Below, in pieces: positions 1 to 64,000 of a stretch of 64,000 nt of DNA (the first letter of the stretch is position 1; each line of letters begins with the position of its first letter). This stretch comes from Alphaproteobacteria bacterium. Lineage in GTDB: Bacteria; Pseudomonadota; Alphaproteobacteria; JAAXGF01. The position numbers and the translations under genes were made by a program. The stretch covers positions 864,001-928,000 of the forward strand of contig CAUVXB020000001.1 of NCBI GenBank assembly GCA_963555825.3, in the 5' to 3' direction. A model generated the notes under the pieces. The model searched no databases, was not told the origin of the DNA, and saw only the letters and a program-made list of their open reading frames with translations.

Positions 1-556
1 CCATGTCGGTGAGATCATCACCCATGCCCCCAACCTCATGTGGGGCACGGACGGCGTTCGGGTGTTCACGGTGGACGACGGCTGGGGCTGGATATTCACC
101 GCCATCGAGCATTGGAACGCCGAGTGCGTCGGCTGGCATGTGTGCAAGCGAGGCGACCGCTTCGCCGCCCTTCAGCCGATCTCCATGGGGCTTGCGAGGC
201 TGTATGCCTCGACCTCCGCCGGTGCGGCGCGGGGGCTGGCCTTGCGGATGGATCACGGCTCCCAGTATCTGTCGGACCACTTCACCAACCAGATCAAGTT
301 CTGGGGCATCCAGCCGTCCTACGCCTTCGTCGAACAGCCCCAGACCAACGGCGTCGCCGAGAGGTTCAATCGCACGCTCAAGGAACAGATCATCCATGGC
401 CGCATCTACCGCAACATCGCGGAGCTGCGGAACGCCGTCCGCGGGTTCGTCGAACAGTACAATGCCCAGTGGATCGTGGAGAAGAACGGCTACCTGAGCC
501 CCGCTCAAGCTCGTCAGGCGTGGCACACCGCGATGTCACTCAGGCCCGCCGCATGA
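1..556 (+). CDS. Integrase-core (rve) DDE transposase OrfB, 5' partial
   Basis: WGTD...MDHGSQY...QTNGVAERFNRTLKE DDE motifs. Confidence 0.93.
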   Translation, partial: HVGEIITHAPNLMWGTDGVRVFTVDDGWGWIFTAIEHWNAECVGWHVCKRGDRFAALQPISMGLARLYASTSAGAARGLALRMDHGSQYLSDHFTNQIKFWGIQPSYAFVEQPQTNGVAERFNRTLKEQIIHGRIYRNIAELRNAVRGFVEQYNAQWIVEKNGYLSPAQARQAWHTAMSLRPAA

Positions 557-591
557 GACAAACTTGTGTCCAAGGAACCGGGTGCGATACA
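1..591 (+). mobile_element. Right part of two-ORF IS3/IS481-like element (copy 1, runs off window)
   Basis: Reverse complement of the copies at 35623 and 37227; ends ...TGTGTCCAAGGAACCGGGTGCGATACA at 591. Confidence 0.93.
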
Positions 592-2356
592 GGCTGGATT
601 ATAATTGTGCATGTTTACTTTACGCGACCGACGGACTGGGGAATTGTTTGATCGCTGGTCCGATTTCGGGGACAAACGTCGGCGCCTGATGGAGCAATCC
701 TGGGCCGGGGTTTTTCGGAACCATCTGCTTGTCGAACTTCCGGTTGACGATCTTTGCCGTCACCTTGATGAACGCATGGGCCGACCATCGAAGGATCTAC
801 ACGTTGTCATCGGGGTCTTGCTTTTGCAGCAGCTGCACGATCTGAGCGATGCAGAGACCGTCGAGGCCCTGGCCTTCAATATGGCGTGGCACTATGCCTT
901 GGACGTGCGCAGCGAAGCGGACAGCTATTTCTGTGAGAAAACCCTGCGCAACTATCGCCGTCTGTTTATCGAACAAGGTCTCGATGAATTGCTGTTCCGG
1001 TGTTTGACGGATCGGCTGGTGCAGGGGTTCTCTGTCGATACCAGCCACCAACGCATGGATTCGACGGCCCTTCGTTCGGCAATGCGGGCGCTGACACGAC
1101 TTGGTATCGTTGTTGAGAGCATCTCGAAGTTTGCCCGTGAGCTTGAGCGATATCATCCCGGTCTGCACGAGCAGATCAGCAAGGAGGTGATCCGCCGCTA
1201 TGTCGATCGCGAGGGTAATGGCGCGTTCGCGAATACGGCGCCGAGTGTTTCAAAACGGCGCCTCGGCGAAGCGGGTCAGTATCTCCTAGCCCTGGTGCTG
1301 CAATTCCGTGACACGGCGGCGGCAAAGCTTTCCAGTTTTGCGATCCTGGAGAGGGTTCTGCGCGATCAGTTCGAGATCGTTGATGATGAGTATGGCGATC
1401 GTGACGCAACGCGCGCCGCGATTCGAGATCCAAAGGATGTGCCGTGCGATACCGTCGGCAATCCGGCCGACCCGGACGCGAGCTACAACGCGCACAAGGG
1501 TCAAGGATACATGGCGCAGATCGTCGAAACCTATTGTGAAGATGTCAGTAACGAGGCGGTTGCCGCGACACCGGACCTCATCACCCACGTGGAGGTCCAC
1601 AAGATGACGGTGCATGACGGCCATCGCTTAGCCGATGCGCTGGATGATCTGAGCGAGCGCGCGCTGACGCCGGCGGTGATGCTGGGTGATTCACATTACG
1701 GTTCCAGTGACAACATGGCTCTGACGCGCGAACAGAACATCAATCTCGTGGCGCCCGCACGACCGCCGAAAGGCGCCGTCTCGGGACGGTTGACGTTGGA
1801 GGATTTCACTCTCAACGAAGAAGGCTTGGTCTTGCGCTGTCCCAATAACGTCGAACCGGTTTCAGCCTCGCTCGCCAAAGCCAAGCTGCAGGCCCGTTTC
1901 GACCTCTCCATCTGCCAAAAATGTCCCGATATACTGCGATGTCCCGTGCAGGCGGCCAAGCGTGACGGCCAATTTTCCCGCTTTCAATATACCCCGGCCA
2001 GGGCTGCCAACCAAAAGCGCCGGCTTTATGAACAAAGCGATGCCTTCCGCAACGTCTACAGATGGCGGGCCGGCATAGAAGCGACCATGTCGCGATTAAA
2101 GTACCAGATGAACCTGGCTCACCTACGCATTCGCGGCATGCCGGCCATGCGCTACGTGGTCAATCTGCGTGCCCTCGGCCTCAATATCCGACGCTGCGCG
2201 GCAATCGCACCATAAAAAACGAAGCCAAGGAGAAGCCAAGGGTAGGTAATATCAGGTTTTATCCACCAGCAACGCGGAGACAGGCAAATATTCTTCACCG
2301 AACCGCAAAGACCTGTACAAGCACGCCATCGGCCAACAACTTTTTACCGCCCCGTC
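592..2356 (+). mobile_element. IS1182-like element copy 1; first 36 bp displaced by the upstream IS
   Basis: Matches nt 37-1801 of copies 2 and 3; right IR ACTTTTTACCGCCCCGTC ends at 2356. Confidence 0.92.
611..2215 (+). CDS. IS1182-family DDE transposase
   Basis: N-terminal GRPS..LLLQQLHDLSDAE (DUF772-like), MDST, GDSHYG, C-terminal YRWRAGIEATMSRLK. Confidence 0.88.
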   Translation: MFTLRDRRTGELFDRWSDFGDKRRRLMEQSWAGVFRNHLLVELPVDDLCRHLDERMGRPSKDLHVVIGVLLLQQLHDLSDAETVEALAFNMAWHYALDVRSEADSYFCEKTLRNYRRLFIEQGLDELLFRCLTDRLVQGFSVDTSHQRMDSTALRSAMRALTRLGIVVESISKFARELERYHPGLHEQISKEVIRRYVDREGNGAFANTAPSVSKRRLGEAGQYLLALVLQFRDTAAAKLSSFAILERVLRDQFEIVDDEYGDRDATRAAIRDPKDVPCDTVGNPADPDASYNAHKGQGYMAQIVETYCEDVSNEAVAATPDLITHVEVHKMTVHDGHRLADALDDLSERALTPAVMLGDSHYGSSDNMALTREQNINLVAPARPPKGAVSGRLTLEDFTLNEEGLVLRCPNNVEPVSASLAKAKLQARFDLSICQKCPDILRCPVQAAKRDGQFSRFQYTPARAANQKRRLYEQSDAFRNVYRWRAGIEATMSRLKYQMNLAHLRIRGMPAMRYVVNLRALGLNIRRCAAIAP

Positions 2357-2372
2357 GATCATCTCACATCAC

Positions 2373-3854
2373 TCAATCCGGGCTAACTGATAGGTTTGAG
2401 CCGTCACGCCGAAGCGCGCGGCCGGTACGCGCGCCCGTCGCCGCGCCCGATTGCCAGGCGATCGTGCCGTTGACGATGACCGTCTCGATGCCGGCGGCCG
2501 GCTGGATCGGGTCGTCGAAGGTGGCGCGGTCGATCACCGTTTCCGCGTCGAACACCGTGACGTCGGCGAAGGCGCCTTCTGTGATCGTGCCCCGGCCGGC
2601 GAGCCTGAACACCCCGGCCGGCACGCCGGTCATGCGGTGCACCGCTTCTTCGAGCGGGAACAACCCGAGATCGCGGCAATAGTGGCCGAGCACGCGCGGG
2701 AATGTGCCCCACAATCGGGGGTGCGGCTTCTCGTCGTGCGGCAGGCCGTCGGAGCCGATCATCGCGCGCGGGAAGGCGATGATGCGCTGCAGGTCGGCCT
2801 CGTCCATCGAAAAGTAAATGGCGCCGGCCGGCATCAGGCGCTCTGCGGCCGCATCGCGCGTTAGGCCCCAATCGGCGGCGATCTCACCCAGGTCGCGACC
2901 GGCGCAGTCGGGGTGCGGCGTCGACCAGGTGACCAGCACGCGCTCGCTCTTCTCGATGAAGTCGGGCAGCAGCGATGTCGAGCTGGCGATGTAGGGATAG
3001 ACGTCGAGGTCGAGCGTCTGTCCCTGCTGGGCGGCGGCAATGTGCGGCAATGTCTCGCGCGTCCGGCCCCAGTTCTGACGACCGTTGCACTTGTGGTGCG
3101 AGATGACGACTCGGACGCTAGCGCGCCGGCCGGTCTCGACGGTCTCCTCGATCGACTCGATGACGCGGTCGCCCTCGTCGCGCATATGCGTGGTGTAGAT
3201 CGCGCCGGCCGGCGCCAGACGTTCGGCCAGCGCCACCACCTCGTCGGTCGGCGCGGCCATGGCGGTCGGATAGGCGAGCCCGGTCGAGAGCCCGATCGCG
3301 CCGGCGTCGAGCGCATCGTCGAGCGCCTCCGCCATGCGCGCGATCTCGTCGGCAGTTGCCGGCCGCGCGAGGTCGTCCATCGCCGCGGCGCGCAGCGTCG
3401 AATGACCGACCAGGCAGGCGAGATTGACGGCCGGCGGTTCACGGTCGAGCGTGTCGAGATAATCGCCAAAACACGCGAAGCGGTACCAGTCGCGGTCGCC
3501 CAACAAATCCATCGGCGGTGGCGGCGCGCGGTCGAGCACCAGCGGCGCGAGGCTGACCCCGCAGTTGCCGACGACCACCGAGGTGACGCCCTGGCTCACC
3601 TTGGGCGTCATGCCGGGATTTGAAAGCGCGAGCCGGTCGTCATGGGTATGCGCGTCGATGAAGCCCGGCGCGACGATGCGCCCCGCGGCGTCGATCGTGA
3701 CGTCGGCCGCAGTACCGCCGAGGTCGCCGACGGCGGCGATGCGGTCGCCGCTGATCGCAACGTCGGCGCGACAGCGCGCGGCACCGGTGCCGTCGATCAC
3801 CTCGCCGCCCCGGATCAGCACGTCACAGCGTTCGAGTTTCTTGCCTTCCATCAC
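2373..3854 (-). CDS. N-acyl-D-amino-acid deacylase (D-aminoacylase, amidohydrolase)
   Basis: PGFIDAHTHDD, GVTSVVVGNCGVS, GSDG..PHPRLWGTFPRVLG. Confidence 0.9.
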   Translation of the reverse strand: MMEGKKLERCDVLIRGGEVIDGTGAARCRADVAISGDRIAAVGDLGGTAADVTIDAAGRIVAPGFIDAHTHDDRLALSNPGMTPKVSQGVTSVVVGNCGVSLAPLVLDRAPPPPMDLLGDRDWYRFACFGDYLDTLDREPPAVNLACLVGHSTLRAAAMDDLARPATADEIARMAEALDDALDAGAIGLSTGLAYPTAMAAPTDEVVALAERLAPAGAIYTTHMRDEGDRVIESIEETVETGRRASVRVVISHHKCNGRQNWGRTRETLPHIAAAQQGQTLDLDVYPYIASSTSLLPDFIEKSERVLVTWSTPHPDCAGRDLGEIAADWGLTRDAAAERLMPAGAIYFSMDEADLQRIIAFPRAMIGSDGLPHDEKPHPRLWGTFPRVLGHYCRDLGLFPLEEAVHRMTGVPAGVFRLAGRGTITEGAFADVTVFDAETVIDRATFDDPIQPAAGIETVIVNGTIAWQSGAATGARTGRALRRDGSNLSVSPD

Positions 3855-3906
3855 ACCTTCATATCGCTCCTGGCTTGATTATGGAACGCCAGCGACGAAA
3901 GTCGAC

Positions 3907-4680
3907 TCAACCGCCCTGCAGTTCGGCGAGGAAGGCACGGATGCGCTTGGCGTTGATGCCGACGTCGCTGCCGCCGACGCGTGACTTCGAGCGGATGTCG
4001 ACGCGGCTGCCCTCGCCCGTCAGGGTCACGCGGATCACCACGTCGTCGACAAAACCGAACCAGAAGGATGTGTCGCTCGCCTCGATGCGGCCTTCGTCGG
4101 GTGCCGCGGCGACGATCTCCCAGCCCTGCCCGCGCGCCGCGGCGAGCGCGCGCTCATAGGCGGTGATCGGCGCGACGGCGAGCAGCGCCGGGCCGATATC
4201 GGGATAGGCCCGGTCCTGCTGCACGGCCACCGCTCGTCCTGCGTAGCCGGGCGGGTTCGGCGCGCCGGCGCGCAGCGGCAAAATGGCGACGAAGGCGGGC
4301 GGGTCGGCGGTGTCGGTGGTGATGTCGTGGATCGCCGGCACCTCCCGCGCCGCCTCGCGCCAGCTATAGGGGATGTTGGCGATCGCGATGCCGAGGATGA
4401 TGCCGGCGAGCGCCAGCGGGAGGGATTTGGCATTGCGCTGGATCAGCACAGCGACCGCGCCGGCGAGCGAGACGGCGGCGCCGGCCAGCCCGATATAGAC
4501 CGCCCAGCGCAGCATGGCGAATCCAACGCCGAGACCCCACAACTGCACGCGATAGCCCGGCCCGGCGGCCACCAGAACGAGGGCCGCAACGATTGCCACC
4601 GCGAGGCCGAGCAGCGCGATCTTCGAGCGCTGCCGGCCGCCTTCAGCTACCGCATCTCCCACGACCAGCCCTCCCATCAC
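3907..4680 (-). CDS. DUF1499 membrane protein
   Basis: Three N-terminal hydrophobic helices, IHDITTD, FGFVDDVVIRV, DIRSKSRVGGSDVGINAKRI. Confidence 0.85.
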   Translation of the reverse strand: MMGGLVVGDAVAEGGRQRSKIALLGLAVAIVAALVLVAAGPGYRVQLWGLGVGFAMLRWAVYIGLAGAAVSLAGAVAVLIQRNAKSLPLALAGIILGIAIANIPYSWREAAREVPAIHDITTDTADPPAFVAILPLRAGAPNPPGYAGRAVAVQQDRAYPDIGPALLAVAPITAYERALAAARGQGWEIVAAAPDEGRIEASDTSFWFGFVDDVVIRVTLTGEGSRVDIRSKSRVGGSDVGINAKRIRAFLAELQGG

Positions 4681-4798
4681 CGCCTGAAAACTGTAGTCTA
4701 GGAAACCCGGCGGCCCGAGTCGAACCGCGACCTCGCACCGTTGGCCAATCTTGTGTTACCTGTTGGCGTCAAAGAATGCGCAGTAGGGGTGCGGCGCC

Positions 4799-6001
4799 AT
4801 GGAGCAGATCATCACCATTCGGAATGGCGAGTGCGTGACGCCGACCTTCTCGGCGGCCGAGATGGGCGCACGGCTCGCCACGCTGCGCGCCCATATGGCC
4901 GAAAACGACATCGGTCATGTGCTGTTCACTTCGTATCACAGCATCAACTACTACGCCGATTTCCTCTACTGCTCGTTTGGTCGGCCCTACGCGCTGGTGG
5001 TGAACCAGGACAAGTCGATCACGATTTCGGCCAATATCGACGGCGGCCAGCCGTGGCGCCGCAGCTTCGGCGACAACGTCATCTACACCGACTGGCAACG
5101 CGACAATTACTTCCGCGCGATCCAGCGCGAGATCGCCGATGGCGGCCGGCTCGGCATCGAGCTCGACCACATCACCGTGCAGAACTTCAAGAAGCTGGGC
5201 GACGCGCTGCCCGGCTCGGAATTCGTCGACATCGCCGCCGCCGCCATGCGCATGCGCATGGTCAAGTCCGACGAGGAGATCGCGCTGATCCGCCACGGCG
5301 CGCGCATCGGCGACATCGGCGGCGCGGCCTGCGTCGAGGCGATCGCCGTTGGCGTGCCCGAGCACGAGGTCGCGCTCGCCTCGACCCGCGCCATGGTGCG
5401 CGAGATCGCCAAGACCTACCCGCACGCCGAGCTGATGGATAGCTGGACCTGGTTCCAGTCGGGCATCAACACCGACGGCGCACACAACCCGGTGACCTCG
5501 AAGCGCATCGCTCGCGGCGACATCCTCAGCCTCAACTGCTTTCCGATGATCGCCGGTTATTACACCGCGCTCGAGCGCACGCTGTTCTGCGAGGCGGCCT
5601 CGGACCGGCACCTCGAGCTCTGGAACATCAACTGTGACGTCCACCGCCGCGGCCTCGCGCTGATCCGCCCCGGCGCGCGCTGCTGCGACATCGCCGCCGA
5701 GCTGAACGAGATCTACCTCGAACACGACGTGTTGCAGTACCGCAGCTTCGGCTACGGCCACTCGTTCGGCGTGCTGTGCCACTACTACGGCCGCGAGGCG
5801 GGGCTCGAGCTGCGCGAGGACATCGAGACCGTGCTCGAGCCCAACATGGTGATTTCGATGGAGCCGATGATCATGCTGCCCGAGACCATGCCGGGCGCCG
5901 GCGGCTACCGCGAGCACGACATCTTGGTGGTCACCGAGGACGGCGCCGACAACATCACCAAGTTCCCCTTCGGCCCCGAACACAACATCGTCGCCAAATG
6001 A
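4799..6001 (+). CDS. Creatinase (creatine amidinohydrolase, M24 fold)
   Basis: GQPWRRSFGDNVIYTDWQRDNY, FQSGINTDGAHNP, GYGHSFGVLCHYYGREAGLELRED are typical of creatinases. Confidence 0.9.
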   Translation: MEQIITIRNGECVTPTFSAAEMGARLATLRAHMAENDIGHVLFTSYHSINYYADFLYCSFGRPYALVVNQDKSITISANIDGGQPWRRSFGDNVIYTDWQRDNYFRAIQREIADGGRLGIELDHITVQNFKKLGDALPGSEFVDIAAAAMRMRMVKSDEEIALIRHGARIGDIGGAACVEAIAVGVPEHEVALASTRAMVREIAKTYPHAELMDSWTWFQSGINTDGAHNPVTSKRIARGDILSLNCFPMIAGYYTALERTLFCEAASDRHLELWNINCDVHRRGLALIRPGARCCDIAAELNEIYLEHDVLQYRSFGYGHSFGVLCHYYGREAGLELREDIETVLEPNMVISMEPMIMLPETMPGAGGYREHDILVVTEDGADNITKFPFGPEHNIVAK

Positions 6002-6555
6002 GGCGCAGCGCGCCCGACGTCCTGTTGGCTACCGAACGGCTGACGCTCCGCCGCTTCACCGCCGCCGACGCCGGTGACCTCCAGGCGCTGGATTCGGATC
6101 CCGAGGTCATTCGCTACAGCAGCGACGGGCTGAGCGGCGTGCCGCGCGACCGCGCTGCGACGTCGGAGAGGCTCGAGGAATTCATCGCCCGCTACGACCG
6201 TGACGGCGCCTCCGCCTTCTGGGCCGCCGAAGATCGCGCGAGTCGCGCCTTCCTCGGCTGGTTCCAGTTCACGCCGACTGACAATCAGGGCGAGGCCGAA
6301 CTCGGCTTCCGCCTCGTCAGGGCGGCGTGGGGCCACGGGCTGGCCACGGAAGGTGCGCGGGCCCTGGTCGAGATGGGTTTCCGCGACCTCGGCGTCACGC
6401 GCATCGTTTCATCGGCGCTCGCGGCCAACGCCGCCTCGATCCGGGTGATGGAGAAGGCCGGGTTGCGCCTCGCGCGCGAGTTCACCCACGAGCCCGGCGG
6501 CCCAGCGCTCGAATACGCGCTGACGCGGGGTGAATTCGCGGCGTCGGCGCCCTAA
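5998..6555 (+). CDS. GNAT N-acetyltransferase (RimJ/RimL type)
   Basis: ATGA overlap with creatinase stop; TERLTLRRF, WGHGLATEGA, NAASIRVMEKAG. Confidence 0.88.
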   Translation: MRRSAPDVLLATERLTLRRFTAADAGDLQALDSDPEVIRYSSDGLSGVPRDRAATSERLEEFIARYDRDGASAFWAAEDRASRAFLGWFQFTPTDNQGEAELGFRLVRAAWGHGLATEGARALVEMGFRDLGVTRIVSSALAANAASIRVMEKAGLRLAREFTHEPGGPALEYALTRGEFAASAP

Positions 6556-7373
6556 CCCTTGGTCGCCACCGCGTAGATGACGTTGGTCTCGATCTCGCGC
6601 ACGTCGTGCTCGCGCAGCCAGCCGACGGTCTCGCCGCGCACGCGCGCGACGTGCAGCGGGTCCATCTGCTCGACCCTGCCGCGCGCGCCCGAGCCGAGCA
6701 CGATGGTCCACCAGTCCTCAGGCCGGCTAAGCGTCTGGACGCCGTCCTCTGTGGCGATCTCGGCGTGCGGAATGCCGGCCTCGCGCAGCACCTCGGCGAG
6801 CGTCTCGGGATCGCTCAGACGATCCCACGGCTTATCCGTCGCGTAGAGGTCGGGACGCTCGCGCCTGACCGCTTCCAGCCAGACCGAGCCGATCGGCTCG
6901 AACCGGCGCGGCCCCCAATTCGTGATGGCGAGCTTGCCGCCCGGGCGCACCATGCGCCACAGCTCGCGCACCTGGTCGGCGATATCGGCCGCGAAGAAGA
7001 TGCTGAAGACGCTGATTACGGCATCGAACGCGCCGTCGGCGAAGCCCAGGTCCGCCATGTCGCCGAGCCGGAACTCGACGTTGATCAGCCCGCGGTTGGC
7101 GGCCTTGTCGCGGCCCAGCTCGAGCAGCCGCTCGGCGAGGTCGACGCCGATGACGTGCCCCCTCGGGCCGACGATCTCGGCCGCCGGCAGCGCCGAGGCG
7201 CCCGAGCCACAGCCGACGTCGAGCACCTCGGCGCCGGGCGCCAGGCCGAGCCGGGTGACCGTGCGCCGGCCGTAGCGCGCCCAGAACGCCAGCGGGTTGT
7301 CGTCGTAATGATCGGCGGCGACGTTATAGACGTTCGCGGCCTTGGCCTTCTCGGGGTCGGTCGGTCCGCCCAT
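6552..7373 (-). CDS. Class I SAM-dependent methyltransferase (UbiE-like)
   Basis: VLDVGCGSG motif I, GVDLA, GDMADL. Confidence 0.88.
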   Translation of the reverse strand: MGGPTDPEKAKAANVYNVAADHYDDNPLAFWARYGRRTVTRLGLAPGAEVLDVGCGSGASALPAAEIVGPRGHVIGVDLAERLLELGRDKAANRGLINVEFRLGDMADLGFADGAFDAVISVFSIFFAADIADQVRELWRMVRPGGKLAITNWGPRRFEPIGSVWLEAVRRERPDLYATDKPWDRLSDPETLAEVLREAGIPHAEIATEDGVQTLSRPEDWWTIVLGSGARGRVEQMDPLHVARVRGETVGWLREHDVREIETNVIYAVATKG

Positions 7374-7529
7374 GGCTGGGCCCCTCGACGATGTGGATAG
7401 CGACCTCCGATCGTAGCAGAATTCCGGCCACGCGGATTGCTCGGGCCGCGCCTACACGAAGATGTGACGCGGCGCAGGCCTCGAAGCGCGCCATAATCGG
7501 CTGACGAATGTGGAATTGGAGGTGCGGCC

Positions 7530-8264
7530 ATGACAGGGGCAAGGGCGCTGGCAGGCGCCGTGGTCACCGTCGGCCTGCTGGCGCAGGCGGTCCTTGCGAA
7601 CCCCGCCCGGGCGGACGAAACGATCGAGGCCTTCCTGGCCCGCGTCGAGGCGGCCTATGCCGCGCCCGACCCGGCGGCCGCGATGGCCGAGCTCTTTCAT
7701 CTCGAGGGCGTCGATGCGGAGACGCGCGAAACTTACGACACGAGACTGATTCCTCACTTGCTGCGCGGGCATGACGCGCCGACCGTCGGCACCGAGCCGG
7801 TGCCCGACGATTTCGACCCGCTCTACGTGCTGAACGGCTATGAATACCGCCCCAACCTGGCGCCACTCGGCTACGTGGTGATCGACGGCACGACCAAGGC
7901 GGTCTACGGCCGGCGCGACGATGGTCGCTACTACTTCGTCGGCACGACCCGCACGGCGGTCAACCCCGACGGACCGCCCGACCGCATGCTGCAGATGATG
8001 CTGGTCGGTCAGGCCAGCCCGCCGGTCAACTACACCGGCCATTGCGACGTCATGCAGAGCAACGGCAAGATCAAGCGCATGGAGCTCGAGGACAACGGCC
8101 ACGGCAACACCACCGCGATCATCATGGGCCAGTACATCGAGCGCTGCGAAGTGACCAATGATTCGGCCCGCGGCTCGCTTTGGCTCAGACTCCAGGAGGG
8201 CGAGGAGACGGTCTTCGACGAGCGCATCGAGACGCCGGCGACGCGGCTCAGCTACCGCCGCTAG
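7530..8264 (+). CDS. Hypothetical secreted protein
   Basis: Signal-peptide-like N-terminus (..ANPARA), GGAGG RBS, high GC3; TAG stop lies in the CTAG IS630 target. Confidence 0.7.
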
Positions 8265-9382
8265 TGTCCCGATTCCGAAGTTCGCATGATTTTCGCCTGC
8301 TGTTCAGCGATTTCGATTGTTCGGAGGCAGAAGCGCTGGATGGCGCCGAGGATGTCATCGGCGGATTTGGTCCATTTGAAGGGTTTGGGGTTCTGGTTTG
8401 TCGTGTCGATGTAGTCGAGGATGGTGCGCTCCAACTCCTTGGTGGAGCGATGGACGCCGCGCCTGATCTGCTTGTCGGTCAGCAGCCCGAACCAGCGCTC
8501 GACCTGGTTCAGCCAGGAGGCGCTGGTGGGTGTGAAATGGGCCTGCCAGCGCGGCCGTTTGGCGAACCAGTCGCGGATCGCCTTGGTCTTGTGGGTCCCG
8601 TAGTTGTCCATGACGATGTGGATGTCGAGATCAGCAGGGACGTTCGCCTCGACGAGGTCGAGGAATTTGCGGAACTCTCGGGCCCGATGGCGCGGGAAAC
8701 ATTTGCCGATGATCTCTCCCGTGGCGATGTCGAGGGCCGCGAAGAGAGAGGTCGTGCCGTGGCGCTTGTAGTCGTGGCTGCGCCGCTCCGCCTGCCCGGG
8801 GCGCATCGGCAAGAGGGGCTGGGAACGGTCCAGGGCCTGGATCTGGCTCTTTTCGTCGACACAGAGAACCAGGGCACGATCCGGCGGCGCCAAATACAGA
8901 CCGACGATGTCGCGGACCTTCTCCACGAAGAAGGGATCGCTCGACAGCTTGAAGGTCTCCGAGCGATGCGGCTGCAAGCCGAAGGCCCGCCAGATGCGAT
9001 GAATGGTCGAGGGCGCGTGGCCGCTCGCCCGCGCCATCGAGCGAAGGCTCCAATGGGTCGCGTCCGGCGGCGTCTCTTCCAGCGTCAGCCGGACCGCTTC
9101 CGCGATGGCGTCATCGCCGATTTGACGCGGCGCGCCGGGGCGGGGTTCGTCGTACAGACCGTCGAGGCCCTCCGCCGCATAGCGGCGACGCCACTTGCCC
9201 ACGGTGTCCGCGCTCGCCTCGAGACGAACGGCGATCTCCTTGTTCTCCAACCCTTCCGCCGCCGCCAAGACGATCCGAGCCCGCCGCGCAAGCCCCTGCG
9301 ACGTCTTGCGACGACGAGACAGCGCCTCCAATTCGGCGCGCTCGTCATCGCTCAAAGAGATCGTCACCGCCACTCTCGCCAT
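8261..9382 (-). CDS. IS630 transposase
   Basis: [31 protein letters not shown]; stop codon uses the target TA. Confidence 0.95.
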
Positions 9383-9442
9383 CAATCGCGCCTCCTAAAA
9401 ACAAATAGAGACATAATCATATCAATTTATCGATCAGGACAC
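8264..9442 (-). mobile_element. IS630 family element copy 1 (1179 bp, TA duplication)
   Basis: Ends GTGTCCCGAT.../...ATCAGGACAC flanked by TA within CTAG; matches copy at 42218. Confidence 0.93.
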
Positions 9443-9597
9443 TAGAGCATAATTCGATCGATCGGAATCGATCGGATTATGCCAGCCTGCGACCGCAGGC
9501 CGCCGACCGTTCGGCCAGTCTTTGTGGGATATAGATTGGCCTGCGCGGCGATTGAGCGCAGGTCAGCTTTACGCGAGTCAAAGCTGACCGGACAATG
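9442..9597 (+). repeat. Structured intergenic repeat, copy A (one variable module)
   Basis: CTAGAGCAT start, hairpins, core GCCGACCGTTCGGC and GCGCGGCGATTGAGCGCAGGTCA shared with other copies. Confidence 0.85.
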
Positions 9598-9687
9598 AAG
9601 TAGAATACCCGTCAAAACATATCCAATTGGGCGGCCACCGATTACAATGGCGGCGTCTGCCATCGCAGCGCGCAGTGGAGCCCGACC

Positions 9688-10566
9688 ATGAACCTAGACC
9701 ATGTCACCGTGTTCGGCGGGAGCGGCTTTCTCGGCCGGCGCCTGGTCGAAGCGCTGGTGCGGGCCGGCGCGACGGTCCGCGTCGCAGGACGCAACCCGAC
9801 TTCTTCCAACGACGTGGAGGCGGTCCGAGCCGACGTCTGCGACGCCGCGTCGGTGGCAAGCGCGGTCGCGGCGGCGGACGCGGTCGTCAATGCCGTCGGC
9901 TACTACGTCGAGAGTGGTGGCGTGACCTTCGACGCGGTCCACGGCGTGGGCGCCGGTACCATCGCGCGCTGCGCCGCCGAGGCCGGCGCCGGACGCCTCG
10001 TGCACCTCTCGGGCATCGGCGCCGACGCGACCTCGCGGTCGGCCTACGTGCGCTCGCGCGCGGCCGGCGAGACGCGGGTCCGCGAGGCCTTTCCCGATGC
10101 GACGATCCTGCGGCCCAGCGTCATTTTCGGGCCCGGCGACGCGATGGTCACCGCGCTCGCCGCGGTCCTCCGGCGCCTGCCCGTGGTGCCGCTGTTCGGC
10201 CGTGGCGAGACGCGGCTGCAACCGGTCTTCGTCGGCGACGTCGCCGACGCGGCGGCGCGCGCGCTCGCGATGGCCTATACGGCGGGCAAGACGTATGAAC
10301 TGGGCGGCCCGGATGTCTACAGCTATCGCGCCCTGCTCGAGCTTCTGTGCACATCGCTCGGCATCCGCCGCCGGCTGATGCCGATGCCCTTCGCCCTGTG
10401 GGAAATTCAGGCGGCGGTCGCCTCGCTGCTGCCGCGGCCGCCGCTGACGCGCGATCAGGTGACGCTGATGCGCCATGACAACGTGGTCGCCGAAAACGCG
10501 CTCGGCCTTGACGATCTCGGCATCACGCCGACGGCGCTCGAGGCGGTGCTGGGGACCTATCTCTAG
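9688..10566 (+). CDS. NAD(P)-binding epimerase/SDR, complex I NDUFA9-like
   Basis: VTVFGGSGFLG, ATILRPSVIFGPGD, LQPVFVGDVA. Confidence 0.88.
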   Translation: MNLDHVTVFGGSGFLGRRLVEALVRAGATVRVAGRNPTSSNDVEAVRADVCDAASVASAVAAADAVVNAVGYYVESGGVTFDAVHGVGAGTIARCAAEAGAGRLVHLSGIGADATSRSAYVRSRAAGETRVREAFPDATILRPSVIFGPGDAMVTALAAVLRRLPVVPLFGRGETRLQPVFVGDVADAAARALAMAYTAGKTYELGGPDVYSYRALLELLCTSLGIRRRLMPMPFALWEIQAAVASLLPRPPLTRDQVTLMRHDNVVAENALGLDDLGITPTALEAVLGTYL

Positions 10567-10643
10567 GCCGCCTTATCGAAACGAAGCGGCTTTTGACTTG
10601 GATCAACGCGCGGCGCTCGAGCGCAGGTCACCAAAGGTGACCA
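10563..10643 (+). repeat. Structured intergenic repeat, copy B (partial, 3' half)
   Basis: GCGCGGCGCTCGAGCGCAGGTCACCAAAGGTGACC; begins at the CTAG stop of the upstream gene. Confidence 0.65.
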
Positions 10644-10656
10644 CAGAAAAAAACGC

Positions 10657-11331
10657 TCACCCGGCCAGGTGGCCGGCCTTGACGTAAAAGGTGCAGCCGG
10701 GGCCCGAGTAGACCTCGTGGCGGCTGCCGACCGGGTAGCGCACCCAGCTTCCGGGCCCGTAAGCACCGTGTTCGTCCTCGATGGCGCCGTCTATGACGAA
10801 CAGCTCCTCGCCGCCCGGGTGGTCGTGGTCGGGGAAGGTCGTGTCCGGCGCGAAGCGCACCAGCCGCATCGCCTCCGGATAGCCCGCCTCCTCGTAGAGC
10901 GGCATCGCCGTGACGCCCGGCACCGGCCGCGCCTGCCATTCGGCGCTCGTGGTGTCGACGGTGATCTGTCGGCGCGCCGTGCCCGGGTACTGACGCAGCT
11001 TGACGAACAGCGCGCAGCCCTGGCGCGAGAACGGCGCATGGCTGAAGCCCTCGGGGTTCAACAGGTACGAGCCGGCCGGATAGTCGCCGTGTTCGTCCGA
11101 GAAGACGCCGTCGAGCACCAGGATCTCCTCGCCGTCGGGGTGTGGATGCTCGGGAAAGGCGCTGTCGGCGTCATAGCGCACCACCGCGGTGACGCGGCTT
11201 GCTTCCGCCGCGCCCGCGAGGTCGAGCCGTTTGCGCCAGACACTCGAGCTCGGGCTCGCCTGCCAGTCGACCTCGGCGGTATGCACGATCGCGAGCTTCG
11301 AGAAATCGGCGTTGATGGTGGTCTCGGTCAC
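10657..11331 (-). CDS. ChrR-like double cupin protein
   Basis: GTG start after AGGAG; two HxHPxGEE cupin motifs, DEHGDYPAGSY. Confidence 0.85.
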   Translation of the reverse strand: MTETTINADFSKLAIVHTAEVDWQASPSSSVWRKRLDLAGAAEASRVTAVVRYDADSAFPEHPHPDGEEILVLDGVFSDEHGDYPAGSYLLNPEGFSHAPFSRQGCALFVKLRQYPGTARRQITVDTTSAEWQARPVPGVTAMPLYEEAGYPEAMRLVRFAPDTTFPDHDHPGGEELFVIDGAIEDEHGAYGPGSWVRYPVGSRHEVYSGPGCTFYVKAGHLAG

Positions 11332-11408
11332 GTTTGAACTCCTTCGCTGCTGACGATCCAAAATAGTGCCCCGACGCCGCCGGGACCACCTCGGAGTCGA
11401 GCAATTGA

Positions 11409-12131
11409 CTAAGCGTCCAATATCAGCCCCGGCAATTCCGCGATCGAGGCGATCCGCGCGCAATCGACGTCGGGCCAATCGCCGTAAGGGTCGATCAGCA
11501 TGGCGTGCAGGCCCGCGCCGCGGGCGCCGATGACATCGACGTCGTAGATGTCGCCGACGTGCAGTACCTCGCCGGGCGACGCACCGACGAGGGACAAGGC
11601 GTGATCGAAGATGCCCCGGTCGGGCTTCTCGATGCCGATGACATGCGAATCCACGACGCCCGCCACGAAGCCGCTCAAGCCCTGACGGTGGACGATGCCC
11701 GCGGCGCAGCCGTCCGAGTTGCTGACCACGACGACCGGCAGGCCCGAGCGGCGAAACGTCTCGAGCGTCTCCCTGACACCGGGCAGCAGGGTCGACCACA
11801 GGCGGTGCGATTGGCCCGGCAGGTGCAACACCGTCGCCAAATCCGCGGCGAGGCCATCGCGTTCCCGATTGGACATTGTCGCCACCGACACGACGCCCCC
11901 GAGCACGGTCGTCAGGTAGCGTCGGAAGGCATCGGCGCCCTCGGCCCTGCCCGCTTGCCGAACGGCCTCGGAGACGCGCGGCCGCGCCGCCGCCTCGGCG
12001 CGTTCGAGTTCGCTCTCGGTTGCAGCCACCCCACGCCGCTCCAGCTCATCGCACAGCCAGGCGAAATCGACCGACACCAGGGTGTTGCCGAGATCGAGGA
12101 ACAGCGCGGAAAGTCGGTCGAAGGGGATCAT
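11409..12131 (-). CDS. HAD-superfamily hydrolase
   Basis: DLGNTL, VSNSDG, EKPD, HVGDIYDVDVIGA. Confidence 0.88.
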   Translation of the reverse strand: MIPFDRLSALFLDLGNTLVSVDFAWLCDELERRGVAATESELERAEAAARPRVSEAVRQAGRAEGADAFRRYLTTVLGGVVSVATMSNRERDGLAADLATVLHLPGQSHRLWSTLLPGVRETLETFRRSGLPVVVVSNSDGCAAGIVHRQGLSGFVAGVVDSHVIGIEKPDRGIFDHALSLVGASPGEVLHVGDIYDVDVIGARGAGLHAMLIDPYGDWPDVDCARIASIAELPGLILDA

Positions 12132-12152
12132 CGGCTTGGTACTCTACCGTGG

Positions 12153-13235
12153 TTACAGCCCGGCCATGCGCAGGCGGAAGGGTTTTTGCAGCGCGTCCAA
12201 GCCCAGACCGTAGCGCACCATGGCGTTGCGCGCGACGATCGCGAGCGGATTTCGGAGCGCCGCCAGGCGGAACTGCCAGTCGCTCTCGCGCACGACCCGG
12301 GCGCCGGCGGTACGGCGCGCGTCGCTATAGCCTTCGAGGCCGCCCGCCATGATCCGCGCGGCGAGCTCGGCGGCGTCCTCGATGCCGAGGTTCATGCCGC
12401 GGCCGCCGGCCGGCGAGTGGATGTGCGCGGCGTCGCCGGCCAAGAAGCAACGCCCCGCGCCGTAGCTCGCGACCTGGCGCAGGCTGACAGTGAAGTCGGT
12501 GTGCCACAGCACCTTGCGCACGACGCTCGGCGCCGGCAGCAGCGCCAGCGCATTGGCCTTGTTGGCGACCGCGCGGTAGCGGCCGCGGCCCATGGCGATG
12601 ACGAACAGGACGGCGCCGTCGTCGTGCATGAAGAGATTGCCCTCGCCCTCGCCGAACGGCCATTCGAGCAAAATATCGGCGAGGTTCCAGCCCGCCGGGT
12701 AGCGCTCGCCGGCGAAACCGATGCCGAGTGCGGCGCGCACCGTCGAATGCGCGCCATCAGCGCCGACGACGGCATCGCAGCGGGCCTCGGTGGTCCGGCC
12801 GCCGTGGACCAGCCGGATGTCGACGCCGCCGGCGTCCTGGGCGAGACCGGTAAGTTCGGTCTGGCGCTCGACATCGACGCCGTGGTCGGCAAGCGCGGTC
12901 TCGAGGATCGCCTCGGTCTCGTCTTGCGGCAGGGACAAGAGGTAATTGTAGCGGCAGTCCATGCGCTCGAAGTCGATCGTCGTCAGGAGCCGCGTGTAAT
13001 GGCGCAGGTTGATGCGGTAGACCGGCAGCCCCGCCTCGATGAGCCGCGTCGTGACGCCCGAGTGGCGCAGCAGCTCGAGCGAGCGCGCGTTGATGCCGAC
13101 CGCCTTCGAGAGCGTGTTGCGCTCGGCCAGCTTGTCGACGATGCGCACTGCGGCGCCGCGCCGGGCGAGTTCGAGCGCCGCCGTCAGCCCGACCGGGCCG
13201 GCGCCCACCACCAGGACATCGGGTGCCATCGCCAT
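12153..13235 (-). CDS. FAD-dependent monooxygenase
   Basis: VGAGPVG, VGADGAHSTVR, LAGDAAHIHSPAGGRGMNLGIEDA. Confidence 0.9.
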   Translation of the reverse strand: MAMAPDVLVVGAGPVGLTAALELARRGAAVRIVDKLAERNTLSKAVGINARSLELLRHSGVTTRLIEAGLPVYRINLRHYTRLLTTIDFERMDCRYNYLLSLPQDETEAILETALADHGVDVERQTELTGLAQDAGGVDIRLVHGGRTTEARCDAVVGADGAHSTVRAALGIGFAGERYPAGWNLADILLEWPFGEGEGNLFMHDDGAVLFVIAMGRGRYRAVANKANALALLPAPSVVRKVLWHTDFTVSLRQVASYGAGRCFLAGDAAHIHSPAGGRGMNLGIEDAAELAARIMAGGLEGYSDARRTAGARVVRESDWQFRLAALRNPLAIVARNAMVRYGLGLDALQKPFRLRMAGL

Positions 13236-13323
13236 CGTCCTTCCTCGTGCTCCGCCTTGCCCCAGAGCGCTCCGGTCAATACCTTAACAGGCCTCTTAGG
13301 CAAGCGTGATAGCGAGGGGCGCC

Positions 13324-14802
13324 ATGTCGGAATTCGATCTGGTCATCAAGGGCGGCACCGTGGCGACGGCCGCCGACACCATCCGCTGCGACATCGGCGT
13401 GCGCGACGGCCGGGTCGTCGAGCTGGCCGCCGAGATATCCGGCGGCGCCGAGACGATCGACGCGACCGGCAAGCTGGTGCTGCCCGGCGGCGTCGACAGC
13501 CATTGCCACATCGCCCAGTCGGGCTCGCTCGGCGTCGAGACCGCCGACGACTTCCGCTCGGGCTCGATCTCGGCGGCCTGCGGCGGGACGACGACGATCA
13601 TCCCGTTCGCCGCCCAGTACAAGGGTCAGTCGCTGCGCGAGGTCGTCGCGGCCTATCACAAACGCGCCGAGGGCGACGCGGTGATCGACTACGCCTTCCA
13701 CCTGATCATCTCGGACCCGACCGACCAGGTCATCGGCCAGGAACTGCCGGCCTTGATCAAGGACGGCTACACCTCGTTCAAGGTCTACATGACCTATGAT
13801 TCGCTCAAGCTCGACGACCGCCAGATGCTCGAGGTGTTGGCCACCGCGCGGCGCGAGGGCGCCATGGTGATGATCCACGCCGAGAACCACGACGTCATCG
13901 CCTGGCTGACCGAGCGCCTGCTGGCAACCGGCCATGGGGCGCCCAAGTACCACGCCGTCGCGCATGCAGCACCTGCCGAGCGCGAGGCGACCCACCGCGC
14001 CGTGACGCTGGCCGAGATCGTCGACGTGCCGGTGCTCATCGTGCATGTCTCGGCGCGTGCCGCGATCGACCAGATCCGCGAGGCCCAAACGCGCGGCCTC
14101 AAGGTCTATGGCGAGACCTGCCCGCAGTACCTGTTCCTGACCGCCGACGATTTGGACCAGCCGGGCTTCGAGGGCGCCAAATACGTCTGCAGCCCGCCGC
14201 CGCGCGATGAGGCCAACCAGGAGTTCGTCTGGAACGGAATTACGAGCGGCGTCCTGAGCGTCTTTTCGTCGGACCACGCCGCCTACCGCTACGACTCGGT
14301 CGATGGCAAGAAGGTCAAGGGCGAGGACGGCCACTTCAAGACCATCCCCAACGGCGTGCCGGGCATCGAGCTGCGCATGCCCCTGCTGTTCTCGGAAGGC
14401 GTCGGCAAGGGGCGCATCACGCTGGAGGAGTTCGTCGCCATCACCGCGACCAACCCGGCGCGCATATACGGCCTCTATCCGCGCAAGGGCACGATTGCGG
14501 TCGGCGCCGACGCCGACATCGTCATCTGGGACGCCGAGCGCGAGGTCACCATTACGCACGGCCTGCTGCACGACGCGATGGACTACACGCCCTACGAGGG
14601 CCGGCGCATCAAGGGCTGGCCGGTGCTGACGCTGTCGCGCGGCGAGGTCGTGTGGGACGGCAAGGCGCCGCGCGGCACGCCCGGCCGCGGCGCCTTCCTG
14701 CCCTGCGATCTGCCCGAGCCGGCCAAGCCCTTGGGCCGCTTCGTCGCCGGCTTCGACGCGGTCGGCGGCCGGTTCGTCGAGAACGGGGACGAGGCGCCAT
14801 GA
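13324..14802 (+). CDS. hydA: Dihydropyrimidinase / D-hydantoinase
   Basis: PGGVDSHCH, SFKVYMTY, HAEN, GETCPQY, CSPPPR, SDH, PNGVPGIE. Confidence 0.88.
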   Translation: MSEFDLVIKGGTVATAADTIRCDIGVRDGRVVELAAEISGGAETIDATGKLVLPGGVDSHCHIAQSGSLGVETADDFRSGSISAACGGTTTIIPFAAQYKGQSLREVVAAYHKRAEGDAVIDYAFHLIISDPTDQVIGQELPALIKDGYTSFKVYMTYDSLKLDDRQMLEVLATARREGAMVMIHAENHDVIAWLTERLLATGHGAPKYHAVAHAAPAEREATHRAVTLAEIVDVPVLIVHVSARAAIDQIREAQTRGLKVYGETCPQYLFLTADDLDQPGFEGAKYVCSPPPRDEANQEFVWNGITSGVLSVFSSDHAAYRYDSVDGKKVKGEDGHFKTIPNGVPGIELRMPLLFSEGVGKGRITLEEFVAITATNPARIYGLYPRKGTIAVGADADIVIWDAEREVTITHGLLHDAMDYTPYEGRRIKGWPVLTLSRGEVVWDGKAPRGTPGRGAFLPCDLPEPAKPLGRFVAGFDAVGGRFVENGDEAP

Positions 14803-16226
14803 CGACGACCTGCATCCGATCCGCCGCCTGGGCCGCCTGCTGGGACGGCGCGCGCCACGTCTACAAGCGCGACGTCGACGTCGCCTTCACCGACGATGCG
14901 ATCGTCCATGTCGGGCCGGGTTTCGCCGGCGACGTCGAGATCGAGGTCGACGGCCGCGCGCGGTTCGTCATGCCCGGGCTGATCGACATCCATTCGCACC
15001 CGATGACCGAGCCGGCCCAGAAGGGCGTGCGCGAGGAGCACGGCGTCGCGGCGATGTACGGCTCGAGCCTCTATGAGCGCTCGGTCGCGTTTCATCTCGA
15101 CGAGGAGGGTCGCCGCGCGGGCATCGAGGTCGCCTATGCCGAGCTGTTGGCCTCGGGCGTCACGACGCTCGCCGACCTGTCGTCGCCGTTCGACGGCTGG
15201 CTCGACTTCCACGCGCGTAGCGGCATGCGCGTCTACGCGGCGCCCAACTACGCGACCGCGCTGTGGCGCCTGGAGAACGACCAGGAGATTCTGTTCGACT
15301 GGAACGAGCAGCGCGGCCGCCAGCAGTTCGAGGCGGCGCTCGCGCTGATCGCCGAAGCCGAAAACCACCCCTGCGGCCGCCTGCGCGGCATCGTCTATCC
15401 GGCGCAGATCGAGACCTGCTCGGAAGGCCTGCTGCGCGATTCGATCGCCGCGGCGCGCGACGCCGGCCGGCCCTTCACCACCCACATCGCCCAGTCGGTG
15501 CCCGAGTTCCTGCTGATCACGCGCAAGCACGGCATGACGCCGATCGAATACGCCGCGGAACTCGGCCTGCTCGGCCCCGGGACGATCCTCGGCCACGCCA
15601 TCTTCATCGACGAACACTCGTGGCTCCACTGGTCGACGCGCCGCGACTTAGGCCTGATCGCCGACTCGGGCTCGGCGGTGGCGCATTGTCCGACACCCTT
15701 CTCGCGCTACGGCCAGACCCTGGAGGACCTCGGGCGCTACATCCGCGCGGGCGTCACCATGGGCATCGGCACCGACTGCTCGCCGCACAACATGCTGGAG
15801 GAGATGCGCTCGGCCGCGATCCTCGCGCGCGTCACGGCGGGCGACCTCGAGACGGTCTCGACGGCCGACGTCTTCCACGCCGCAACGGTCGGCGGCGCGA
15901 CGGCCTTGGGCCGCGACGACCTCGGCCGCCTGGCGCCGGGCGCCAAGGCCGATATCGTCGTGGTCGATCTCGCCGACGTCACCATGCAGCCCGCGCGCGA
16001 CCCGCTGCGCAGCCTGATCTACACGGCGGCCGAACGCGCCGTCCGCGACGTCTACATCGACGGCCGCCAGGTGGTCGCCGATGGCACGGTCCTCACCCTC
16101 GACCGCGCCGACGCCGCGGGCCGCCTCGCCGAAGCCCAAGCCCGCATGCTCTCGGCAACGCCCCAGCACGACTGGAAAGGGCGCGGGGCCGAGGAAGTCT
16201 CGCCGTTGAGCTTACCGGTGGGGTGA
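14799..16226 (+). CDS. Amidohydrolase, TRZ/ATZ-deaminase-like
   Basis: ATGA overlap with hydA; PGLIDIHSH, HCPT, GIGTD, LAPGAKADIV. Confidence 0.85.
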   Translation: MTTTCIRSAAWAACWDGARHVYKRDVDVAFTDDAIVHVGPGFAGDVEIEVDGRARFVMPGLIDIHSHPMTEPAQKGVREEHGVAAMYGSSLYERSVAFHLDEEGRRAGIEVAYAELLASGVTTLADLSSPFDGWLDFHARSGMRVYAAPNYATALWRLENDQEILFDWNEQRGRQQFEAALALIAEAENHPCGRLRGIVYPAQIETCSEGLLRDSIAAARDAGRPFTTHIAQSVPEFLLITRKHGMTPIEYAAELGLLGPGTILGHAIFIDEHSWLHWSTRRDLGLIADSGSAVAHCPTPFSRYGQTLEDLGRYIRAGVTMGIGTDCSPHNMLEEMRSAAILARVTAGDLETVSTADVFHAATVGGATALGRDDLGRLAPGAKADIVVVDLADVTMQPARDPLRSLIYTAAERAVRDVYIDGRQVVADGTVLTLDRADAAGRLAEAQARMLSATPQHDWKGRGAEEVSPLSLPVG

Positions 16227-16300
16227 GCCCTTAGGGATCAACAACCGCAGCCAGGGCCAAAGATCGGTTGTTTGCCGCTGCGCGATGGACGCAGCTTGGT

Positions 16301-19094
16301 TTACTTCGGTGTTCCGCCCTCGCCAACCACGACGAACGGTGCCCAGAACATGGGGTGGGCGAAATGATCTTTCCCCTCGGTCGCCATCATCGCCAGCATG
16401 GAACGGCGCAGCGCCTCTGCGCGACCGACGCCCGGCGCCTTCGCCATCTCGTCGAGCATCCCGGTGGTGATGGCGACAGCCGCCTCGGAGTTCACGGACC
16501 AGTGCGAGACCAACAGTGCCCGTGCCCCGGCGTAGAAGAACGCCTTGGCGAGGCCCGACAACCCCTCGGCCCCCGGCGTGCCGTCGGCGGCGGCGGTGTT
16601 GCAGGCCGACAGGATCACCCAGTCGGCGTCGAGGTCGAGGGTGGCGATCTCGCTCGCCGTCAGCAGGCCGTCATCGGCCTCCGAACCCTCGTCGGGCGGC
16701 GTCAGCACCAGGGCTGGCTCGGCAACGCCCTTGAGATCACCGGCGACGAGGCCGTGGGTGGCGAAGGCGAGAATACGGTAGCTGGAGAGGTCCATGGAGC
16801 GCGCCTGCGTCTCGGTGGCGCGCTCCTGCAAGTAGACTGCCGTGTCATCGGCGCCCTGGGCCAACGCCAGCGACTTGATCTCGCCCGCCGTGTCGGGCAG
16901 CCGGGCCAGGTCCCGCACCGCACCGACATCGGCCACGACGCCGCGTGTAAACAGCGCAGCGACATCGATGCCCCGGCCCTTTCCAGGATCGCCCTTGAGC
17001 TTGGGGTCGCCGAAGCCGATGAATGGACGCGACGCCAGCGTGGCCTTGGCGAAGCGGCGCAGGGCGCGCAGCGACGAGACCGAAGGCAACACGGTCATGG
17101 CGTATTTCTTCGCCAGCCATTCGACATCGCGATAGGCCGAGAACTTCCGCACCCGGCCCTTGGGCTGCTCGGTAATCAGTACGCCAAGTGGCAGGCTCTG
17201 GAGCGCCCCATCGGGCACCACGAAGACGTGGCGCGCGCCTTCGAGCATCGGCGCGGCTGGAGCGAAGATTTGCTGGTAGAGCGCCACCGCCTCATCGACA
17301 TCGAAGGGCCGGACGTCGCCCAGGCTGCCGACGCCGAACTGATCGAGGCCAGCGCGCACGGACGTGACCGCATCCTCGATCTCCTGTCTGCCGACGTCGA
17401 GGTGGTGGAACGCCGCGTCGTCATGGCGGATCACCCAGAGGTAGGTTCTGTCGTCCCACACGACGTAGGTCATCAGGGCCTCGACGGGGCCGAGAAGGTC
17501 CTGGGTCTCGGAGAGGGAGAGCGGCCTTGGGCTGGCGAGTTCGGCGAACTCGGGAAAGTCCTGGGCGAGCCGCTCGCCGAGCCCACCGATACTCACGTCG
17601 AGCGCCGCAAGATCGTCGCGAAGCTTCGCCTCCGCCTCGCCGTCTCGCTTCTCGGGCGGCTCGCTGACCGCTTGCACCAGCCGGGCGTCGAGGCGTTGCC
17701 ACTGCTCGACGGCGTCCTGGTAGGCCCGCACGGTCCCCGCAAGCGCGTCATCGCCGGTCGCGAAGCGCGCGCCCATACGGGCGACCGCGCCAGCCGCGCT
17801 GGAGGCCTGGGCGAGTTGCCCAACATCGAAGGCTTCCGCAAACAATTCGGTGCGCCGCTCGGGTTCCTTTTCGATGATGGTCTCGACGATGTTGACGTGG
17901 TTCAAAAAGATGACGCGTATGCTTGTCTGCTCCTTGTGCGCCCCAGACGAGCCTGTCGCGCCCGCCCGTCCGGCACGAACCCGGTAGATGGTCGTCGCTC
18001 GGCGAAATTGATCCATAGCCGCCTCGTAGCGGCCTTGGGCGCGGTACAGCTCGGCAAGATTGTTGATGCTCAGGGCGACATCGGGATGATCCGGCCCGAG
18101 CGCCTTCTCCCGGATCGCCAGCGCCCGCTCGTAGAGCGGTTCAGCCTCATCGTATCGGCCCTGATCGTCGTACAGCGCGGCGAGGTTATTGAGGCCGTCG
18201 GCCACATCGGGATGATCCGGCCCGAGAGCCTTTTCCCAGATGGTCAGCGCCCGCTTGTTGAGCGGTTCCGCCGCCTCGTAGCGGCCCTGCACGCGGTACA
18301 GCGCGGCAAGGTTGTGGAGGCTCAGGGCGACATTGGGATGTTCCGGCCGGAGAGCCTTCTCCTGGATGGTCAGCGCCCGATTGTTGAGCGGCTCCATCTC
18401 CTCGTATCGGCCCTGGTCGTAGTACAGCACGGCGAGGTTATTGAGGCCGTTGGCCACATCGGGATGGTCCGGTCCGAGAGCCTTCTCCTTGATTGCAAGT
18501 GCCCGCTTGTAGAGCAGCTCCGCCGCCTCGTAGCGGCCCTGGGCGCGGTACAGCGCGGCGAGGTTGTTGAGGCTCAGGGCGACATCGGGATGGTCCGGCC
18601 CGAGAGCCTTCTCCTTGATTGCAAGTGCCCGCTTGTGGAGCGGCTCCGCCGCCTCGTAGCGGCCTTGGGCGCGGTATAGCTCGGCGAAGTTGCTGAGGCT
18701 CAGGGCAATATCGGGATGTTCCGGCCCGAAAACCTTCTCATCGATGGCCAATGCCCGCTTGTAGAGCGGTTCAGCCGCCTCGTATCGGCCCCGCTGGTGG
18801 TACAGCCCGGCGAGGTTGTTGAGGCTCGTGGCGACATCGGGATGGTCTGGCCCTAGAGCCTTCTCCCAGATGGCCAGCGCCCGCCTGTGGAGTGGCTCCG
18901 CCGCCTCGTAGCGGCCCTGATTGTGGTAAAGCTCGGCGAGGTTGTTGAGGCTTAGGGCGACATCGGGATGGTCCGGCCCGAATACCTTCTCCCGGATCGC
19001 CAGCGCCCGCCTGTAGAGCGGCTCCACCGCCTCGTAGCGGCCCTGGTCGTTGTACAGCGCAGCGAGGTTGTTGAGGCTCGTGGCGACATCGGGA
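16301..19094 (-). pseudogene. TPR-repeat + CHAT (caspase-like) protein, 5' end cut at the IS256 boundary
   Basis: About 8 tandem 42-aa repeats (GPDHPDVAxSLNNLA.LY..QGRY), CHAT FATHG...LSACNT; frame reads mid-repeat into the IS end at 19095. Confidence 0.85.
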
Positions 19095-19112
19095 GAGCTA
19101 TAACCGAATCTT

Positions 19113-20913
19113 GACGGGGCGGTAAAAAGTTGTTGGCCGATGGCGTGCTTGTACAGGTCTTTGCGGTTCGGTGAAGAATATTTGCCTGTCTCCGCGTTGC
19201 TGGTGGATAAAACCTGATATTACCTACCCTTGGCTTCTCCTTGGCTTCGTTTTTTATGGTGCGATTGCCGCGCAGCGTCGGATATTGAGGCCGAGGGCAC
19301 GCAGATTGACCACGTAGCGCATGGCCGGCATGCCGCGAATGCGTAGGTGAGCCAGGTTCATCTGGTACTTTAATCGCGACATGGTCGCTTCTATGCCGGC
19401 CCGCCATCTGTAGACGTTGCGGAAGGCATCGCTTTGTTCATAAAGCCGGCGCTTTTGGTTGGCAGCCCTGGCCGGGGTATATTGAAAGCGGGAAAATTGG
19501 CCGTCACGCTTGGCCGCCTGCACGGGACATCGCAGTATATCGGGACATTTTTGGCAGATGGAGAGGTCGAAACGGGCCTGCAGCTTGGCTTTGGCGAGCG
19601 AGGCTGAAACCGGTTCGACGTTATTGGGACAGCGCAAGACCAAGCCTTCTTCGTTGAGAGTGAAATCCTCCAACGTCAACCGTCCCGAGACGGCGCCTTT
19701 CGGCGGTCGTGCGGGCGCCACGAGATTGATGTTCTGTTCGCGCGTCAGAGCCATGTTGTCACTGGAACCGTAATGTGAATCACCCAGCATCACCGCCGGC
19801 GTCAGCGCGCGCTCGCTCAGATCATCCAGCGCATCGGCTAAGCGATGGCCGTCATGCACCGTCATCTTGTGGACCTCCACGTGGGTGATGAGGTCCGGTG
19901 TCGCGGCAACCGCCTCGTTACTGACATCTTCACAATAGGTTTCGACGATCTGCGCCATGTATCCTTGACCCTTGTGCGCGTTGTAGCTCGCGTCCGGGTC
20001 GGCCGGATTGCCGACGGTATCGCACGGCACATCCTTTGGATCTCGAATCGCGGCGCGCGTTGCGTCACGATCGCCATACTCATCATCAACGATCTCGAAC
20101 TGATCGCGCAGAACCCTCTCCAGGATCGCAAAACTGGAAAGCTTTGCCGCCGCCGTGTCACGGAATTGCAGCACCAGGGCTAGGAGATACTGACCCGCTT
20201 CGCCGAGGCGCCGTTTTGAAACACTCGGCGCCGTATTCGCGAACGCGCCATTACCCTCGCGATCGACATAGCGGCGGATCACCTCCTTGCTGATCTGCTC
20301 GTGCAGACCGGGATGATATCGCTCAAGCTCACGGGCAAACTTCGAGATGCTCTCAACAACGATACCAAGTCGTGTCAGCGCCCGCATTGCCGAACGAAGG
20401 GCCGTCGAATCCATGCGTTGGTGGCTGGTATCGACAGAGAACCCCTGCACCAGCCGATCCGTCAAACACCGGAACAGCAATTCATCGAGACCTTGTTCGA
20501 TAAACAGACGGCGATAGTTGCGCAGGGTTTTCTCACAGAAATAGCTGTCCGCTTCGCTGCGCACGTCCAAGGCATAGTGCCACGCCATATTGAAGGCCAG
20601 GGCCTCGACGGTCTCTGCATCGCTCAGATCGTGCAGCTGCTGCAAAAGCAAGACCCCGATGACAACGTGTAGATCCTTCGATGGTCGGCCCATGCGTTCA
20701 TCAAGGTGACGGCAAAGATCGTCAACCGGAAGTTCGACAAGCAGATGGTTCCGAAAAACCCCGGCCCAGGATTGCTCCATCAGGCGCCGACGTTTGTCCC
20801 CGAAATCGGACCAGCGATCAAACAATTCCCCAGTCCGTCGGTCGCGTAAAGTAAACATGCACAATTATAATCCAGCCGACTCTCATGAGGAATCGACTTT
20901 TTACCGCCCCGTC
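19113..20913 (-). mobile_element. IS1182-like element copy 2 (1801 bp), TSD GAATCTT
   Basis: 18-bp IR GACGGGGCGGTAAAAAGT at both ends; GAATCTT at 19106-19112 and 20914-20920. Confidence 0.95.
19254..20858 (-). CDS. IS1182-family transposase
   Basis: Identical translation to 611..2215. Confidence 0.88.
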   Translation of the reverse strand: MFTLRDRRTGELFDRWSDFGDKRRRLMEQSWAGVFRNHLLVELPVDDLCRHLDERMGRPSKDLHVVIGVLLLQQLHDLSDAETVEALAFNMAWHYALDVRSEADSYFCEKTLRNYRRLFIEQGLDELLFRCLTDRLVQGFSVDTSHQRMDSTALRSAMRALTRLGIVVESISKFARELERYHPGLHEQISKEVIRRYVDREGNGAFANTAPSVSKRRLGEAGQYLLALVLQFRDTAAAKLSSFAILERVLRDQFEIVDDEYGDRDATRAAIRDPKDVPCDTVGNPADPDASYNAHKGQGYMAQIVETYCEDVSNEAVAATPDLITHVEVHKMTVHDGHRLADALDDLSERALTPAVMLGDSHYGSSDNMALTREQNINLVAPARPPKGAVSGRLTLEDFTLNEEGLVLRCPNNVEPVSASLAKAKLQARFDLSICQKCPDILRCPVQAAKRDGQFSRFQYTPARAANQKRRLYEQSDAFRNVYRWRAGIEATMSRLKYQMNLAHLRIRGMPAMRYVVNLRALGLNIRRCAAIAP

Positions 20914-21001
20914 GAATCTTGTGTACGGCGTTGAAATGAAGGCGGCGTATCCTGGTGATTGTTGATGTCACCACTTGAGCTAAGCCAAGGAAGGATACGC
21001 C

Positions 21002-22246
21002 ATGAAAGAGAATACCGTTGTTGCTTTTCAAAACCCATCTGATTTTCAGAAAGATCCGTTGACGGAAGTCCTACAAGCTGGAGCTCGCGAGTTGTTGGCC
21101 CAAGCCGTTGAGGCCGAGGTCTCCGTGTTTTTGGGTAGCCATGCGGCGCTTGTTGACGCCGCCGGCCGCCGCCGGGTTGTCCGCAATGGATATCTGCCGG
21201 AACGCTTCATCCAGACCGGGATCGGCCCGGTGAGCGTGCGCCAACCCCGTGTGCGGGACCGGGGGGACGGCGCCATCCGCTTCACGTCGGCGATCCTGCC
21301 GCGCTATCTGCGCCGCGCCAAGAGCCTGGAAGACCTTTTGCCATGGCTGTATCTGAAGGGCATTTCCACCGGCGACTTCGGGGAAGCCTTGGCGGCGCTC
21401 CTGGGGAGCTCCGCGCCGGGGCTTTCGGCCTCCACGATCACCCGGCTGAAAGAGGTCTGGGGGGTTGAGGCGGAGCGCTGGCAACGGCGCGACCTCACGG
21501 CCAAGCGCTACGTCTATTTCTGGGTGGACGGCATCTATTTCAGCGCCCGCATGGAGGAAGAGAAGCAGTGCATCCTGGTGATCGTCGGGGCCACGGACAA
21601 GGGACAGAAGGAACTGATCGCCATCGCCGACGGCTATCGCGAAAGTGAGCAGTCCTGGCTCGAAGTTCTGCTCGATCTCAAGCGGCGCGGCCTTGAAATG
21701 GGTCCGCAACTGGCGCTCGGCGACGGCGCGCTCGGCTTCTGGAAGGCGCTCCGCCAAGTCTACCCAGGCGCCCGCGAGCAACGCTGCTGGGTTCACAAGA
21801 CGGGCAACGTCTTGAACAAGCTGCCCAAGGGTCTGCAAAAGAAAGCCAAGGGGCGCCTGCAAGACATCTGGATGGCCGAAACCAGGAAGGATGCCGAGAG
21901 CGCCTTCGACTTCTTCCTGGAAGCCTACGGGCCGAAGTACGACAAGGCCGCGGCCTGCCTGGCCAAGGACCGCGACGTCCTGCTGACGTTCTACGACTTC
22001 CCCGCCGAGCACTGGAAGCATGTACGCACGACCAACCCCATCGAGAGCACGTTCGCCACGGTTCGTCTGCGCACCTACCGGACCAAGGGCTGCCTGTCGC
22101 GCAAGACGGCGATGGCCATGGTCTTCAAACTATGCCAGTGCGCTCAGAGAAAATGGAGAAAACTCGATGGATCGAACCATCTCGCCGAGATCATTCGCGG
22201 CGTCAAATTCGTAGATGGAGAACGCCAGGATCGCGCCGCCGCATGA
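21002..22246 (+). CDS. IS256 (Mutator-like) transposase
   Basis: RNGY, LYLKGISTGD, FWVDGIY, GDGALGF, QRCWVHK, RTTNPIES. Confidence 0.95.
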   Translation: MKENTVVAFQNPSDFQKDPLTEVLQAGARELLAQAVEAEVSVFLGSHAALVDAAGRRRVVRNGYLPERFIQTGIGPVSVRQPRVRDRGDGAIRFTSAILPRYLRRAKSLEDLLPWLYLKGISTGDFGEALAALLGSSAPGLSASTITRLKEVWGVEAERWQRRDLTAKRYVYFWVDGIYFSARMEEEKQCILVIVGATDKGQKELIAIADGYRESEQSWLEVLLDLKRRGLEMGPQLALGDGALGFWKALRQVYPGAREQRCWVHKTGNVLNKLPKGLQKKAKGRLQDIWMAETRKDAESAFDFFLEAYGPKYDKAAACLAKDRDVLLTFYDFPAEHWKHVRTTNPIESTFATVRLRTYRTKGCLSRKTAMAMVFKLCQCAQRKWRKLDGSNHLAEIIRGVKFVDGERQDRAAA

Positions 22247-22266
22247 TCAGCCCATACACAACTTTT

Positions 22267-24067
22267 GACGGGGCGGTAAAAAGTTGTTGGCCGATGGCGT
22301 GCTTGTACAGGTCTTTGCGGTTCGGTGAAGAATATTTGCCTGTCTCCGCGTTGCTGGTGGATAAAACCTGATATTACCTACCCTTGGCTTCTCCTTGGCT
22401 TCGTTTTTTATGGTGCGATTGCCGCGCAGCGTCGGATATTGAGGCCGAGGGCACGCAGATTGACCACGTAGCGCATGGCCGGCATGCCGCGAATGCGTAG
22501 GTGAGCCAGGTTCATCTGGTACTTTAATCGCGACATGGTCGCTTCTATGCCGGCCCGCCATCTGTAGACGTTGCGGAAGGCATCGCTTTGTTCATAAAGC
22601 CGGCGCTTTTGGTTGGCAGCCCTGGCCGGGGTATATTGAAAGCGGGAAAATTGGCCGTCACGCTTGGCCGCCTGCACGGGACATCGCAGTATATCGGGAC
22701 ATTTTTGGCAGATGGAGAGGTCGAAACGGGCCTGCAGCTTGGCTTTGGCGAGCGAGGCTGAAACCGGTTCGACGTTATTGGGACAGCGCAAGACCAAGCC
22801 TTCTTCGTTGAGAGTGAAATCCTCCAACGTCAACCGTCCCGAGACGGCGCCTTTCGGCGGTCGTGCGGGCGCCACGAGATTGATGTTCTGTTCGCGCGTC
22901 AGAGCCATGTTGTCACTGGAACCGTAATGTGAATCACCCAGCATCACCGCCGGCGTCAGCGCGCGCTCGCTCAGATCATCCAGCGCATCGGCTAAGCGAT
23001 GGCCGTCATGCACCGTCATCTTGTGGACCTCCACGTGGGTGATGAGGTCCGGTGTCGCGGCAACCGCCTCGTTACTGACATCTTCACAATAGGTTTCGAC
23101 GATCTGCGCCATGTATCCTTGACCCTTGTGCGCGTTGTAGCTCGCGTCCGGGTCGGCCGGATTGCCGACGGTATCGCACGGCACATCCTTTGGATCTCGA
23201 ATCGCGGCGCGCGTTGCGTCACGATCGCCATACTCATCATCAACGATCTCGAACTGATCGCGCAGAACCCTCTCCAGGATCGCAAAACTGGAAAGCTTTG
23301 CCGCCGCCGTGTCACGGAATTGCAGCACCAGGGCTAGGAGATACTGACCCGCTTCGCCGAGGCGCCGTTTTGAAACACTCGGCGCCGTATTCGCGAACGC
23401 GCCATTACCCTCGCGATCGACATAGCGGCGGATCACCTCCTTGCTGATCTGCTCGTGCAGACCGGGATGATATCGCTCAAGCTCACGGGCAAACTTCGAG
23501 ATGCTCTCAACAACGATACCAAGTCGTGTCAGCGCCCGCATTGCCGAACGAAGGGCCGTCGAATCCATGCGTTGGTGGCTGGTATCGACAGAGAACCCCT
23601 GCACCAGCCGATCCGTCAAACACCGGAACAGCAATTCATCGAGACCTTGTTCGATAAACAGACGGCGATAGTTGCGCAGGGTTTTCTCACAGAAATAGCT
23701 GTCCGCTTCGCTGCGCACGTCCAAGGCATAGTGCCACGCCATATTGAAGGCCAGGGCCTCGACGGTCTCTGCATCGCTCAGATCGTGCAGCTGCTGCAAA
23801 AGCAAGACCCCGATGACAACGTGTAGATCCTTCGATGGTCGGCCCATGCGTTCATCAAGGTGACGGCAAAGATCGTCAACCGGAAGTTCGACAAGCAGAT
23901 GGTTCCGAAAAACCCCGGCCCAGGATTGCTCCATCAGGCGCCGACGTTTGTCCCCGAAATCGGACCAGCGATCAAACAATTCCCCAGTCCGTCGGTCGCG
24001 TAAAGTAAACATGCACAATTATAATCCAGCCGACTCTCATGAGGAATCGACTTTTTACCGCCCCGTC
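22267..24067 (-). mobile_element. IS1182-like element copy 3 (1801 bp), TSD AACTTTT
   Basis: Same IRs; AACTTTT at 22260-22266 and 24068-24074. Confidence 0.95.
22408..24012 (-). CDS. IS1182-family transposase
   Basis: Identical translation to 611..2215. Confidence 0.88.
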   Translation of the reverse strand: MFTLRDRRTGELFDRWSDFGDKRRRLMEQSWAGVFRNHLLVELPVDDLCRHLDERMGRPSKDLHVVIGVLLLQQLHDLSDAETVEALAFNMAWHYALDVRSEADSYFCEKTLRNYRRLFIEQGLDELLFRCLTDRLVQGFSVDTSHQRMDSTALRSAMRALTRLGIVVESISKFARELERYHPGLHEQISKEVIRRYVDREGNGAFANTAPSVSKRRLGEAGQYLLALVLQFRDTAAAKLSSFAILERVLRDQFEIVDDEYGDRDATRAAIRDPKDVPCDTVGNPADPDASYNAHKGQGYMAQIVETYCEDVSNEAVAATPDLITHVEVHKMTVHDGHRLADALDDLSERALTPAVMLGDSHYGSSDNMALTREQNINLVAPARPPKGAVSGRLTLEDFTLNEEGLVLRCPNNVEPVSASLAKAKLQARFDLSICQKCPDILRCPVQAAKRDGQFSRFQYTPARAANQKRRLYEQSDAFRNVYRWRAGIEATMSRLKYQMNLAHLRIRGMPAMRYVVNLRALGLNIRRCAAIAP

Positions 24068-24126
24068 AACTTTTGACAATAGCTCTTCGACATCGTGGCG
24101 GTAGCTCTAAAGTGCAGTAGGGCCGG

Positions 24127-24141
24127 TTGACGCGGCGTCAA
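24127..24141. promoter_or_regulatory. Candidate operator palindrome TTGACGC-G-GCGTCAA
   Basis: Perfect 7-bp-arm palindrome ~75 bp upstream of the first gene of the CoA-ligase operon. Confidence 0.4.
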
Positions 24142-24216
24142 AGTTAGTACCCACTATCGGCCAAGCGCGCAACCGGGCCGGGCCGGCGACCGCGCCCTTG
24201 GGGGAAGGACGCAGCA

Positions 24217-25566
24217 TTGCGCATCCACGACGCCCGTTTCGAGACCGCCGACCGCGACACGGTGCGCGCCTATCAGCTCGAAAGGCTCAAAGCACTGCTC
24301 GCCAAAACCTGGGCGACCAACGACTTCTACCGCGCGCATTGGGCCAAGGCGGGTGTCGACATCGAGGCCATCGACTCGCTCGCCGCGTTCTCGGCGCGCG
24401 TGCCGACCGTCGAGAAGCAGGACTTCGTCGCCGACCAGGCCGACGACCCGCCGTTCGGCCGCCGCCACGCCCACCTGCTGTCGCTCGGCGTGTCCTATAC
24501 GGTATTCATCACCGGCGGCACCACCGGCCAAGGCGTCGAGGTTCACCTGCAGAGCAACGACGACATGAAGGGCACCGAGGAGATCTACCGCTACCAGTAC
24601 ACTTGGGCGGTGATCGCACCCGGCGCCCATACCTTCCTCATGTTGCCGATCACCATGATGGGCGGGGGGCGTATCGAATACGCCGGCGCGGTGGCCTTCG
24701 GGCTCTCGGTCAGCACCGTCGGCAACTATGACGCAGGCCGCAAGCTTGAGCTGCTGCGGCGCTTCCAGCCGACGGCGATCATCGCCAACACCTCCTACTT
24801 CGGCCACCTGGCGGCGGTCAGCGGCGAACGGCCGCCGCTCGATGGACTCAGCCACCTGTTCACCGGCGGCGAAGGCTCGGGACATGCCTATCTCGAGCGC
24901 ATCGAGCAGCAGTGGCAGGCGACCGTCTACGACCGCTACGGCAACACGCAGATGGGCAACGACCACATGTTCAGCTGCGAGGCCGGCATCGGTCCGGCCG
25001 ACCGCCCCGGCCTGCTGCACAACGTCGACCCGCTGGTCTACACCGAGGTGATCGACCCCGACACCGGCCGCCATGTCGCCGACGGCGAGGCCGGCGAGCT
25101 GGTGCTCACCAACCTCTACCGCCTGGATGCGCCGGTCGTGCGCTGCCGGGTGCGTGACCGCGCCGTCTACCACGAGGCACGCTATTGCGGTTGCGGGCGG
25201 CCCTTCGCCGGCGTCGAGGTCGCCTCGATCAGCCGGACCGACGACATGAAGAAGGTGAAGAACGTCAATATCTGGCCGCAGGCGGTCGAGAATGCCTTGT
25301 TCGCCGAGCCCCGGGTCGAGGACTTCGAGATCGTGTTGACCTCCGACGCGCGCGAGGCCGACACCGCCACCGCCCGCATCATGCCGCGCGAGACGCTGGC
25401 CGACGGCGACGCGGCGGGGCTCGCGGACCGCCTCGGCGAGGCCCTGCGGACGCGCGTCGGCATCCGCTTCGACGTCCAGATCATCGAACCCGGCAGCCTC
25501 GATCGTGGCGATTTGAAAGTGAGGCGCTGGAAGGACGAACGCATTCACCGGCATTCTACCGGCTGA
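24217..25566 (+). CDS. Phenylacetate-CoA ligase-family (PaaK-like) acyl-CoA ligase, paralog 1
   Basis: YQLERLKALL, TGGTTG, EVIDPDTG, GELVLTNL, RTDDMKKVKNVNIWPQAVE; TTG start after GGAAGG. Confidence 0.85.
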   Translation: MRIHDARFETADRDTVRAYQLERLKALLAKTWATNDFYRAHWAKAGVDIEAIDSLAAFSARVPTVEKQDFVADQADDPPFGRRHAHLLSLGVSYTVFITGGTTGQGVEVHLQSNDDMKGTEEIYRYQYTWAVIAPGAHTFLMLPITMMGGGRIEYAGAVAFGLSVSTVGNYDAGRKLELLRRFQPTAIIANTSYFGHLAAVSGERPPLDGLSHLFTGGEGSGHAYLERIEQQWQATVYDRYGNTQMGNDHMFSCEAGIGPADRPGLLHNVDPLVYTEVIDPDTGRHVADGEAGELVLTNLYRLDAPVVRCRVRDRAVYHEARYCGCGRPFAGVEVASISRTDDMKKVKNVNIWPQAVENALFAEPRVEDFEIVLTSDAREADTATARIMPRETLADGDAAGLADRLGEALRTRVGIRFDVQIIEPGSLDRGDLKVRRWKDERIHRHSTG

Positions 25567-25620
25567 TCCCAGAAATTTGACAATAGGCGTTCGGTGTTAT
25601 ACATCCTATGATGATATGAT

Positions 25621-26031
25621 ATGTCAATTAAGACGCCTGAACACACGTTGGAATTTCTGTTGGCATTCGACGGTCGCAGGCATTGGTACGGGGGTGGTTA
25701 CCACATCCGGTTCGAGATCAAACGCATCGCCGCAACCCCGATCCGGCCCCACGGATTGCGATATTCCTTCACGCTTCACGGGCCGGACAACAAACGCCTG
25801 ATTGGGTTCGACAACGCACATCCAGTGAGCCCGAAGGGCTCGCGGTTCAACCCGAAAGCCGTTGCCGCCGACCACTGGCATCGTAACGAAACCGACGACG
25901 GAAGACCTTATGACTTCATCGACGCCGAACATTTGATCGAAGACTTCTTCAACGAAGTCGAGCGTGTTCTGGTCGCGCGCGGAATTCCGGTTGAGACGGT
26001 TTCTGTCGAGGCAGAAAGGAAAAAGGAATGA
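25621..26031 (+). CDS. DUF6516/TumE-like putative toxin
   Basis: PHGLRYSFTLH...RLIGFDNAH...DHWH...LIEDFFNEV; lower GC than flanks. Confidence 0.72.
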   Translation: MSIKTPEHTLEFLLAFDGRRHWYGGGYHIRFEIKRIAATPIRPHGLRYSFTLHGPDNKRLIGFDNAHPVSPKGSRFNPKAVAADHWHRNETDDGRPYDFIDAEHLIEDFFNEVERVLVARGIPVETVSVEAERKKE

Positions 26032-26405
26032 AGAGGAACAGGGTTATGAGCCACCGGGTCCTCAAGGAAGAAATGAAGGCGGTGGCGCGTGGCAAAATCA
26101 AGGCGCCCTCGGACGCGGCGGCGCGAAGCTTTAATTCCGTCGAAGCCCTGGTCCGGCTGCTGACACCGGGGAACCGATACCTGCTGTCGGTGATCCGCGA
26201 CCGAAAGCCCAAGTCGATCGCCGAATTGGCGAAGCTCACTAACCGCGCCGCCTCGAACCTGACGCGCACCCTGGCAAAGCTGGAAGGCGCCGGATTCGTC
26301 GAGATGAAGACCGAAAATCGCCGTAAAGTGCCGACGGTCGGAATCGGGAAAATCCTTATCGAGATCGACCCCTATTCCGAGAACGACCGGCTGGAAATAG
26401 CATGA
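26028..26405 (+). CDS. HTH DNA-binding protein, putative antitoxin (HVO_A0114-like)
   Basis: ATGA overlap; SFNSVEALVRLLT, PKSIAELAKLTNRAASNLTRTLAKL. Confidence 0.75.
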   Translation: MKRNRVMSHRVLKEEMKAVARGKIKAPSDAAARSFNSVEALVRLLTPGNRYLLSVIRDRKPKSIAELAKLTNRAASNLTRTLAKLEGAGFVEMKTENRRKVPTVGIGKILIEIDPYSENDRLEIA

Positions 26406-26418
26406 GGAGCAGCGCCAT

Positions 26419-27264
26419 ATGGCCGCCATCGACATCCTGTGCAACCTGTTCACGCCCGCGAGCGTGCGCAAGAACTATTCCGAGAACGAGGAGGAAGCGA
26501 GCCGCTTCGCCCAGGTCGGGCGCACCGACAACCTGATCGGTTACGAGCCCGCCGAATTCATCGCGCGCATGGACGGGCTCGGCATCGACAAGGCGCTGAT
26601 CTGCGCCATCATCACCTGGTCGTACCGCGGCCAGCACCCGATCGAGCAGACCTCCGTCGCGGAGGTCGTCGAGGTCAGCGATCAGTACCCCGACCGCCTG
26701 TTCGGCCTCTACGGCGTCAACCCGATGACAGCGATGGCCGGCGTCGCCGAGCTCGAGCGCGCGGTTGTGGAGCACCGCTTCAAGGGCGTCCACATCCACC
26801 CGCACGGTTTCGACATGGCGCCCGACCACGCCTACTACTTCCCGTTCTACGCCAAGTGCCAGGAGCTCGGCGTGCCGGTCGTCATCTCGATGGGCCACAC
26901 GCTCGACATCATGCCGATCGAGAATGGCCGGCCGATCCGCCTCGACCGGGCCGCGATCTATTTCCCCGACCTCGCCTTCGTGCTGACCCACACCGGCTGG
27001 CCGTGGGTCGAGGAGGCCATCGCGATGGCATGGAAGCACCCCAACGTGTTCCTCGGCACCTCGGCCTATGCGCCGAAATACTGGAAACCGGAAATGGTCA
27101 AGTTCATCAACTCGCACGGCCAGGACAAGGTCATGTGGGGCACCGACTTCCCGCTCATCGACCACGCAGAATCGCTCGGGCAGATCGACGGCCTTGGCCT
27201 GCGCGAGACATCGAAGGCGAAACTCCTGCACGACAACGCCGCGCGCGTCTTCGGGCTGGATTGA
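26419..27264 (+). CDS. Amidohydrolase family 2 protein
   Basis: FKGVHIHP, YAKCQELGVPV, HTGWPW, MWGTDFP. Confidence 0.87.
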   Translation: MAAIDILCNLFTPASVRKNYSENEEEASRFAQVGRTDNLIGYEPAEFIARMDGLGIDKALICAIITWSYRGQHPIEQTSVAEVVEVSDQYPDRLFGLYGVNPMTAMAGVAELERAVVEHRFKGVHIHPHGFDMAPDHAYYFPFYAKCQELGVPVVISMGHTLDIMPIENGRPIRLDRAAIYFPDLAFVLTHTGWPWVEEAIAMAWKHPNVFLGTSAYAPKYWKPEMVKFINSHGQDKVMWGTDFPLIDHAESLGQIDGLGLRETSKAKLLHDNAARVFGLD

Positions 27265-27279
27265 CGGAAGGAGAGAGCC

Positions 27280-28026
27280 ATGGCAGAACAGCCGGTCGCC
27301 ATCGTCACTGCGGCGGGCAAGGGCATGGGCGAGGCCTGCGCGCGCGAGCTTAGCGACCGCGGCTACAAGCTCGCCCTGATGTCGCCGTCGGGCGCCAGCA
27401 CGCGCCTCGCCGACGAGCTTGGCGGCATCGGCCTCGACGGCTCGGTCACCGAGACCGACGACCTCGCCAAGCTTGTCGCGATGACCCTCGATGCGCACGG
27501 CCGCATCGACGCCGTGGTCAACAATACCGGCCACGCGCCGGGAACACAGCACACGTCCGGTCCGGGCTACGACCCAGACCTGCCGCAGACGTTGCTCGAC
27601 CTCGACGACGGGGCCTGGCTCGATTGCCTCGACATGGTCGTGCTCAACGTCGTGCGCATGTGCCGGCTGGTGACACCGGTCATGGTCGCCCAAGGCGGCG
27701 GCGCGCTGGTCAACATCTCGACCTTCGGCGCCAAGGAACCCCGGCTGACATTTCCGATCTCGTCGGCGCTGCGCGGCGCGCTCGCCGGCTTCACCAAGCT
27801 TTTTGCCGACGAGTACGGCCGCCAGAACATCCGCATGAACAACGTGCTGCCCGGCTTCATGGAGAACTGGCCGATGGACGAGGCGGTGCGCCGCACCGTG
27901 CCGGCCGCGCGCGCCGGGCGCATGGCCGAGGTCGCCAAGACCGTCGCCTTCCTGGTCTCCGACGACGCCGGCTATATCACCGGGCAGAGCATTTTGGTTG
28001 ACGGCGGCGTCAACCGCGGCGTCTGA
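27280..28026 (+). CDS. SDR oxidoreductase
   Basis: TAAGKGMG, VVNNTG, NNVLPG, YITGQSILVDGG. Confidence 0.88.
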   Translation: MAEQPVAIVTAAGKGMGEACARELSDRGYKLALMSPSGASTRLADELGGIGLDGSVTETDDLAKLVAMTLDAHGRIDAVVNNTGHAPGTQHTSGPGYDPDLPQTLLDLDDGAWLDCLDMVVLNVVRMCRLVTPVMVAQGGGALVNISTFGAKEPRLTFPISSALRGALAGFTKLFADEYGRQNIRMNNVLPGFMENWPMDEAVRRTVPAARAGRMAEVAKTVAFLVSDDAGYITGQSILVDGGVNRGV

Positions 28027-28037
28027 TTCGGCCCACC

Positions 28038-29216
28038 ATGGCGATCGAGAAATCAGTCCGCGCCCAGATCATGGCGAGCATCGACCGGCTGTGCCGCGAG
28101 CGCATCGCGCCGCGCGCCGCCGAGATCGACGAAGCGGACGAATTCCCGCGCGATCTTTACGCCGCCGCCGCCGAGCTCGGCGTGTTCGGCCTGTGGATCC
28201 CGGAAGCTTACGGCGGCATCGGCCCCGACACGGTCACGCCGCTGCTGATCGCCGAGCGCATCGCGCGCGACAGCGCCTCGTTTTCGCTCTCGTTCTCGAA
28301 CTGCGGCGACGCGGCTACGCCGATCGTCATCGCCGGCTCGGACGCGGTGAAACGCGCGTATCTGCCTGGCATTGCGAGCGGCGCGCTCATTCCGGTCTTC
28401 GCGCTGACCGAGCCGGGCTCGGGCTCGGACGCCGCCTCGATCGTGACGCGGGCCGAGCGCGACGGCGACGACTACGTCATCAACGGCCGCAAGATGTGGA
28501 TCACCAACGGCTCGATCGGCGACGTCTACGTCGTCTTCGCCAAGACCGATCCGGACGCCGGCCACCGCGGCGTCTCGGCCTTCGTCGTGCCGCGCGGAGC
28601 GCCGGGCTTCACGGTCGGGCGCGACGAGACGCTCTTGGGCCTGCACGGCTCGCCGACCAGCGAGCTGATCTTCGAGAATGTCCGGGTGCCCGCCGGGAAC
28701 CGCCTCGGCGCCGAGGGCGAGGGCTTCAAGGTGGCGATGGTGACGCTCGACGAGGCGCGGCTCAACTGCTCGGCCGTGGCGCTCGGCGTTGCTTCCGCCG
28801 CGCTCGAGCTCGCCGTCGCCTACGCCAAACAGCGCGAGCAGTTCGGCAAGCCGATCATCGAGCACCAGGGCCTCCAGTTCCTGCTCGCCGAGATGACGGC
28901 GCAAGTCGCCGCCGCGCGCGCGCTGTGGGAGAAGGCGATCGCCACGATCGAGCGCGAGCGCTCGCGCGAGGCGAGCGTCTGGGCGGCGCTCGCCAAGCTG
29001 GTCTCGACCGACGCGGCGATGCGCGTGACGACCGACGCGGTCCAGGTGTTCGGCGCCATCGGGCTGGCACGCGCCCAGCCGGTCGAGCGCATGATGCGCG
29101 ACGTCAAGGCGTTGCAGATCTTCGACGGCACCAACCAGATCCAGAAGATGCTGATCGGCCGCCACCTGGAGCGCTACGGCTCGCCGATCGGCGACGCCGC
29201 CGACGTGGACATCTGA
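28038..29216 (+). CDS. Acyl-CoA dehydrogenase
   Basis: ALTEPGSGSD, NGRKMWITNG, REQFGKPI, QIFDGTNQIQ. Confidence 0.93.
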   Translation: MAIEKSVRAQIMASIDRLCRERIAPRAAEIDEADEFPRDLYAAAAELGVFGLWIPEAYGGIGPDTVTPLLIAERIARDSASFSLSFSNCGDAATPIVIAGSDAVKRAYLPGIASGALIPVFALTEPGSGSDAASIVTRAERDGDDYVINGRKMWITNGSIGDVYVVFAKTDPDAGHRGVSAFVVPRGAPGFTVGRDETLLGLHGSPTSELIFENVRVPAGNRLGAEGEGFKVAMVTLDEARLNCSAVALGVASAALELAVAYAKQREQFGKPIIEHQGLQFLLAEMTAQVAAARALWEKAIATIERERSREASVWAALAKLVSTDAAMRVTTDAVQVFGAIGLARAQPVERMMRDVKALQIFDGTNQIQKMLIGRHLERYGSPIGDAADVDI

Positions 29217-29237
29217 CGCCGGTTCGACGTTGATATC

Positions 29238-29338
29238 ACCACAGAGACACAGAGACACAGAGACACAGAGATAGAAAAACAAATAAATTGAATGATTTAA
29301 ATGATTTTTCTAATGTTGTTTCTCCGTATCTCTGTGGT
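29238..29338. repeat. REP-like inverted repeat with tandem octamer (CACAGAGA x4) and AT-rich spacer
   Basis: ACCACAGAGACACAGAGA... paired with ...TCTCCGTATCTCTGTGGT. Confidence 0.75.
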
Positions 29339-29383
29339 TTTTCTAACTTTCCTGCGAACGGGAAATTTATTCGAGAGGACGCC

Positions 29384-30154
29384 ATGGACGAGCCGTTGCT
29401 GTTCGAGATCGACCAAAAGGTCGCGACGCTGACGATCAATCGCGAGCGCCGGCGCAATGCGCTCGACGACACGACGCTGTTCAAGATGCGCGACGCGCTG
29501 GAAGCCGCCAAGCGCGAGCGGGTCGGCGCGATCGTGCTGACCGGCGCCGGCACCGTGGCGTTCTGCGCCGGTTCCGACATCAAGGAGCTGGCGTCGCAGA
29601 GCCCCGACGAGAAGATCGCCCATACCGAGCTCGGCCAGTCGATCGCCGACTTGATCGAGCAGCACCCGGCGCCGGTGATCGCCGCGATCGAGGGCTATTG
29701 CCTGGGCGGCGGGCTCGAGATGGCGATGGCCTGCGATTTACGCATCGCCGGCACGGGCGCGACGCTCGGCCTCCCCGAGGTGCGCCGCTTGAGTGCATTG
29801 CCGAGCTGGGGCGGCACGGTGCGCCTGCCGCGCATCGTCGGCGTCGGGCGCGCCCGCGAGGTCATCATCTTCGGCCGCACGCTGACGGCGGAAGAGGCGC
29901 TCGACTGGGGCCTGGTCAACCGCGCCTCCGCGGAGGGCGAGGCCTACGCCGACGCGCTGACGCTGGCGCGCGAGTTCGCCGCGGAAGTCGACCCGGGCGC
30001 CGCGGCGATGGCCAAGCGGCTGGTCACCTACGGCTGGGCCGCGCCGACCGCGACCGGGCGCTACATGGAATACCTCGCCGACATCAGCCAGCTCGCCTCC
30101 GACGCGCTGCAGACCGCCGCCGATAAGTTCTCCGACAAGAGCAAGGGCGATTGA
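29384..30154 (+). CDS. Enoyl-CoA hydratase/isomerase
   Basis: FCAGSDIKE, GGGLEMAMACDLR, LPEV; GAGG RBS. Confidence 0.9.
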   Translation: MDEPLLFEIDQKVATLTINRERRRNALDDTTLFKMRDALEAAKRERVGAIVLTGAGTVAFCAGSDIKELASQSPDEKIAHTELGQSIADLIEQHPAPVIAAIEGYCLGGGLEMAMACDLRIAGTGATLGLPEVRRLSALPSWGGTVRLPRIVGVGRAREVIIFGRTLTAEEALDWGLVNRASAEGEAYADALTLAREFAAEVDPGAAAMAKRLVTYGWAAPTATGRYMEYLADISQLASDALQTAADKFSDKSKGD

Positions 30155-31837
30155 CGCGCACTGCCGCTCGTGATTGGCTCCATCCATACCCGCCCGTGGC
30201 TATTACTCGGACCTACGTCCCAGGATACCGAAGGGCCTGCATATCGCCGGCAGCAGTCATCGGCTAACCGAGAGAAACTTCGGAAGACGGTAACGTGAAG
30301 TCCATTTCGATGTTGGACTTCTGAAGACAAACACTGCTAAACAAAGAGACAACCTACGAGGGTAGGCGTATGCGATTTGTAGTGGTTCCTAATACATCTA
30401 ATGTTCCGTCCGAAGGACGAGATATCGGATATCTGTGGACCGACAACTGGAATGACTGGTTCAAATACACAACGCTATATGTGCTGACCTATTTTGGTCC
30501 CGATGGTGAGATGCACGCCTTTGGCCCAGTCAAGATCGGCGAATTCGACATGGCGGAGGGGCAGGCGCGCCCAGACCTGCCTACCCGTTTCGAGGCCCTA
30601 GGCAACCAATTTTTCTCACTGGGCCAGGATGCCTCCTACTACACAGCCATCGCCGACCTCGGAGAGATCATCTCAAACCAATTCCTGACGGCCCTGAAAG
30701 ACGTGGTTGCCAATCCGGGCCTGTTCAAGCGGGCGTTGGACGAGGATGTTATGGGGGTTTCGCTTCTTCGATCTATCACAGTCCGGTCCGTCGAAGGACA
30801 ATTCAGGCGCATACTCGGTGGCGGAGCTGCGCTCACCAACTACAGCTTCCTCTACGAGGGCCCGGAACCCGACGATGAAGATATTGGCCGACTTCTACTA
30901 AATTTCGAGGTGACACCCGATTCTACACCGCCAACAAACGTTCATGTTCTCGTAGGCCGGAATGGTGTTGGGAAAACATACTTGCTAAATGCGATGACTC
31001 GGGCGCTCGTGTTACCGGAAGAGAATCCGGAGGACGATGGCATTTTCACATCGACCGATGACTTCATTACTGAAAACCATGACAGCCCGTTCGCCAATGT
31101 CGTCTCGGTCACGTTCAGTGCTTTCGATGACTTCGCCGTCGTCAGAGAGCCACGGAATGTGTCGAAGAGCATTCGCTATTCGAATGTTGGCCTGCGTAAA
31201 CGGATCAAGGACAAGAACGACAAATGGGTCACGATAACGAGAGAGCCAAAGGACCTTGCTGAGGAGTTTTCCTCAAGCGCAAGACTCTGCGTAACTGGCT
31301 ATAGAGCAGCTCGCTGGCAGCGTGCTCTGACAACATTGCAGGCGGATCCGATCTTCGCCGAAGCTCAAGTCGCGGGACTGGTCGATGTGGAGGATAATCT
31401 CTTCGCTAGACGGGCTCGACGGATTTTCCGCAAACTAAGTTCCGGCCACAAGATTGTGCTCCTCACCATCACCAAGCTCGTGGAGAAAGTTGAAGAGAAG
31501 ACGCTGATCCTGGTGGATGAGCCGGAGGCCCATCTCCATCCACCTTTGCTCTCAGCATTCGTACGCGCGCTCTCGGATCTTCTAATCAATCGCAACGGAG
31601 TTGCAATCGTCGCAACCCATTCACCGGTTGTTCTTCAGGAAGTTCCAGTAAGTTGTGTATGGAAAATCGTTAGACATGGATTGGCCGCCCGCGCCGACCG
31701 CCCGGAAATCGAGACGTTCGCTGAGAATGTCGGCGTCCTGACTCGTGAAGTCTTCGGCCTTGAGTTGACCCGGTCCGGCTTCCACAAGATGCTGACCGAA
31801 GCTTCAGGTGGCCTGGACTCAATCGATAATATCCTAA

Positions 31838-33479
31838 CCCGCATTTCCCAAGTATCGTCGATATTCAGTGCGGCGAGAAGGCGATTCTGCTATAAGAATC
31901 ATGAAGTTGTAGCATACATGGAGCGGCGGCTATGGCACACCCGATGGGTGAATCGAAACCGGGGTGCCTTCGGGTCGTTTTTGACCGTCGATTGAAGCTT
32001 GAATTCCACGGTTCCAAGATCACCTCTGATGCCGGGTTGCTCGCCTACCGGGAGCTTGACGATGCCCTCGGCCTGACTGAGATGGCCGAGGGTGTTTTCC
32101 AGGATAGCCGTACCGGCAAGAACGGATGGCACGGCATGACGGGTCAGTTTCGCCAGTCCGTTTTCGGGCGCCTTGGCGGCTATGACGATGTGAACGACGC
32201 CGACCGTCTGGGACGCGATCCCGCCATGCGCTGGATTGTTGGCGGCAAGGCCATCGAAAGACAGGCCGCTTCCACCAGCCAGATGGGACGCTTCGAGACG
32301 GAGCTATTGGCCACCGACGAGAACGTTGAAGCCTTGGTCGACATGAACGGGGTGTGGATCGACAAGGTTCATGACCGCCATCCGCCGAAGATGATCATTC
32401 TCGACATGGACAGCAGCGTCAGCCCGACCCATGGCGAACAAGAGGGAACAGCGTACAATGGTCACTTCGGCTGTACCTGCTAGCATCCGCTATTCCTGTT
32501 CAACCAGTTCGGCGACTTGGAGAGATGTTCCCTGCGCCCCGGTAATGTTCACAGTGCCGACGGATGGCGGAATGTTCTGGAGCCGGTGGTGATGCGCTAT
32601 AAGGAAAGGAAGGTGCGGCTGTATTTTCGTGGCGATGCCGCCTTCGCCTCACCGGAGATATACGAATATCTCGAAGCCGAGGGATTACTCTACGTCATCC
32701 GCCTCAAAGCGAACGCGATTCTCCAGCGGAACATTGCCCATCTGCTTACGCGACCTGTCGGTCGCCCGCCCGACCATGTTCGCCGTTTCCACGCCAGCTT
32801 CAGCTATCAGGCCGGATCGTGGAACAAGAAGCGCCGTGTCGTGGCCAAAGTGGAGTGGCACCCCGGCGAGCTGGTTCCTCGCGTCGGTTTCATCGTCACT
32901 AATCTGTCGCGCCCTACCAAGCGGGTGGTGGCGTTCTATAATCACCGTGGCACGGCGGAGCAGCACATCAAGGAAGGCAAGAACGCCATCAACTGGACCC
33001 GTCTGTCATGTCGCAAGTTCCGCAACAATGCCGTTCGGCTCCAGCTTCACGCCCTGGCCTACAATCTGGGCAACTTCATGAGGACACTGGCTTTGCCGAA
33101 GGAGGTGGAGCACTGGTCGATGACGACGTTGCGCGACAAGCTGGTGAAGATCGGGGCCAAGGTTGTCCGACATGGCCGCTACGTTACGTTCCAATTGGCT
33201 GAGGTGGCGGTGCCGAGGGACCTGTTCCGGAAAATCCTGAGCTTGATTGATGATCTGCGACGAAGACCCGCTCCGGCGTAGGCCGAGGGAATCGACGGCG
33301 AGGAGAAAGCGACAGGAGAGGTGTGTCTGGATGGCGAGAAAAATGACCGAGTGGCCTTCCAAGCGCGGGCCGATTACCAAAATCATGCCATCGGATGGCT
33401 GCATAGGGGATACAGTTCCCTTGGCGGTGGGAAAGTGGTACGATTTCCACGAATTTGGATGGTATATGGGGAATGTCGG
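31838..33479 (+). mobile_element. IS1380 family element, TSD CCTAA
   Basis: IRs CCCGCATTTCCCA / (rc) CCGACATTCCCCA; CCTAA at 31833-31837 and 33480-33484. Confidence 0.9.
31932..33281 (+). pseudogene. IS1380 transposase with in-frame TAG at 32481-32483
   Basis: ITSDAGLL, LDMDSS, YNGHFGCTC*HPL (Tyr expected), LRPGNVHSADG, RGDAAF, YNHRGTAEQHIKEGK all in one frame. Confidence 0.9.
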
Positions 33480-33797
33480 CCTAATCAAATTTGACAATGA
33501 AGTTGGCTCGGATGGACGGGCGCTCATCAGCAGCCTAATTGCCGTGCGCAATACCGACGAGGCTGAATGATGTGGCCGGTGGAACGACCGGACATCGACG
33601 CTGGCTACACCTTCAAAATCTGCATCAGTCTCGTGCGAAGCCATGAGTTAAAACGGCGGCTCACAAGTGTGCGTCCGGACATTCAAGCGGCCGCAGCCGA
33701 ATATGAGGTGAAGGCCGAGGCTGGCCATCTGCATCTGATTCCGGTTGCCAACATGGTTGGCGGCTGCGTGACGAAAGACGAGATGGTCAAAGTGTAT

Positions 33798-35112
33798 TAT
33801 GCTGCGCCCCGTTTTTCGGACCACGGTTTAAGATAAGTCTGTCTCCTTCTTTCGGGGAAGGATTGAAGGATGACGAGGGTTCGCAAGACGCATGGCGAAG
33901 GTTTCAAATTCAAGGTGGCGCTGGCGGCGTTGAAGGGAGACCGGACGCTTGGGGAGCTGAGCCGGGAGTATGCGGTTTCGGTTGGCGCGATCCAGAAGTG
34001 GCGTGACCAGTTGGAATGTGGGGGCAAGAGCCTTTTCGCCGACAAGCGCCGCCGGTCGGGGACGGCGGATGAGCGGACCATCGCCAAGTTGCATGAGAAG
34101 ATCGGCGAGTTGACGATGGAGCGCGACTTCTTAAAAAAAGCATTGGAGAGCTGAGCCGTGACAAAAGAAAAGCACTTCTCCGGCGCGAAGGTGGCGACTT
34201 GAGCCTGCGCCGCCAATGCGCCCTTTTGGATATCAACCGCAGCACGGTGTACTACCGGCGGCGTTCCGGGACGGATGACGAGGTCGACATGATGAACCGC
34301 ATCCGGGACATCTGGGAGGCCCGTCCGTTCTACGGCTACCGCAAGATCGCCGAGGTCTTGCGCCGCGCCGGCCATGTCGTCAACCACAAGCGGGTGCGCC
34401 GCCTGATGAAGGCGATGGGGATCGCGGCGTTGTACGCCACGCCCAAGACCAGCCGCCCGGGGCGGGACCACGTTGTCCATCCTTATCTTCTGCAGGATCT
34501 GGACATTGTCCGCCCCGGTCAGGTCTGGCAGGTGGACATCACTTACATCAAGTTGCCGGTGGGCTTCGCTTATTTGGTGGCGCTGATCGATGTTTACAGC
34601 CGCCGGATCATGGGCTGGCGCCTGTCCAACTCGATGAGCCGGACGTTCTGTCTCGAGGCGCTGGAGGATGCGCTTGCCCAAGGGGTTGCGGACATCGTCA
34701 ACTCGGACCAGGGGGCGCAGTTCACGGCCAAGGACTGGGTATCGGCGCTGGAGGACTGCGGCATTCGGGTTTCCATGGACGGCAAAGGGCGTTGCCTGGA
34801 CAACATCTTCATTGAGCGCTTCTGGCGCTCGATCAAATACGAGGAAGTCTATCTCCGGGTCTATGAGAGCCTGCCCGAGGCGCGGCGCTGCATCGGCGCC
34901 TACATCGACTTCTACAACAGCCAGAGACCGCACCAGTCGCTGGATTACAATACGCCCGACGAGGTTTATTTCGAAGGCGGCCACCGGCCCGTGGATATGA
35001 TGGATAAGCCTGACGGCTTACCCACATCCCCACAGGCGCAACAACAGCAATCAGGAGACAAAAATTATCTTAAACAGGCCGCATAATGGTCTGGACAACG
35101 GGGCGCACTTTA
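33798..35112 (+). mobile_element. IS3 family element, TSD TAT
   Basis: IRs TATGCTGCGCCCCGTTTTTCGGACCA / (rc) TAAAGTGCGCCCCGTTGTCCAGACCA; TAT at 33795-33797 and 35113-35115. Confidence 0.9.
33870..35086 (+). CDS. IS3 transposase OrfA (33870-34154) / OrfB (to 35086), programmed -1 frameshift
   Basis: HTH OrfA ending ERDFLKK, slippery AAAAAAAG at 34133-34140, WQVDITY, NSDQGAQF, DNIFIERFW. Confidence 0.92.
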
Positions 35113-35657
35113 TATGACCAGCGGATGGTGGGGAAGAAAGGGCCAGGTCGTACGATATATGACCAGATCAAGTTACTGCCGGAGGGTGATCGATGTCCCT
35201 TGTGCGACCAACGCAATGTATCGACGCTGGATCATATCCTGCCAAAGATCCTCTATCCCGCCCTTGCTGTAGCACCGGATAATCTCGTTGGTGCGTGCTT
35301 CGAATGCAACAAGGCCAAGCTGGCCACAGCTCCAGTTACGCCGCAAGACACTCTCCTTCACCCGTACTTCGACGATGTCAGCCACGAGCAGTGGTTGAAG
35401 GCGGGGATCGTGCCACAAGCCCGCCCGCTGTGATCTTTAGGGTTGAAGCGCCGCACAGCTGGCCCGCCGATTTGACGATTCGCGTACGACACCAGTTCGA
35501 CATTTTCGGATTACCGTCGCTCTATTCCAGTGAAGCGGCCCGTGAGATCAGCAACATTCGCCATAACCTCCAGACCCATTTCGATGCGGGTGGAACTGGG
35601 GCGGTACAGAACGAACTAATGCTGTATCGCACCCGGTTCCTTGGACACAAGTTTGTC

Positions 35658-36569
35658 TCATGCGGCGGGCCTGAGTGACATCGCGGTGTGCCACGCCTGA
35701 CGAGCTTGAGCGGGGCTCAGGTAGCCGTTCTTCTCCACGATCCACTGGGCATTGTACTGTTCGACGAACCCGCGGACGGCGTTCCGCAGCTCCGCGATGT
35801 TGCGGTAGATGCGGCCATGGATGATCTGTTCCTTGAGCGTGCGATTGAACCTCTCGGCGACGCCGTTGGTCTGGGGCTGTTCGACGAAGGCGTAGGACGG
35901 CTGGATGCCCCAGAACTTGATCTGGTTGGTGAAGTGGTCCGACAGATACTGGGAGCCGTGATCCATCCGCAAGGCCAGCCCCCGCGCCGCACCGGCGGAG
36001 GTCGAGGCATACAGCCTCGCAAGCCCCATGGAGATCGGCTGAAGGGCGGCGAAGCGGTCGCCTCGCTTGCACACATGCCAGCCGACGCACTCGGCGTTCC
36101 AATGCTCGATGGCGGTGAATATCCAGCCCCAGCCGTCGTCCACCGTGAACACCCGAACGCCGTCCGTGCCCCACATGAGGTTGGGGGCATGGGTGATGAT
36201 CTCACCGACATGGGGATTTCCGCCACGGCGGCGGCAGCGATGGGGCGAGAGCAGGTTGTTCTCGCGCATCACCCGGAGCCCCCGCTTGCGGGAAACACGG
36301 ATGCCACGACAGACCCGAAGCCGAGCCCAGACCTTGCGGTGTCCCTCGCCCTCCCAGGGGGATGCCTCCAGGTCGGCCTCGATGGCCACCAGCAGAGCCT
36401 CGTCCGAGATCGAGGGCTTCGGTCCCCGGCGCTTTGCTGGTGGGCGCTCAGCGGTGGCCTGCTGCCGGGATTTCATGGCGTAGAACGAGGAACGGGCAAA
36501 ACCCCAGGCCGCACAGACCCGCTGGAGGCCGTAGGCCAAACCCGTGCCGGGAGAGGTGGCGGCACTCAT
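35658..36569 (-). CDS. DDE transposase OrfB (rve)
   Basis: HTH region plus DDE core; ATGA overlap with OrfA. Confidence 0.9.
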   Translation of the reverse strand: MSAATSPGTGLAYGLQRVCAAWGFARSSFYAMKSRQQATAERPPAKRRGPKPSISDEALLVAIEADLEASPWEGEGHRKVWARLRVCRGIRVSRKRGLRVMRENNLLSPHRCRRRGGNPHVGEIITHAPNLMWGTDGVRVFTVDDGWGWIFTAIEHWNAECVGWHVCKRGDRFAALQPISMGLARLYASTSAGAARGLALRMDHGSQYLSDHFTNQIKFWGIQPSYAFVEQPQTNGVAERFNRTLKEQIIHGRIYRNIAELRNAVRGFVEQYNAQWIVEKNGYLSPAQARQAWHTAMSLRPAA

Positions 36570-36997
36570 CGCCGCGACCTCCGCCGCCCCAAAGGGCCGG
36601 ACGTCTCCGTCTTGGCCTCCAGCAGTTCCACCTGCATGATCAACTCCCCGATCCGCTTCATGGCGATGTCCAGTTCCGCCTTCACCGGATCGCCCTTGCG
36701 TTCCTTGAGCGAGGCATCGATCCCGGCGATCGCCTTCTCACGCCACTGCTCGAGCCGGAAAATCTCCACGCCCAACTGCCGCGACAAAAGTTCCACCGGC
36801 TCGCCACGCAAAAGCCGCAGGGCAACCTCACGCTTGCGCGTCACCGTCCACCGCTGGCCAAGTCCCAGCGGGCCTGCCGGCGAAACCTGGCCCGGGGAAA
36901 ACGTGGACGAGCCAAGCTCGCCCTCGTTTACCACAGGCCCATCAACAGCAACTTTGTTCTCAAAATTGTCGGTCATGTTCCGGTCCTCCTTGGACAC
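36566..36997 (-). CDS. Transposase OrfA (HTH)
   Basis: RWTVTRKREVALRLLRGE..LSRQLGV..LEQWRE, coiled-coil tail. Confidence 0.8.
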   Translation of the reverse strand: MSKEDRNMTDNFENKVAVDGPVVNEGELGSSTFSPGQVSPAGPLGLGQRWTVTRKREVALRLLRGEPVELLSRQLGVEIFRLEQWREKAIAGIDASLKERKGDPVKAELDIAMKRIGELIMQVELLEAKTETSGPLGRRRSRR

Positions 36998-37261
36998 TTC
37001 GATTAAGCCAATTCTGTGTCCAAGGAAATCGGGTCCGACTCAGAACGAACTAATGCGTCAATGGTACTCTCGCCGTGCAAATCGGCTTAACTCGTGGCAA
37101 ACGGCAACCTATGAAGCACTCGCTCACGACGCTTGGTTTTGTGATGGCGGATTCGCTTGAGACTCCACGTCGCAACCGAATGGCCCACGGAGCTTGAAGC
37201 ATCGATGTCTCCCAAACACAAACAGGTGTATCGCACCCGGTTCCTTGGACACAAGTTTGTC

Positions 37262-38173
37262 TCATGCGGCGGGCCTGAGTGACATCGCGGTGTGCCACGC
37301 CTGACGAGCTTGAGCGGGGCTCAGGTAGCCGTTCTTCTCCACGATCCACTGGGCATTGTACTGTTCGACGAACCCGCGGACGGCGTTCCGCAGCTCCGCG
37401 ATGTTGCGGTAGATGCGGCCATGGATGATCTGTTCCTTGAGCGTGCGATTGAACCTCTCGGCGACGCCGTTGGTCTGGGGCTGTTCGACGAAGGCGTAGG
37501 ACGGCTGGATGCCCCAGAACTTGATCTGGTTGGTGAAGTGGTCCGACAGATACTGGGAGCCGTGATCCATCCGCAAGGCCAGCCCCCGCGCCGCACCGGC
37601 GGAGGTCGAGGCATACAGCCTCGCAAGCCCCATGGAGATCGGCTGAAGGGCGGCGAAGCGGTCGCCTCGCTTGCACACATGCCAGCCGACGCACTCGGCG
37701 TTCCAATGCTCGATGGCGGTGAATATCCAGCCCCAGCCGTCGTCCACCGTGAACACCCGAACGCCGTCCGTGCCCCACATGAGGTTGGGGGCATGGGTGA
37801 TGATCTCACCGACATGGGGATTTCCGCCACGGCGGCGGCAGCGATGGGGCGAGAGCAGGTTGTTCTCGCGCATCACCCGGAGCCCCCGCTTGCGGGAAAC
37901 ACGGATGCCACGACAGACCCGAAGCCGAGCCCAGACCTTGCGGTGTCCCTCGCCCTCCCAGGGGGATGCCTCCAGGTCGGCCTCGATGGCCACCAGCAGA
38001 GCCTCGTCCGAGATCGAGGGCTTCGGTCCCCGGCGCTTTGCTGGTGGGCGCTCAGCGGTGGCCTGCTGCCGGGATTTCATGGCGTAGAACGAGGAACGGG
38101 CAAAACCCCAGGCCGCACAGACCCGCTGGAGGCCGTAGGCCAAACCCGTGCCGGGAGAGGTGGCGGCACTCAT
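37262..38173 (-). CDS. DDE transposase OrfB (rve)
   Basis: Identical translation to 35658..36569. Confidence 0.9.
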   Translation of the reverse strand: MSAATSPGTGLAYGLQRVCAAWGFARSSFYAMKSRQQATAERPPAKRRGPKPSISDEALLVAIEADLEASPWEGEGHRKVWARLRVCRGIRVSRKRGLRVMRENNLLSPHRCRRRGGNPHVGEIITHAPNLMWGTDGVRVFTVDDGWGWIFTAIEHWNAECVGWHVCKRGDRFAALQPISMGLARLYASTSAGAARGLALRMDHGSQYLSDHFTNQIKFWGIQPSYAFVEQPQTNGVAERFNRTLKEQIIHGRIYRNIAELRNAVRGFVEQYNAQWIVEKNGYLSPAQARQAWHTAMSLRPAA

Positions 38174-38601
38174 CGCCGCGACCTCCGCCGCCCCAAAGGG
38201 CCGGACGTCTCCGTCTTGGCCTCCAGCAGTTCCACCTGCATGATCAACTCCCCGATCCGCTTCATGGCGATGTCCAGTTCCGCCTTCACCGGATCGCCCT
38301 TGCGTTCCTTGAGCGAGGCATCGATCCCGGCGATCGCCTTCTCACGCCACTGCTCGAGCCGGAAAATCTCCACGCCCAACTGCCGCGACAAAAGTTCCAC
38401 CGGCTCGCCACGCAAAAGCCGCAGGGCAACCTCACGCTTGCGCGTCACCGTCCACCGCTGGCCAAGTCCCAGCGGGCCTGCCGGCGAAACCTGGCCCGGG
38501 GAAAACGTGGACGAGCCAAGCTCGCCCTCGTTTACCACAGGCCCATCAACAGCAACTTTGTTCTCAAAATTGTCGGTCATGTTCCGGTCCTCCTTGGACA
38601 C
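38170..38601 (-). CDS. Transposase OrfA (HTH)
   Basis: Identical translation to 36566..36997. Confidence 0.8.
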   Translation of the reverse strand: MSKEDRNMTDNFENKVAVDGPVVNEGELGSSTFSPGQVSPAGPLGLGQRWTVTRKREVALRLLRGEPVELLSRQLGVEIFRLEQWREKAIAGIDASLKERKGDPVKAELDIAMKRIGELIMQVELLEAKTETSGPLGRRRSRR

Positions 38602-38770
38602 TTCGATTAAGCCAATTCTGTGTCCAAGGAAATCGGGTCCGACTCACAAACACAAACAGGAAAGAACAACGCAAATGTTTGTAAGGAGTCACTCTCGGCC
38701 GTTCGGCGGAGGGTCTGCGCTGTCCCGACCGCATCGATCAGCGAGCATCTACCGGACAAGCGTATCAAAG

Positions 38771-40454
<1,684 letters not shown>

Positions 40455-40464
40455 GAAATTTCCG

Positions 40465-40902
40465 TCAGCCGTCGCGGCCCGCCTGGCCGTGATACTCGAC
40501 GAAGCGATCGGGCCGGACGCGGATTGCCACGCTCTCGCTGTCGCTTTCGCTGTCGCCGCCGTTGCTGTCGGCCAGATAGCGTTGCGCCCGCTCTTCGCCG
40601 ATATAGCGCGACACCATGGCGTACATCTTCTCCCTCGAGAGCGCCGGCTCGATCGCCGCCGAGCCCTTGATCATCACCGCGTAATAGGGCGGGTCGCGGC
40701 GGTCGACGACCACGGTCGCCTTGCCCGTGCGCTCGACGTTTCTGACCTTCTGGGATTTCCGGTAACAGGCGAAGAGAATGTCGCCTTCGTCGTAGAGATA
40801 CCACATCGGCATGGCGTGTGGCGCGTCGCCCGGGCCCGTCGTCGCGAGGACGCAGATGTTGGGCTCCGCGAGGAAGTCGATGGCTTGTTTGGGTGCTTTC
40901 AT
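40465..40902 (-). CDS. Pyridoxamine 5'-phosphate oxidase-like (PPOX class) protein
   Basis: VLATTGPGDAPHAMPMWY, SQKVRNV. Confidence 0.8.
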   Translation of the reverse strand: MKAPKQAIDFLAEPNICVLATTGPGDAPHAMPMWYLYDEGDILFACYRKSQKVRNVERTGKATVVVDRRDPPYYAVMIKGSAAIEPALSREKMYAMVSRYIGEERAQRYLADSNGGDSESDSESVAIRVRPDRFVEYHGQAGRDG

Positions 40903-40914
40903 TTCGCTCTATCC

Positions 40915-41673
40915 TCAATGCAGGAACGAAGCGCCGCCGAAGTCGATCGTCGCGCCCGACGCGTAGCTTGCCTTGCCGGATGCCAGGAAGGTGACGATAT
41001 TGGCGATGTCCTGCGGCTGGCCGAGTCGGCCGAGCGGGATTTCGCGCACCGCCTCTTCCATGCCGTAGTGCTCGACGAAGTCGCGCGACTGGTCGGTCTC
41101 GATGATGCCGGCGCAAATCAGGTAAGTGCGCACGCCGTCGTCGGCGCAGAACCGCGCGATGCCGCGCAACAGCGAGTTCATGCCGCCCTTGGCGGCGCCG
41201 TCGTGGAAGTATTCGGGCCGGTCGCCGCGCACCGCGATGCGCGCCGTGATGCCGATGATGATGCCGCCGCCGCGGGCGCGGTAATGCTGGATCGCGAAGC
41301 GCGACATATGCGCGGTCGCCAAGAGGTTGATGCGAAAGGCCTCGACCCAGTGAGCGTCCCATTCCTCGGTCGGTGCGTCGAGGGCGACCGCCTGGCGCTT
41401 GGCGGCGTTGTTGACCAGCACGTCGATGTGGCCCTTCCAGTCGGCCGCCTGACGCCACAGGCTTTCGAGCTGGCGCCAGTCGCTCATCTCGGCGCCGACG
41501 GGCAGGCAGTGGTCGCGGCCCAACTCGTCGGCGATCGCCTCGGCGCGCTCGCGGCTCCGCGTATAGTTGAGCACCACGTCGGCGCCCGCGGCGCAGAGGT
41601 CGCGCACGATGCCCTCGCCGATGCCGCGCGAGCCGCCGGTGACCAGCGCGACTTTGCCCGTCAAATCGGTCAT
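40915..41673 (-). CDS. SDR oxidoreductase
   Basis: TGGSRGIG, LVNNAA; HDGAAKGG in place of YxxxK. Confidence 0.88.
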   Translation of the reverse strand: MTDLTGKVALVTGGSRGIGEGIVRDLCAAGADVVLNYTRSRERAEAIADELGRDHCLPVGAEMSDWRQLESLWRQAADWKGHIDVLVNNAAKRQAVALDAPTEEWDAHWVEAFRINLLATAHMSRFAIQHYRARGGGIIIGITARIAVRGDRPEYFHDGAAKGGMNSLLRGIARFCADDGVRTYLICAGIIETDQSRDFVEHYGMEEAVREIPLGRLGQPQDIANIVTFLASGKASYASGATIDFGGASFLH

Positions 41674-41692
41674 TTCTGGCTCCCCTGCCCGT

Positions 41693-42115
41693 CTAGACTG
41701 CTTTCAGGATGTGTTCGGCGACGGCGACGGTCTCGCCGTGCTGGTTGGTCACCGTGATCGCCGCGGTGGCGCGGTCGCGCGCCGGATCGGTCGCCACAAT
41801 CTCATAGACCACCGTCACGGTGTCGCCGATGAAGACCGGCGCGACGTGGCGGATGCGGTCGAAGCCGAGCGAGGCCACGGCCCGCTCCATGCCCCGGGTC
41901 GCCAGCGAAGAGGCGGTCGACATGTAGCCGATGATCAGCGCGCCGTGGGCGATGCGCCGGCCGTAGGGCGTCGCCTTGCAGAACTCCTCGTCGATGTGCA
42001 GCGGATCGAAATCGCCGGTCACGCCGGCGAACAGATAGATGTCGGATTCGGAAACCGTCTTGCGGAACTCGACGCGTTTGCCGATGTCGATCCCGTCCAG
42101 CGCGTCGTCCGTCAT
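41693..42115 (-). CDS. MaoC-like dehydratase
   Basis: FAGVTGDFDPLHID, RIAHG, APVFIGDTV. Confidence 0.9.
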   Translation of the reverse strand: MTDDALDGIDIGKRVEFRKTVSESDIYLFAGVTGDFDPLHIDEEFCKATPYGRRIAHGALIIGYMSTASSLATRGMERAVASLGFDRIRHVAPVFIGDTVTVVYEIVATDPARDRATAAITVTNQHGETVAVAEHILKAV

Positions 42116-42214
42116 GACCCGTTCCCCCGCAGCGTTTGGTGGCCGCCCCGAAAGCTACCACAATCGCGGCGCTTGGCGCTTGTCGCGGGTAACCCGCCAT
42201 GACAGACTTCCGCG

Positions 42215-43336
42215 CTAGTGTCCCGATTCCGAAGTTCGCATGATTTTCGCCTGCTGTTCAGCGATTTCGATTGTTCGGAGGCAGAAGCGCTGGATGGCGC
42301 CGAGGATGTCATCGGCGGATTTGGTCCATTTGAAGGGTTTGGGGTTCTGGTTTGTCGTGTCGATGTAGTCGAGGATGGTGCGCTCCAACTCCTTGGTGGA
42401 GCGATGGACGCCGCGCCTGATCTGCTTGTCGGTCAGCAGCCCGAACCAGCGCTCGACCTGGTTCAGCCAGGAGGCGCTGGTGGGTGTGAAATGGGCCTGC
42501 CAGCGCGGCCGTTTGGCGAACCAGTCGCGGATCGCCTTGGTCTTGTGGGTCCCGTAGTTGTCCATGACGATGTGGATGTCGAGATCAGCAGGGACGTTCG
42601 CCTCGACGAGGTCGAGGAATTTGCGGAACTCTCGGGCCCGATGGCGCGGGAAACATTTGCCGATGATCTCTCCCGTGGCGATGTCGAGGGCCGCGAAGAG
42701 AGAGGTCGTGCCGTGGCGCTTGTAGTCGTGGCTGCGCCGCTCCGCCTGCCCGGGGCGCATCGGCAAGAGGGGCTGGGAACGGTCCAGGGCCTGGATCTGG
42801 CTCTTTTCGTCGACACAGAGAACCAGGGCACGATCCGGCGGCGCCAAATACAGACCGACGATGTCGCGGACCTTCTCCACGAAGAAGGGATCGCTCGACA
42901 GCTTGAAGGTCTCCGAGCGATGCGGCTGCAAGCCGAAGGCCCGCCAGATGCGATGAATGGTCGAGGGCGCGTGGCCGCTCGCCCGCGCCATCGAGCGAAG
43001 GCTCCAATGGGTCGCGTCCGGCGGCGTCTCTTCCAGCGTCAGCCGGACCGCTTCCGCGATGGCGTCATCGCCGATTTGACGCGGCGCGCCGGGGCGGGGT
43101 TCGTCGTACAGACCGTCGAGGCCCTCCGCCGCATAGCGGCGACGCCACTTGCCCACGGTGTCCGCGCTCGCCTCGAGACGAACGGCGATCTCCTTGTTCT
43201 CCAACCCTTCCGCCGCCGCCAAGACGATCCGAGCCCGCCGCGCAAGCCCCTGCGACGTCTTGCGACGACGAGACAGCGCCTCCAATTCGGCGCGCTCGTC
43301 ATCGCTCAAAGAGATCGTCACCGCCACTCTCGCCAT
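42215..43336 (-). CDS. IS630 transposase
   Basis: Identical translation to 8261..9382. Confidence 0.95.
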
Positions 43337-43396
43337 CAATCGCGCCTCCTAAAAACAAATAGAGACATAATCATATCAATTTATCGATCAGGACAC
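42218..43396 (-). mobile_element. IS630 family element copy 2 (1179 bp, TA duplication)
   Basis: Same ends and transposase as copy 1; in CTAG. Confidence 0.93.
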
Positions 43397-43552
43397 TAGA
43401 GCATAATCCGATCGATGGGAATCGGTCGGATTATGCCAGCCCGCGACTGCGGGCCGCCGACCGTTCGGCCACCCTTGATTCCACAAGATTGGCATGCGCG
43501 GCGATTGAGCGCAGGTTATCTTTGCGCAGCAATGATGACCGGACAATGTTCT
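43396..43552 (+). repeat. Structured intergenic repeat, copy C (one module, inverted)
   Basis: CTAGAGCATAATCCGATCG..., shared cores. Confidence 0.85.
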
Positions 43553-43575
43553 GGCGCGCCCTTCGGAGGAGAATC

Positions 43576-44370
43576 ATGGCCGAATACGAGGACATCATCT
43601 ACGGCGTGAAGGACCACGTCGCGACGATCACCATCAACCGCCCGAAACGGCTCAACGCCTTCACCCAGAAGACGATCTACGAGTGGGAGGACGCGCTGCG
43701 CAAGGCCGAGGCCGACGCGAATGTCGGCGTCATCGTCTTCACCGGCGTCGGCGAGCGCGCCTTCTCGTCGGGCGGCGACGTCAACTGGGAGGCCGAGGGC
43801 GGCACGCAGGAAGAGGACTACCATACCGCCGAGATGATCATCGACTGCCCCAAGCCGGTGGTCGCCCGGGTCAACGGCTGGTGCATCGGCGGCGGCAACC
43901 ACCTGGCCTATTTCTGCGACATCACGATCGCCGCCGAGCACGCCAAATTCGGCCAGAACGGCCCGCGCGTCGGCTCGCCCGCCGGCGGCTACATGGTGGC
44001 GCAGCTGGCCAACATCGTCGGCCACAAGCGGGCGCGCGAAATGTGGCTGTTGTGCCGGCACTACACCGCCCATGAGATGCTCGAATGGGGCCTGGTCAAC
44101 GCCGTCGTGCCGATGGCCGAGCTCGACGACGAGGTCGACAAGTGGTGCCGCGAGATGCTCGCGTTGAGCCCGACCTGCCTGGCCTCGGTCAAGGCCTCGT
44201 TCCGCCATATCATGAAGGGCACCATGGACCGCGACATGTTCGAGAACCTCGCCGCGGTGAAGCCCGATTATTTCGAGACCGGCGAGCAGGCCGAGGGCGC
44301 CTCGGCCTTCCTCGAGAAGCGCACGCCCGACTTCAGCCCGTGGCGCTGGGGCGCCGAGGGCGGCGATTGA
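43576..44370 (+). CDS. MenB/BadI-like crotonase (ring-opening beta-ketoacyl-CoA hydrolase candidate)
   Basis: INRPKRLNAF, FSSGGD, GGGNHL, FGQNGPRVGS, VGHKRAREMWLLCR; GGAGGAG RBS. Confidence 0.82.
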   Translation: MAEYEDIIYGVKDHVATITINRPKRLNAFTQKTIYEWEDALRKAEADANVGVIVFTGVGERAFSSGGDVNWEAEGGTQEEDYHTAEMIIDCPKPVVARVNGWCIGGGNHLAYFCDITIAAEHAKFGQNGPRVGSPAGGYMVAQLANIVGHKRAREMWLLCRHYTAHEMLEWGLVNAVVPMAELDDEVDKWCREMLALSPTCLASVKASFRHIMKGTMDRDMFENLAAVKPDYFETGEQAEGASAFLEKRTPDFSPWRWGAEGGD

Positions 44371-44451
44371 GGGCAGTGATTGACAGCGACGCCATGACCT
44401 TCGACGCCGGCCTGCCTTCGGCCACCTCGACCCGGCCGGCCCATGATGTTT

Positions 44452-44575
44452 GACAACACGCAACCGGCCGATCGGACTCGGTCGGAATCCGCCAGCCCGC
44501 GACCGCGGGCCGCCGACCGTTCGGCGGAAGCATGCGCGGCGATTGAGCGCAGGTCACCTCGCAGAGGTGACCGGA
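44452..44575 (+). repeat. Structured intergenic repeat, copy D (no module)
   Basis: GCCCGCGACCGCGGGCCGCCGACCGTTCGGC...GCGCGGCGATTGAGCGCAGGTCACC. Confidence 0.82.
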
Positions 44576-44590
44576 ACAAAAAGAGAGAGA

Positions 44591-45337
44591 ATGACGATGG
44601 CTGAACAGAAACTGGCGCTGATCACCGGCGCGGGCGGCGGCATGGGACAGGCGACGGTCGAGCGGCTGTCGCGCGACGGCCTTCGCGTCGCCGGCACCGA
44701 CATCAACGCGGACGGCCTCGACACGGCGATCGCCACGGCGGTAACCGAGGCCAAGGGGTTCGTCTGCGATTTGACCGACGAGGCCGCCGCGCATGCCATG
44801 GTGGCCGCGGTCGTCGACGAGATGGGGCCGGTCGACGTGCTGGTCAACCTGATCGGCTGGTCGGGCACGACCCGCTTCCACGAGGAGAATTCGGCGTATT
44901 GGCGCAAGATCATGTCGATCAACTTCGAAGCCATCCTCTACGTCACCCATCCGGTGCTCAACGGCATGATCGCGGGCAACGGCGGCAAGATCGTCAACGT
45001 CTCGTCGGATGCCGGGCGCGTCGGCACCTCGACCGAGGCGGTCTATTCGGCGATGAAGGGCGGGCTGGTCTCGTTCTCCAAGAGCCTGGCGCGCGAGAAC
45101 GCGCGCTACAACGTCAACGTCAACGCGGTCTGTCCGGGACCGACCGACACGCCGCTGTTGCAGGAAGAGATCGAGGCCAACCCCGACATCATCACCCGCA
45201 TGACGCGCCTCATTCCGTTCCGCCGCTTGGGCCAGCCGGCGGACATGGCGGCCGCGATCAGCTTCCTGGCCGGCCCCGATTCCGACTACATCACCGGCCA
45301 GGCACTCAGCGTCAGCGGCGGTTTGACGATGGTCTAG
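44591..45337 (+). CDS. SDR, BadH-like hydroxyacyl-CoA dehydrogenase
   Basis: SSDAGRVG, EAVYSAMKGG, VCPGPTDTPL, YITGQALSVSGGLTM. Confidence 0.82.
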   Translation: MTMAEQKLALITGAGGGMGQATVERLSRDGLRVAGTDINADGLDTAIATAVTEAKGFVCDLTDEAAAHAMVAAVVDEMGPVDVLVNLIGWSGTTRFHEENSAYWRKIMSINFEAILYVTHPVLNGMIAGNGGKIVNVSSDAGRVGTSTEAVYSAMKGGLVSFSKSLARENARYNVNVNAVCPGPTDTPLLQEEIEANPDIITRMTRLIPFRRLGQPADMAAAISFLAGPDSDYITGQALSVSGGLTMV

Positions 45338-45352
45338 GAGGCACGCGGCGCG

Positions 45353-46698
45353 GTGGAACTGCGATACGTCGACGAACGCTACGAACGCGCCGAGAGGAGC
45401 GCGATTCGCGCGCTGCAGTTCGAGAAGCTGACGGCGCTGCTGGAGAAGGCCTGGGCGACGAACGCGTTCTATCGCGACCACTGGGCGCAGGCGGGTGTCG
45501 ACCTCGCGCGGATCACCTCGCTCGAGGCGTTCGCCGGCGAGGTGCCGGTGATCCGCAAGCGCGACCTGATCGCCGACCAGGACGCCGAGCCGCCGTTCGG
45601 CCGGCGTATGGCCTATGCGCGCGCCGCGGGCGGACCGCTGATGGTGTTCACGACCAGCGGCACCACGGGCCAGGGCATCGAGGTCCACGCTCAGACCATG
45701 GCCGAATGCGCGCGCACCCGCCAGGTCTCGGACCATCTGCTGCGCTGGGGCGGGCTCGATCCTGGGGATAGCATCTTCCTGTGCTTCCCGATCACCATGC
45801 TGGGCGGCGGGCGCATCGAATTGGTCGGCTAGAGCATTACGGCCTGACGGTCTATCCGGTCGGCAACTACGACGTCGAGCGCAAGCTCGAGCTGATGCGG
45901 CGCTTCAAGCCCCACGCCATCCAGGCGACGACGTCCTATCTCGCCCATCTCGCCGCGGTAAGCGAGGCGATGCCCCCCTCACCGGGCCTCAAGGCCCTGT
46001 TCGGCGGCGGCGAGGGCGGCGGCTTCGCCTATCTCGAGCGCCTGCAGGAGCAGTGGGGCGTGCCGCTCTTCAACCAGTTCGGCGCGACCCAGACGCGGGT
46101 CGACCACATGTTTCCCTGCGAGCGCGGCATCGGCACGCGCGACCACCCGGGCATGCTGCACAACATCGACCCCTGCTTCCTGGTCGAGGTGATCGATCCC
46201 GAGACCGGGCGACAGGTTAAGGACGGTGAGGCCGGCGAGATTGTCGTCACCAGCCTGATCCACGACGACATTCCGCTGATCCGCTGTGCCATGAGCGACC
46301 GCGCGGTCTACCGCGATCCCGGCTATTGCCCCTGCGGACGGCCGTTCTGCGGCGTCGAGGTCGGCACCATCAGCCGCATGGACGACATGAAGAAAATCAA
46401 GGGCGTCAACGTCTGGCCGCAGGCGGTCGACGATGCGTTGTTCGCGCATCCGGAAGTCGACGAATACGAGATATGGCTCTCGGACGACGCCGGCGAGGCC
46501 GACGTCGCGACCGCCCGGGTCATGCCCAAGGCCGACATCCCGGCCGACCGGCAAGCGGCGTTCATCGAGCGCATCGCTGACGGCCTGCGCGCGCGCATCG
46601 GCATACGCTTCGCCGTCGAGATCGTGCCGCCGGGGACCCTACGGCACAGCGAGTACAAGGCGCGCCGCTGGCACGACCAACGCGACCGCGTGCGCTAG
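45353..46698 (+). pseudogene. PaaK-like acyl-CoA ligase paralog 2, frameshift at ~45828 (may be sequencing error)
   Basis: Colinear with 24217..25566; TSGTTG; one extra G in GTCGG restores V-G-L-E-H-Y. Confidence 0.85.
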
Positions 46699-46730
46699 CT
46701 ACGATCGACACCCTACTAGACGCGACACTC

Positions 46731-46915
46731 TACAAAATGGTATCAGATACCATTATTCGGAGGTTTTATAACGCTAAATCAATAACATAAAAGGCGTCTG
46801 ACACCATTGTGTACATTGTTCCGAGTTAAAATGCTGTGCTAGAACGGTGTCAGACACCATTTCTTGATAATATTATTGTTCTGTATCAATAAACTAAATG
46901 GTGTCTGACACCGTT
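46731..46915. repeat. Two REPIN-like doublets of GGTGTCWGACACC palindromes
   Basis: Perfect 20-bp IR 46843-46862 / 46896-46915; degenerate doublet 46731-46813; AT-rich spacers. Confidence 0.8.
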
Positions 46916-46949
46916 GTAAACACCAATCCGGCGGCCCCGGGCGCCGCTT

Positions 46950-47714
46950 TCAGTCGCGGTAGGAGGGGTCCTCGCGGTCGAGCCGGCGGATCAGCGCCTG
47001 CCAGGCCAGCCGCTTGCCCGGCGCCTCGTCGCCGTCCGGGTCCCAGTTCAACGCGCCGACGAATTCGCGGATTTCCTCGGACGGCTCGATCAGCGGCGTG
47101 CCGGTCGCCATGGCGTCGAGCTGCGTCTTGCACGCGATATCGAGGTTGTACATGGCCAGGAACGCCTGGCCGATGGTCGCGCCGGCCGTCAGCAGGCCGT
47201 GGTTGCGCATGATCATGGCGTTGTGCGCGCCGAGGTTGGCGGCCAGCCTGGGGCATTCGTCGCGGCCCTCGGCGAAGCCCTCGTAATCGTGATAGGCGAT
47301 CCGGTTGTGGAACTCCATGGCGTGCTGGCTGACCGTCTTGAGGCCACATGCGAGCATCGAGATGGCGACGCCGGCGCGGGTGTGGCAGTGGATCACGCAG
47401 TTGACGTCGGGCCGCGCCGCGAGCACCGCGCCATGGATGATATGGCCCGCCCAGTTGACGTCCCACGGGCTGTCGCCGACGACGTTGCCGTGCGCGTCGA
47501 CCTCGATCAGGTTCGACGCCGTGATCTCGTCGAACAGCAGGCCGTAGGGGTTGATGAGGAAGTGGCCGTCGGTGCCCGGCAGCCGGGCCGAGACATGGGT
47601 GAAGATCAGGTCGGTCATGCCGTAGCGGTGCAGCAAGCGGTAGCACGCCGCGAGCTCCTGCCTGATCTCGCGCTCGTCGGTATCTTGCGGCACGATGCGG
47701 GCGGTGACTGTCAT
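46950..47714 (-). CDS. Class II aldolase/adducin family protein
   Basis: DLIFTHVSAR, INPYGLLFDEITASNL, IHCHT, MRNHGLL. Confidence 0.9.
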   Translation of the reverse strand: MTVTARIVPQDTDEREIRQELAACYRLLHRYGMTDLIFTHVSARLPGTDGHFLINPYGLLFDEITASNLIEVDAHGNVVGDSPWDVNWAGHIIHGAVLAARPDVNCVIHCHTRAGVAISMLACGLKTVSQHAMEFHNRIAYHDYEGFAEGRDECPRLAANLGAHNAMIMRNHGLLTAGATIGQAFLAMYNLDIACKTQLDAMATGTPLIEPSEEIREFVGALNWDPDGDEAPGKRLAWQALIRRLDREDPSYRD

Positions 47715-47743
47715 CTCACGTCTCCTTGGTCGTTCGATCGCGC

Positions 47744-48886
47744 TCAGCCGAGGCCGTAGAGCCGCGCCGAATTGTCCCACAGGATCTTGCGCTTGCTCGC
47801 CTCCGAGAAGGGCAGCTCGAGAAAGGTCTCGACGGCGTGGGGATAGCGGCTGTCCTCGTGCGGGAAATCGGTCGAGAACACGATGTTGTCGTCGCCGATC
47901 TGCTCGACCACCCAGCCGCCCATGTGCTCGTCGGCCTCGACCGCGACGTAGCAGTGGTCCTTGAAATATTCGCTGGGCTTGCGGGGCAGCTTGTGCTTCA
48001 CGCGCTTCTCGCGGTGCTCGTAGTGTTCGTCGAGGCGCCACAGCCAATAGGGCACCCAGCTGCAGTTGGCCTCGAGGAAGGCGACGCGGAGGGTGGGGAA
48101 GCGTTCGAGCACGCCGCCCATGATCATGCACACGCTGGCGTACATCATCTCTACCGGGTGGCACATCGCGTGCTCGGTCAGCCACAGGTCCTCGTGGCGG
48201 CCGTCGAAGCGGTCGCCGCCGGCGACCGGCAGCTCGCAAGGCCAGCCCTCGTGGAACGCGACCACCAGGTCGTGCTTGACGCATTCGGCCCACAGCGGAT
48301 CGTAGGCCGGGTTGTGCCAGTTGCGGCCGCGCACCGGGTTGGGCCGCAAGTAGACCGCCTTGAAGCCGAGGTCCTCCTTCATGCGCCGGACCTCGTTGAT
48401 GGCGTATTCGATGTTCTGCGGCGCGACGATGCCGACGCCGATCATGCGCTCGGGATCGATCGACCGGAAGTCGGCCAGCCAGTCGTTGTAGGCGCGCGCG
48501 ATCGCGGCGGCCAGACGGTCGTCGTCGTACTCCTTGCCGATCGCGTAGAAACCACGCGTCGGAAACAGCACCGCGATATCGATGCCTTCGTCATCCATCG
48601 CCTCGATCTGGACGTCGGGCCCGAAGCCGCGTGCGTAGAACTCGGCGATGCGCTCGACCCGCTCGTTCTGTTCGGTCAGGTCCTCGGCCAACTCCGCCAT
48701 CATCGGGATGCTCCCACCGCGCGAGATCACCCTGCCCTCGTGCATCAGGTACATGTCTGAGACGAAGGCATCGCTGCCGATCGGCGCCTGATCGCGGAAC
48801 GCGGGATCGATATAGCGCGTCCACAGATCGCTCGGCTCGAAGACGTGAAGATCGGGATCGATGAACTTGTAGCCGTGGTTCGCCAT
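47744..48886 (-). CDS. Amidohydrolase family 2 protein
   Basis: IDPDLHVFEP, AYNDWL, GVLERFPTLRVAFLE, FSTDFPH. Confidence 0.88.
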   Translation of the reverse strand: MANHGYKFIDPDLHVFEPSDLWTRYIDPAFRDQAPIGSDAFVSDMYLMHEGRVISRGGSIPMMAELAEDLTEQNERVERIAEFYARGFGPDVQIEAMDDEGIDIAVLFPTRGFYAIGKEYDDDRLAAAIARAYNDWLADFRSIDPERMIGVGIVAPQNIEYAINEVRRMKEDLGFKAVYLRPNPVRGRNWHNPAYDPLWAECVKHDLVVAFHEGWPCELPVAGGDRFDGRHEDLWLTEHAMCHPVEMMYASVCMIMGGVLERFPTLRVAFLEANCSWVPYWLWRLDEHYEHREKRVKHKLPRKPSEYFKDHCYVAVEADEHMGGWVVEQIGDDNIVFSTDFPHEDSRYPHAVETFLELPFSEASKRKILWDNSARLYGLG

Positions 48887-48914
48887 CTCCTGCTTCCCCC
48901 GGTGACCGCGGCGG

Positions 48915-49289
48915 TCAGCCGCGCGGCATGGCATGGTAGGTCTTGGCGATGATGCGCCAACGGCCATCGACCTTCATCAGCGAAAGGAAGTCGACGAAGT
49001 CGATGCCCGGTATGCTCAACTCGACCTTGGCCATCGCCTCGTTCGGGCCCGAGAAATCGACCGAAACGATGCGGTCGGTGCGCGTCGCGTTCTGGCTCGC
49101 CGCCGATGCGCGGCCGGTGACGCGGTCGACGAAGTGGTCGAGGTCCGAATCGCCGATCGCGCCCTCGACCACCGAATATACGTGGGCGTTGGGATGAAAG
49201 GCGCGACGCATCTTTTCCTCGCTCGATTCGTAGATGCCGTCGAAATAATCCTGCAGCGTTTCGGTGATTTCATCGAATGGCTGGTTCAT
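48915..49289 (-). CDS. NTF2-like / lumazine-binding-like protein
   Basis: YFDGIY..RAFHPNA, FVDFLSLMKVDGRWRIIAK. Confidence 0.82.
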   Translation of the reverse strand: MNQPFDEITETLQDYFDGIYESSEEKMRRAFHPNAHVYSVVEGAIGDSDLDHFVDRVTGRASAASQNATRTDRIVSVDFSGPNEAMAKVELSIPGIDFVDFLSLMKVDGRWRIIAKTYHAMPRG

Positions 49290-49496
49290 CGTTCCCTCCC
49301 GGTCTCGAAGTCGGCTCAGCCTAGGTGAAATAGCCGCGTCCGGCAAACCGACTTCACCACGGCGCGCCAATACCAAGGAGTCTGTCCGAGGAATCTGGCC
49401 GTGACGGATGTACTGGAATTGGCGCGCGCCCTGCGCTATCAAAGGCACCTGTACCGGCTGCCCATGGTTCGGCGGCCACGTTGTAGAGCCGGGGTT

Positions 49497-49664
49497 ATGG
49501 TAACTGGTAAACACATCGCAGGCGCCACATATGGCGTCATGGCGTTTGTCACGATGTTTCACTCGTTCGACAATGCCTATGGCAACGCCTTCGCCAAAGG
49601 CGTCGAAGCAACCTTTTTCGCGCTGATCTGGCCGTTCTACTGGGCGAAGGTCTATTTCTTCTAG
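49497..49664 (+). CDS. Small putative membrane protein (55 aa)
   Basis: Two hydrophobic segments, ALIWPFYW; GC-rich third positions. Confidence 0.5.
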   Translation: MVTGKHIAGATYGVMAFVTMFHSFDNAYGNAFAKGVEATFFALIWPFYWAKVYFF

Positions 49665-49676
49665 GCGCGTGGCTGA

Positions 49677-49946
49677 CTAGTGGATAGAACCCAACATAGG
49701 GCGCCCATACGACGGCGTCCCAAGGTCGTCCGGAAAGGCGCCCGATGTGCGGTGATGCTGGAGCATCACAAGCATCGGGCAACGCGTCCGGCGGCCTTGG
49801 GACGCCGCCCTTCGGGTGCCATATCCCGGCTTCTCGGGGCGTCGAACACCCTTGCCGATGCAGAAGCATCGCCTGCGGGCACTCTCCTGCCGAGAAACCG
49901 GGATATGGGATCGTATGGGTACCCTATGTTGGATTCTGTCCACTAG
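49677..49946. mobile_element. MITE-like element (270 bp) with 36-bp terminal IRs
   Basis: CTAGTGGATAGAACCCAACATAGGGCGCCCATACGA vs rc end CTAGTGGACAGAATCCAACATAGGGTACCCATACGA (32/36). Confidence 0.8.
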
Positions 49947-50241
49947 CACCGATCGAACGCGCCTCCGAGGTCGCGGGCGCGGGTGATCATGGCGGCGCGG
50001 GTCGCGCGTCGTCGCTCGTCGTATCGTAGAACATCTCGAGCCGGGCATCGGCGATACCGCAGTAGTCGAGCACGCCGACGCAGAGCCGCGTCACGATCGC
50101 GCCGGTCGGCGAGGCGCAGCGTGGATGGCAGAAGACGACGAGAAATTTCATTGGGCACAATCTCAAAAGGTCACGTGACGGCGTCGACCTTGCCGTGCCG
50201 GCGCTCGAAATTCAAACGCCGAATTGACGCCGGTCGCCCGC

Positions 50242-50703
50242 TCAGCGGCCGTGCCGGGCTGCCTGGACGGCGGCATCGAGCGCGCCGAGGAAACGCGAGC
50301 GGTCCTTTTTGCCGAACGACGGGTTGCCGCCAACGACATCGCCGGTCTCGCGCAACTGCGCCATCAGTTCACGCGTCGCGAGCGCCGCGCCGATGCCATC
50401 ATCGGTGAACGGCCGGCCGGTCGGACCGATGGCGCGCGCGCCGGCGGCCAGGCAGCGCGCGGCGAGCGGAATGTCGGCGGTTATCGCGATGTCGCCCGGG
50501 CCGATGTGCGCGGCGATCCAGTCGTCGGCGGCGTCGGCGCCCTCGGCCACCACGACGCGGCGCACCAGCGGGTCGTCGGCCATGCGCAGCCATTCGTTGC
50601 TGACCATGTGAACAGTCAGGTTATAGCGCCGCGCGACGCGCACCACCTCGTCCTTTACCGGGCAGGCATCGCCGTCGACGTAGATCTCCGGGTCGCGCGT
50701 CAT
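50242..50703 (-). CDS. YaiI/YqxD (UPF0178) family protein
   Basis: IYVDGDACPVKDEV, DAADDWI, ITADIPLA. Confidence 0.92.
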   Translation of the reverse strand: MTRDPEIYVDGDACPVKDEVVRVARRYNLTVHMVSNEWLRMADDPLVRRVVVAEGADAADDWIAAHIGPGDIAITADIPLAARCLAAGARAIGPTGRPFTDDGIGAALATRELMAQLRETGDVVGGNPSFGKKDRSRFLGALDAAVQAARHGR

Positions 50704-50875
50704 GCGCCCCTTTTCGCACGCCGCGGCACGAACGATCCAGCGTCAAAGTCGGGTGACGGTGAGCCATTCGCGGGACGCATGGCGCCATCGCGCGCGACCA
50801 CTGGACATTGGCGGCGGTTTGCGAAACTATCCGGCCCACTCGACCATCGACCGCCATCATGGAGAGCCTAGCGAT

Positions 50876-52063
50876 ATGTCCGTTCGAAACGGCCGCGAAT
50901 TTTTGAGCATTCCGGGCCCGACCACGGTGCCCGACGAAGTCCTCAACGCCATGCACCGCCCGGCGATCGAGATCTATTCCGGGCCGCTCGTCGACGTCAC
51001 CGAGCGCTGCCTCGATGGCCTGCGCCGCGTGCTGGGCACCGAGGGACGGACCTACATATACGCCGCCAACGGGCACGGCGCCTGGGAAGCGGCGCTGGCC
51101 AACGTGCTGAACCGCGGCGACAAGGTGCTGTTGCTCGAGAGCGGCACCTTCGCCAAGGGCTGGGGCGAGACCGCGGCGATGCTCGGTCTCAGCCAATGTT
51201 CGATCGCCGGCGACTGGCGCCGCGCCGTCGACCCGGCCGAGGTCGAGGAACGCCTGCGCGCGGATGCAGCGGGCGAGATCAAGGCGGTGCTGGTCGTGCA
51301 GGTCGACACCGCGTCGAGCGTCGTCAACGACATTCCCGCCGTCCGCAAGGCGATTGACGCGGCGGGCCACGGCGCGCTCCTGATGGTCGACACCATCGCC
51401 TCGCTCGGCACCATGCCGTTCGAGATGGACGCCTGGGGCGTCGACGTCGCCGTCGCCGGCTCGCAGAAGGGGTTGATGACACCGCCCGGCTTGAGTTTCG
51501 TCGGCGCCGGCAAGCGAGCCGTCGCCGCGCATCAGACCGCCGATCTGCGCACGCGCTACTGGGATTGGACCACCCGCGAGGGCGAGGAGCACTACCACAA
51601 ATATTGCGGCACGCCGCCCGAACATATGCTGTTCGCCTTCGACAAGGCCTTGGAGATGTTGTTCGACGAAGGCCTCGACGCGGTGTTCGAGCGTCACCGC
51701 CTGCTGGCCGGCGCGGTGCAGCGCGCCGCGGCCATCTGGAGCGAAGGCGGCGCGATGGAGATGAACATCGTCGATCCCGCGCAGCGCTCGAACTCGGTGA
51801 CCACGGTGCTGCTCAACGGCGAGCGAGCGCCGAAATCGGTCGTCGAGTACTGCGACCGGAAATGCGGCGTCGTCGTCGGCATGGGCATCGGCGCGCTGAC
51901 CGGCAAGGCGCTGCGCATCGCCCATATGGGCCATGTCAACGCGCCGATGACGCTCGGCACGCTGGGCGTGATGGAGATCGCCTTCCAGGCGCTCGACGTG
52001 CCGCACGGCAAGGGCGGCGTCCAGGCCGCCATCGACTGGCTCGCCGCCGAGGTCCCCGCCTGA
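50876..52063 (+). CDS. Class V PLP aminotransferase (serine/alanine-glyoxylate type)
   Basis: IPGPT, NGHGAWEA, DTIASL, GSQKGLMTPPG, RIAHMG. Confidence 0.9.
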   Translation: MSVRNGREFLSIPGPTTVPDEVLNAMHRPAIEIYSGPLVDVTERCLDGLRRVLGTEGRTYIYAANGHGAWEAALANVLNRGDKVLLLESGTFAKGWGETAAMLGLSQCSIAGDWRRAVDPAEVEERLRADAAGEIKAVLVVQVDTASSVVNDIPAVRKAIDAAGHGALLMVDTIASLGTMPFEMDAWGVDVAVAGSQKGLMTPPGLSFVGAGKRAVAAHQTADLRTRYWDWTTREGEEHYHKYCGTPPEHMLFAFDKALEMLFDEGLDAVFERHRLLAGAVQRAAAIWSEGGAMEMNIVDPAQRSNSVTTVLLNGERAPKSVVEYCDRKCGVVVGMGIGALTGKALRIAHMGHVNAPMTLGTLGVMEIAFQALDVPHGKGGVQAAIDWLAAEVPA

Positions 52064-52064
52064 T

Positions 52065-52252
52065 TGGTGTCCGGTCATTTTTGCGCCGCAAAGATGACCT
52101 GCGCTCAATCGCCGCGCAGGCCAATCTAATGGGATTAAGCCGTTCTCATGGGATCAAGGGTGGCCGAACGGTTGGCGGCCCGCCCTCTTGTTGGGATCAA
52201 GACTGGCGCGGGCTGATATGATCCGGCCGACTCTAATCGGCCGGTTCATTCT

Positions 52253-52256
<4 letters not shown>
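52065..52256 (-). repeat. Structured intergenic repeat, copy E (three modules at two sites)
   Basis: On - strand starts CTAGAGAATG at the rocD stop; shared cores. Confidence 0.85.
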
Positions 52257-53470
<1,214 letters not shown>

Positions 53471-53597
53471 CAGCGTCTCCCAGTGAAACGATTATGGTAT
53501 CAGTTTCAGCCGTGCCGACATGGTTTGTCGGTTCGGCGCGCGCCGCCCCCTATGGAAAGATACGGCGCCGCAGGCGGGCGCTTGATATGATGCGCGA

Positions 53598-53942
53598 ATG
53601 GCGGACGACATCGACATCGGGGCGGTCAAGGCGCGTCTGATCGCGCTGCGCGCCGATCTGCTCGACACTGGCGAGACGAGCGCCGAGAGCCGCCAGCCGG
53701 TCGAGCTCGACCAGTCGCGAGTCGGCCGCCTGTCGCGCATGGATGCGCTGCAGGGCCAGGCCATGGCGCTCGAAATCGCGCGCCGCCGCGCGAACGAGGT
53801 GCGGCGCATCGACGCCGCGCTGACGCGCATCGACGACGGCGAGTACGGCTCTTGCGTCACCTGCGGCGAGGACGTCGCCGCCAAACGCCTCGACCTCGAC
53901 CCGACCGCCGCCGTCTGCATCGACTGCGCCCGGGGCGACTAG
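53598..53942 (+). CDS. TraR/DksA C4-type zinc finger protein
   Basis: LDQSRVGRLSRMDALQ, CVTCGE..CIDC. Confidence 0.9.
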   Translation: MADDIDIGAVKARLIALRADLLDTGETSAESRQPVELDQSRVGRLSRMDALQGQAMALEIARRRANEVRRIDAALTRIDDGEYGSCVTCGEDVAAKRLDLDPTAAVCIDCARGD

Positions 53943-54222
53943 AGCACTATCCGATCGACTCAGTCGGAATCTACCGGCCCGCGCCAATCTATTTGGGACA
54001 AGAGGGGGGGCCACCGACCGTTCGGCCAGTCCTTGTGGGATAAAGAATGGCCTTGTGGGATAAAGAATGGCCTTGTGGGATAAAGAATGGCCTTGTGGGA
54101 TAAAGAATGGCCTTGTGGGATAAAGAATGGCCTTGTGGGATAAAGAATGGCCTTGTGGGATAAAGATTGGCATGCGCGGCGATTGAGCGCAGGGCACCGA
54201 AGGTGACCGTTCAAAGACTCTA
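53939..54222 (+). repeat. Structured intergenic repeat, copy F, containing tandem module array
   Basis: Starts CTAGAGCAC at the stop codon, ends GACTCTA; shared cores. Confidence 0.85.
54031..54170 (+). repeat. Tandem repeat 7 x 20 bp CCTTGTGGGATAAAGAATGG
   Basis: Six perfect units plus one ending GATTGG; no spacers. Confidence 0.95.
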
Positions 54223-54229
54223 ACCCCCC

Positions 54230-55177
54230 TCACCCACCGCGCGTCGCGCGCCAGGCTTCGGCGCGACGCCGGCCTTCGGCGAGCTGCGCGGGCGTCATCA
54301 GGCCGGCCAAATGGTTCAGGCTGCGCGTGATCTCGGCCCGCACACCGTCCGCCGGCGCGGCCAAGGCGAGGCTCAACCACATATGCGCCTGGGCATAATC
54401 GCGAGCAACGCCGTCACCGCGCGCATACATCAGGCCGAGGTTGAACTGCGCGGCCGGGTAGCCCTGCTCGCTGGCGAACCACAGCCAGGTTTCGGCCTCG
54501 GCAAAATCGCGCGGCACACCGAGGCCCTGGAGGCGCATCATGCCGAGCTGGAATTGCGCCTGGGCGAGATTCTGCTCGGCGGCGCGCCGGTACCAACGCG
54601 CGGCTTCCGCAAGGCTCTGACCGACGAATTTACCGACCGCGTACATCGAGCCCAGATTGAACTGCGCGCCGGCATGGCCCTGCTTGGCCGCGCGGCGCAG
54701 CCATCGCTCGGCCTCGGCGCCGTCGCGCGGGGCGCCTTCGCCCTTCAAGTGCAGCACGCCGAGCCGATACTGCGCTTCGGCCAGGCCGTTTCCGGCGGCG
54801 CGCCGATACCAGGTCACGGCCTGGCTGTCGCTTTGCGGAACGCTCCGCCCCAGATGATGCATCACGCCGATCTGAAACTGGGCCTCGGGATGGCCGCCCT
54901 CGGCCGCGCGTTCGAACCAGCGAAGCGCCGCCGCGTCGTCCTGCGCAACACCCTGGCCGTGCAGGTAGAGGGCGCCCAGGTTGTACCGCGACTTGGCATC
55001 ACCGGACTCGGCCGCCGGCCGCCATTCAGCGAGCGCCGTCGCGTAATCGCCGTGTCGGAACGCCGCGAAGCCCTCCTCGAAGCCCGCCACCGCGGCTGGC
55101 GCGAGGAAGGCCGACACGATCAATACCAGCGCGGTCGTCGGCGCGGCACACATACCCTTGATCATCGCGTTCCCCAT
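54230..55177 (-). CDS. Sel1-repeat secreted protein
   Basis: Signal peptide, AGFEEG, ~6 AQFNLG.MY..G.GV repeats. Confidence 0.88.
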   Translation of the reverse strand: MGNAMIKGMCAAPTTALVLIVSAFLAPAAVAGFEEGFAAFRHGDYATALAEWRPAAESGDAKSRYNLGALYLHGQGVAQDDAAALRWFERAAEGGHPEAQFQIGVMHHLGRSVPQSDSQAVTWYRRAAGNGLAEAQYRLGVLHLKGEGAPRDGAEAERWLRRAAKQGHAGAQFNLGSMYAVGKFVGQSLAEAARWYRRAAEQNLAQAQFQLGMMRLQGLGVPRDFAEAETWLWFASEQGYPAAQFNLGLMYARGDGVARDYAQAHMWLSLALAAPADGVRAEITRSLNHLAGLMTPAQLAEGRRRAEAWRATRGG

Positions 55178-55299
55178 CGTTTCCCCGCGCCGCACTCTAG
55201 CCCGGCCCCGCCATCGCGCAAGGCCCGTTGTTGGCCTTTCGATCTGACGGGTGCTAGCATCGCGCGACGCTGGATGGGTCAGAAAAAGATGGATAGCTG

Positions 55300-56132
55300 A
55301 TGGCCATGATCGAGAGGCTGGCGCGCGAAGTGACCGGCGTACAAATCGCCGATGCGTTGACGCGCGACGGCTGCGCGATCGTCGAGGGCATGGTCGACGC
55401 CACGGCCATGGACGCCTTGATGCGCGACACCCAGATGGACTTCGACACGCGCAACCTGGGGATCGACGATTTCTCCGGCTACAAGATGGGTCCAAGCGGG
55501 TGTCGGGCCTGATGGCCAAGTCGGCGGCCGCGCGCGAGTTCGCACTCCTGCCGGCCATCCTCGAGGCCGCCGATATCGTGCTGCTGCCCAAATGCCACGA
55601 CTACCGGATGCACGTCACGCATATGGTGCAGATCGGCCCCGGCGAGATCGCCCAGGTGCTGCATCGCGACGACGAGATCTACCCGATGCCGCTGCCCAAA
55701 CCCGAGTGCGAGCTGCACTGCATGTGGGCGGCGAGCGATTTCACGGTCGAAAACGGCGCGACCCAAATCGTGCCCGGCAGCCACAGTTGGCCGCGCGATC
55801 GCGAACCGGAGCCGGACGAGATCGCCCAGGCGGTGATGGCCGAGGGCTCGGTCGCCTTCTACCTGGGCAGCACGCTCCACGGCGGCGGCGCCAACCGCAG
55901 CGACGCGCCGCGCACCGGCGCGCTGATCGGCTACAATCTCGGCTGGCTGCGCCAGGAGGAGAACCAGTACCTGACGGCGCCGCCCGCCATCGCACGCGAC
56001 TTCCCCGACCGCCTACAGGAACTGATCGGCTACCGCGCGACCAACCGCGGCCATCTCGGCTGGATCGACGCCGGTGACCCGCAATTGCTGCTGAAGGACG
56101 AGTCCGAGCGCGGCAGATACATCGTCTGGTAG
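55300..56132 (+). pseudogene. Phytanoyl-CoA dioxygenase (PhyH) family, frameshift at ~55490 (may be sequencing error)
   Basis: LHRDD, DFTVENGATQIVPGSH, HGGGAN, GWLRQEENQYL; N-terminus in another frame. Confidence 0.85.
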
Positions 56133-56141
56133 GCCGGCTGT

Positions 56142-57146
56142 TCACGCCGTGCAGCGTGTGCCCACAGTCAGAACCGCCGCCCCGGTAATGCGACCGTCGC
56201 GCAGCCGATCGAGCGCGTCATTGGCCTGATCGAGCGGGAACAGCTCGACCTCGGTCCTGATCGGCACCTTCGGCGCCAACGCCAGAAATTCCTCACCGTC
56301 GCGGCGCGTCAGATTGGCGACCGAGCAAATCCGCCTCTCTTGCCACAATATTCGATAGGGGAAGGACGGGATATCGCTCATGTGGATGCCGGCGCAGACC
56401 ACCGTGCCGCCCTTGGCGACCGCCTCGAGCGCCGCCGGCACCAGGGCGCCGACCGGCGCGAAGATGATCGCCGCGTCGAGCGGCTCCGGCGGCCGATCGC
56501 CGGAAGCGCCGGCCCAGACCGCGCCGAGCTGGCGCGCGAAGGCCTGCGCCCGATCGTCGCCGGCGCGGGTGAAGGCGTAGACCTCGCGGCCCTGATGGCG
56601 CGCCACCTGGGCGACGATATGCGCCGCCGCGCCGAAGCCATAGATGCCGAGCCGCCGCGCGTCGCCCGCCATGCGCAGCGCGCGATAGCCGATCAGCCCG
56701 GCACACAACAGCGGCGCGGCCTCGGCGTCGGTATAGTGGTCGCCTTCGATCGGAAACACATAGCGCGCGTCCGCCAGGGCATATTCGGCGTAGCCGCCGT
56801 CGATCTGATAGCCGGTGAATGCCGCCTCGTCGCACAGGTTCTCGCGATCGCTGCGGCAAAAGGCACAGGCACCGCAGGTGTAGCCCAACCACGGCACGCC
56901 GACCCGCTGGCCGGGGGCGAGACGCGTGACGCCGGTGCCGACTTCGGCGATGCGGCCGACGATCTCGTGGCCGGGCACGATCGGCGAGCGGATCGTCGGC
57001 AGGTCGCCGTCGACGATATGCAGATCGGTGCGGCAGACGCCGCAGGCGCCGACTTCGATGACGACCTGGCCGGGCCCGGCGGTGGGCCTGGGAAGGTCGA
57101 TCGGCTGCAGGCCGTCGCCCACGCGGTGCAACGCCATCGCGCGCAT
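56142..57146 (-). CDS. Zinc-dependent alcohol dehydrogenase
   Basis: CGVCRTDLH, PGHEIVG, CGACAFC..ENLC, LLCAGLIGY. Confidence 0.93.
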   Translation of the reverse strand: MRAMALHRVGDGLQPIDLPRPTAGPGQVVIEVGACGVCRTDLHIVDGDLPTIRSPIVPGHEIVGRIAEVGTGVTRLAPGQRVGVPWLGYTCGACAFCRSDRENLCDEAAFTGYQIDGGYAEYALADARYVFPIEGDHYTDAEAAPLLCAGLIGYRALRMAGDARRLGIYGFGAAAHIVAQVARHQGREVYAFTRAGDDRAQAFARQLGAVWAGASGDRPPEPLDAAIIFAPVGALVPAALEAVAKGGTVVCAGIHMSDIPSFPYRILWQERRICSVANLTRRDGEEFLALAPKVPIRTEVELFPLDQANDALDRLRDGRITGAAVLTVGTRCTA

Positions 57147-57445
57147 GGCGTTCTCCTCGATATACGGTTCCGCCTAGCTATAGCTCGATTGCGCCGCCCG
57201 GGCCATGACCTAGCCCAAACCCGCGACCGCCTCGGCGAGACGGTCACACGCCGTAGCCTCGTTGGATACCCGCGCCGAGATGCGCAGCCCGTAATGGCCG
57301 TCGGCGGCGTAGGCGGACAGCTCGCTGGCGTGCGCGTCGACGGGTCGGTCGTGCAATTGCGGAAGACCGCGACTTCGCGGCGACGCCGGTTGACACGCCC
57401 GCCGGCCTCGCCGAAAGTCGCGGCGTGGGCACTCTATCGAAACGA

Positions 57446-57905
57446 ATGACGATTGCCATGGCGCTCATGGTCGCGCTCGCCATGCCGGCGTGCGGGCATC
57501 GGAGAAGGCTATGACGCGTATGAGCGCGGCGACTATGTCGCGGCGTTTCGCGAATGGCTGCCGGTCGCCGAGGCAGGCAGCGCCGAGGCACAGTTCAACA
57601 TCGCCGTGATGTTCCAGAAGGGCCGCGGCGTGCCGGCAGACAGCGCGGAAGCACTACGCTGGTACCGCCGCGCCGCCTGGCAAGGCCACGCCGACGCGCA
57701 GAACAACCTGGGCGGCATGCTGAGCCGCGGCGAGGGCATCCCCGAGGACTATGTTCAGGCGCATATGTGGTTCAGCCTGGCCGCCGCCCGGGCCAAGCAA
57801 TCCGCGCAACGCAACCTCGACACGCTGGCGCCCAAGATGCGCGCCCGCGATATCGCCAAGGCCGAGCGTCTGGCCGAAAACTGGCGCGCCACCGCCGGTC
57901 AGTGA
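57446..57905 (+). pseudogene. Short Sel1-repeat secreted protein, frameshift after signal peptide (~57490)
   Basis: MTIAMALMVALAMPA in one frame, AGIGEGYDAY..AQFNIA..AQNNLG in another. Confidence 0.75.
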
Positions 57906-57912
57906 CGCGCAG

Positions 57913-58293
57913 TCACTCCAGGCCGTGGCGCTGTTTCCAGTCGACCGGATAGACCGTATAGAAGCAGACGGCGCGGGCCTCGGCCTCATAGACGATCGGC
58001 GTGTCCGCGGGAATCCACAACACGTCGCCCGGGTCGCATTCATAGACCTCGTCGCCGGCGCGCATTGTGAAATGCCCCTCGAGCACGACGACGAATTCGT
58101 CGTAGAGCACGGTCCAGGGGATCGAGACGCCCTTCTCGAACACCGCGACGCCGCCGCCCATCGTCTGGCTCCGTTCGGGCCCGACGAGGCGTGCGATCTC
58201 GGCGTTGCCGGGCGGGCCGCCGTAGTGCTCGAAAGTGATCTCGTCCTTCTTGAAAAGACTGATGCCAGACATCCGATCCTCCCATCTCGCCAT
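57913..58293 (-). CDS. EutQ-like cupin protein
   Basis: IPWTVLYDE, PGDVLWIP, YPVDW; start may be at MSGISL. Confidence 0.8.
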   Translation of the reverse strand: MARWEDRMSGISLFKKDEITFEHYGGPPGNAEIARLVGPERSQTMGGGVAVFEKGVSIPWTVLYDEFVVVLEGHFTMRAGDEVYECDPGDVLWIPADTPIVYEAEARAVCFYTVYPVDWKQRHGLE

Positions 58294-58491
58294 CTGCCAT
58301 TGTCAGCATAGTACGATCAACGTCCGCGCCGGGCGAATTTTAGCGCGCGTTTCAAGTTTACTAGTCCGGCGTCGTGTGCGGCGTTATAGTGCATCCACCC
58401 GCTCGCATTGTCTGTGGGGATGGCGGTCGGGACGGTGCCTCGACGGTTGGGGCCCGATACAGCAAACGCATAGTCCAAGTGGGGAAATACG

Positions 58492-58641
58492 ATGGCCGAT
58501 CAACAGATGAGCGACAAGAACATTCAGATTGCTCTGTTCGTCATGGTCGTGATTCTCATCGGAGTGGTGATCTGGGAAGAGGCGCGGCTCAGTAAGGCGG
58601 TTGAACTCTGCCAGGCATTCATCGAATCGGTTCCTGATTAG
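58492..58641 (+). CDS. Small single-pass membrane protein (49 aa), not in ORF track
   Basis: MADQQMSDKNIQIALFVMVVILIGVVIWEEARLSKAVELCQAFIESVPD; purine-rich upstream. Confidence 0.5.
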   Translation: MADQQMSDKNIQIALFVMVVILIGVVIWEEARLSKAVELCQAFIESVPD

Positions 58642-58707
58642 CCGAAGACGCAGGGTTCCGGACCCGGCGAGGCGGCATTCGGTCGCTTGCCGATCCGCTG
58701 GCAGCGC

Positions 58708-59568
58708 CTAGTCGCCCGCCAGCAGACGACGCAGACGCGCCTCGAGCGCGACGGTCACCTTGACCGTGCGACGTTTCACCGACAATGCTTCAATCGCGGC
58801 AAGCGCGTCGGCGTAGGCCGTCGATGCCTCGTGAACGCGCCCCGCCGCGTGCAGGACATCGCCGCGCCGCGCCAACCAATCGGGGCGCTCGGCGAGTACG
58901 TCGGGCAGGCTTACAAAGCGCGCCAACGCGACATCGTACCGACCGCGGCCGGTCTCTACGTCGATCGCGAATTCGATCAGCGTAACGAGTGGACCCAGGC
59001 GGGCGATCGCCTCGTCGATACCGCGTAGGCCAGCGTCGACATGCGCGCCGCCCTCGGCGACCAACCATCGCGCACGTTGGAGATAATGTTCGGGCTCGGG
59101 CGGGTCCAAGCGGGCGATGACCCGGTCGTAGTCGGCCGCCGCAGCCAAGCGATCGCCCAACGCGCCGAGCACGCGGCCACGAATGACGAGACCCGGGACG
59201 TGACCGGGCCGCGCCGCGATGAACCGGTCGAGTGCCGACCGCGCAGGTGCCGGCCGGCCGGCCTCGAACCACAGGCGTCCCAGGTAGAACTGAAGATCGG
59301 GATCATCGGGGGTAAGCCCGACGGCCGTTTCGAGATCGGCCTCGGCGAGCGCCCATTCGCGGTTCAGCCGGTAGAGGTCGCTGCGTTGGACGTAGAGTTC
59401 GGCGTCGTTCGGGTGCTCGGTGATTTCAGCGTTGAGCTGATCGAGTTTGAGACCGATCTGCTGATGCGCCGAGCATGGCGACGCGATCGCCAGCGTGGCG
59501 CCGATACCCAGCATCGCCAACCATGAACCGCGCAACCGCATCGGCCGCGACTCAGGGTACCAGTGCAA
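58708..59568 (-). CDS. Secreted TPR protein
   Basis: Signal peptide then TPR-like helices; start overlaps or abuts the phosphoesterase stop. Confidence 0.8.
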   Translation of the reverse strand: MHWYPESRPMRLRGSWLAMLGIGATLAIASPCSAHQQIGLKLDQLNAEITEHPNDAELYVQRSDLYRLNREWALAEADLETAVGLTPDDPDLQFYLGRLWFEAGRPAPARSALDRFIAARPGHVPGLVIRGRVLGALGDRLAAAADYDRVIARLDPPEPEHYLQRARWLVAEGGAHVDAGLRGIDEAIARLGPLVTLIEFAIDVETGRGRYDVALARFVSLPDVLAERPDWLARRGDVLHAAGRVHEASTAYADALAAIEALSVKRRTVKVTVALEARLRRLLAGD

Positions 59569-62500
59569 TGTCTGTAAGGGTCGAGCTTGCCAGGTCGAGC
59601 GTATCGTTACCCCGGCTGACGGTGCTCACGGTGAAGCGGAACCCGTCGCCTGACGATGCGCGCAGTTTCGACGACTTCGTGGTGAACTGGCCGTTGCCGT
59701 CGGTGGTCGCGACGACCTGATTCAGATCGTTCGAGCCGCCGTCGAAGGGCTCGTGCGCCCAAAGGCCCGTGACCGTCGCGCCGGCGGCGGGCGCGTTGCC
59801 TGCGTCGAGCACCGTGACGGTCGTCGCGCCCGACCAGTTCTTCCCCCTCGAGCTGACCGTTACGTCGAAGGCTGGCACATGCAGCACCATCGGCGTGCCA
59901 TCGCTCACCGTCGCCGAGGCGACGTCCGAGAAGCCGGATTCGAACCCGGCGCCGCCGTCGAGCGTCGTGACCACGTAGTCGTGGGTGCCGGCCGCCAAGC
60001 CGGCGTCGACATAACTCGTCGCCGTCGTCGTGCCCCGCGACAGGAAATTCGGGTCGCCGGGCGCCTTGCGATAGACGCCATAGCCCGTCGCGCCGCTGAC
60101 CTGGGACCAACTCACCGTGATCGTGTCGCCGATGGCGCTGGCGCCGACGCCCGACGGCGCCGGCAGGTCGCCCGGTCCGGTGGTGCACTGCACGCCGTCG
60201 GTGTCGATGCAGTCGGACGTCTCGACGTTGGCGCCCGGATCATAGCTGCTTCCCGTGATGACGATGTCGGTGACCGCGAAGATGAACTCGCCGGCGTTCG
60301 ACTTCGAGGTCTTCGGCGAGGTGAAGTTCGCCTCGCCGGTCGCGCCGGTGGCGTCCGTCTGGTCGGCGCTGACCAAGCCCGACCAGCGGCCGTGGACGGT
60401 CGCGCCCTCGACCCCGACGACGCCGGTCTCGTCGACCACGGCGACGAGCGCCGTCGCCGCGACGTTCTTCTTGCCGACGTTCTTGAGTTGGACTTCGACG
60501 TCGAGCACGCTGGTCGCGGCGCCCGGTGGGCCGAACGTCGCAGCCGAATCGGACGCGCTGAGTCCTGAAGTGTTGCCGGCGGCATCGAACGCCCCGACCG
60601 CGTAGTGATAGGTCGTCGACGGATCGAGGCTGGCATCAGTGTAACTCGTCGTCACCGTCGTCGTCACCATCGCGCCGTCGCGATAGACGTCGTAGCCCGT
60701 AACGCCGACGTTATCGCTCGATGCCTGCCAGCTCAGCGCGACTTCGCTTTCCGATTGCGCCGTCGCCGTCAGGCCGGTCGGCACGCTGGGCGCATCGAGG
60801 TCGCCGCCCGACGGCGGCAGTGTGTAGGTCACGTGCAATGCCGGGCGCTGCAAGGGCGACGCCTCGCGCGACCGGACGTCGGCGCCGTCGTTGGTGCCAC
60901 TACTGACAATGATAAAACCGAAGTTCGGAGATGCGCCCTGGACCCAGCTTTCGATCAGGTCGAGGCCGTCGGCGTTGAGCTGGATGGTCGCGATACCGCT
61001 GGTCGCCGGGCTGAGCGTGCCGACCACCAGTGTCCCGCGGTCAGCCGCCCCGCTCGCGCCCGGTGCACCCCACGGCAAACTCGACGTGCGTGAATTCCAA
61101 GTCGCCTCCGCCTCGAACCAATCCTGCAGGATGGCATAGAGGTTGTAGCTGCCCGCGCTGACGTTGAAGACGTCGAGCTCGATCGAGGCGGCGTCGACGG
61201 TCGCGTTAAAGGGAATTTCCGAGACGTCCCAGCCGACCAGCGCGACGAGCTCGCTGCCACCGTCGTCGCCGTCCATCAGGAGCTGAGCTTCGTTGTTGAA
61301 GTTGGTGTCGGGCTGCAGTGTGCGGAGATAGACGTCCTGTGTGCCGTCATAGAGCGAGGTCGGCGCCACGCCGTCCTGGAAACTACGCGACTGCACCGTC
61401 TCAAGGACGAAAGGGGCGGTGCTGTCCGTCACGATCACGTTGCCCTCGAGATCGGTGACATCGTTGACCGTGACCGTGTAGCTCAGTCCATCGGTCAGTT
61501 CCGACGTCGTCAGCGTCGTCCTGTTCAGGCCGCTGTCGTGACTCGCATCGACAACCACGATGCCCTGGTCGATGGCGTAGTTCGCCGGGTCTTCGGCGGT
61601 GGCTGCGTCGACACGCTCGGAGTAGGTGACGAAGACCGTCGTCGCGTCACCGGCGTCGGCCGCGAGGATCGTCGGCGGCGTGACGTCGGCGCCGTTGATC
61701 ATGGTGAAGCTGTCGAGTACTTGGCCCGTCTCGCTGATGAACACCGCGTCGAGCCGGTTGCCGTCGACATCGAGCACGACCGAGCCGAGGTTCTTGATCG
61801 AATAGAACATCGCCGGGTGGTTCAGCGAACCGCTGCCGGTCGCCTTGCCCGAACTGCCGGCCACGGTATAGACCGCGCCGTCGTTCGCAATTGGCGTCGA
61901 TTCGTCCTTGAAATAGGCGCCGTCGCCGCCTTCGCGGCCATCGCCGTTGTCAAGGATCATGTTTGGCGCGAGCGTGCCCGAGACGTCGTAGTGGCCGGTC
62001 AACAGGAATGAGCGCTCGTAGGAGTGGCTGTGACCGCCGAGCACCAAGTCGACGCCGTATTCCTCGAGGATCGGCAGGGCGTTCTCGCGCATCTCGATCA
62101 GCCGGCTCTCGGTGTCGGAATTGTGCGAACCCTTGGTGTAGGGCGGATGGTGCCAATAGGCGATGACCCAGTCCTGGTCAGTCGACGACAGGTCGTTTTC
62201 GAGCCAGGTCAGCATGGCGCCGCCCGGCGCGTTGCTCGACCCGAACGAGTCGAGCACGATGAAGTGGATGTTGGCGTGGTCGAACGAATAGTAGGCCTCG
62301 GTGCCCGACAACAAACCGCCCGCCTCGCCGGCCGTCGGCAGCGTGAAGATGTCGTAATAGGCGGCGTTGGCGCCGCTGCCGAGGGTCACCGACTTGTCGT
62401 GGTTGCCGCGCGTCGGCCAGACCGGCGCCTGACGCAACAACTCGGGGTACATGTCGAAGACGGCGACCTCGTATTGATAGTCCTTGCCGTCGTTGTAAGC

Positions 62501-63052
62501 GTTGTCGCCGAGCATCAGCCACAAATCGGTCGGCCGGCTCTCGGCCGCCACCTTGGCCTTGTAGGCGTCGCGCACGGCCGCCGCGTCGCTGTTGGCGGTG
62601 CCCGAATCACCGATCGCCCAGATGCGTGTCGCCTGGGCGGTACCGACGATCGGCGGCGTGACGAAGCTGTAGGTCGCGTCGCCGCCGGCGTTGACGCCCG
62701 ATTCGTCGCCGATGTCGTAGTAGTAGCGCGTATCGGGCGTGAGCCCGGTCAGCGCGACCTCATGCTCGGTGACCGTGCGATCGACATCGCCCGTGCCGAG
62801 AACAACCGCCTGCTGCGACGCTGCGTTGGCCGACGAATCGAGCGCGCCCAACGTCGTGCCATAGTTGACGACCGACGTCGTCGCAGGGTCGGTGCCTTCG
62901 GTGCGCCAGCGCAGGACGATGCCGGTCGGCGTCGCGATCTGAAGATAGGGCCCGCGCTCGACCGTTGCCGCGGCGATCGTCTGACCAACACTGAATGTTC
63001 CAATGAACAGGGCGGCGAAAGCCGCGATGACCCATGCCGTCCGTATACGCAC
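59552..63052 (-). CDS. Secreted multidomain purple-acid-phosphatase-like metallophosphoesterase with Ig/FN3 and DNRLRE-like domains (1166 aa)
   Basis: GTG start after GGAGG; RGPYLQ, GDSG, GDNAY, GNHD, HHPPY, GHSHSYER; FN3 WQASSDNVGVTGYDVYRDG. Confidence 0.87.
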   Translation of the reverse strand: MRIRTAWVIAAFAALFIGTFSVGQTIAAATVERGPYLQIATPTGIVLRWRTEGTDPATTSVVNYGTTLGALDSSANAASQQAVVLGTGDVDRTVTEHEVALTGLTPDTRYYYDIGDESGVNAGGDATYSFVTPPIVGTAQATRIWAIGDSGTANSDAAAVRDAYKAKVAAESRPTDLWLMLGDNAYNDGKDYQYEVAVFDMYPELLRQAPVWPTRGNHDKSVTLGSGANAAYYDIFTLPTAGEAGGLLSGTEAYYSFDHANIHFIVLDSFGSSNAPGGAMLTWLENDLSSTDQDWVIAYWHHPPYTKGSHNSDTESRLIEMRENALPILEEYGVDLVLGGHSHSYERSFLLTGHYDVSGTLAPNMILDNGDGREGGDGAYFKDESTPIANDGAVYTVAGSSGKATGSGSLNHPAMFYSIKNLGSVVLDVDGNRLDAVFISETGQVLDSFTMINGADVTPPTILAADAGDATTVFVTYSERVDAATAEDPANYAIDQGIVVVDASHDSGLNRTTLTTSELTDGLSYTVTVNDVTDLEGNVIVTDSTAPFVLETVQSRSFQDGVAPTSLYDGTQDVYLRTLQPDTNFNNEAQLLMDGDDGGSELVALVGWDVSEIPFNATVDAASIELDVFNVSAGSYNLYAILQDWFEAEATWNSRTSSLPWGAPGASGAADRGTLVVGTLSPATSGIATIQLNADGLDLIESWVQGASPNFGFIIVSSGTNDGADVRSREASPLQRPALHVTYTLPPSGGDLDAPSVPTGLTATAQSESEVALSWQASSDNVGVTGYDVYRDGAMVTTTVTTSYTDASLDPSTTYHYAVGAFDAAGNTSGLSASDSAATFGPPGAATSVLDVEVQLKNVGKKNVAATALVAVVDETGVVGVEGATVHGRWSGLVSADQTDATGATGEANFTSPKTSKSNAGEFIFAVTDIVITGSSYDPGANVETSDCIDTDGVQCTTGPGDLPAPSGVGASAIGDTITVSWSQVSGATGYGVYRKAPGDPNFLSRGTTTATSYVDAGLAAGTHDYVVTTLDGGAGFESGFSDVASATVSDGTPMVLHVPAFDVTVSSRGKNWSGATTVTVLDAGNAPAAGATVTGLWAHEPFDGGSNDLNQVVATTDGNGQFTTKSSKLRASSGDGFRFTVSTVSRGNDTLDLASSTLTDIALVP

Positions 63053-63314
63053 CAGCCCGTCACCTCCAATTATCACAGCGAAGACCGCCGTGACACGACG
63101 GACTCCTCGACACCAGTGTACAGCCGACAGCGGCCGGGTCATCATCCTAACGGGTGACATCGCGCCAATATGGTTTGCCGGCGGGCCGCTGTCACCCGCG
63201 GAGAAGAAGGCGCCGATCGGCCACGATTGGCGATAGACAGGCCGACACGCGCCTTGCCTTTCACCGATCGATCGCCAACCATGCGCCGCGAAGGCCGCCG
63301 ACGCGGCCAGCGAC

Positions 63315-64000
63315 ATGGGAACCGCCGCCATGGCCAGGTTGACGATCGGCAACCCGACGGGGATCGCAGCGAAGCTGCGGCAGGGCCTGGCGCACCAGCG
63401 CGCCGGCCATCTGCCCGAGGCCGAAGCGGCATACCGGCGCATCCTGACGGTCGAACCGGACCACGCCGACGCCTGGCACCACCTCGGCCTCATCGCGCAC
63501 CGGCTCGGCAATTTGGACGCCGCCGAGACGATGATCGCCAGATCGATCGCGCTGAACCCCGGCTCGGCCACCTATCGCGCCAATCAAGGGCTGGTGCTGC
63601 GGCGGCACGGGCGGCTGGAAGCGGCGCTCGACGCCTATCTGAAGGCGCGCGAGATCAACGGCGACCTGGTCGAGGTCCACGTCAACCTGGGCAACCTGTA
63701 CAAGGATCTGGGCCGGACCGACGAGACGATCGCCGCCTATCGCGCGGCGCTGGCCGCCAAGCCCGGTCACGCCGCGGCCGCGTACAATCTGGGCAACACC
63801 TACAAGGACATGGGCCGGATCGACGAGGCCGCCGCGGCCTATCGCACGGCGATCGAGGCCAAACCCGAATTCGCCCGCGCCCACAACAATCTCGGCATCG
63901 TGCTCGCCGAACGCGGCCACGCGGAAGAGGCGCTCGCCGCATACCGCGCGGCGGTCGAACACAAACCGGACTTTGCCGAGCCCCACAGCAACATCGGCAA
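63315..64000 (+). CDS. TPR-repeat protein, 3' partial
   Basis: Open frame to window end: AEAAYRRILTVEPDHADAWHHLG, VNLGNLYKDLGR, YNLGNTY, HNNLG. Confidence 0.85.
   Translation, partial: MGTAAMARLTIGNPTGIAAKLRQGLAHQRAGHLPEAEAAYRRILTVEPDHADAWHHLGLIAHRLGNLDAAETMIARSIALNPGSATYRANQGLVLRRHGRLEAALDAYLKAREINGDLVEVHVNLGNLYKDLGRTDETIAAYRAALAAKPGHAAAAYNLGNTYKDMGRIDEAAAAYRTAIEAKPEFARAHNNLGIVLAERGHAEEALAAYRAAVEHKPDFAEPHSNIG

Follow-up and report, generated by a model that had tools for sequence, protein, structure and literature searches.

An IS1182-like insertion sequence occupies the same position in both terminal repeats of a single IS256-family element, and insertion into IS256 terminal repeats is the rule for it across the genome studied (G000). 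Mapping of all genome copies, a check that an earlier note on this DNA had proposed, placed 72 of the 74 detectable element termini (38 left and 36 right) at IS256-type repeats rather than at unrelated sites. The element very probably selects its targets by DNA sequence, with the IS256 tips serving as near-perfect half-sites.

The nested structure lies at positions 19095-24085 of the window, the whole 64,000-nucleotide stretch of DNA that was analysed (Table 1). Its two inserted copies are on the same strand without a single difference over 1801 bp, and the element ends in 18-bp perfect terminal repeats, GACGGGGCGGTAAAAAGT. Removal of both copies along with one 7-mer each leaves a 1375-bp IS256-family element (GAGCTAT...ATAGCTC) whose sequence matches, at 100% identity, that of 15 other genomic copies, all of them full-length and uninterrupted. 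Target duplications of 8/9 bp flank 13 of the 15 free full-length copies, which verifies the IS256 ends. The arrangement read from the letters in the earlier note holds: each copy sits 11 bp from the tip with repeat positions 12-18 forming the duplicated 7-mer, excision restores the repeats, and the IS256 transposase between the copies is intact. Its claim that the two insertions were independent is also borne out, as each copy is flanked on both sides by its own 7-mer (GAATCTT for copy 1, AACTTTT for copy 2), the two 7-mers are different, and a Logan contig (X2) has the IS256 on the same chromosomal flank with its right repeat uninterrupted. Because the 7-mer outside each copy recurs at the inner end of that copy, the two arrived by separate in-place insertions. 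The outer 7-mers of the double-hit unit are unlike, so that no single duplication bounds the unit as it would a composite transposon moved by the flanking insertion sequences, and there is no sign that it moved whole.

Table 1. Features of the nested structure and of the third IS1182-like copy in the window
Feature	Position	Strand	Evidence
Third IS1182-like copy, element positions 1-1765; rest left of the window, beyond 1418-bp insert	592..2356	+	
7-bp duplication GATCATC of the third copy, just 3' of amidohydrolase gene	2357..2363	.	
Amidohydrolase gene	2373-3854	-	
Outer 11 bp (tip) of IS256-family left terminal repeat (type A), GAGCTATAACC	19095..19105	+	duplications around free copies
Target duplication GAATCTT (7 bp), left copy; IS256 repeat positions 12-18	19106..19112	.	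sequence
IS1182-like copy 1, 1801 bp, 18-bp perfect terminal repeats	19113..20913	-	copy comparison, ORF, domains
Copy 1 transposase ORF, 536 aa from TTG, ATG two codons in	19254-20864	-	
Target duplication GAATCTT (7 bp), right copy	20914..20920	.	sequence
IS256-family element body	20921..22259	+	Transposase_mut; NF033543
IS256 transposase ORF, 414 aa, intact	21002-22246	+	
Target duplication AACTTTT (7 bp), left copy; reverse complement AAAAGTT is right-repeat positions 12-18	22260..22266	.	
IS1182-like copy 2, same sequence as copy 1	22267..24067	-	
Copy 2 transposase ORF	22408-24018	-	
Target duplication AACTTTT (7 bp), right copy	24068..24074	.	
Outer 11 bp (tip) of IS256 right terminal repeat, GAGCTATTGTC on minus strand	24075..24085	-	
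TTCGACATC, half of 9-bp duplication from IS256 insertion	24086..24094	.	

Logan contigs show the order of states at this locus, from the joined IS-free site (X1 and X16) through the IS256 whose right repeat is still unbroken (X2) to the occupied form in G000. These contigs are short and break at repeats, and the nested 5-kb structure is known from the assembly. Another contig, X15, has a junction between the right end of the element and the flank, and is not counted as bridging since it reaches only 8 nt into the element. The partner of TTCGACATC adjoins a different IS256 copy (G000 C1 ~1661667), which indicates that the halves of this duplication were parted by rearrangement.

The best family for the transposase of the inserted element is IS1182 (NF033551, E 5.6e-51), at 173.9 bits against a curated cut-off of 270 bits, which makes 'IS1182-like' a loose label. 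Its DUF772 (PF05598, 47.4 bits), DDE_Tnp_1_6 (PF13751, 50.7 bits) and DDE_Tnp_1 (PF01609, 35 bits) domains all score above their cut-offs. Members of the IS1182 family have a single transposase ORF and terminal inverted repeats within ~1.3-2 kb (ISfinder range), and the build of the inserted element agrees with this (1801 bp, a single 536-aa ORF and 18-bp perfect repeats). Its transposase shares only 26-28% identity with plasmid-borne transposases annotated as IS1182, and the close homologues are named only ‘transposase’ or ‘hypothetical protein’ in their sources. The host transposase scores 199.1 bits for Transposase_mut (PF00872) and 320 bits for NF033543, where the cut-off is 150; the host repeats are imperfect (GAGCTATAACCGAATCTTGTGTA / GAGCTATTGTCAAAAGTTGTGTA), and the 8-9-bp duplication of the IS256 family is found as well.

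Across G000, the 74 terminus flanks comprise 38 of the form GAGCTAT+11, 32 that form the inner part of an IS256 repeat, two in a degraded repeat and two at a unique look-alike site. The offset of 11 is exact in 70 of them, plus the two in the degraded repeat. Since the three targeted repeat types make up just 96 sites of ~6 million in the genome, chance is ruled out as the source of this distribution. Occupancy reaches 13/38 for the type A left repeat (A_IRL), 14/43 for the type A right repeat (A_IRR) and 10/15 for the type B left repeat (B_IRL), with the two orientations used 20 and 17 times (p=0.74). Although the right repeat of type B (GAGCTATGTCC GAAAGTT GG...) agrees with the consensus, it is occupied in none of 16 cases, against the 10/15 of the left repeat (Fisher p=7e-5). 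The element is not confined to repeats, as one G000 copy, the third in the window, lies at a unique look-alike site reading GAACTATATCC + GATCATC. A fourth IS256 repeat type (‘type D’) was considered for this copy and rejected because the site is unique and non-IS.

We propose that the element belongs to a large unnamed clade of IS1182-like insertion sequences, one that numbers 802 protein clusters, and is autonomous, with a DDE transposase that would pick targets by DNA sequence and make a 7-bp staggered cut with the core C/RANNNTY/G. It would strongly prefer sites at which GAG(C/T)TAT fills the stretch from 18 to 12 nt beyond the cut on one side or both. Tips of the IS256 subgroup (GAGCTATNNCC + RAANNTT) would then be near-perfect half-sites. 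As the genome is full of such IS256 copies, nearly all insertions would fall within an IS256 terminal repeat, 11 bp from its tip, and entry could occur in either orientation provided that a single good half-site suffices and that the target complex has two-fold symmetry. The insertions themselves show the fixed offset, the 7-bp duplication, both orientations, and the use of several repeat sequences and of look-alike non-IS sites. The transposase is likely to contact the GAG...TAT half-site directly, IS256 mobility would presumably be lost once a repeat is split, and we infer a ‘safe-haven’ benefit to the element.

In MAG G041, copies of 99% identity stand at 21 loci, many within ordinary genes and several in long ORFs, and the G000 IS256 transposase used as query has no match in it. 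The G041 sites form a degenerate IS256 tip, G…ATA..C/RANNNTY, and the consensus of their 42 half-sites is G-18, A-13, T-12, A-11, C-8, R-7, A-6, T-2, Y-1; 33 of the 42 are classed as ‘other’, outside IS256-type repeats. When a matrix built from these sites is run on G000, it places the A_IRR tip 6th and the A_IRL tip 52nd among 12.08 million positions. Leaving out the GAG-bearing training sites lowers them to 34th and 206th, and scoring both arms puts them 13th and 73rd of 6.04 million sites. On the evidence of these sites, targeting follows DNA sequence with no need for the IS256 transposase. About a dozen non-IS sites in G000 score above the best repeat, yet are unoccupied. The simple consensus GAG-N7-C-RANNNTY-G was rejected as the sole source of specificity because it occurs 475 times in G000. 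An element-encoded guide was also rejected, since neither strand of the element contains a GAGCTAT- or GAGNTAT-like motif.

A similar half-site recurs beyond G000. We found 54 element loci in other genomes, and among 19 insertions there with a verified 7-bp duplication, GAG stands at -18..-16 on at least one arm in 13 (~0.6 expected) and is absent in 6, while 15 of the 19 duplications read RANNNTY. Relatives of 73% identity in Rhizobiaceae are sited in ordinary ORFs with GAG at equal distance. In metagenome contigs with the same 18-nt element tip, 39 of 77 non-redundant half-sites have GAG at -18..-16, exactly 18 nt from the element (binomial p 3e-49; GAGNTAT in 34 of the 39), with 11 of the 77 of the inner-repeat type and 25 in neither class. 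The metagenomes hold 54 distinct element interiors, and genomes and metagenomes together give 54 distinct targeted 18-mers. These flanking sequences show the trait to be spread over a whole clade. Matching duplications are missing at 28 of 49 MAG copies, which may reflect recombination or misassembly. Tandem copies exactly 7 bp apart in L034, L067 and L082 fit second hits on a half-site of tip plus duplication, the other side being the element itself. No close copy was found in 40 relatives of G000; the best match, at 37% identity in G040, is uninformative on targets as its locus has no clear terminal repeats.

Other explanations for the fixed position have to be weighed against recognition of DNA sequence. 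It is very improbable that the target is instead the IS256 transposase bound to the repeat, or an IS256 transposition intermediate. Either would agree with a tip offset that stays constant over repeats with unlike 7-mers, and differential occupancy by IS256 transposase could account for the type B gap: the right repeat has the lowest matrix rank of the four, and the difference between left and right is sharper than the matrix predicts. The look-alike sites in MAG G041 and the copy at the unique non-IS site in G000 speak against such a target, as do the Rhizobiaceae relatives with their equal GAG distance and the second hits beside an existing copy, where the inner repeat half has been displaced. 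Of the ‘hyperparasitic IS’ suggested in the earlier note, which was to read either the repeat sequence or the bound IS256 transposase, the former part finds support genome-wide, in other genomes and in metagenomes, and the latter is disfavoured by MAG G041. Survivorship, with only a weak RANNNTY core preference while gene insertions are purged and IS insertions are neutral, is the least probable of the explanations considered. Selection against gene insertions must inflate the share found in repeats, and since G041 copies are mostly outside IS256-type repeats, copies can persist there under different selection or another supply of targets. Survivorship, however, cannot yield one fixed offset in the repeat or place GAG exactly at -18..-16 at non-IS sites also, and it does not explain why other abundant insertion sequences in G000 are avoided. 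Neither an 83-copy element nor the ~35 distant IS256-family copies in G000 have an insertion at comparable sites, and the tips of the latter, GGAGATGTCCC or GGCGATGTCCC, are absent from the 74 terminus flanks.

Less credible than a bound-transposase target, though above survivorship, is the amplification of a few founder insertions, in which IS256 and its passenger move as a unit via the outer tip or IS256 transposase mobilises the tip-flanked (18-bp) element in trans. Some copies of the same configuration have private SNPs in common, for example C1 362140 and C1 493416, and two of eight tip-element-tip structures carry an IS256-typical 8-9-bp outer direct repeat (L198 ATGGAGTGG, L067 ACGGGCGG). 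Such outer repeats are, however, equally expected from in-situ loss of the IS256 body through recombination of two direct copies. Amplification also fits poorly with type A insertions in all four repeat/orientation combinations and type B insertions in both orientations, with the same SNP haplotypes in different repeat types and orientations (26 full copies), with the number of distinct targeted 18-mers, with the same consensus at non-IS sites, and with the unoccupied repeat at the same locus in X2. Hitch-hiking on IS256 transposase was considered separately and found no specific support, as in-situ deletion fits the two outer repeats equally.

Recognition of DNA sequence can be joined with these observations into a wider reading, which we offer tentatively. 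An unnamed, widespread clade of DDE insertion sequences may be a specialist parasite of an IS256 subgroup, with a transposase that reads ~18 bp of the tip. Splitting would disable the host IS, pairs of copies could recombine away the IS256 body to leave tip-element-tip relics, and this IS-on-IS predation might regulate IS256 load in marine Alphaproteobacteria; the 18-bp tips that are kept might even allow IS256 transposase to move the parasite.

Few insertion sequences are target-specific. This one has an ordinary DDE transposase with an apparently protein-read specificity of ~18 bp per half-site, directed at the termini of a second IS family and conserved over a large environmental clade, and thereby offers a natural system for the study of long-target selection by DDE transposases. 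It is also a concrete example of one insertion sequence parasitising another: in a single genome, between one third and two thirds of the eligible ends of IS256 are occupied. For annotation, split IS256 ends and tip-element-tip relics are easily mistaken for new elements or longer repeats. Searches of full-text literature turned up no earlier description of an IS1182-like element within IS256 repeats.

The present element resembles IS4321 and IS5075 (IS1111 group, IS110 family) in habitually taking a fixed position within terminal repeats that belong to a different transposon family, which for them are the 38-bp repeats of Tn21-type transposons, and by analogy its insertion would be expected to disable the target end. 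IS4321 and IS5075 are known to enter in a single orientation and are not known to make a target duplication. A passage of PMC11187229 describes their DEDD recombinase as guided by an element-encoded RNA. Unlike them, this element has DDE-type domains, inserts in both orientations (20:17), makes a 7-bp duplication and has no GAGCTAT-like internal guide motif. A DDE element of the IS4 family, IS231A, has a preferred target in the terminal repeats of Tn4430 with a sequence/structure consensus, and its family, target consensus and duplication length are all unlike those found here. Within the IS1182 family, IS1272 and ISPse1 share DUF772 and DDE_Tnp_1_6, a single ORF and short terminal repeats with our element. 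Some members target palindromic sequences, and IS1272 replaces a stem-loop without duplication, as stated in part of PMC5678879, while ISPse1 makes a 4-bp duplication according to a section of PMC3281130. This element, in contrast, makes a regular 7-bp duplication and has a long, asymmetric half-site. ISAjo2-like elements (IS1202 family), as portrayed in an excerpt of PMC10132070, insert at a fixed distance from dif/pdif sites and are thus similar in keeping a fixed distance to a defined protein-binding site; as far as that excerpt goes, they do so in a single orientation beside Xer sites, whereas here the site is the end of another insertion sequence and is entered in either orientation.

Direct reading of the nested region (window 18800-24400) and a repeat scan place two copies of the IS1182-like element, 1801 bp each, without a single difference and in the same orientation, in the two terminal repeats of one IS256-family element (type A). 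Each copy has perfect 18-bp terminal repeats and one 536-aa ORF with the Pfam domains DUF772, DDE_Tnp_1_6 and DDE_Tnp_1. The transposase encoded between them matches Pfam Transposase_mut with 199 bits and NCBIfam IS256 with 320 bits (cut-off 150). In-silico excision of both copies, each with one 7-mer, restores a 1375-bp element (GAGCTAT...ATAGCTC) that is a 100% match to 15 uninterrupted full-length copies in the source genome (G000); 8/9-bp target duplications flank 13 of these 15 and confirm the placement of the IS256 ends. The duplicated 7-mer takes up positions 12-18 of both the left and the right repeat, and the double insertion at one repeat position described in the earlier note is right to the base. 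The outer 7-mers differ, so this unit did not transpose as a composite. A split repeat can reasonably be predicted to disable the IS256. The neighboring TPR/CHAT-domain gene, whose 5′ part consists of at least eight tandem units, lacks its start, lost through the IS256 insertion or a later rearrangement. On the other side, about 130 bp beyond the right end of the IS256, begins the ORF of an AMP-binding enzyme (domain pair like that of phenylacetate-CoA ligase), whose upstream region now borders the IS.

Features in and around the nested structure (window coordinates unless a contig is named)
Feature	Position	Strand	Context	Basis
1418-bp element, rve-type integrase ORF	1-591 (C1 863174-864591)		splits third copy	
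Third IS1182-like copy	592-2356		unique site; single-copy look-alike GAACTATATCC + GATCATC	
TPR/CHAT-domain gene	16301-19093	minus	abuts IS256 tip at 19094/19095	
Tandem 126-bp units	18018-19199			
IS1182-like copy 1	19113-20913	ORF minus	flanks GAATCTT	sequence reading, repeat scan
Mutator-type transposase gene, 414 aa	21002-22246		between copies 1 and 2	Pfam/NCBIfam
IS1182-like copy 2	22267-24067	ORF minus	flanks AACTTTT	sequence reading, repeat scan
IS256 duplication TTCGACATC, one half	24086-24094			
IS256 duplication TTCGACATC, other half	C1 about 1661667 (1661637-1661675)			
AMP-binding enzyme ORF	24217-25566	plus		

Searching G000 (6.04 Mb, two contigs) with the element's 30-nt ends, at up to 3 mismatches and with flanks classed by script, we found 74 termini (38 left, 36 right). 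GAGCTAT plus 11 nt precedes the element at 38 termini and the inner side of an IS256 repeat at 32; two termini come from a degraded copy whose IS256-type repeat carries 1-nt deletions and two from a copy at a unique site. The count of copies inside IS256 repeats, suggested as a check in the earlier note, came to 72 of 74 termini. The left type A repeat is occupied in 13 of 38 cases and the right in 14 of 43; in type B, a related IS256-family element 76% identical in DNA, 10 of 15 left repeats hold the element, whereas the right (GAGCTATGTCC GAAAGTT GG...) is never used (0 of 16; p=7e-5). Orientation is free, with the left end toward the tip (the outer 11 bp of the repeat) 20 times and the right end 17 times (p=0.74). 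The tips of distant IS256-family elements in G000 (about 35 copies, around 25% protein identity), GGAGATGTCCC or GGCGATGTCCC, do not occur among the 74 terminus flanks.

The copy at the unique site lies directly 3′ of an amidohydrolase gene. We rejected a fourth IS256 repeat type as its target, as the sequence occurs once and is an IS256 look-alike. An internal 18-mer of the 1418-bp element that splits this copy occurs 83 times, making that element the most abundant IS seen in G000. The converse nesting also exists (C2 2831924-2835108), with a full type A IS256 (2832172-2833546) inside an IS1182-like copy and a 9-bp duplication, CCAGGTTCA. Elsewhere the element sits between two 18-bp IS256 tips with the IS256 body lost, both in G000 (C2 767366-770330, C2 3360197-3363431) and in other genomes (loci L063, L067, L072, L073, L081, L198); one such structure combines a type A and a type B tip, and two (L198, L067) retain an outer direct repeat of 8-9 bp. 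These structures likely arose through recombination between two copies.

In other genomes we found 54 related loci. Long-read MAGs with different alphaproteobacterial labels (Amylibacter, Paracoccaceae, Rhodospirillales and Alphaproteobacteria) contain copies with 97-99% protein identity (L031-L062, L064, L066-L068, L070, L075, L083), a pattern due either to recent horizontal transfer or to errors in binning; a fragment lies in one MAG labelled Thermodesulfobacteriota, and further genomes have relatives with 67-88% identity. Runs labelled as sponge metagenomes contain about 80% of sampled words of the window. IS256-type tips or inner repeats recur at many flanks; IS256 transposase similarity lies within 2.5 kb of only 11 of the 54 loci. 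In a plasmid of Microvirga sp. VF16, a 71%-identical copy lies between two 18-bp IS256 tips with the 9-bp repeat ATGGAGTGG around the whole. Both ends are visible for 49 copies, 21 of them with matching 7-bp duplications; recombination or misassembly may account for the remaining 28. Among 19 verified insertions outside G000 (copies adjoining another element copy left out), 13 have GAG at -18 to -16 on one or both arms, and the duplication fits RANNNTY in 15. Tandem copies exactly 7 bp apart in three different MAGs (L034, L067, L082) look like the expected product of a second hit on the retained half-site of tip and 7-mer, and show that the repeat's inner half is not required. Their abutting ends might also play a part in the transposition pathway.

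An exact metagenome scan for the element's 18-nt tip gave 113 stretches, of which 80 loci were retrieved, yielding 80 half-sites (77 non-redundant and N-free). GAG stands exactly 18 nt from the element in 39 of the 77 (p=3e-49 against a chance expectation of 1 in 64), 34 of them with GAGNTAT. Another 11 are of the inner-repeat type, four with similarity to the IS256 transposase within the 200-nt flank; neither class fits 25, and another element copy adjoins in two. The 12 nt behind the tip take 54 different forms, and many element variants therefore have the same targeting habit. When the sources other than the Amylibacter MAG are pooled, there are 54 distinct targeted 18-mers (consensus GAG-C-T-A-T-R-G-C-C / R-A-A-A-G-T-T). 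The transposase's protein clade comprises 802 clusters (E≤1e-30), named only 'transposase' or 'hypothetical protein' at source.

The earlier note left open whether the element reads the repeat sequence or the bound IS256 transposase. The Amylibacter-labelled MAG (G041) gave no match with the G000 IS256 transposase as query, yet has 99%-identical copies at 21 loci, several inside long open frames once the element is removed in silico. Its 42 non-redundant half-sites favor G-18 (26/42), A-13, T-12, A-11, C-8 (27/42), R-7 (36/42), A-6 (37/42), T-2 (41/42) and Y-1 (39/42), a less sharp version of the IS256 tip and 7-mer. A weight matrix trained on these half-sites ranks the type A right tip 6th and the left 52nd of 12.08 million positions in G000, or 34th and 206th when sites starting with GAG are left out of training. 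With both arms summed (6.04 million sites), the type A right and left repeats rank 13th and 73rd, ahead of the type B left (165th), the unique site of the third copy (186th) and the type B right (291st). Together these results support the sequence-reading form of the proposal; the asymmetry of type B is not accounted for by the matrix.

From these sequence comparisons we conclude that the transposase probably selects GAG-N8 / RANNNTY / N8-CTC, a long target with loose two-fold symmetry of which a single good arm suffices, hence the fixed offset and free orientation. IS256-type tips are its best natural match. About a dozen AT-rich non-IS sites in G000 score above the best repeat, yet are empty, and elsewhere a quarter to a third of the sites have no GAG arm. 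Counter-selection of insertions within genes undoubtedly contributes to the surplus in repeats; the fixed offset cannot come from it. Nor can gene conversion between IS256 copies have spread the insert, since homology outside it is only 11-18 bp. Among 26 full-length copies (108 variable columns, 18 informative), the same haplotype recurs across repeats of types A and B and in either orientation, and in type A each of the two repeats is occupied in both orientations. Logan contigs of other sequencing runs represent earlier states of the window locus: in X1 and X16 ...GACTGACGGG is joined straight to TTCGACATCGTGG, the IS-free site, and in X2 the same flank leads to an IS256 with the right repeat unbroken. 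The shared haplotypes and the X2 state uphold two independent insertions, as originally proposed. The halves of the 9-bp IS256 duplication now lie some 774 kb apart, so the flanks were parted later by rearrangement between IS copies, which is why the window structure lacks an IS256 duplication of its own. With the undisturbed site in X1 and X16, these halves indicate a large rearrangement.

The target specificity is real and general, and apparently undescribed so far: full-text literature searches gave no published description of this pair of element and target. With 173.9 bits on the IS1182 model (cut-off 270) and 26-28% identity to annotated IS1182 transposases, the element is IS1182-like rather than a certified member. 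Its habit resembles that of IS4321/IS5075, which insert in Tn21-type repeats. Those elements use one orientation and are not known to make a target duplication, whereas the present element has DDE domains, inserts either way round and duplicates 7 bp. Probably the nearest DDE analogue is IS231A in the ends of Tn4430. An excerpt of PMC11187229 describes IS4321/IS5075 as RNA-guided DEDD elements. In the IS1182 family, IS1272 takes the place of stem-loops and makes no duplication, and certain members reportedly target palindromes (excerpt of PMC5678879), and ISPse1 makes 4-bp duplications (excerpt of PMC3281130). The finding adds a variant to the target-specific insertion sequences already known.
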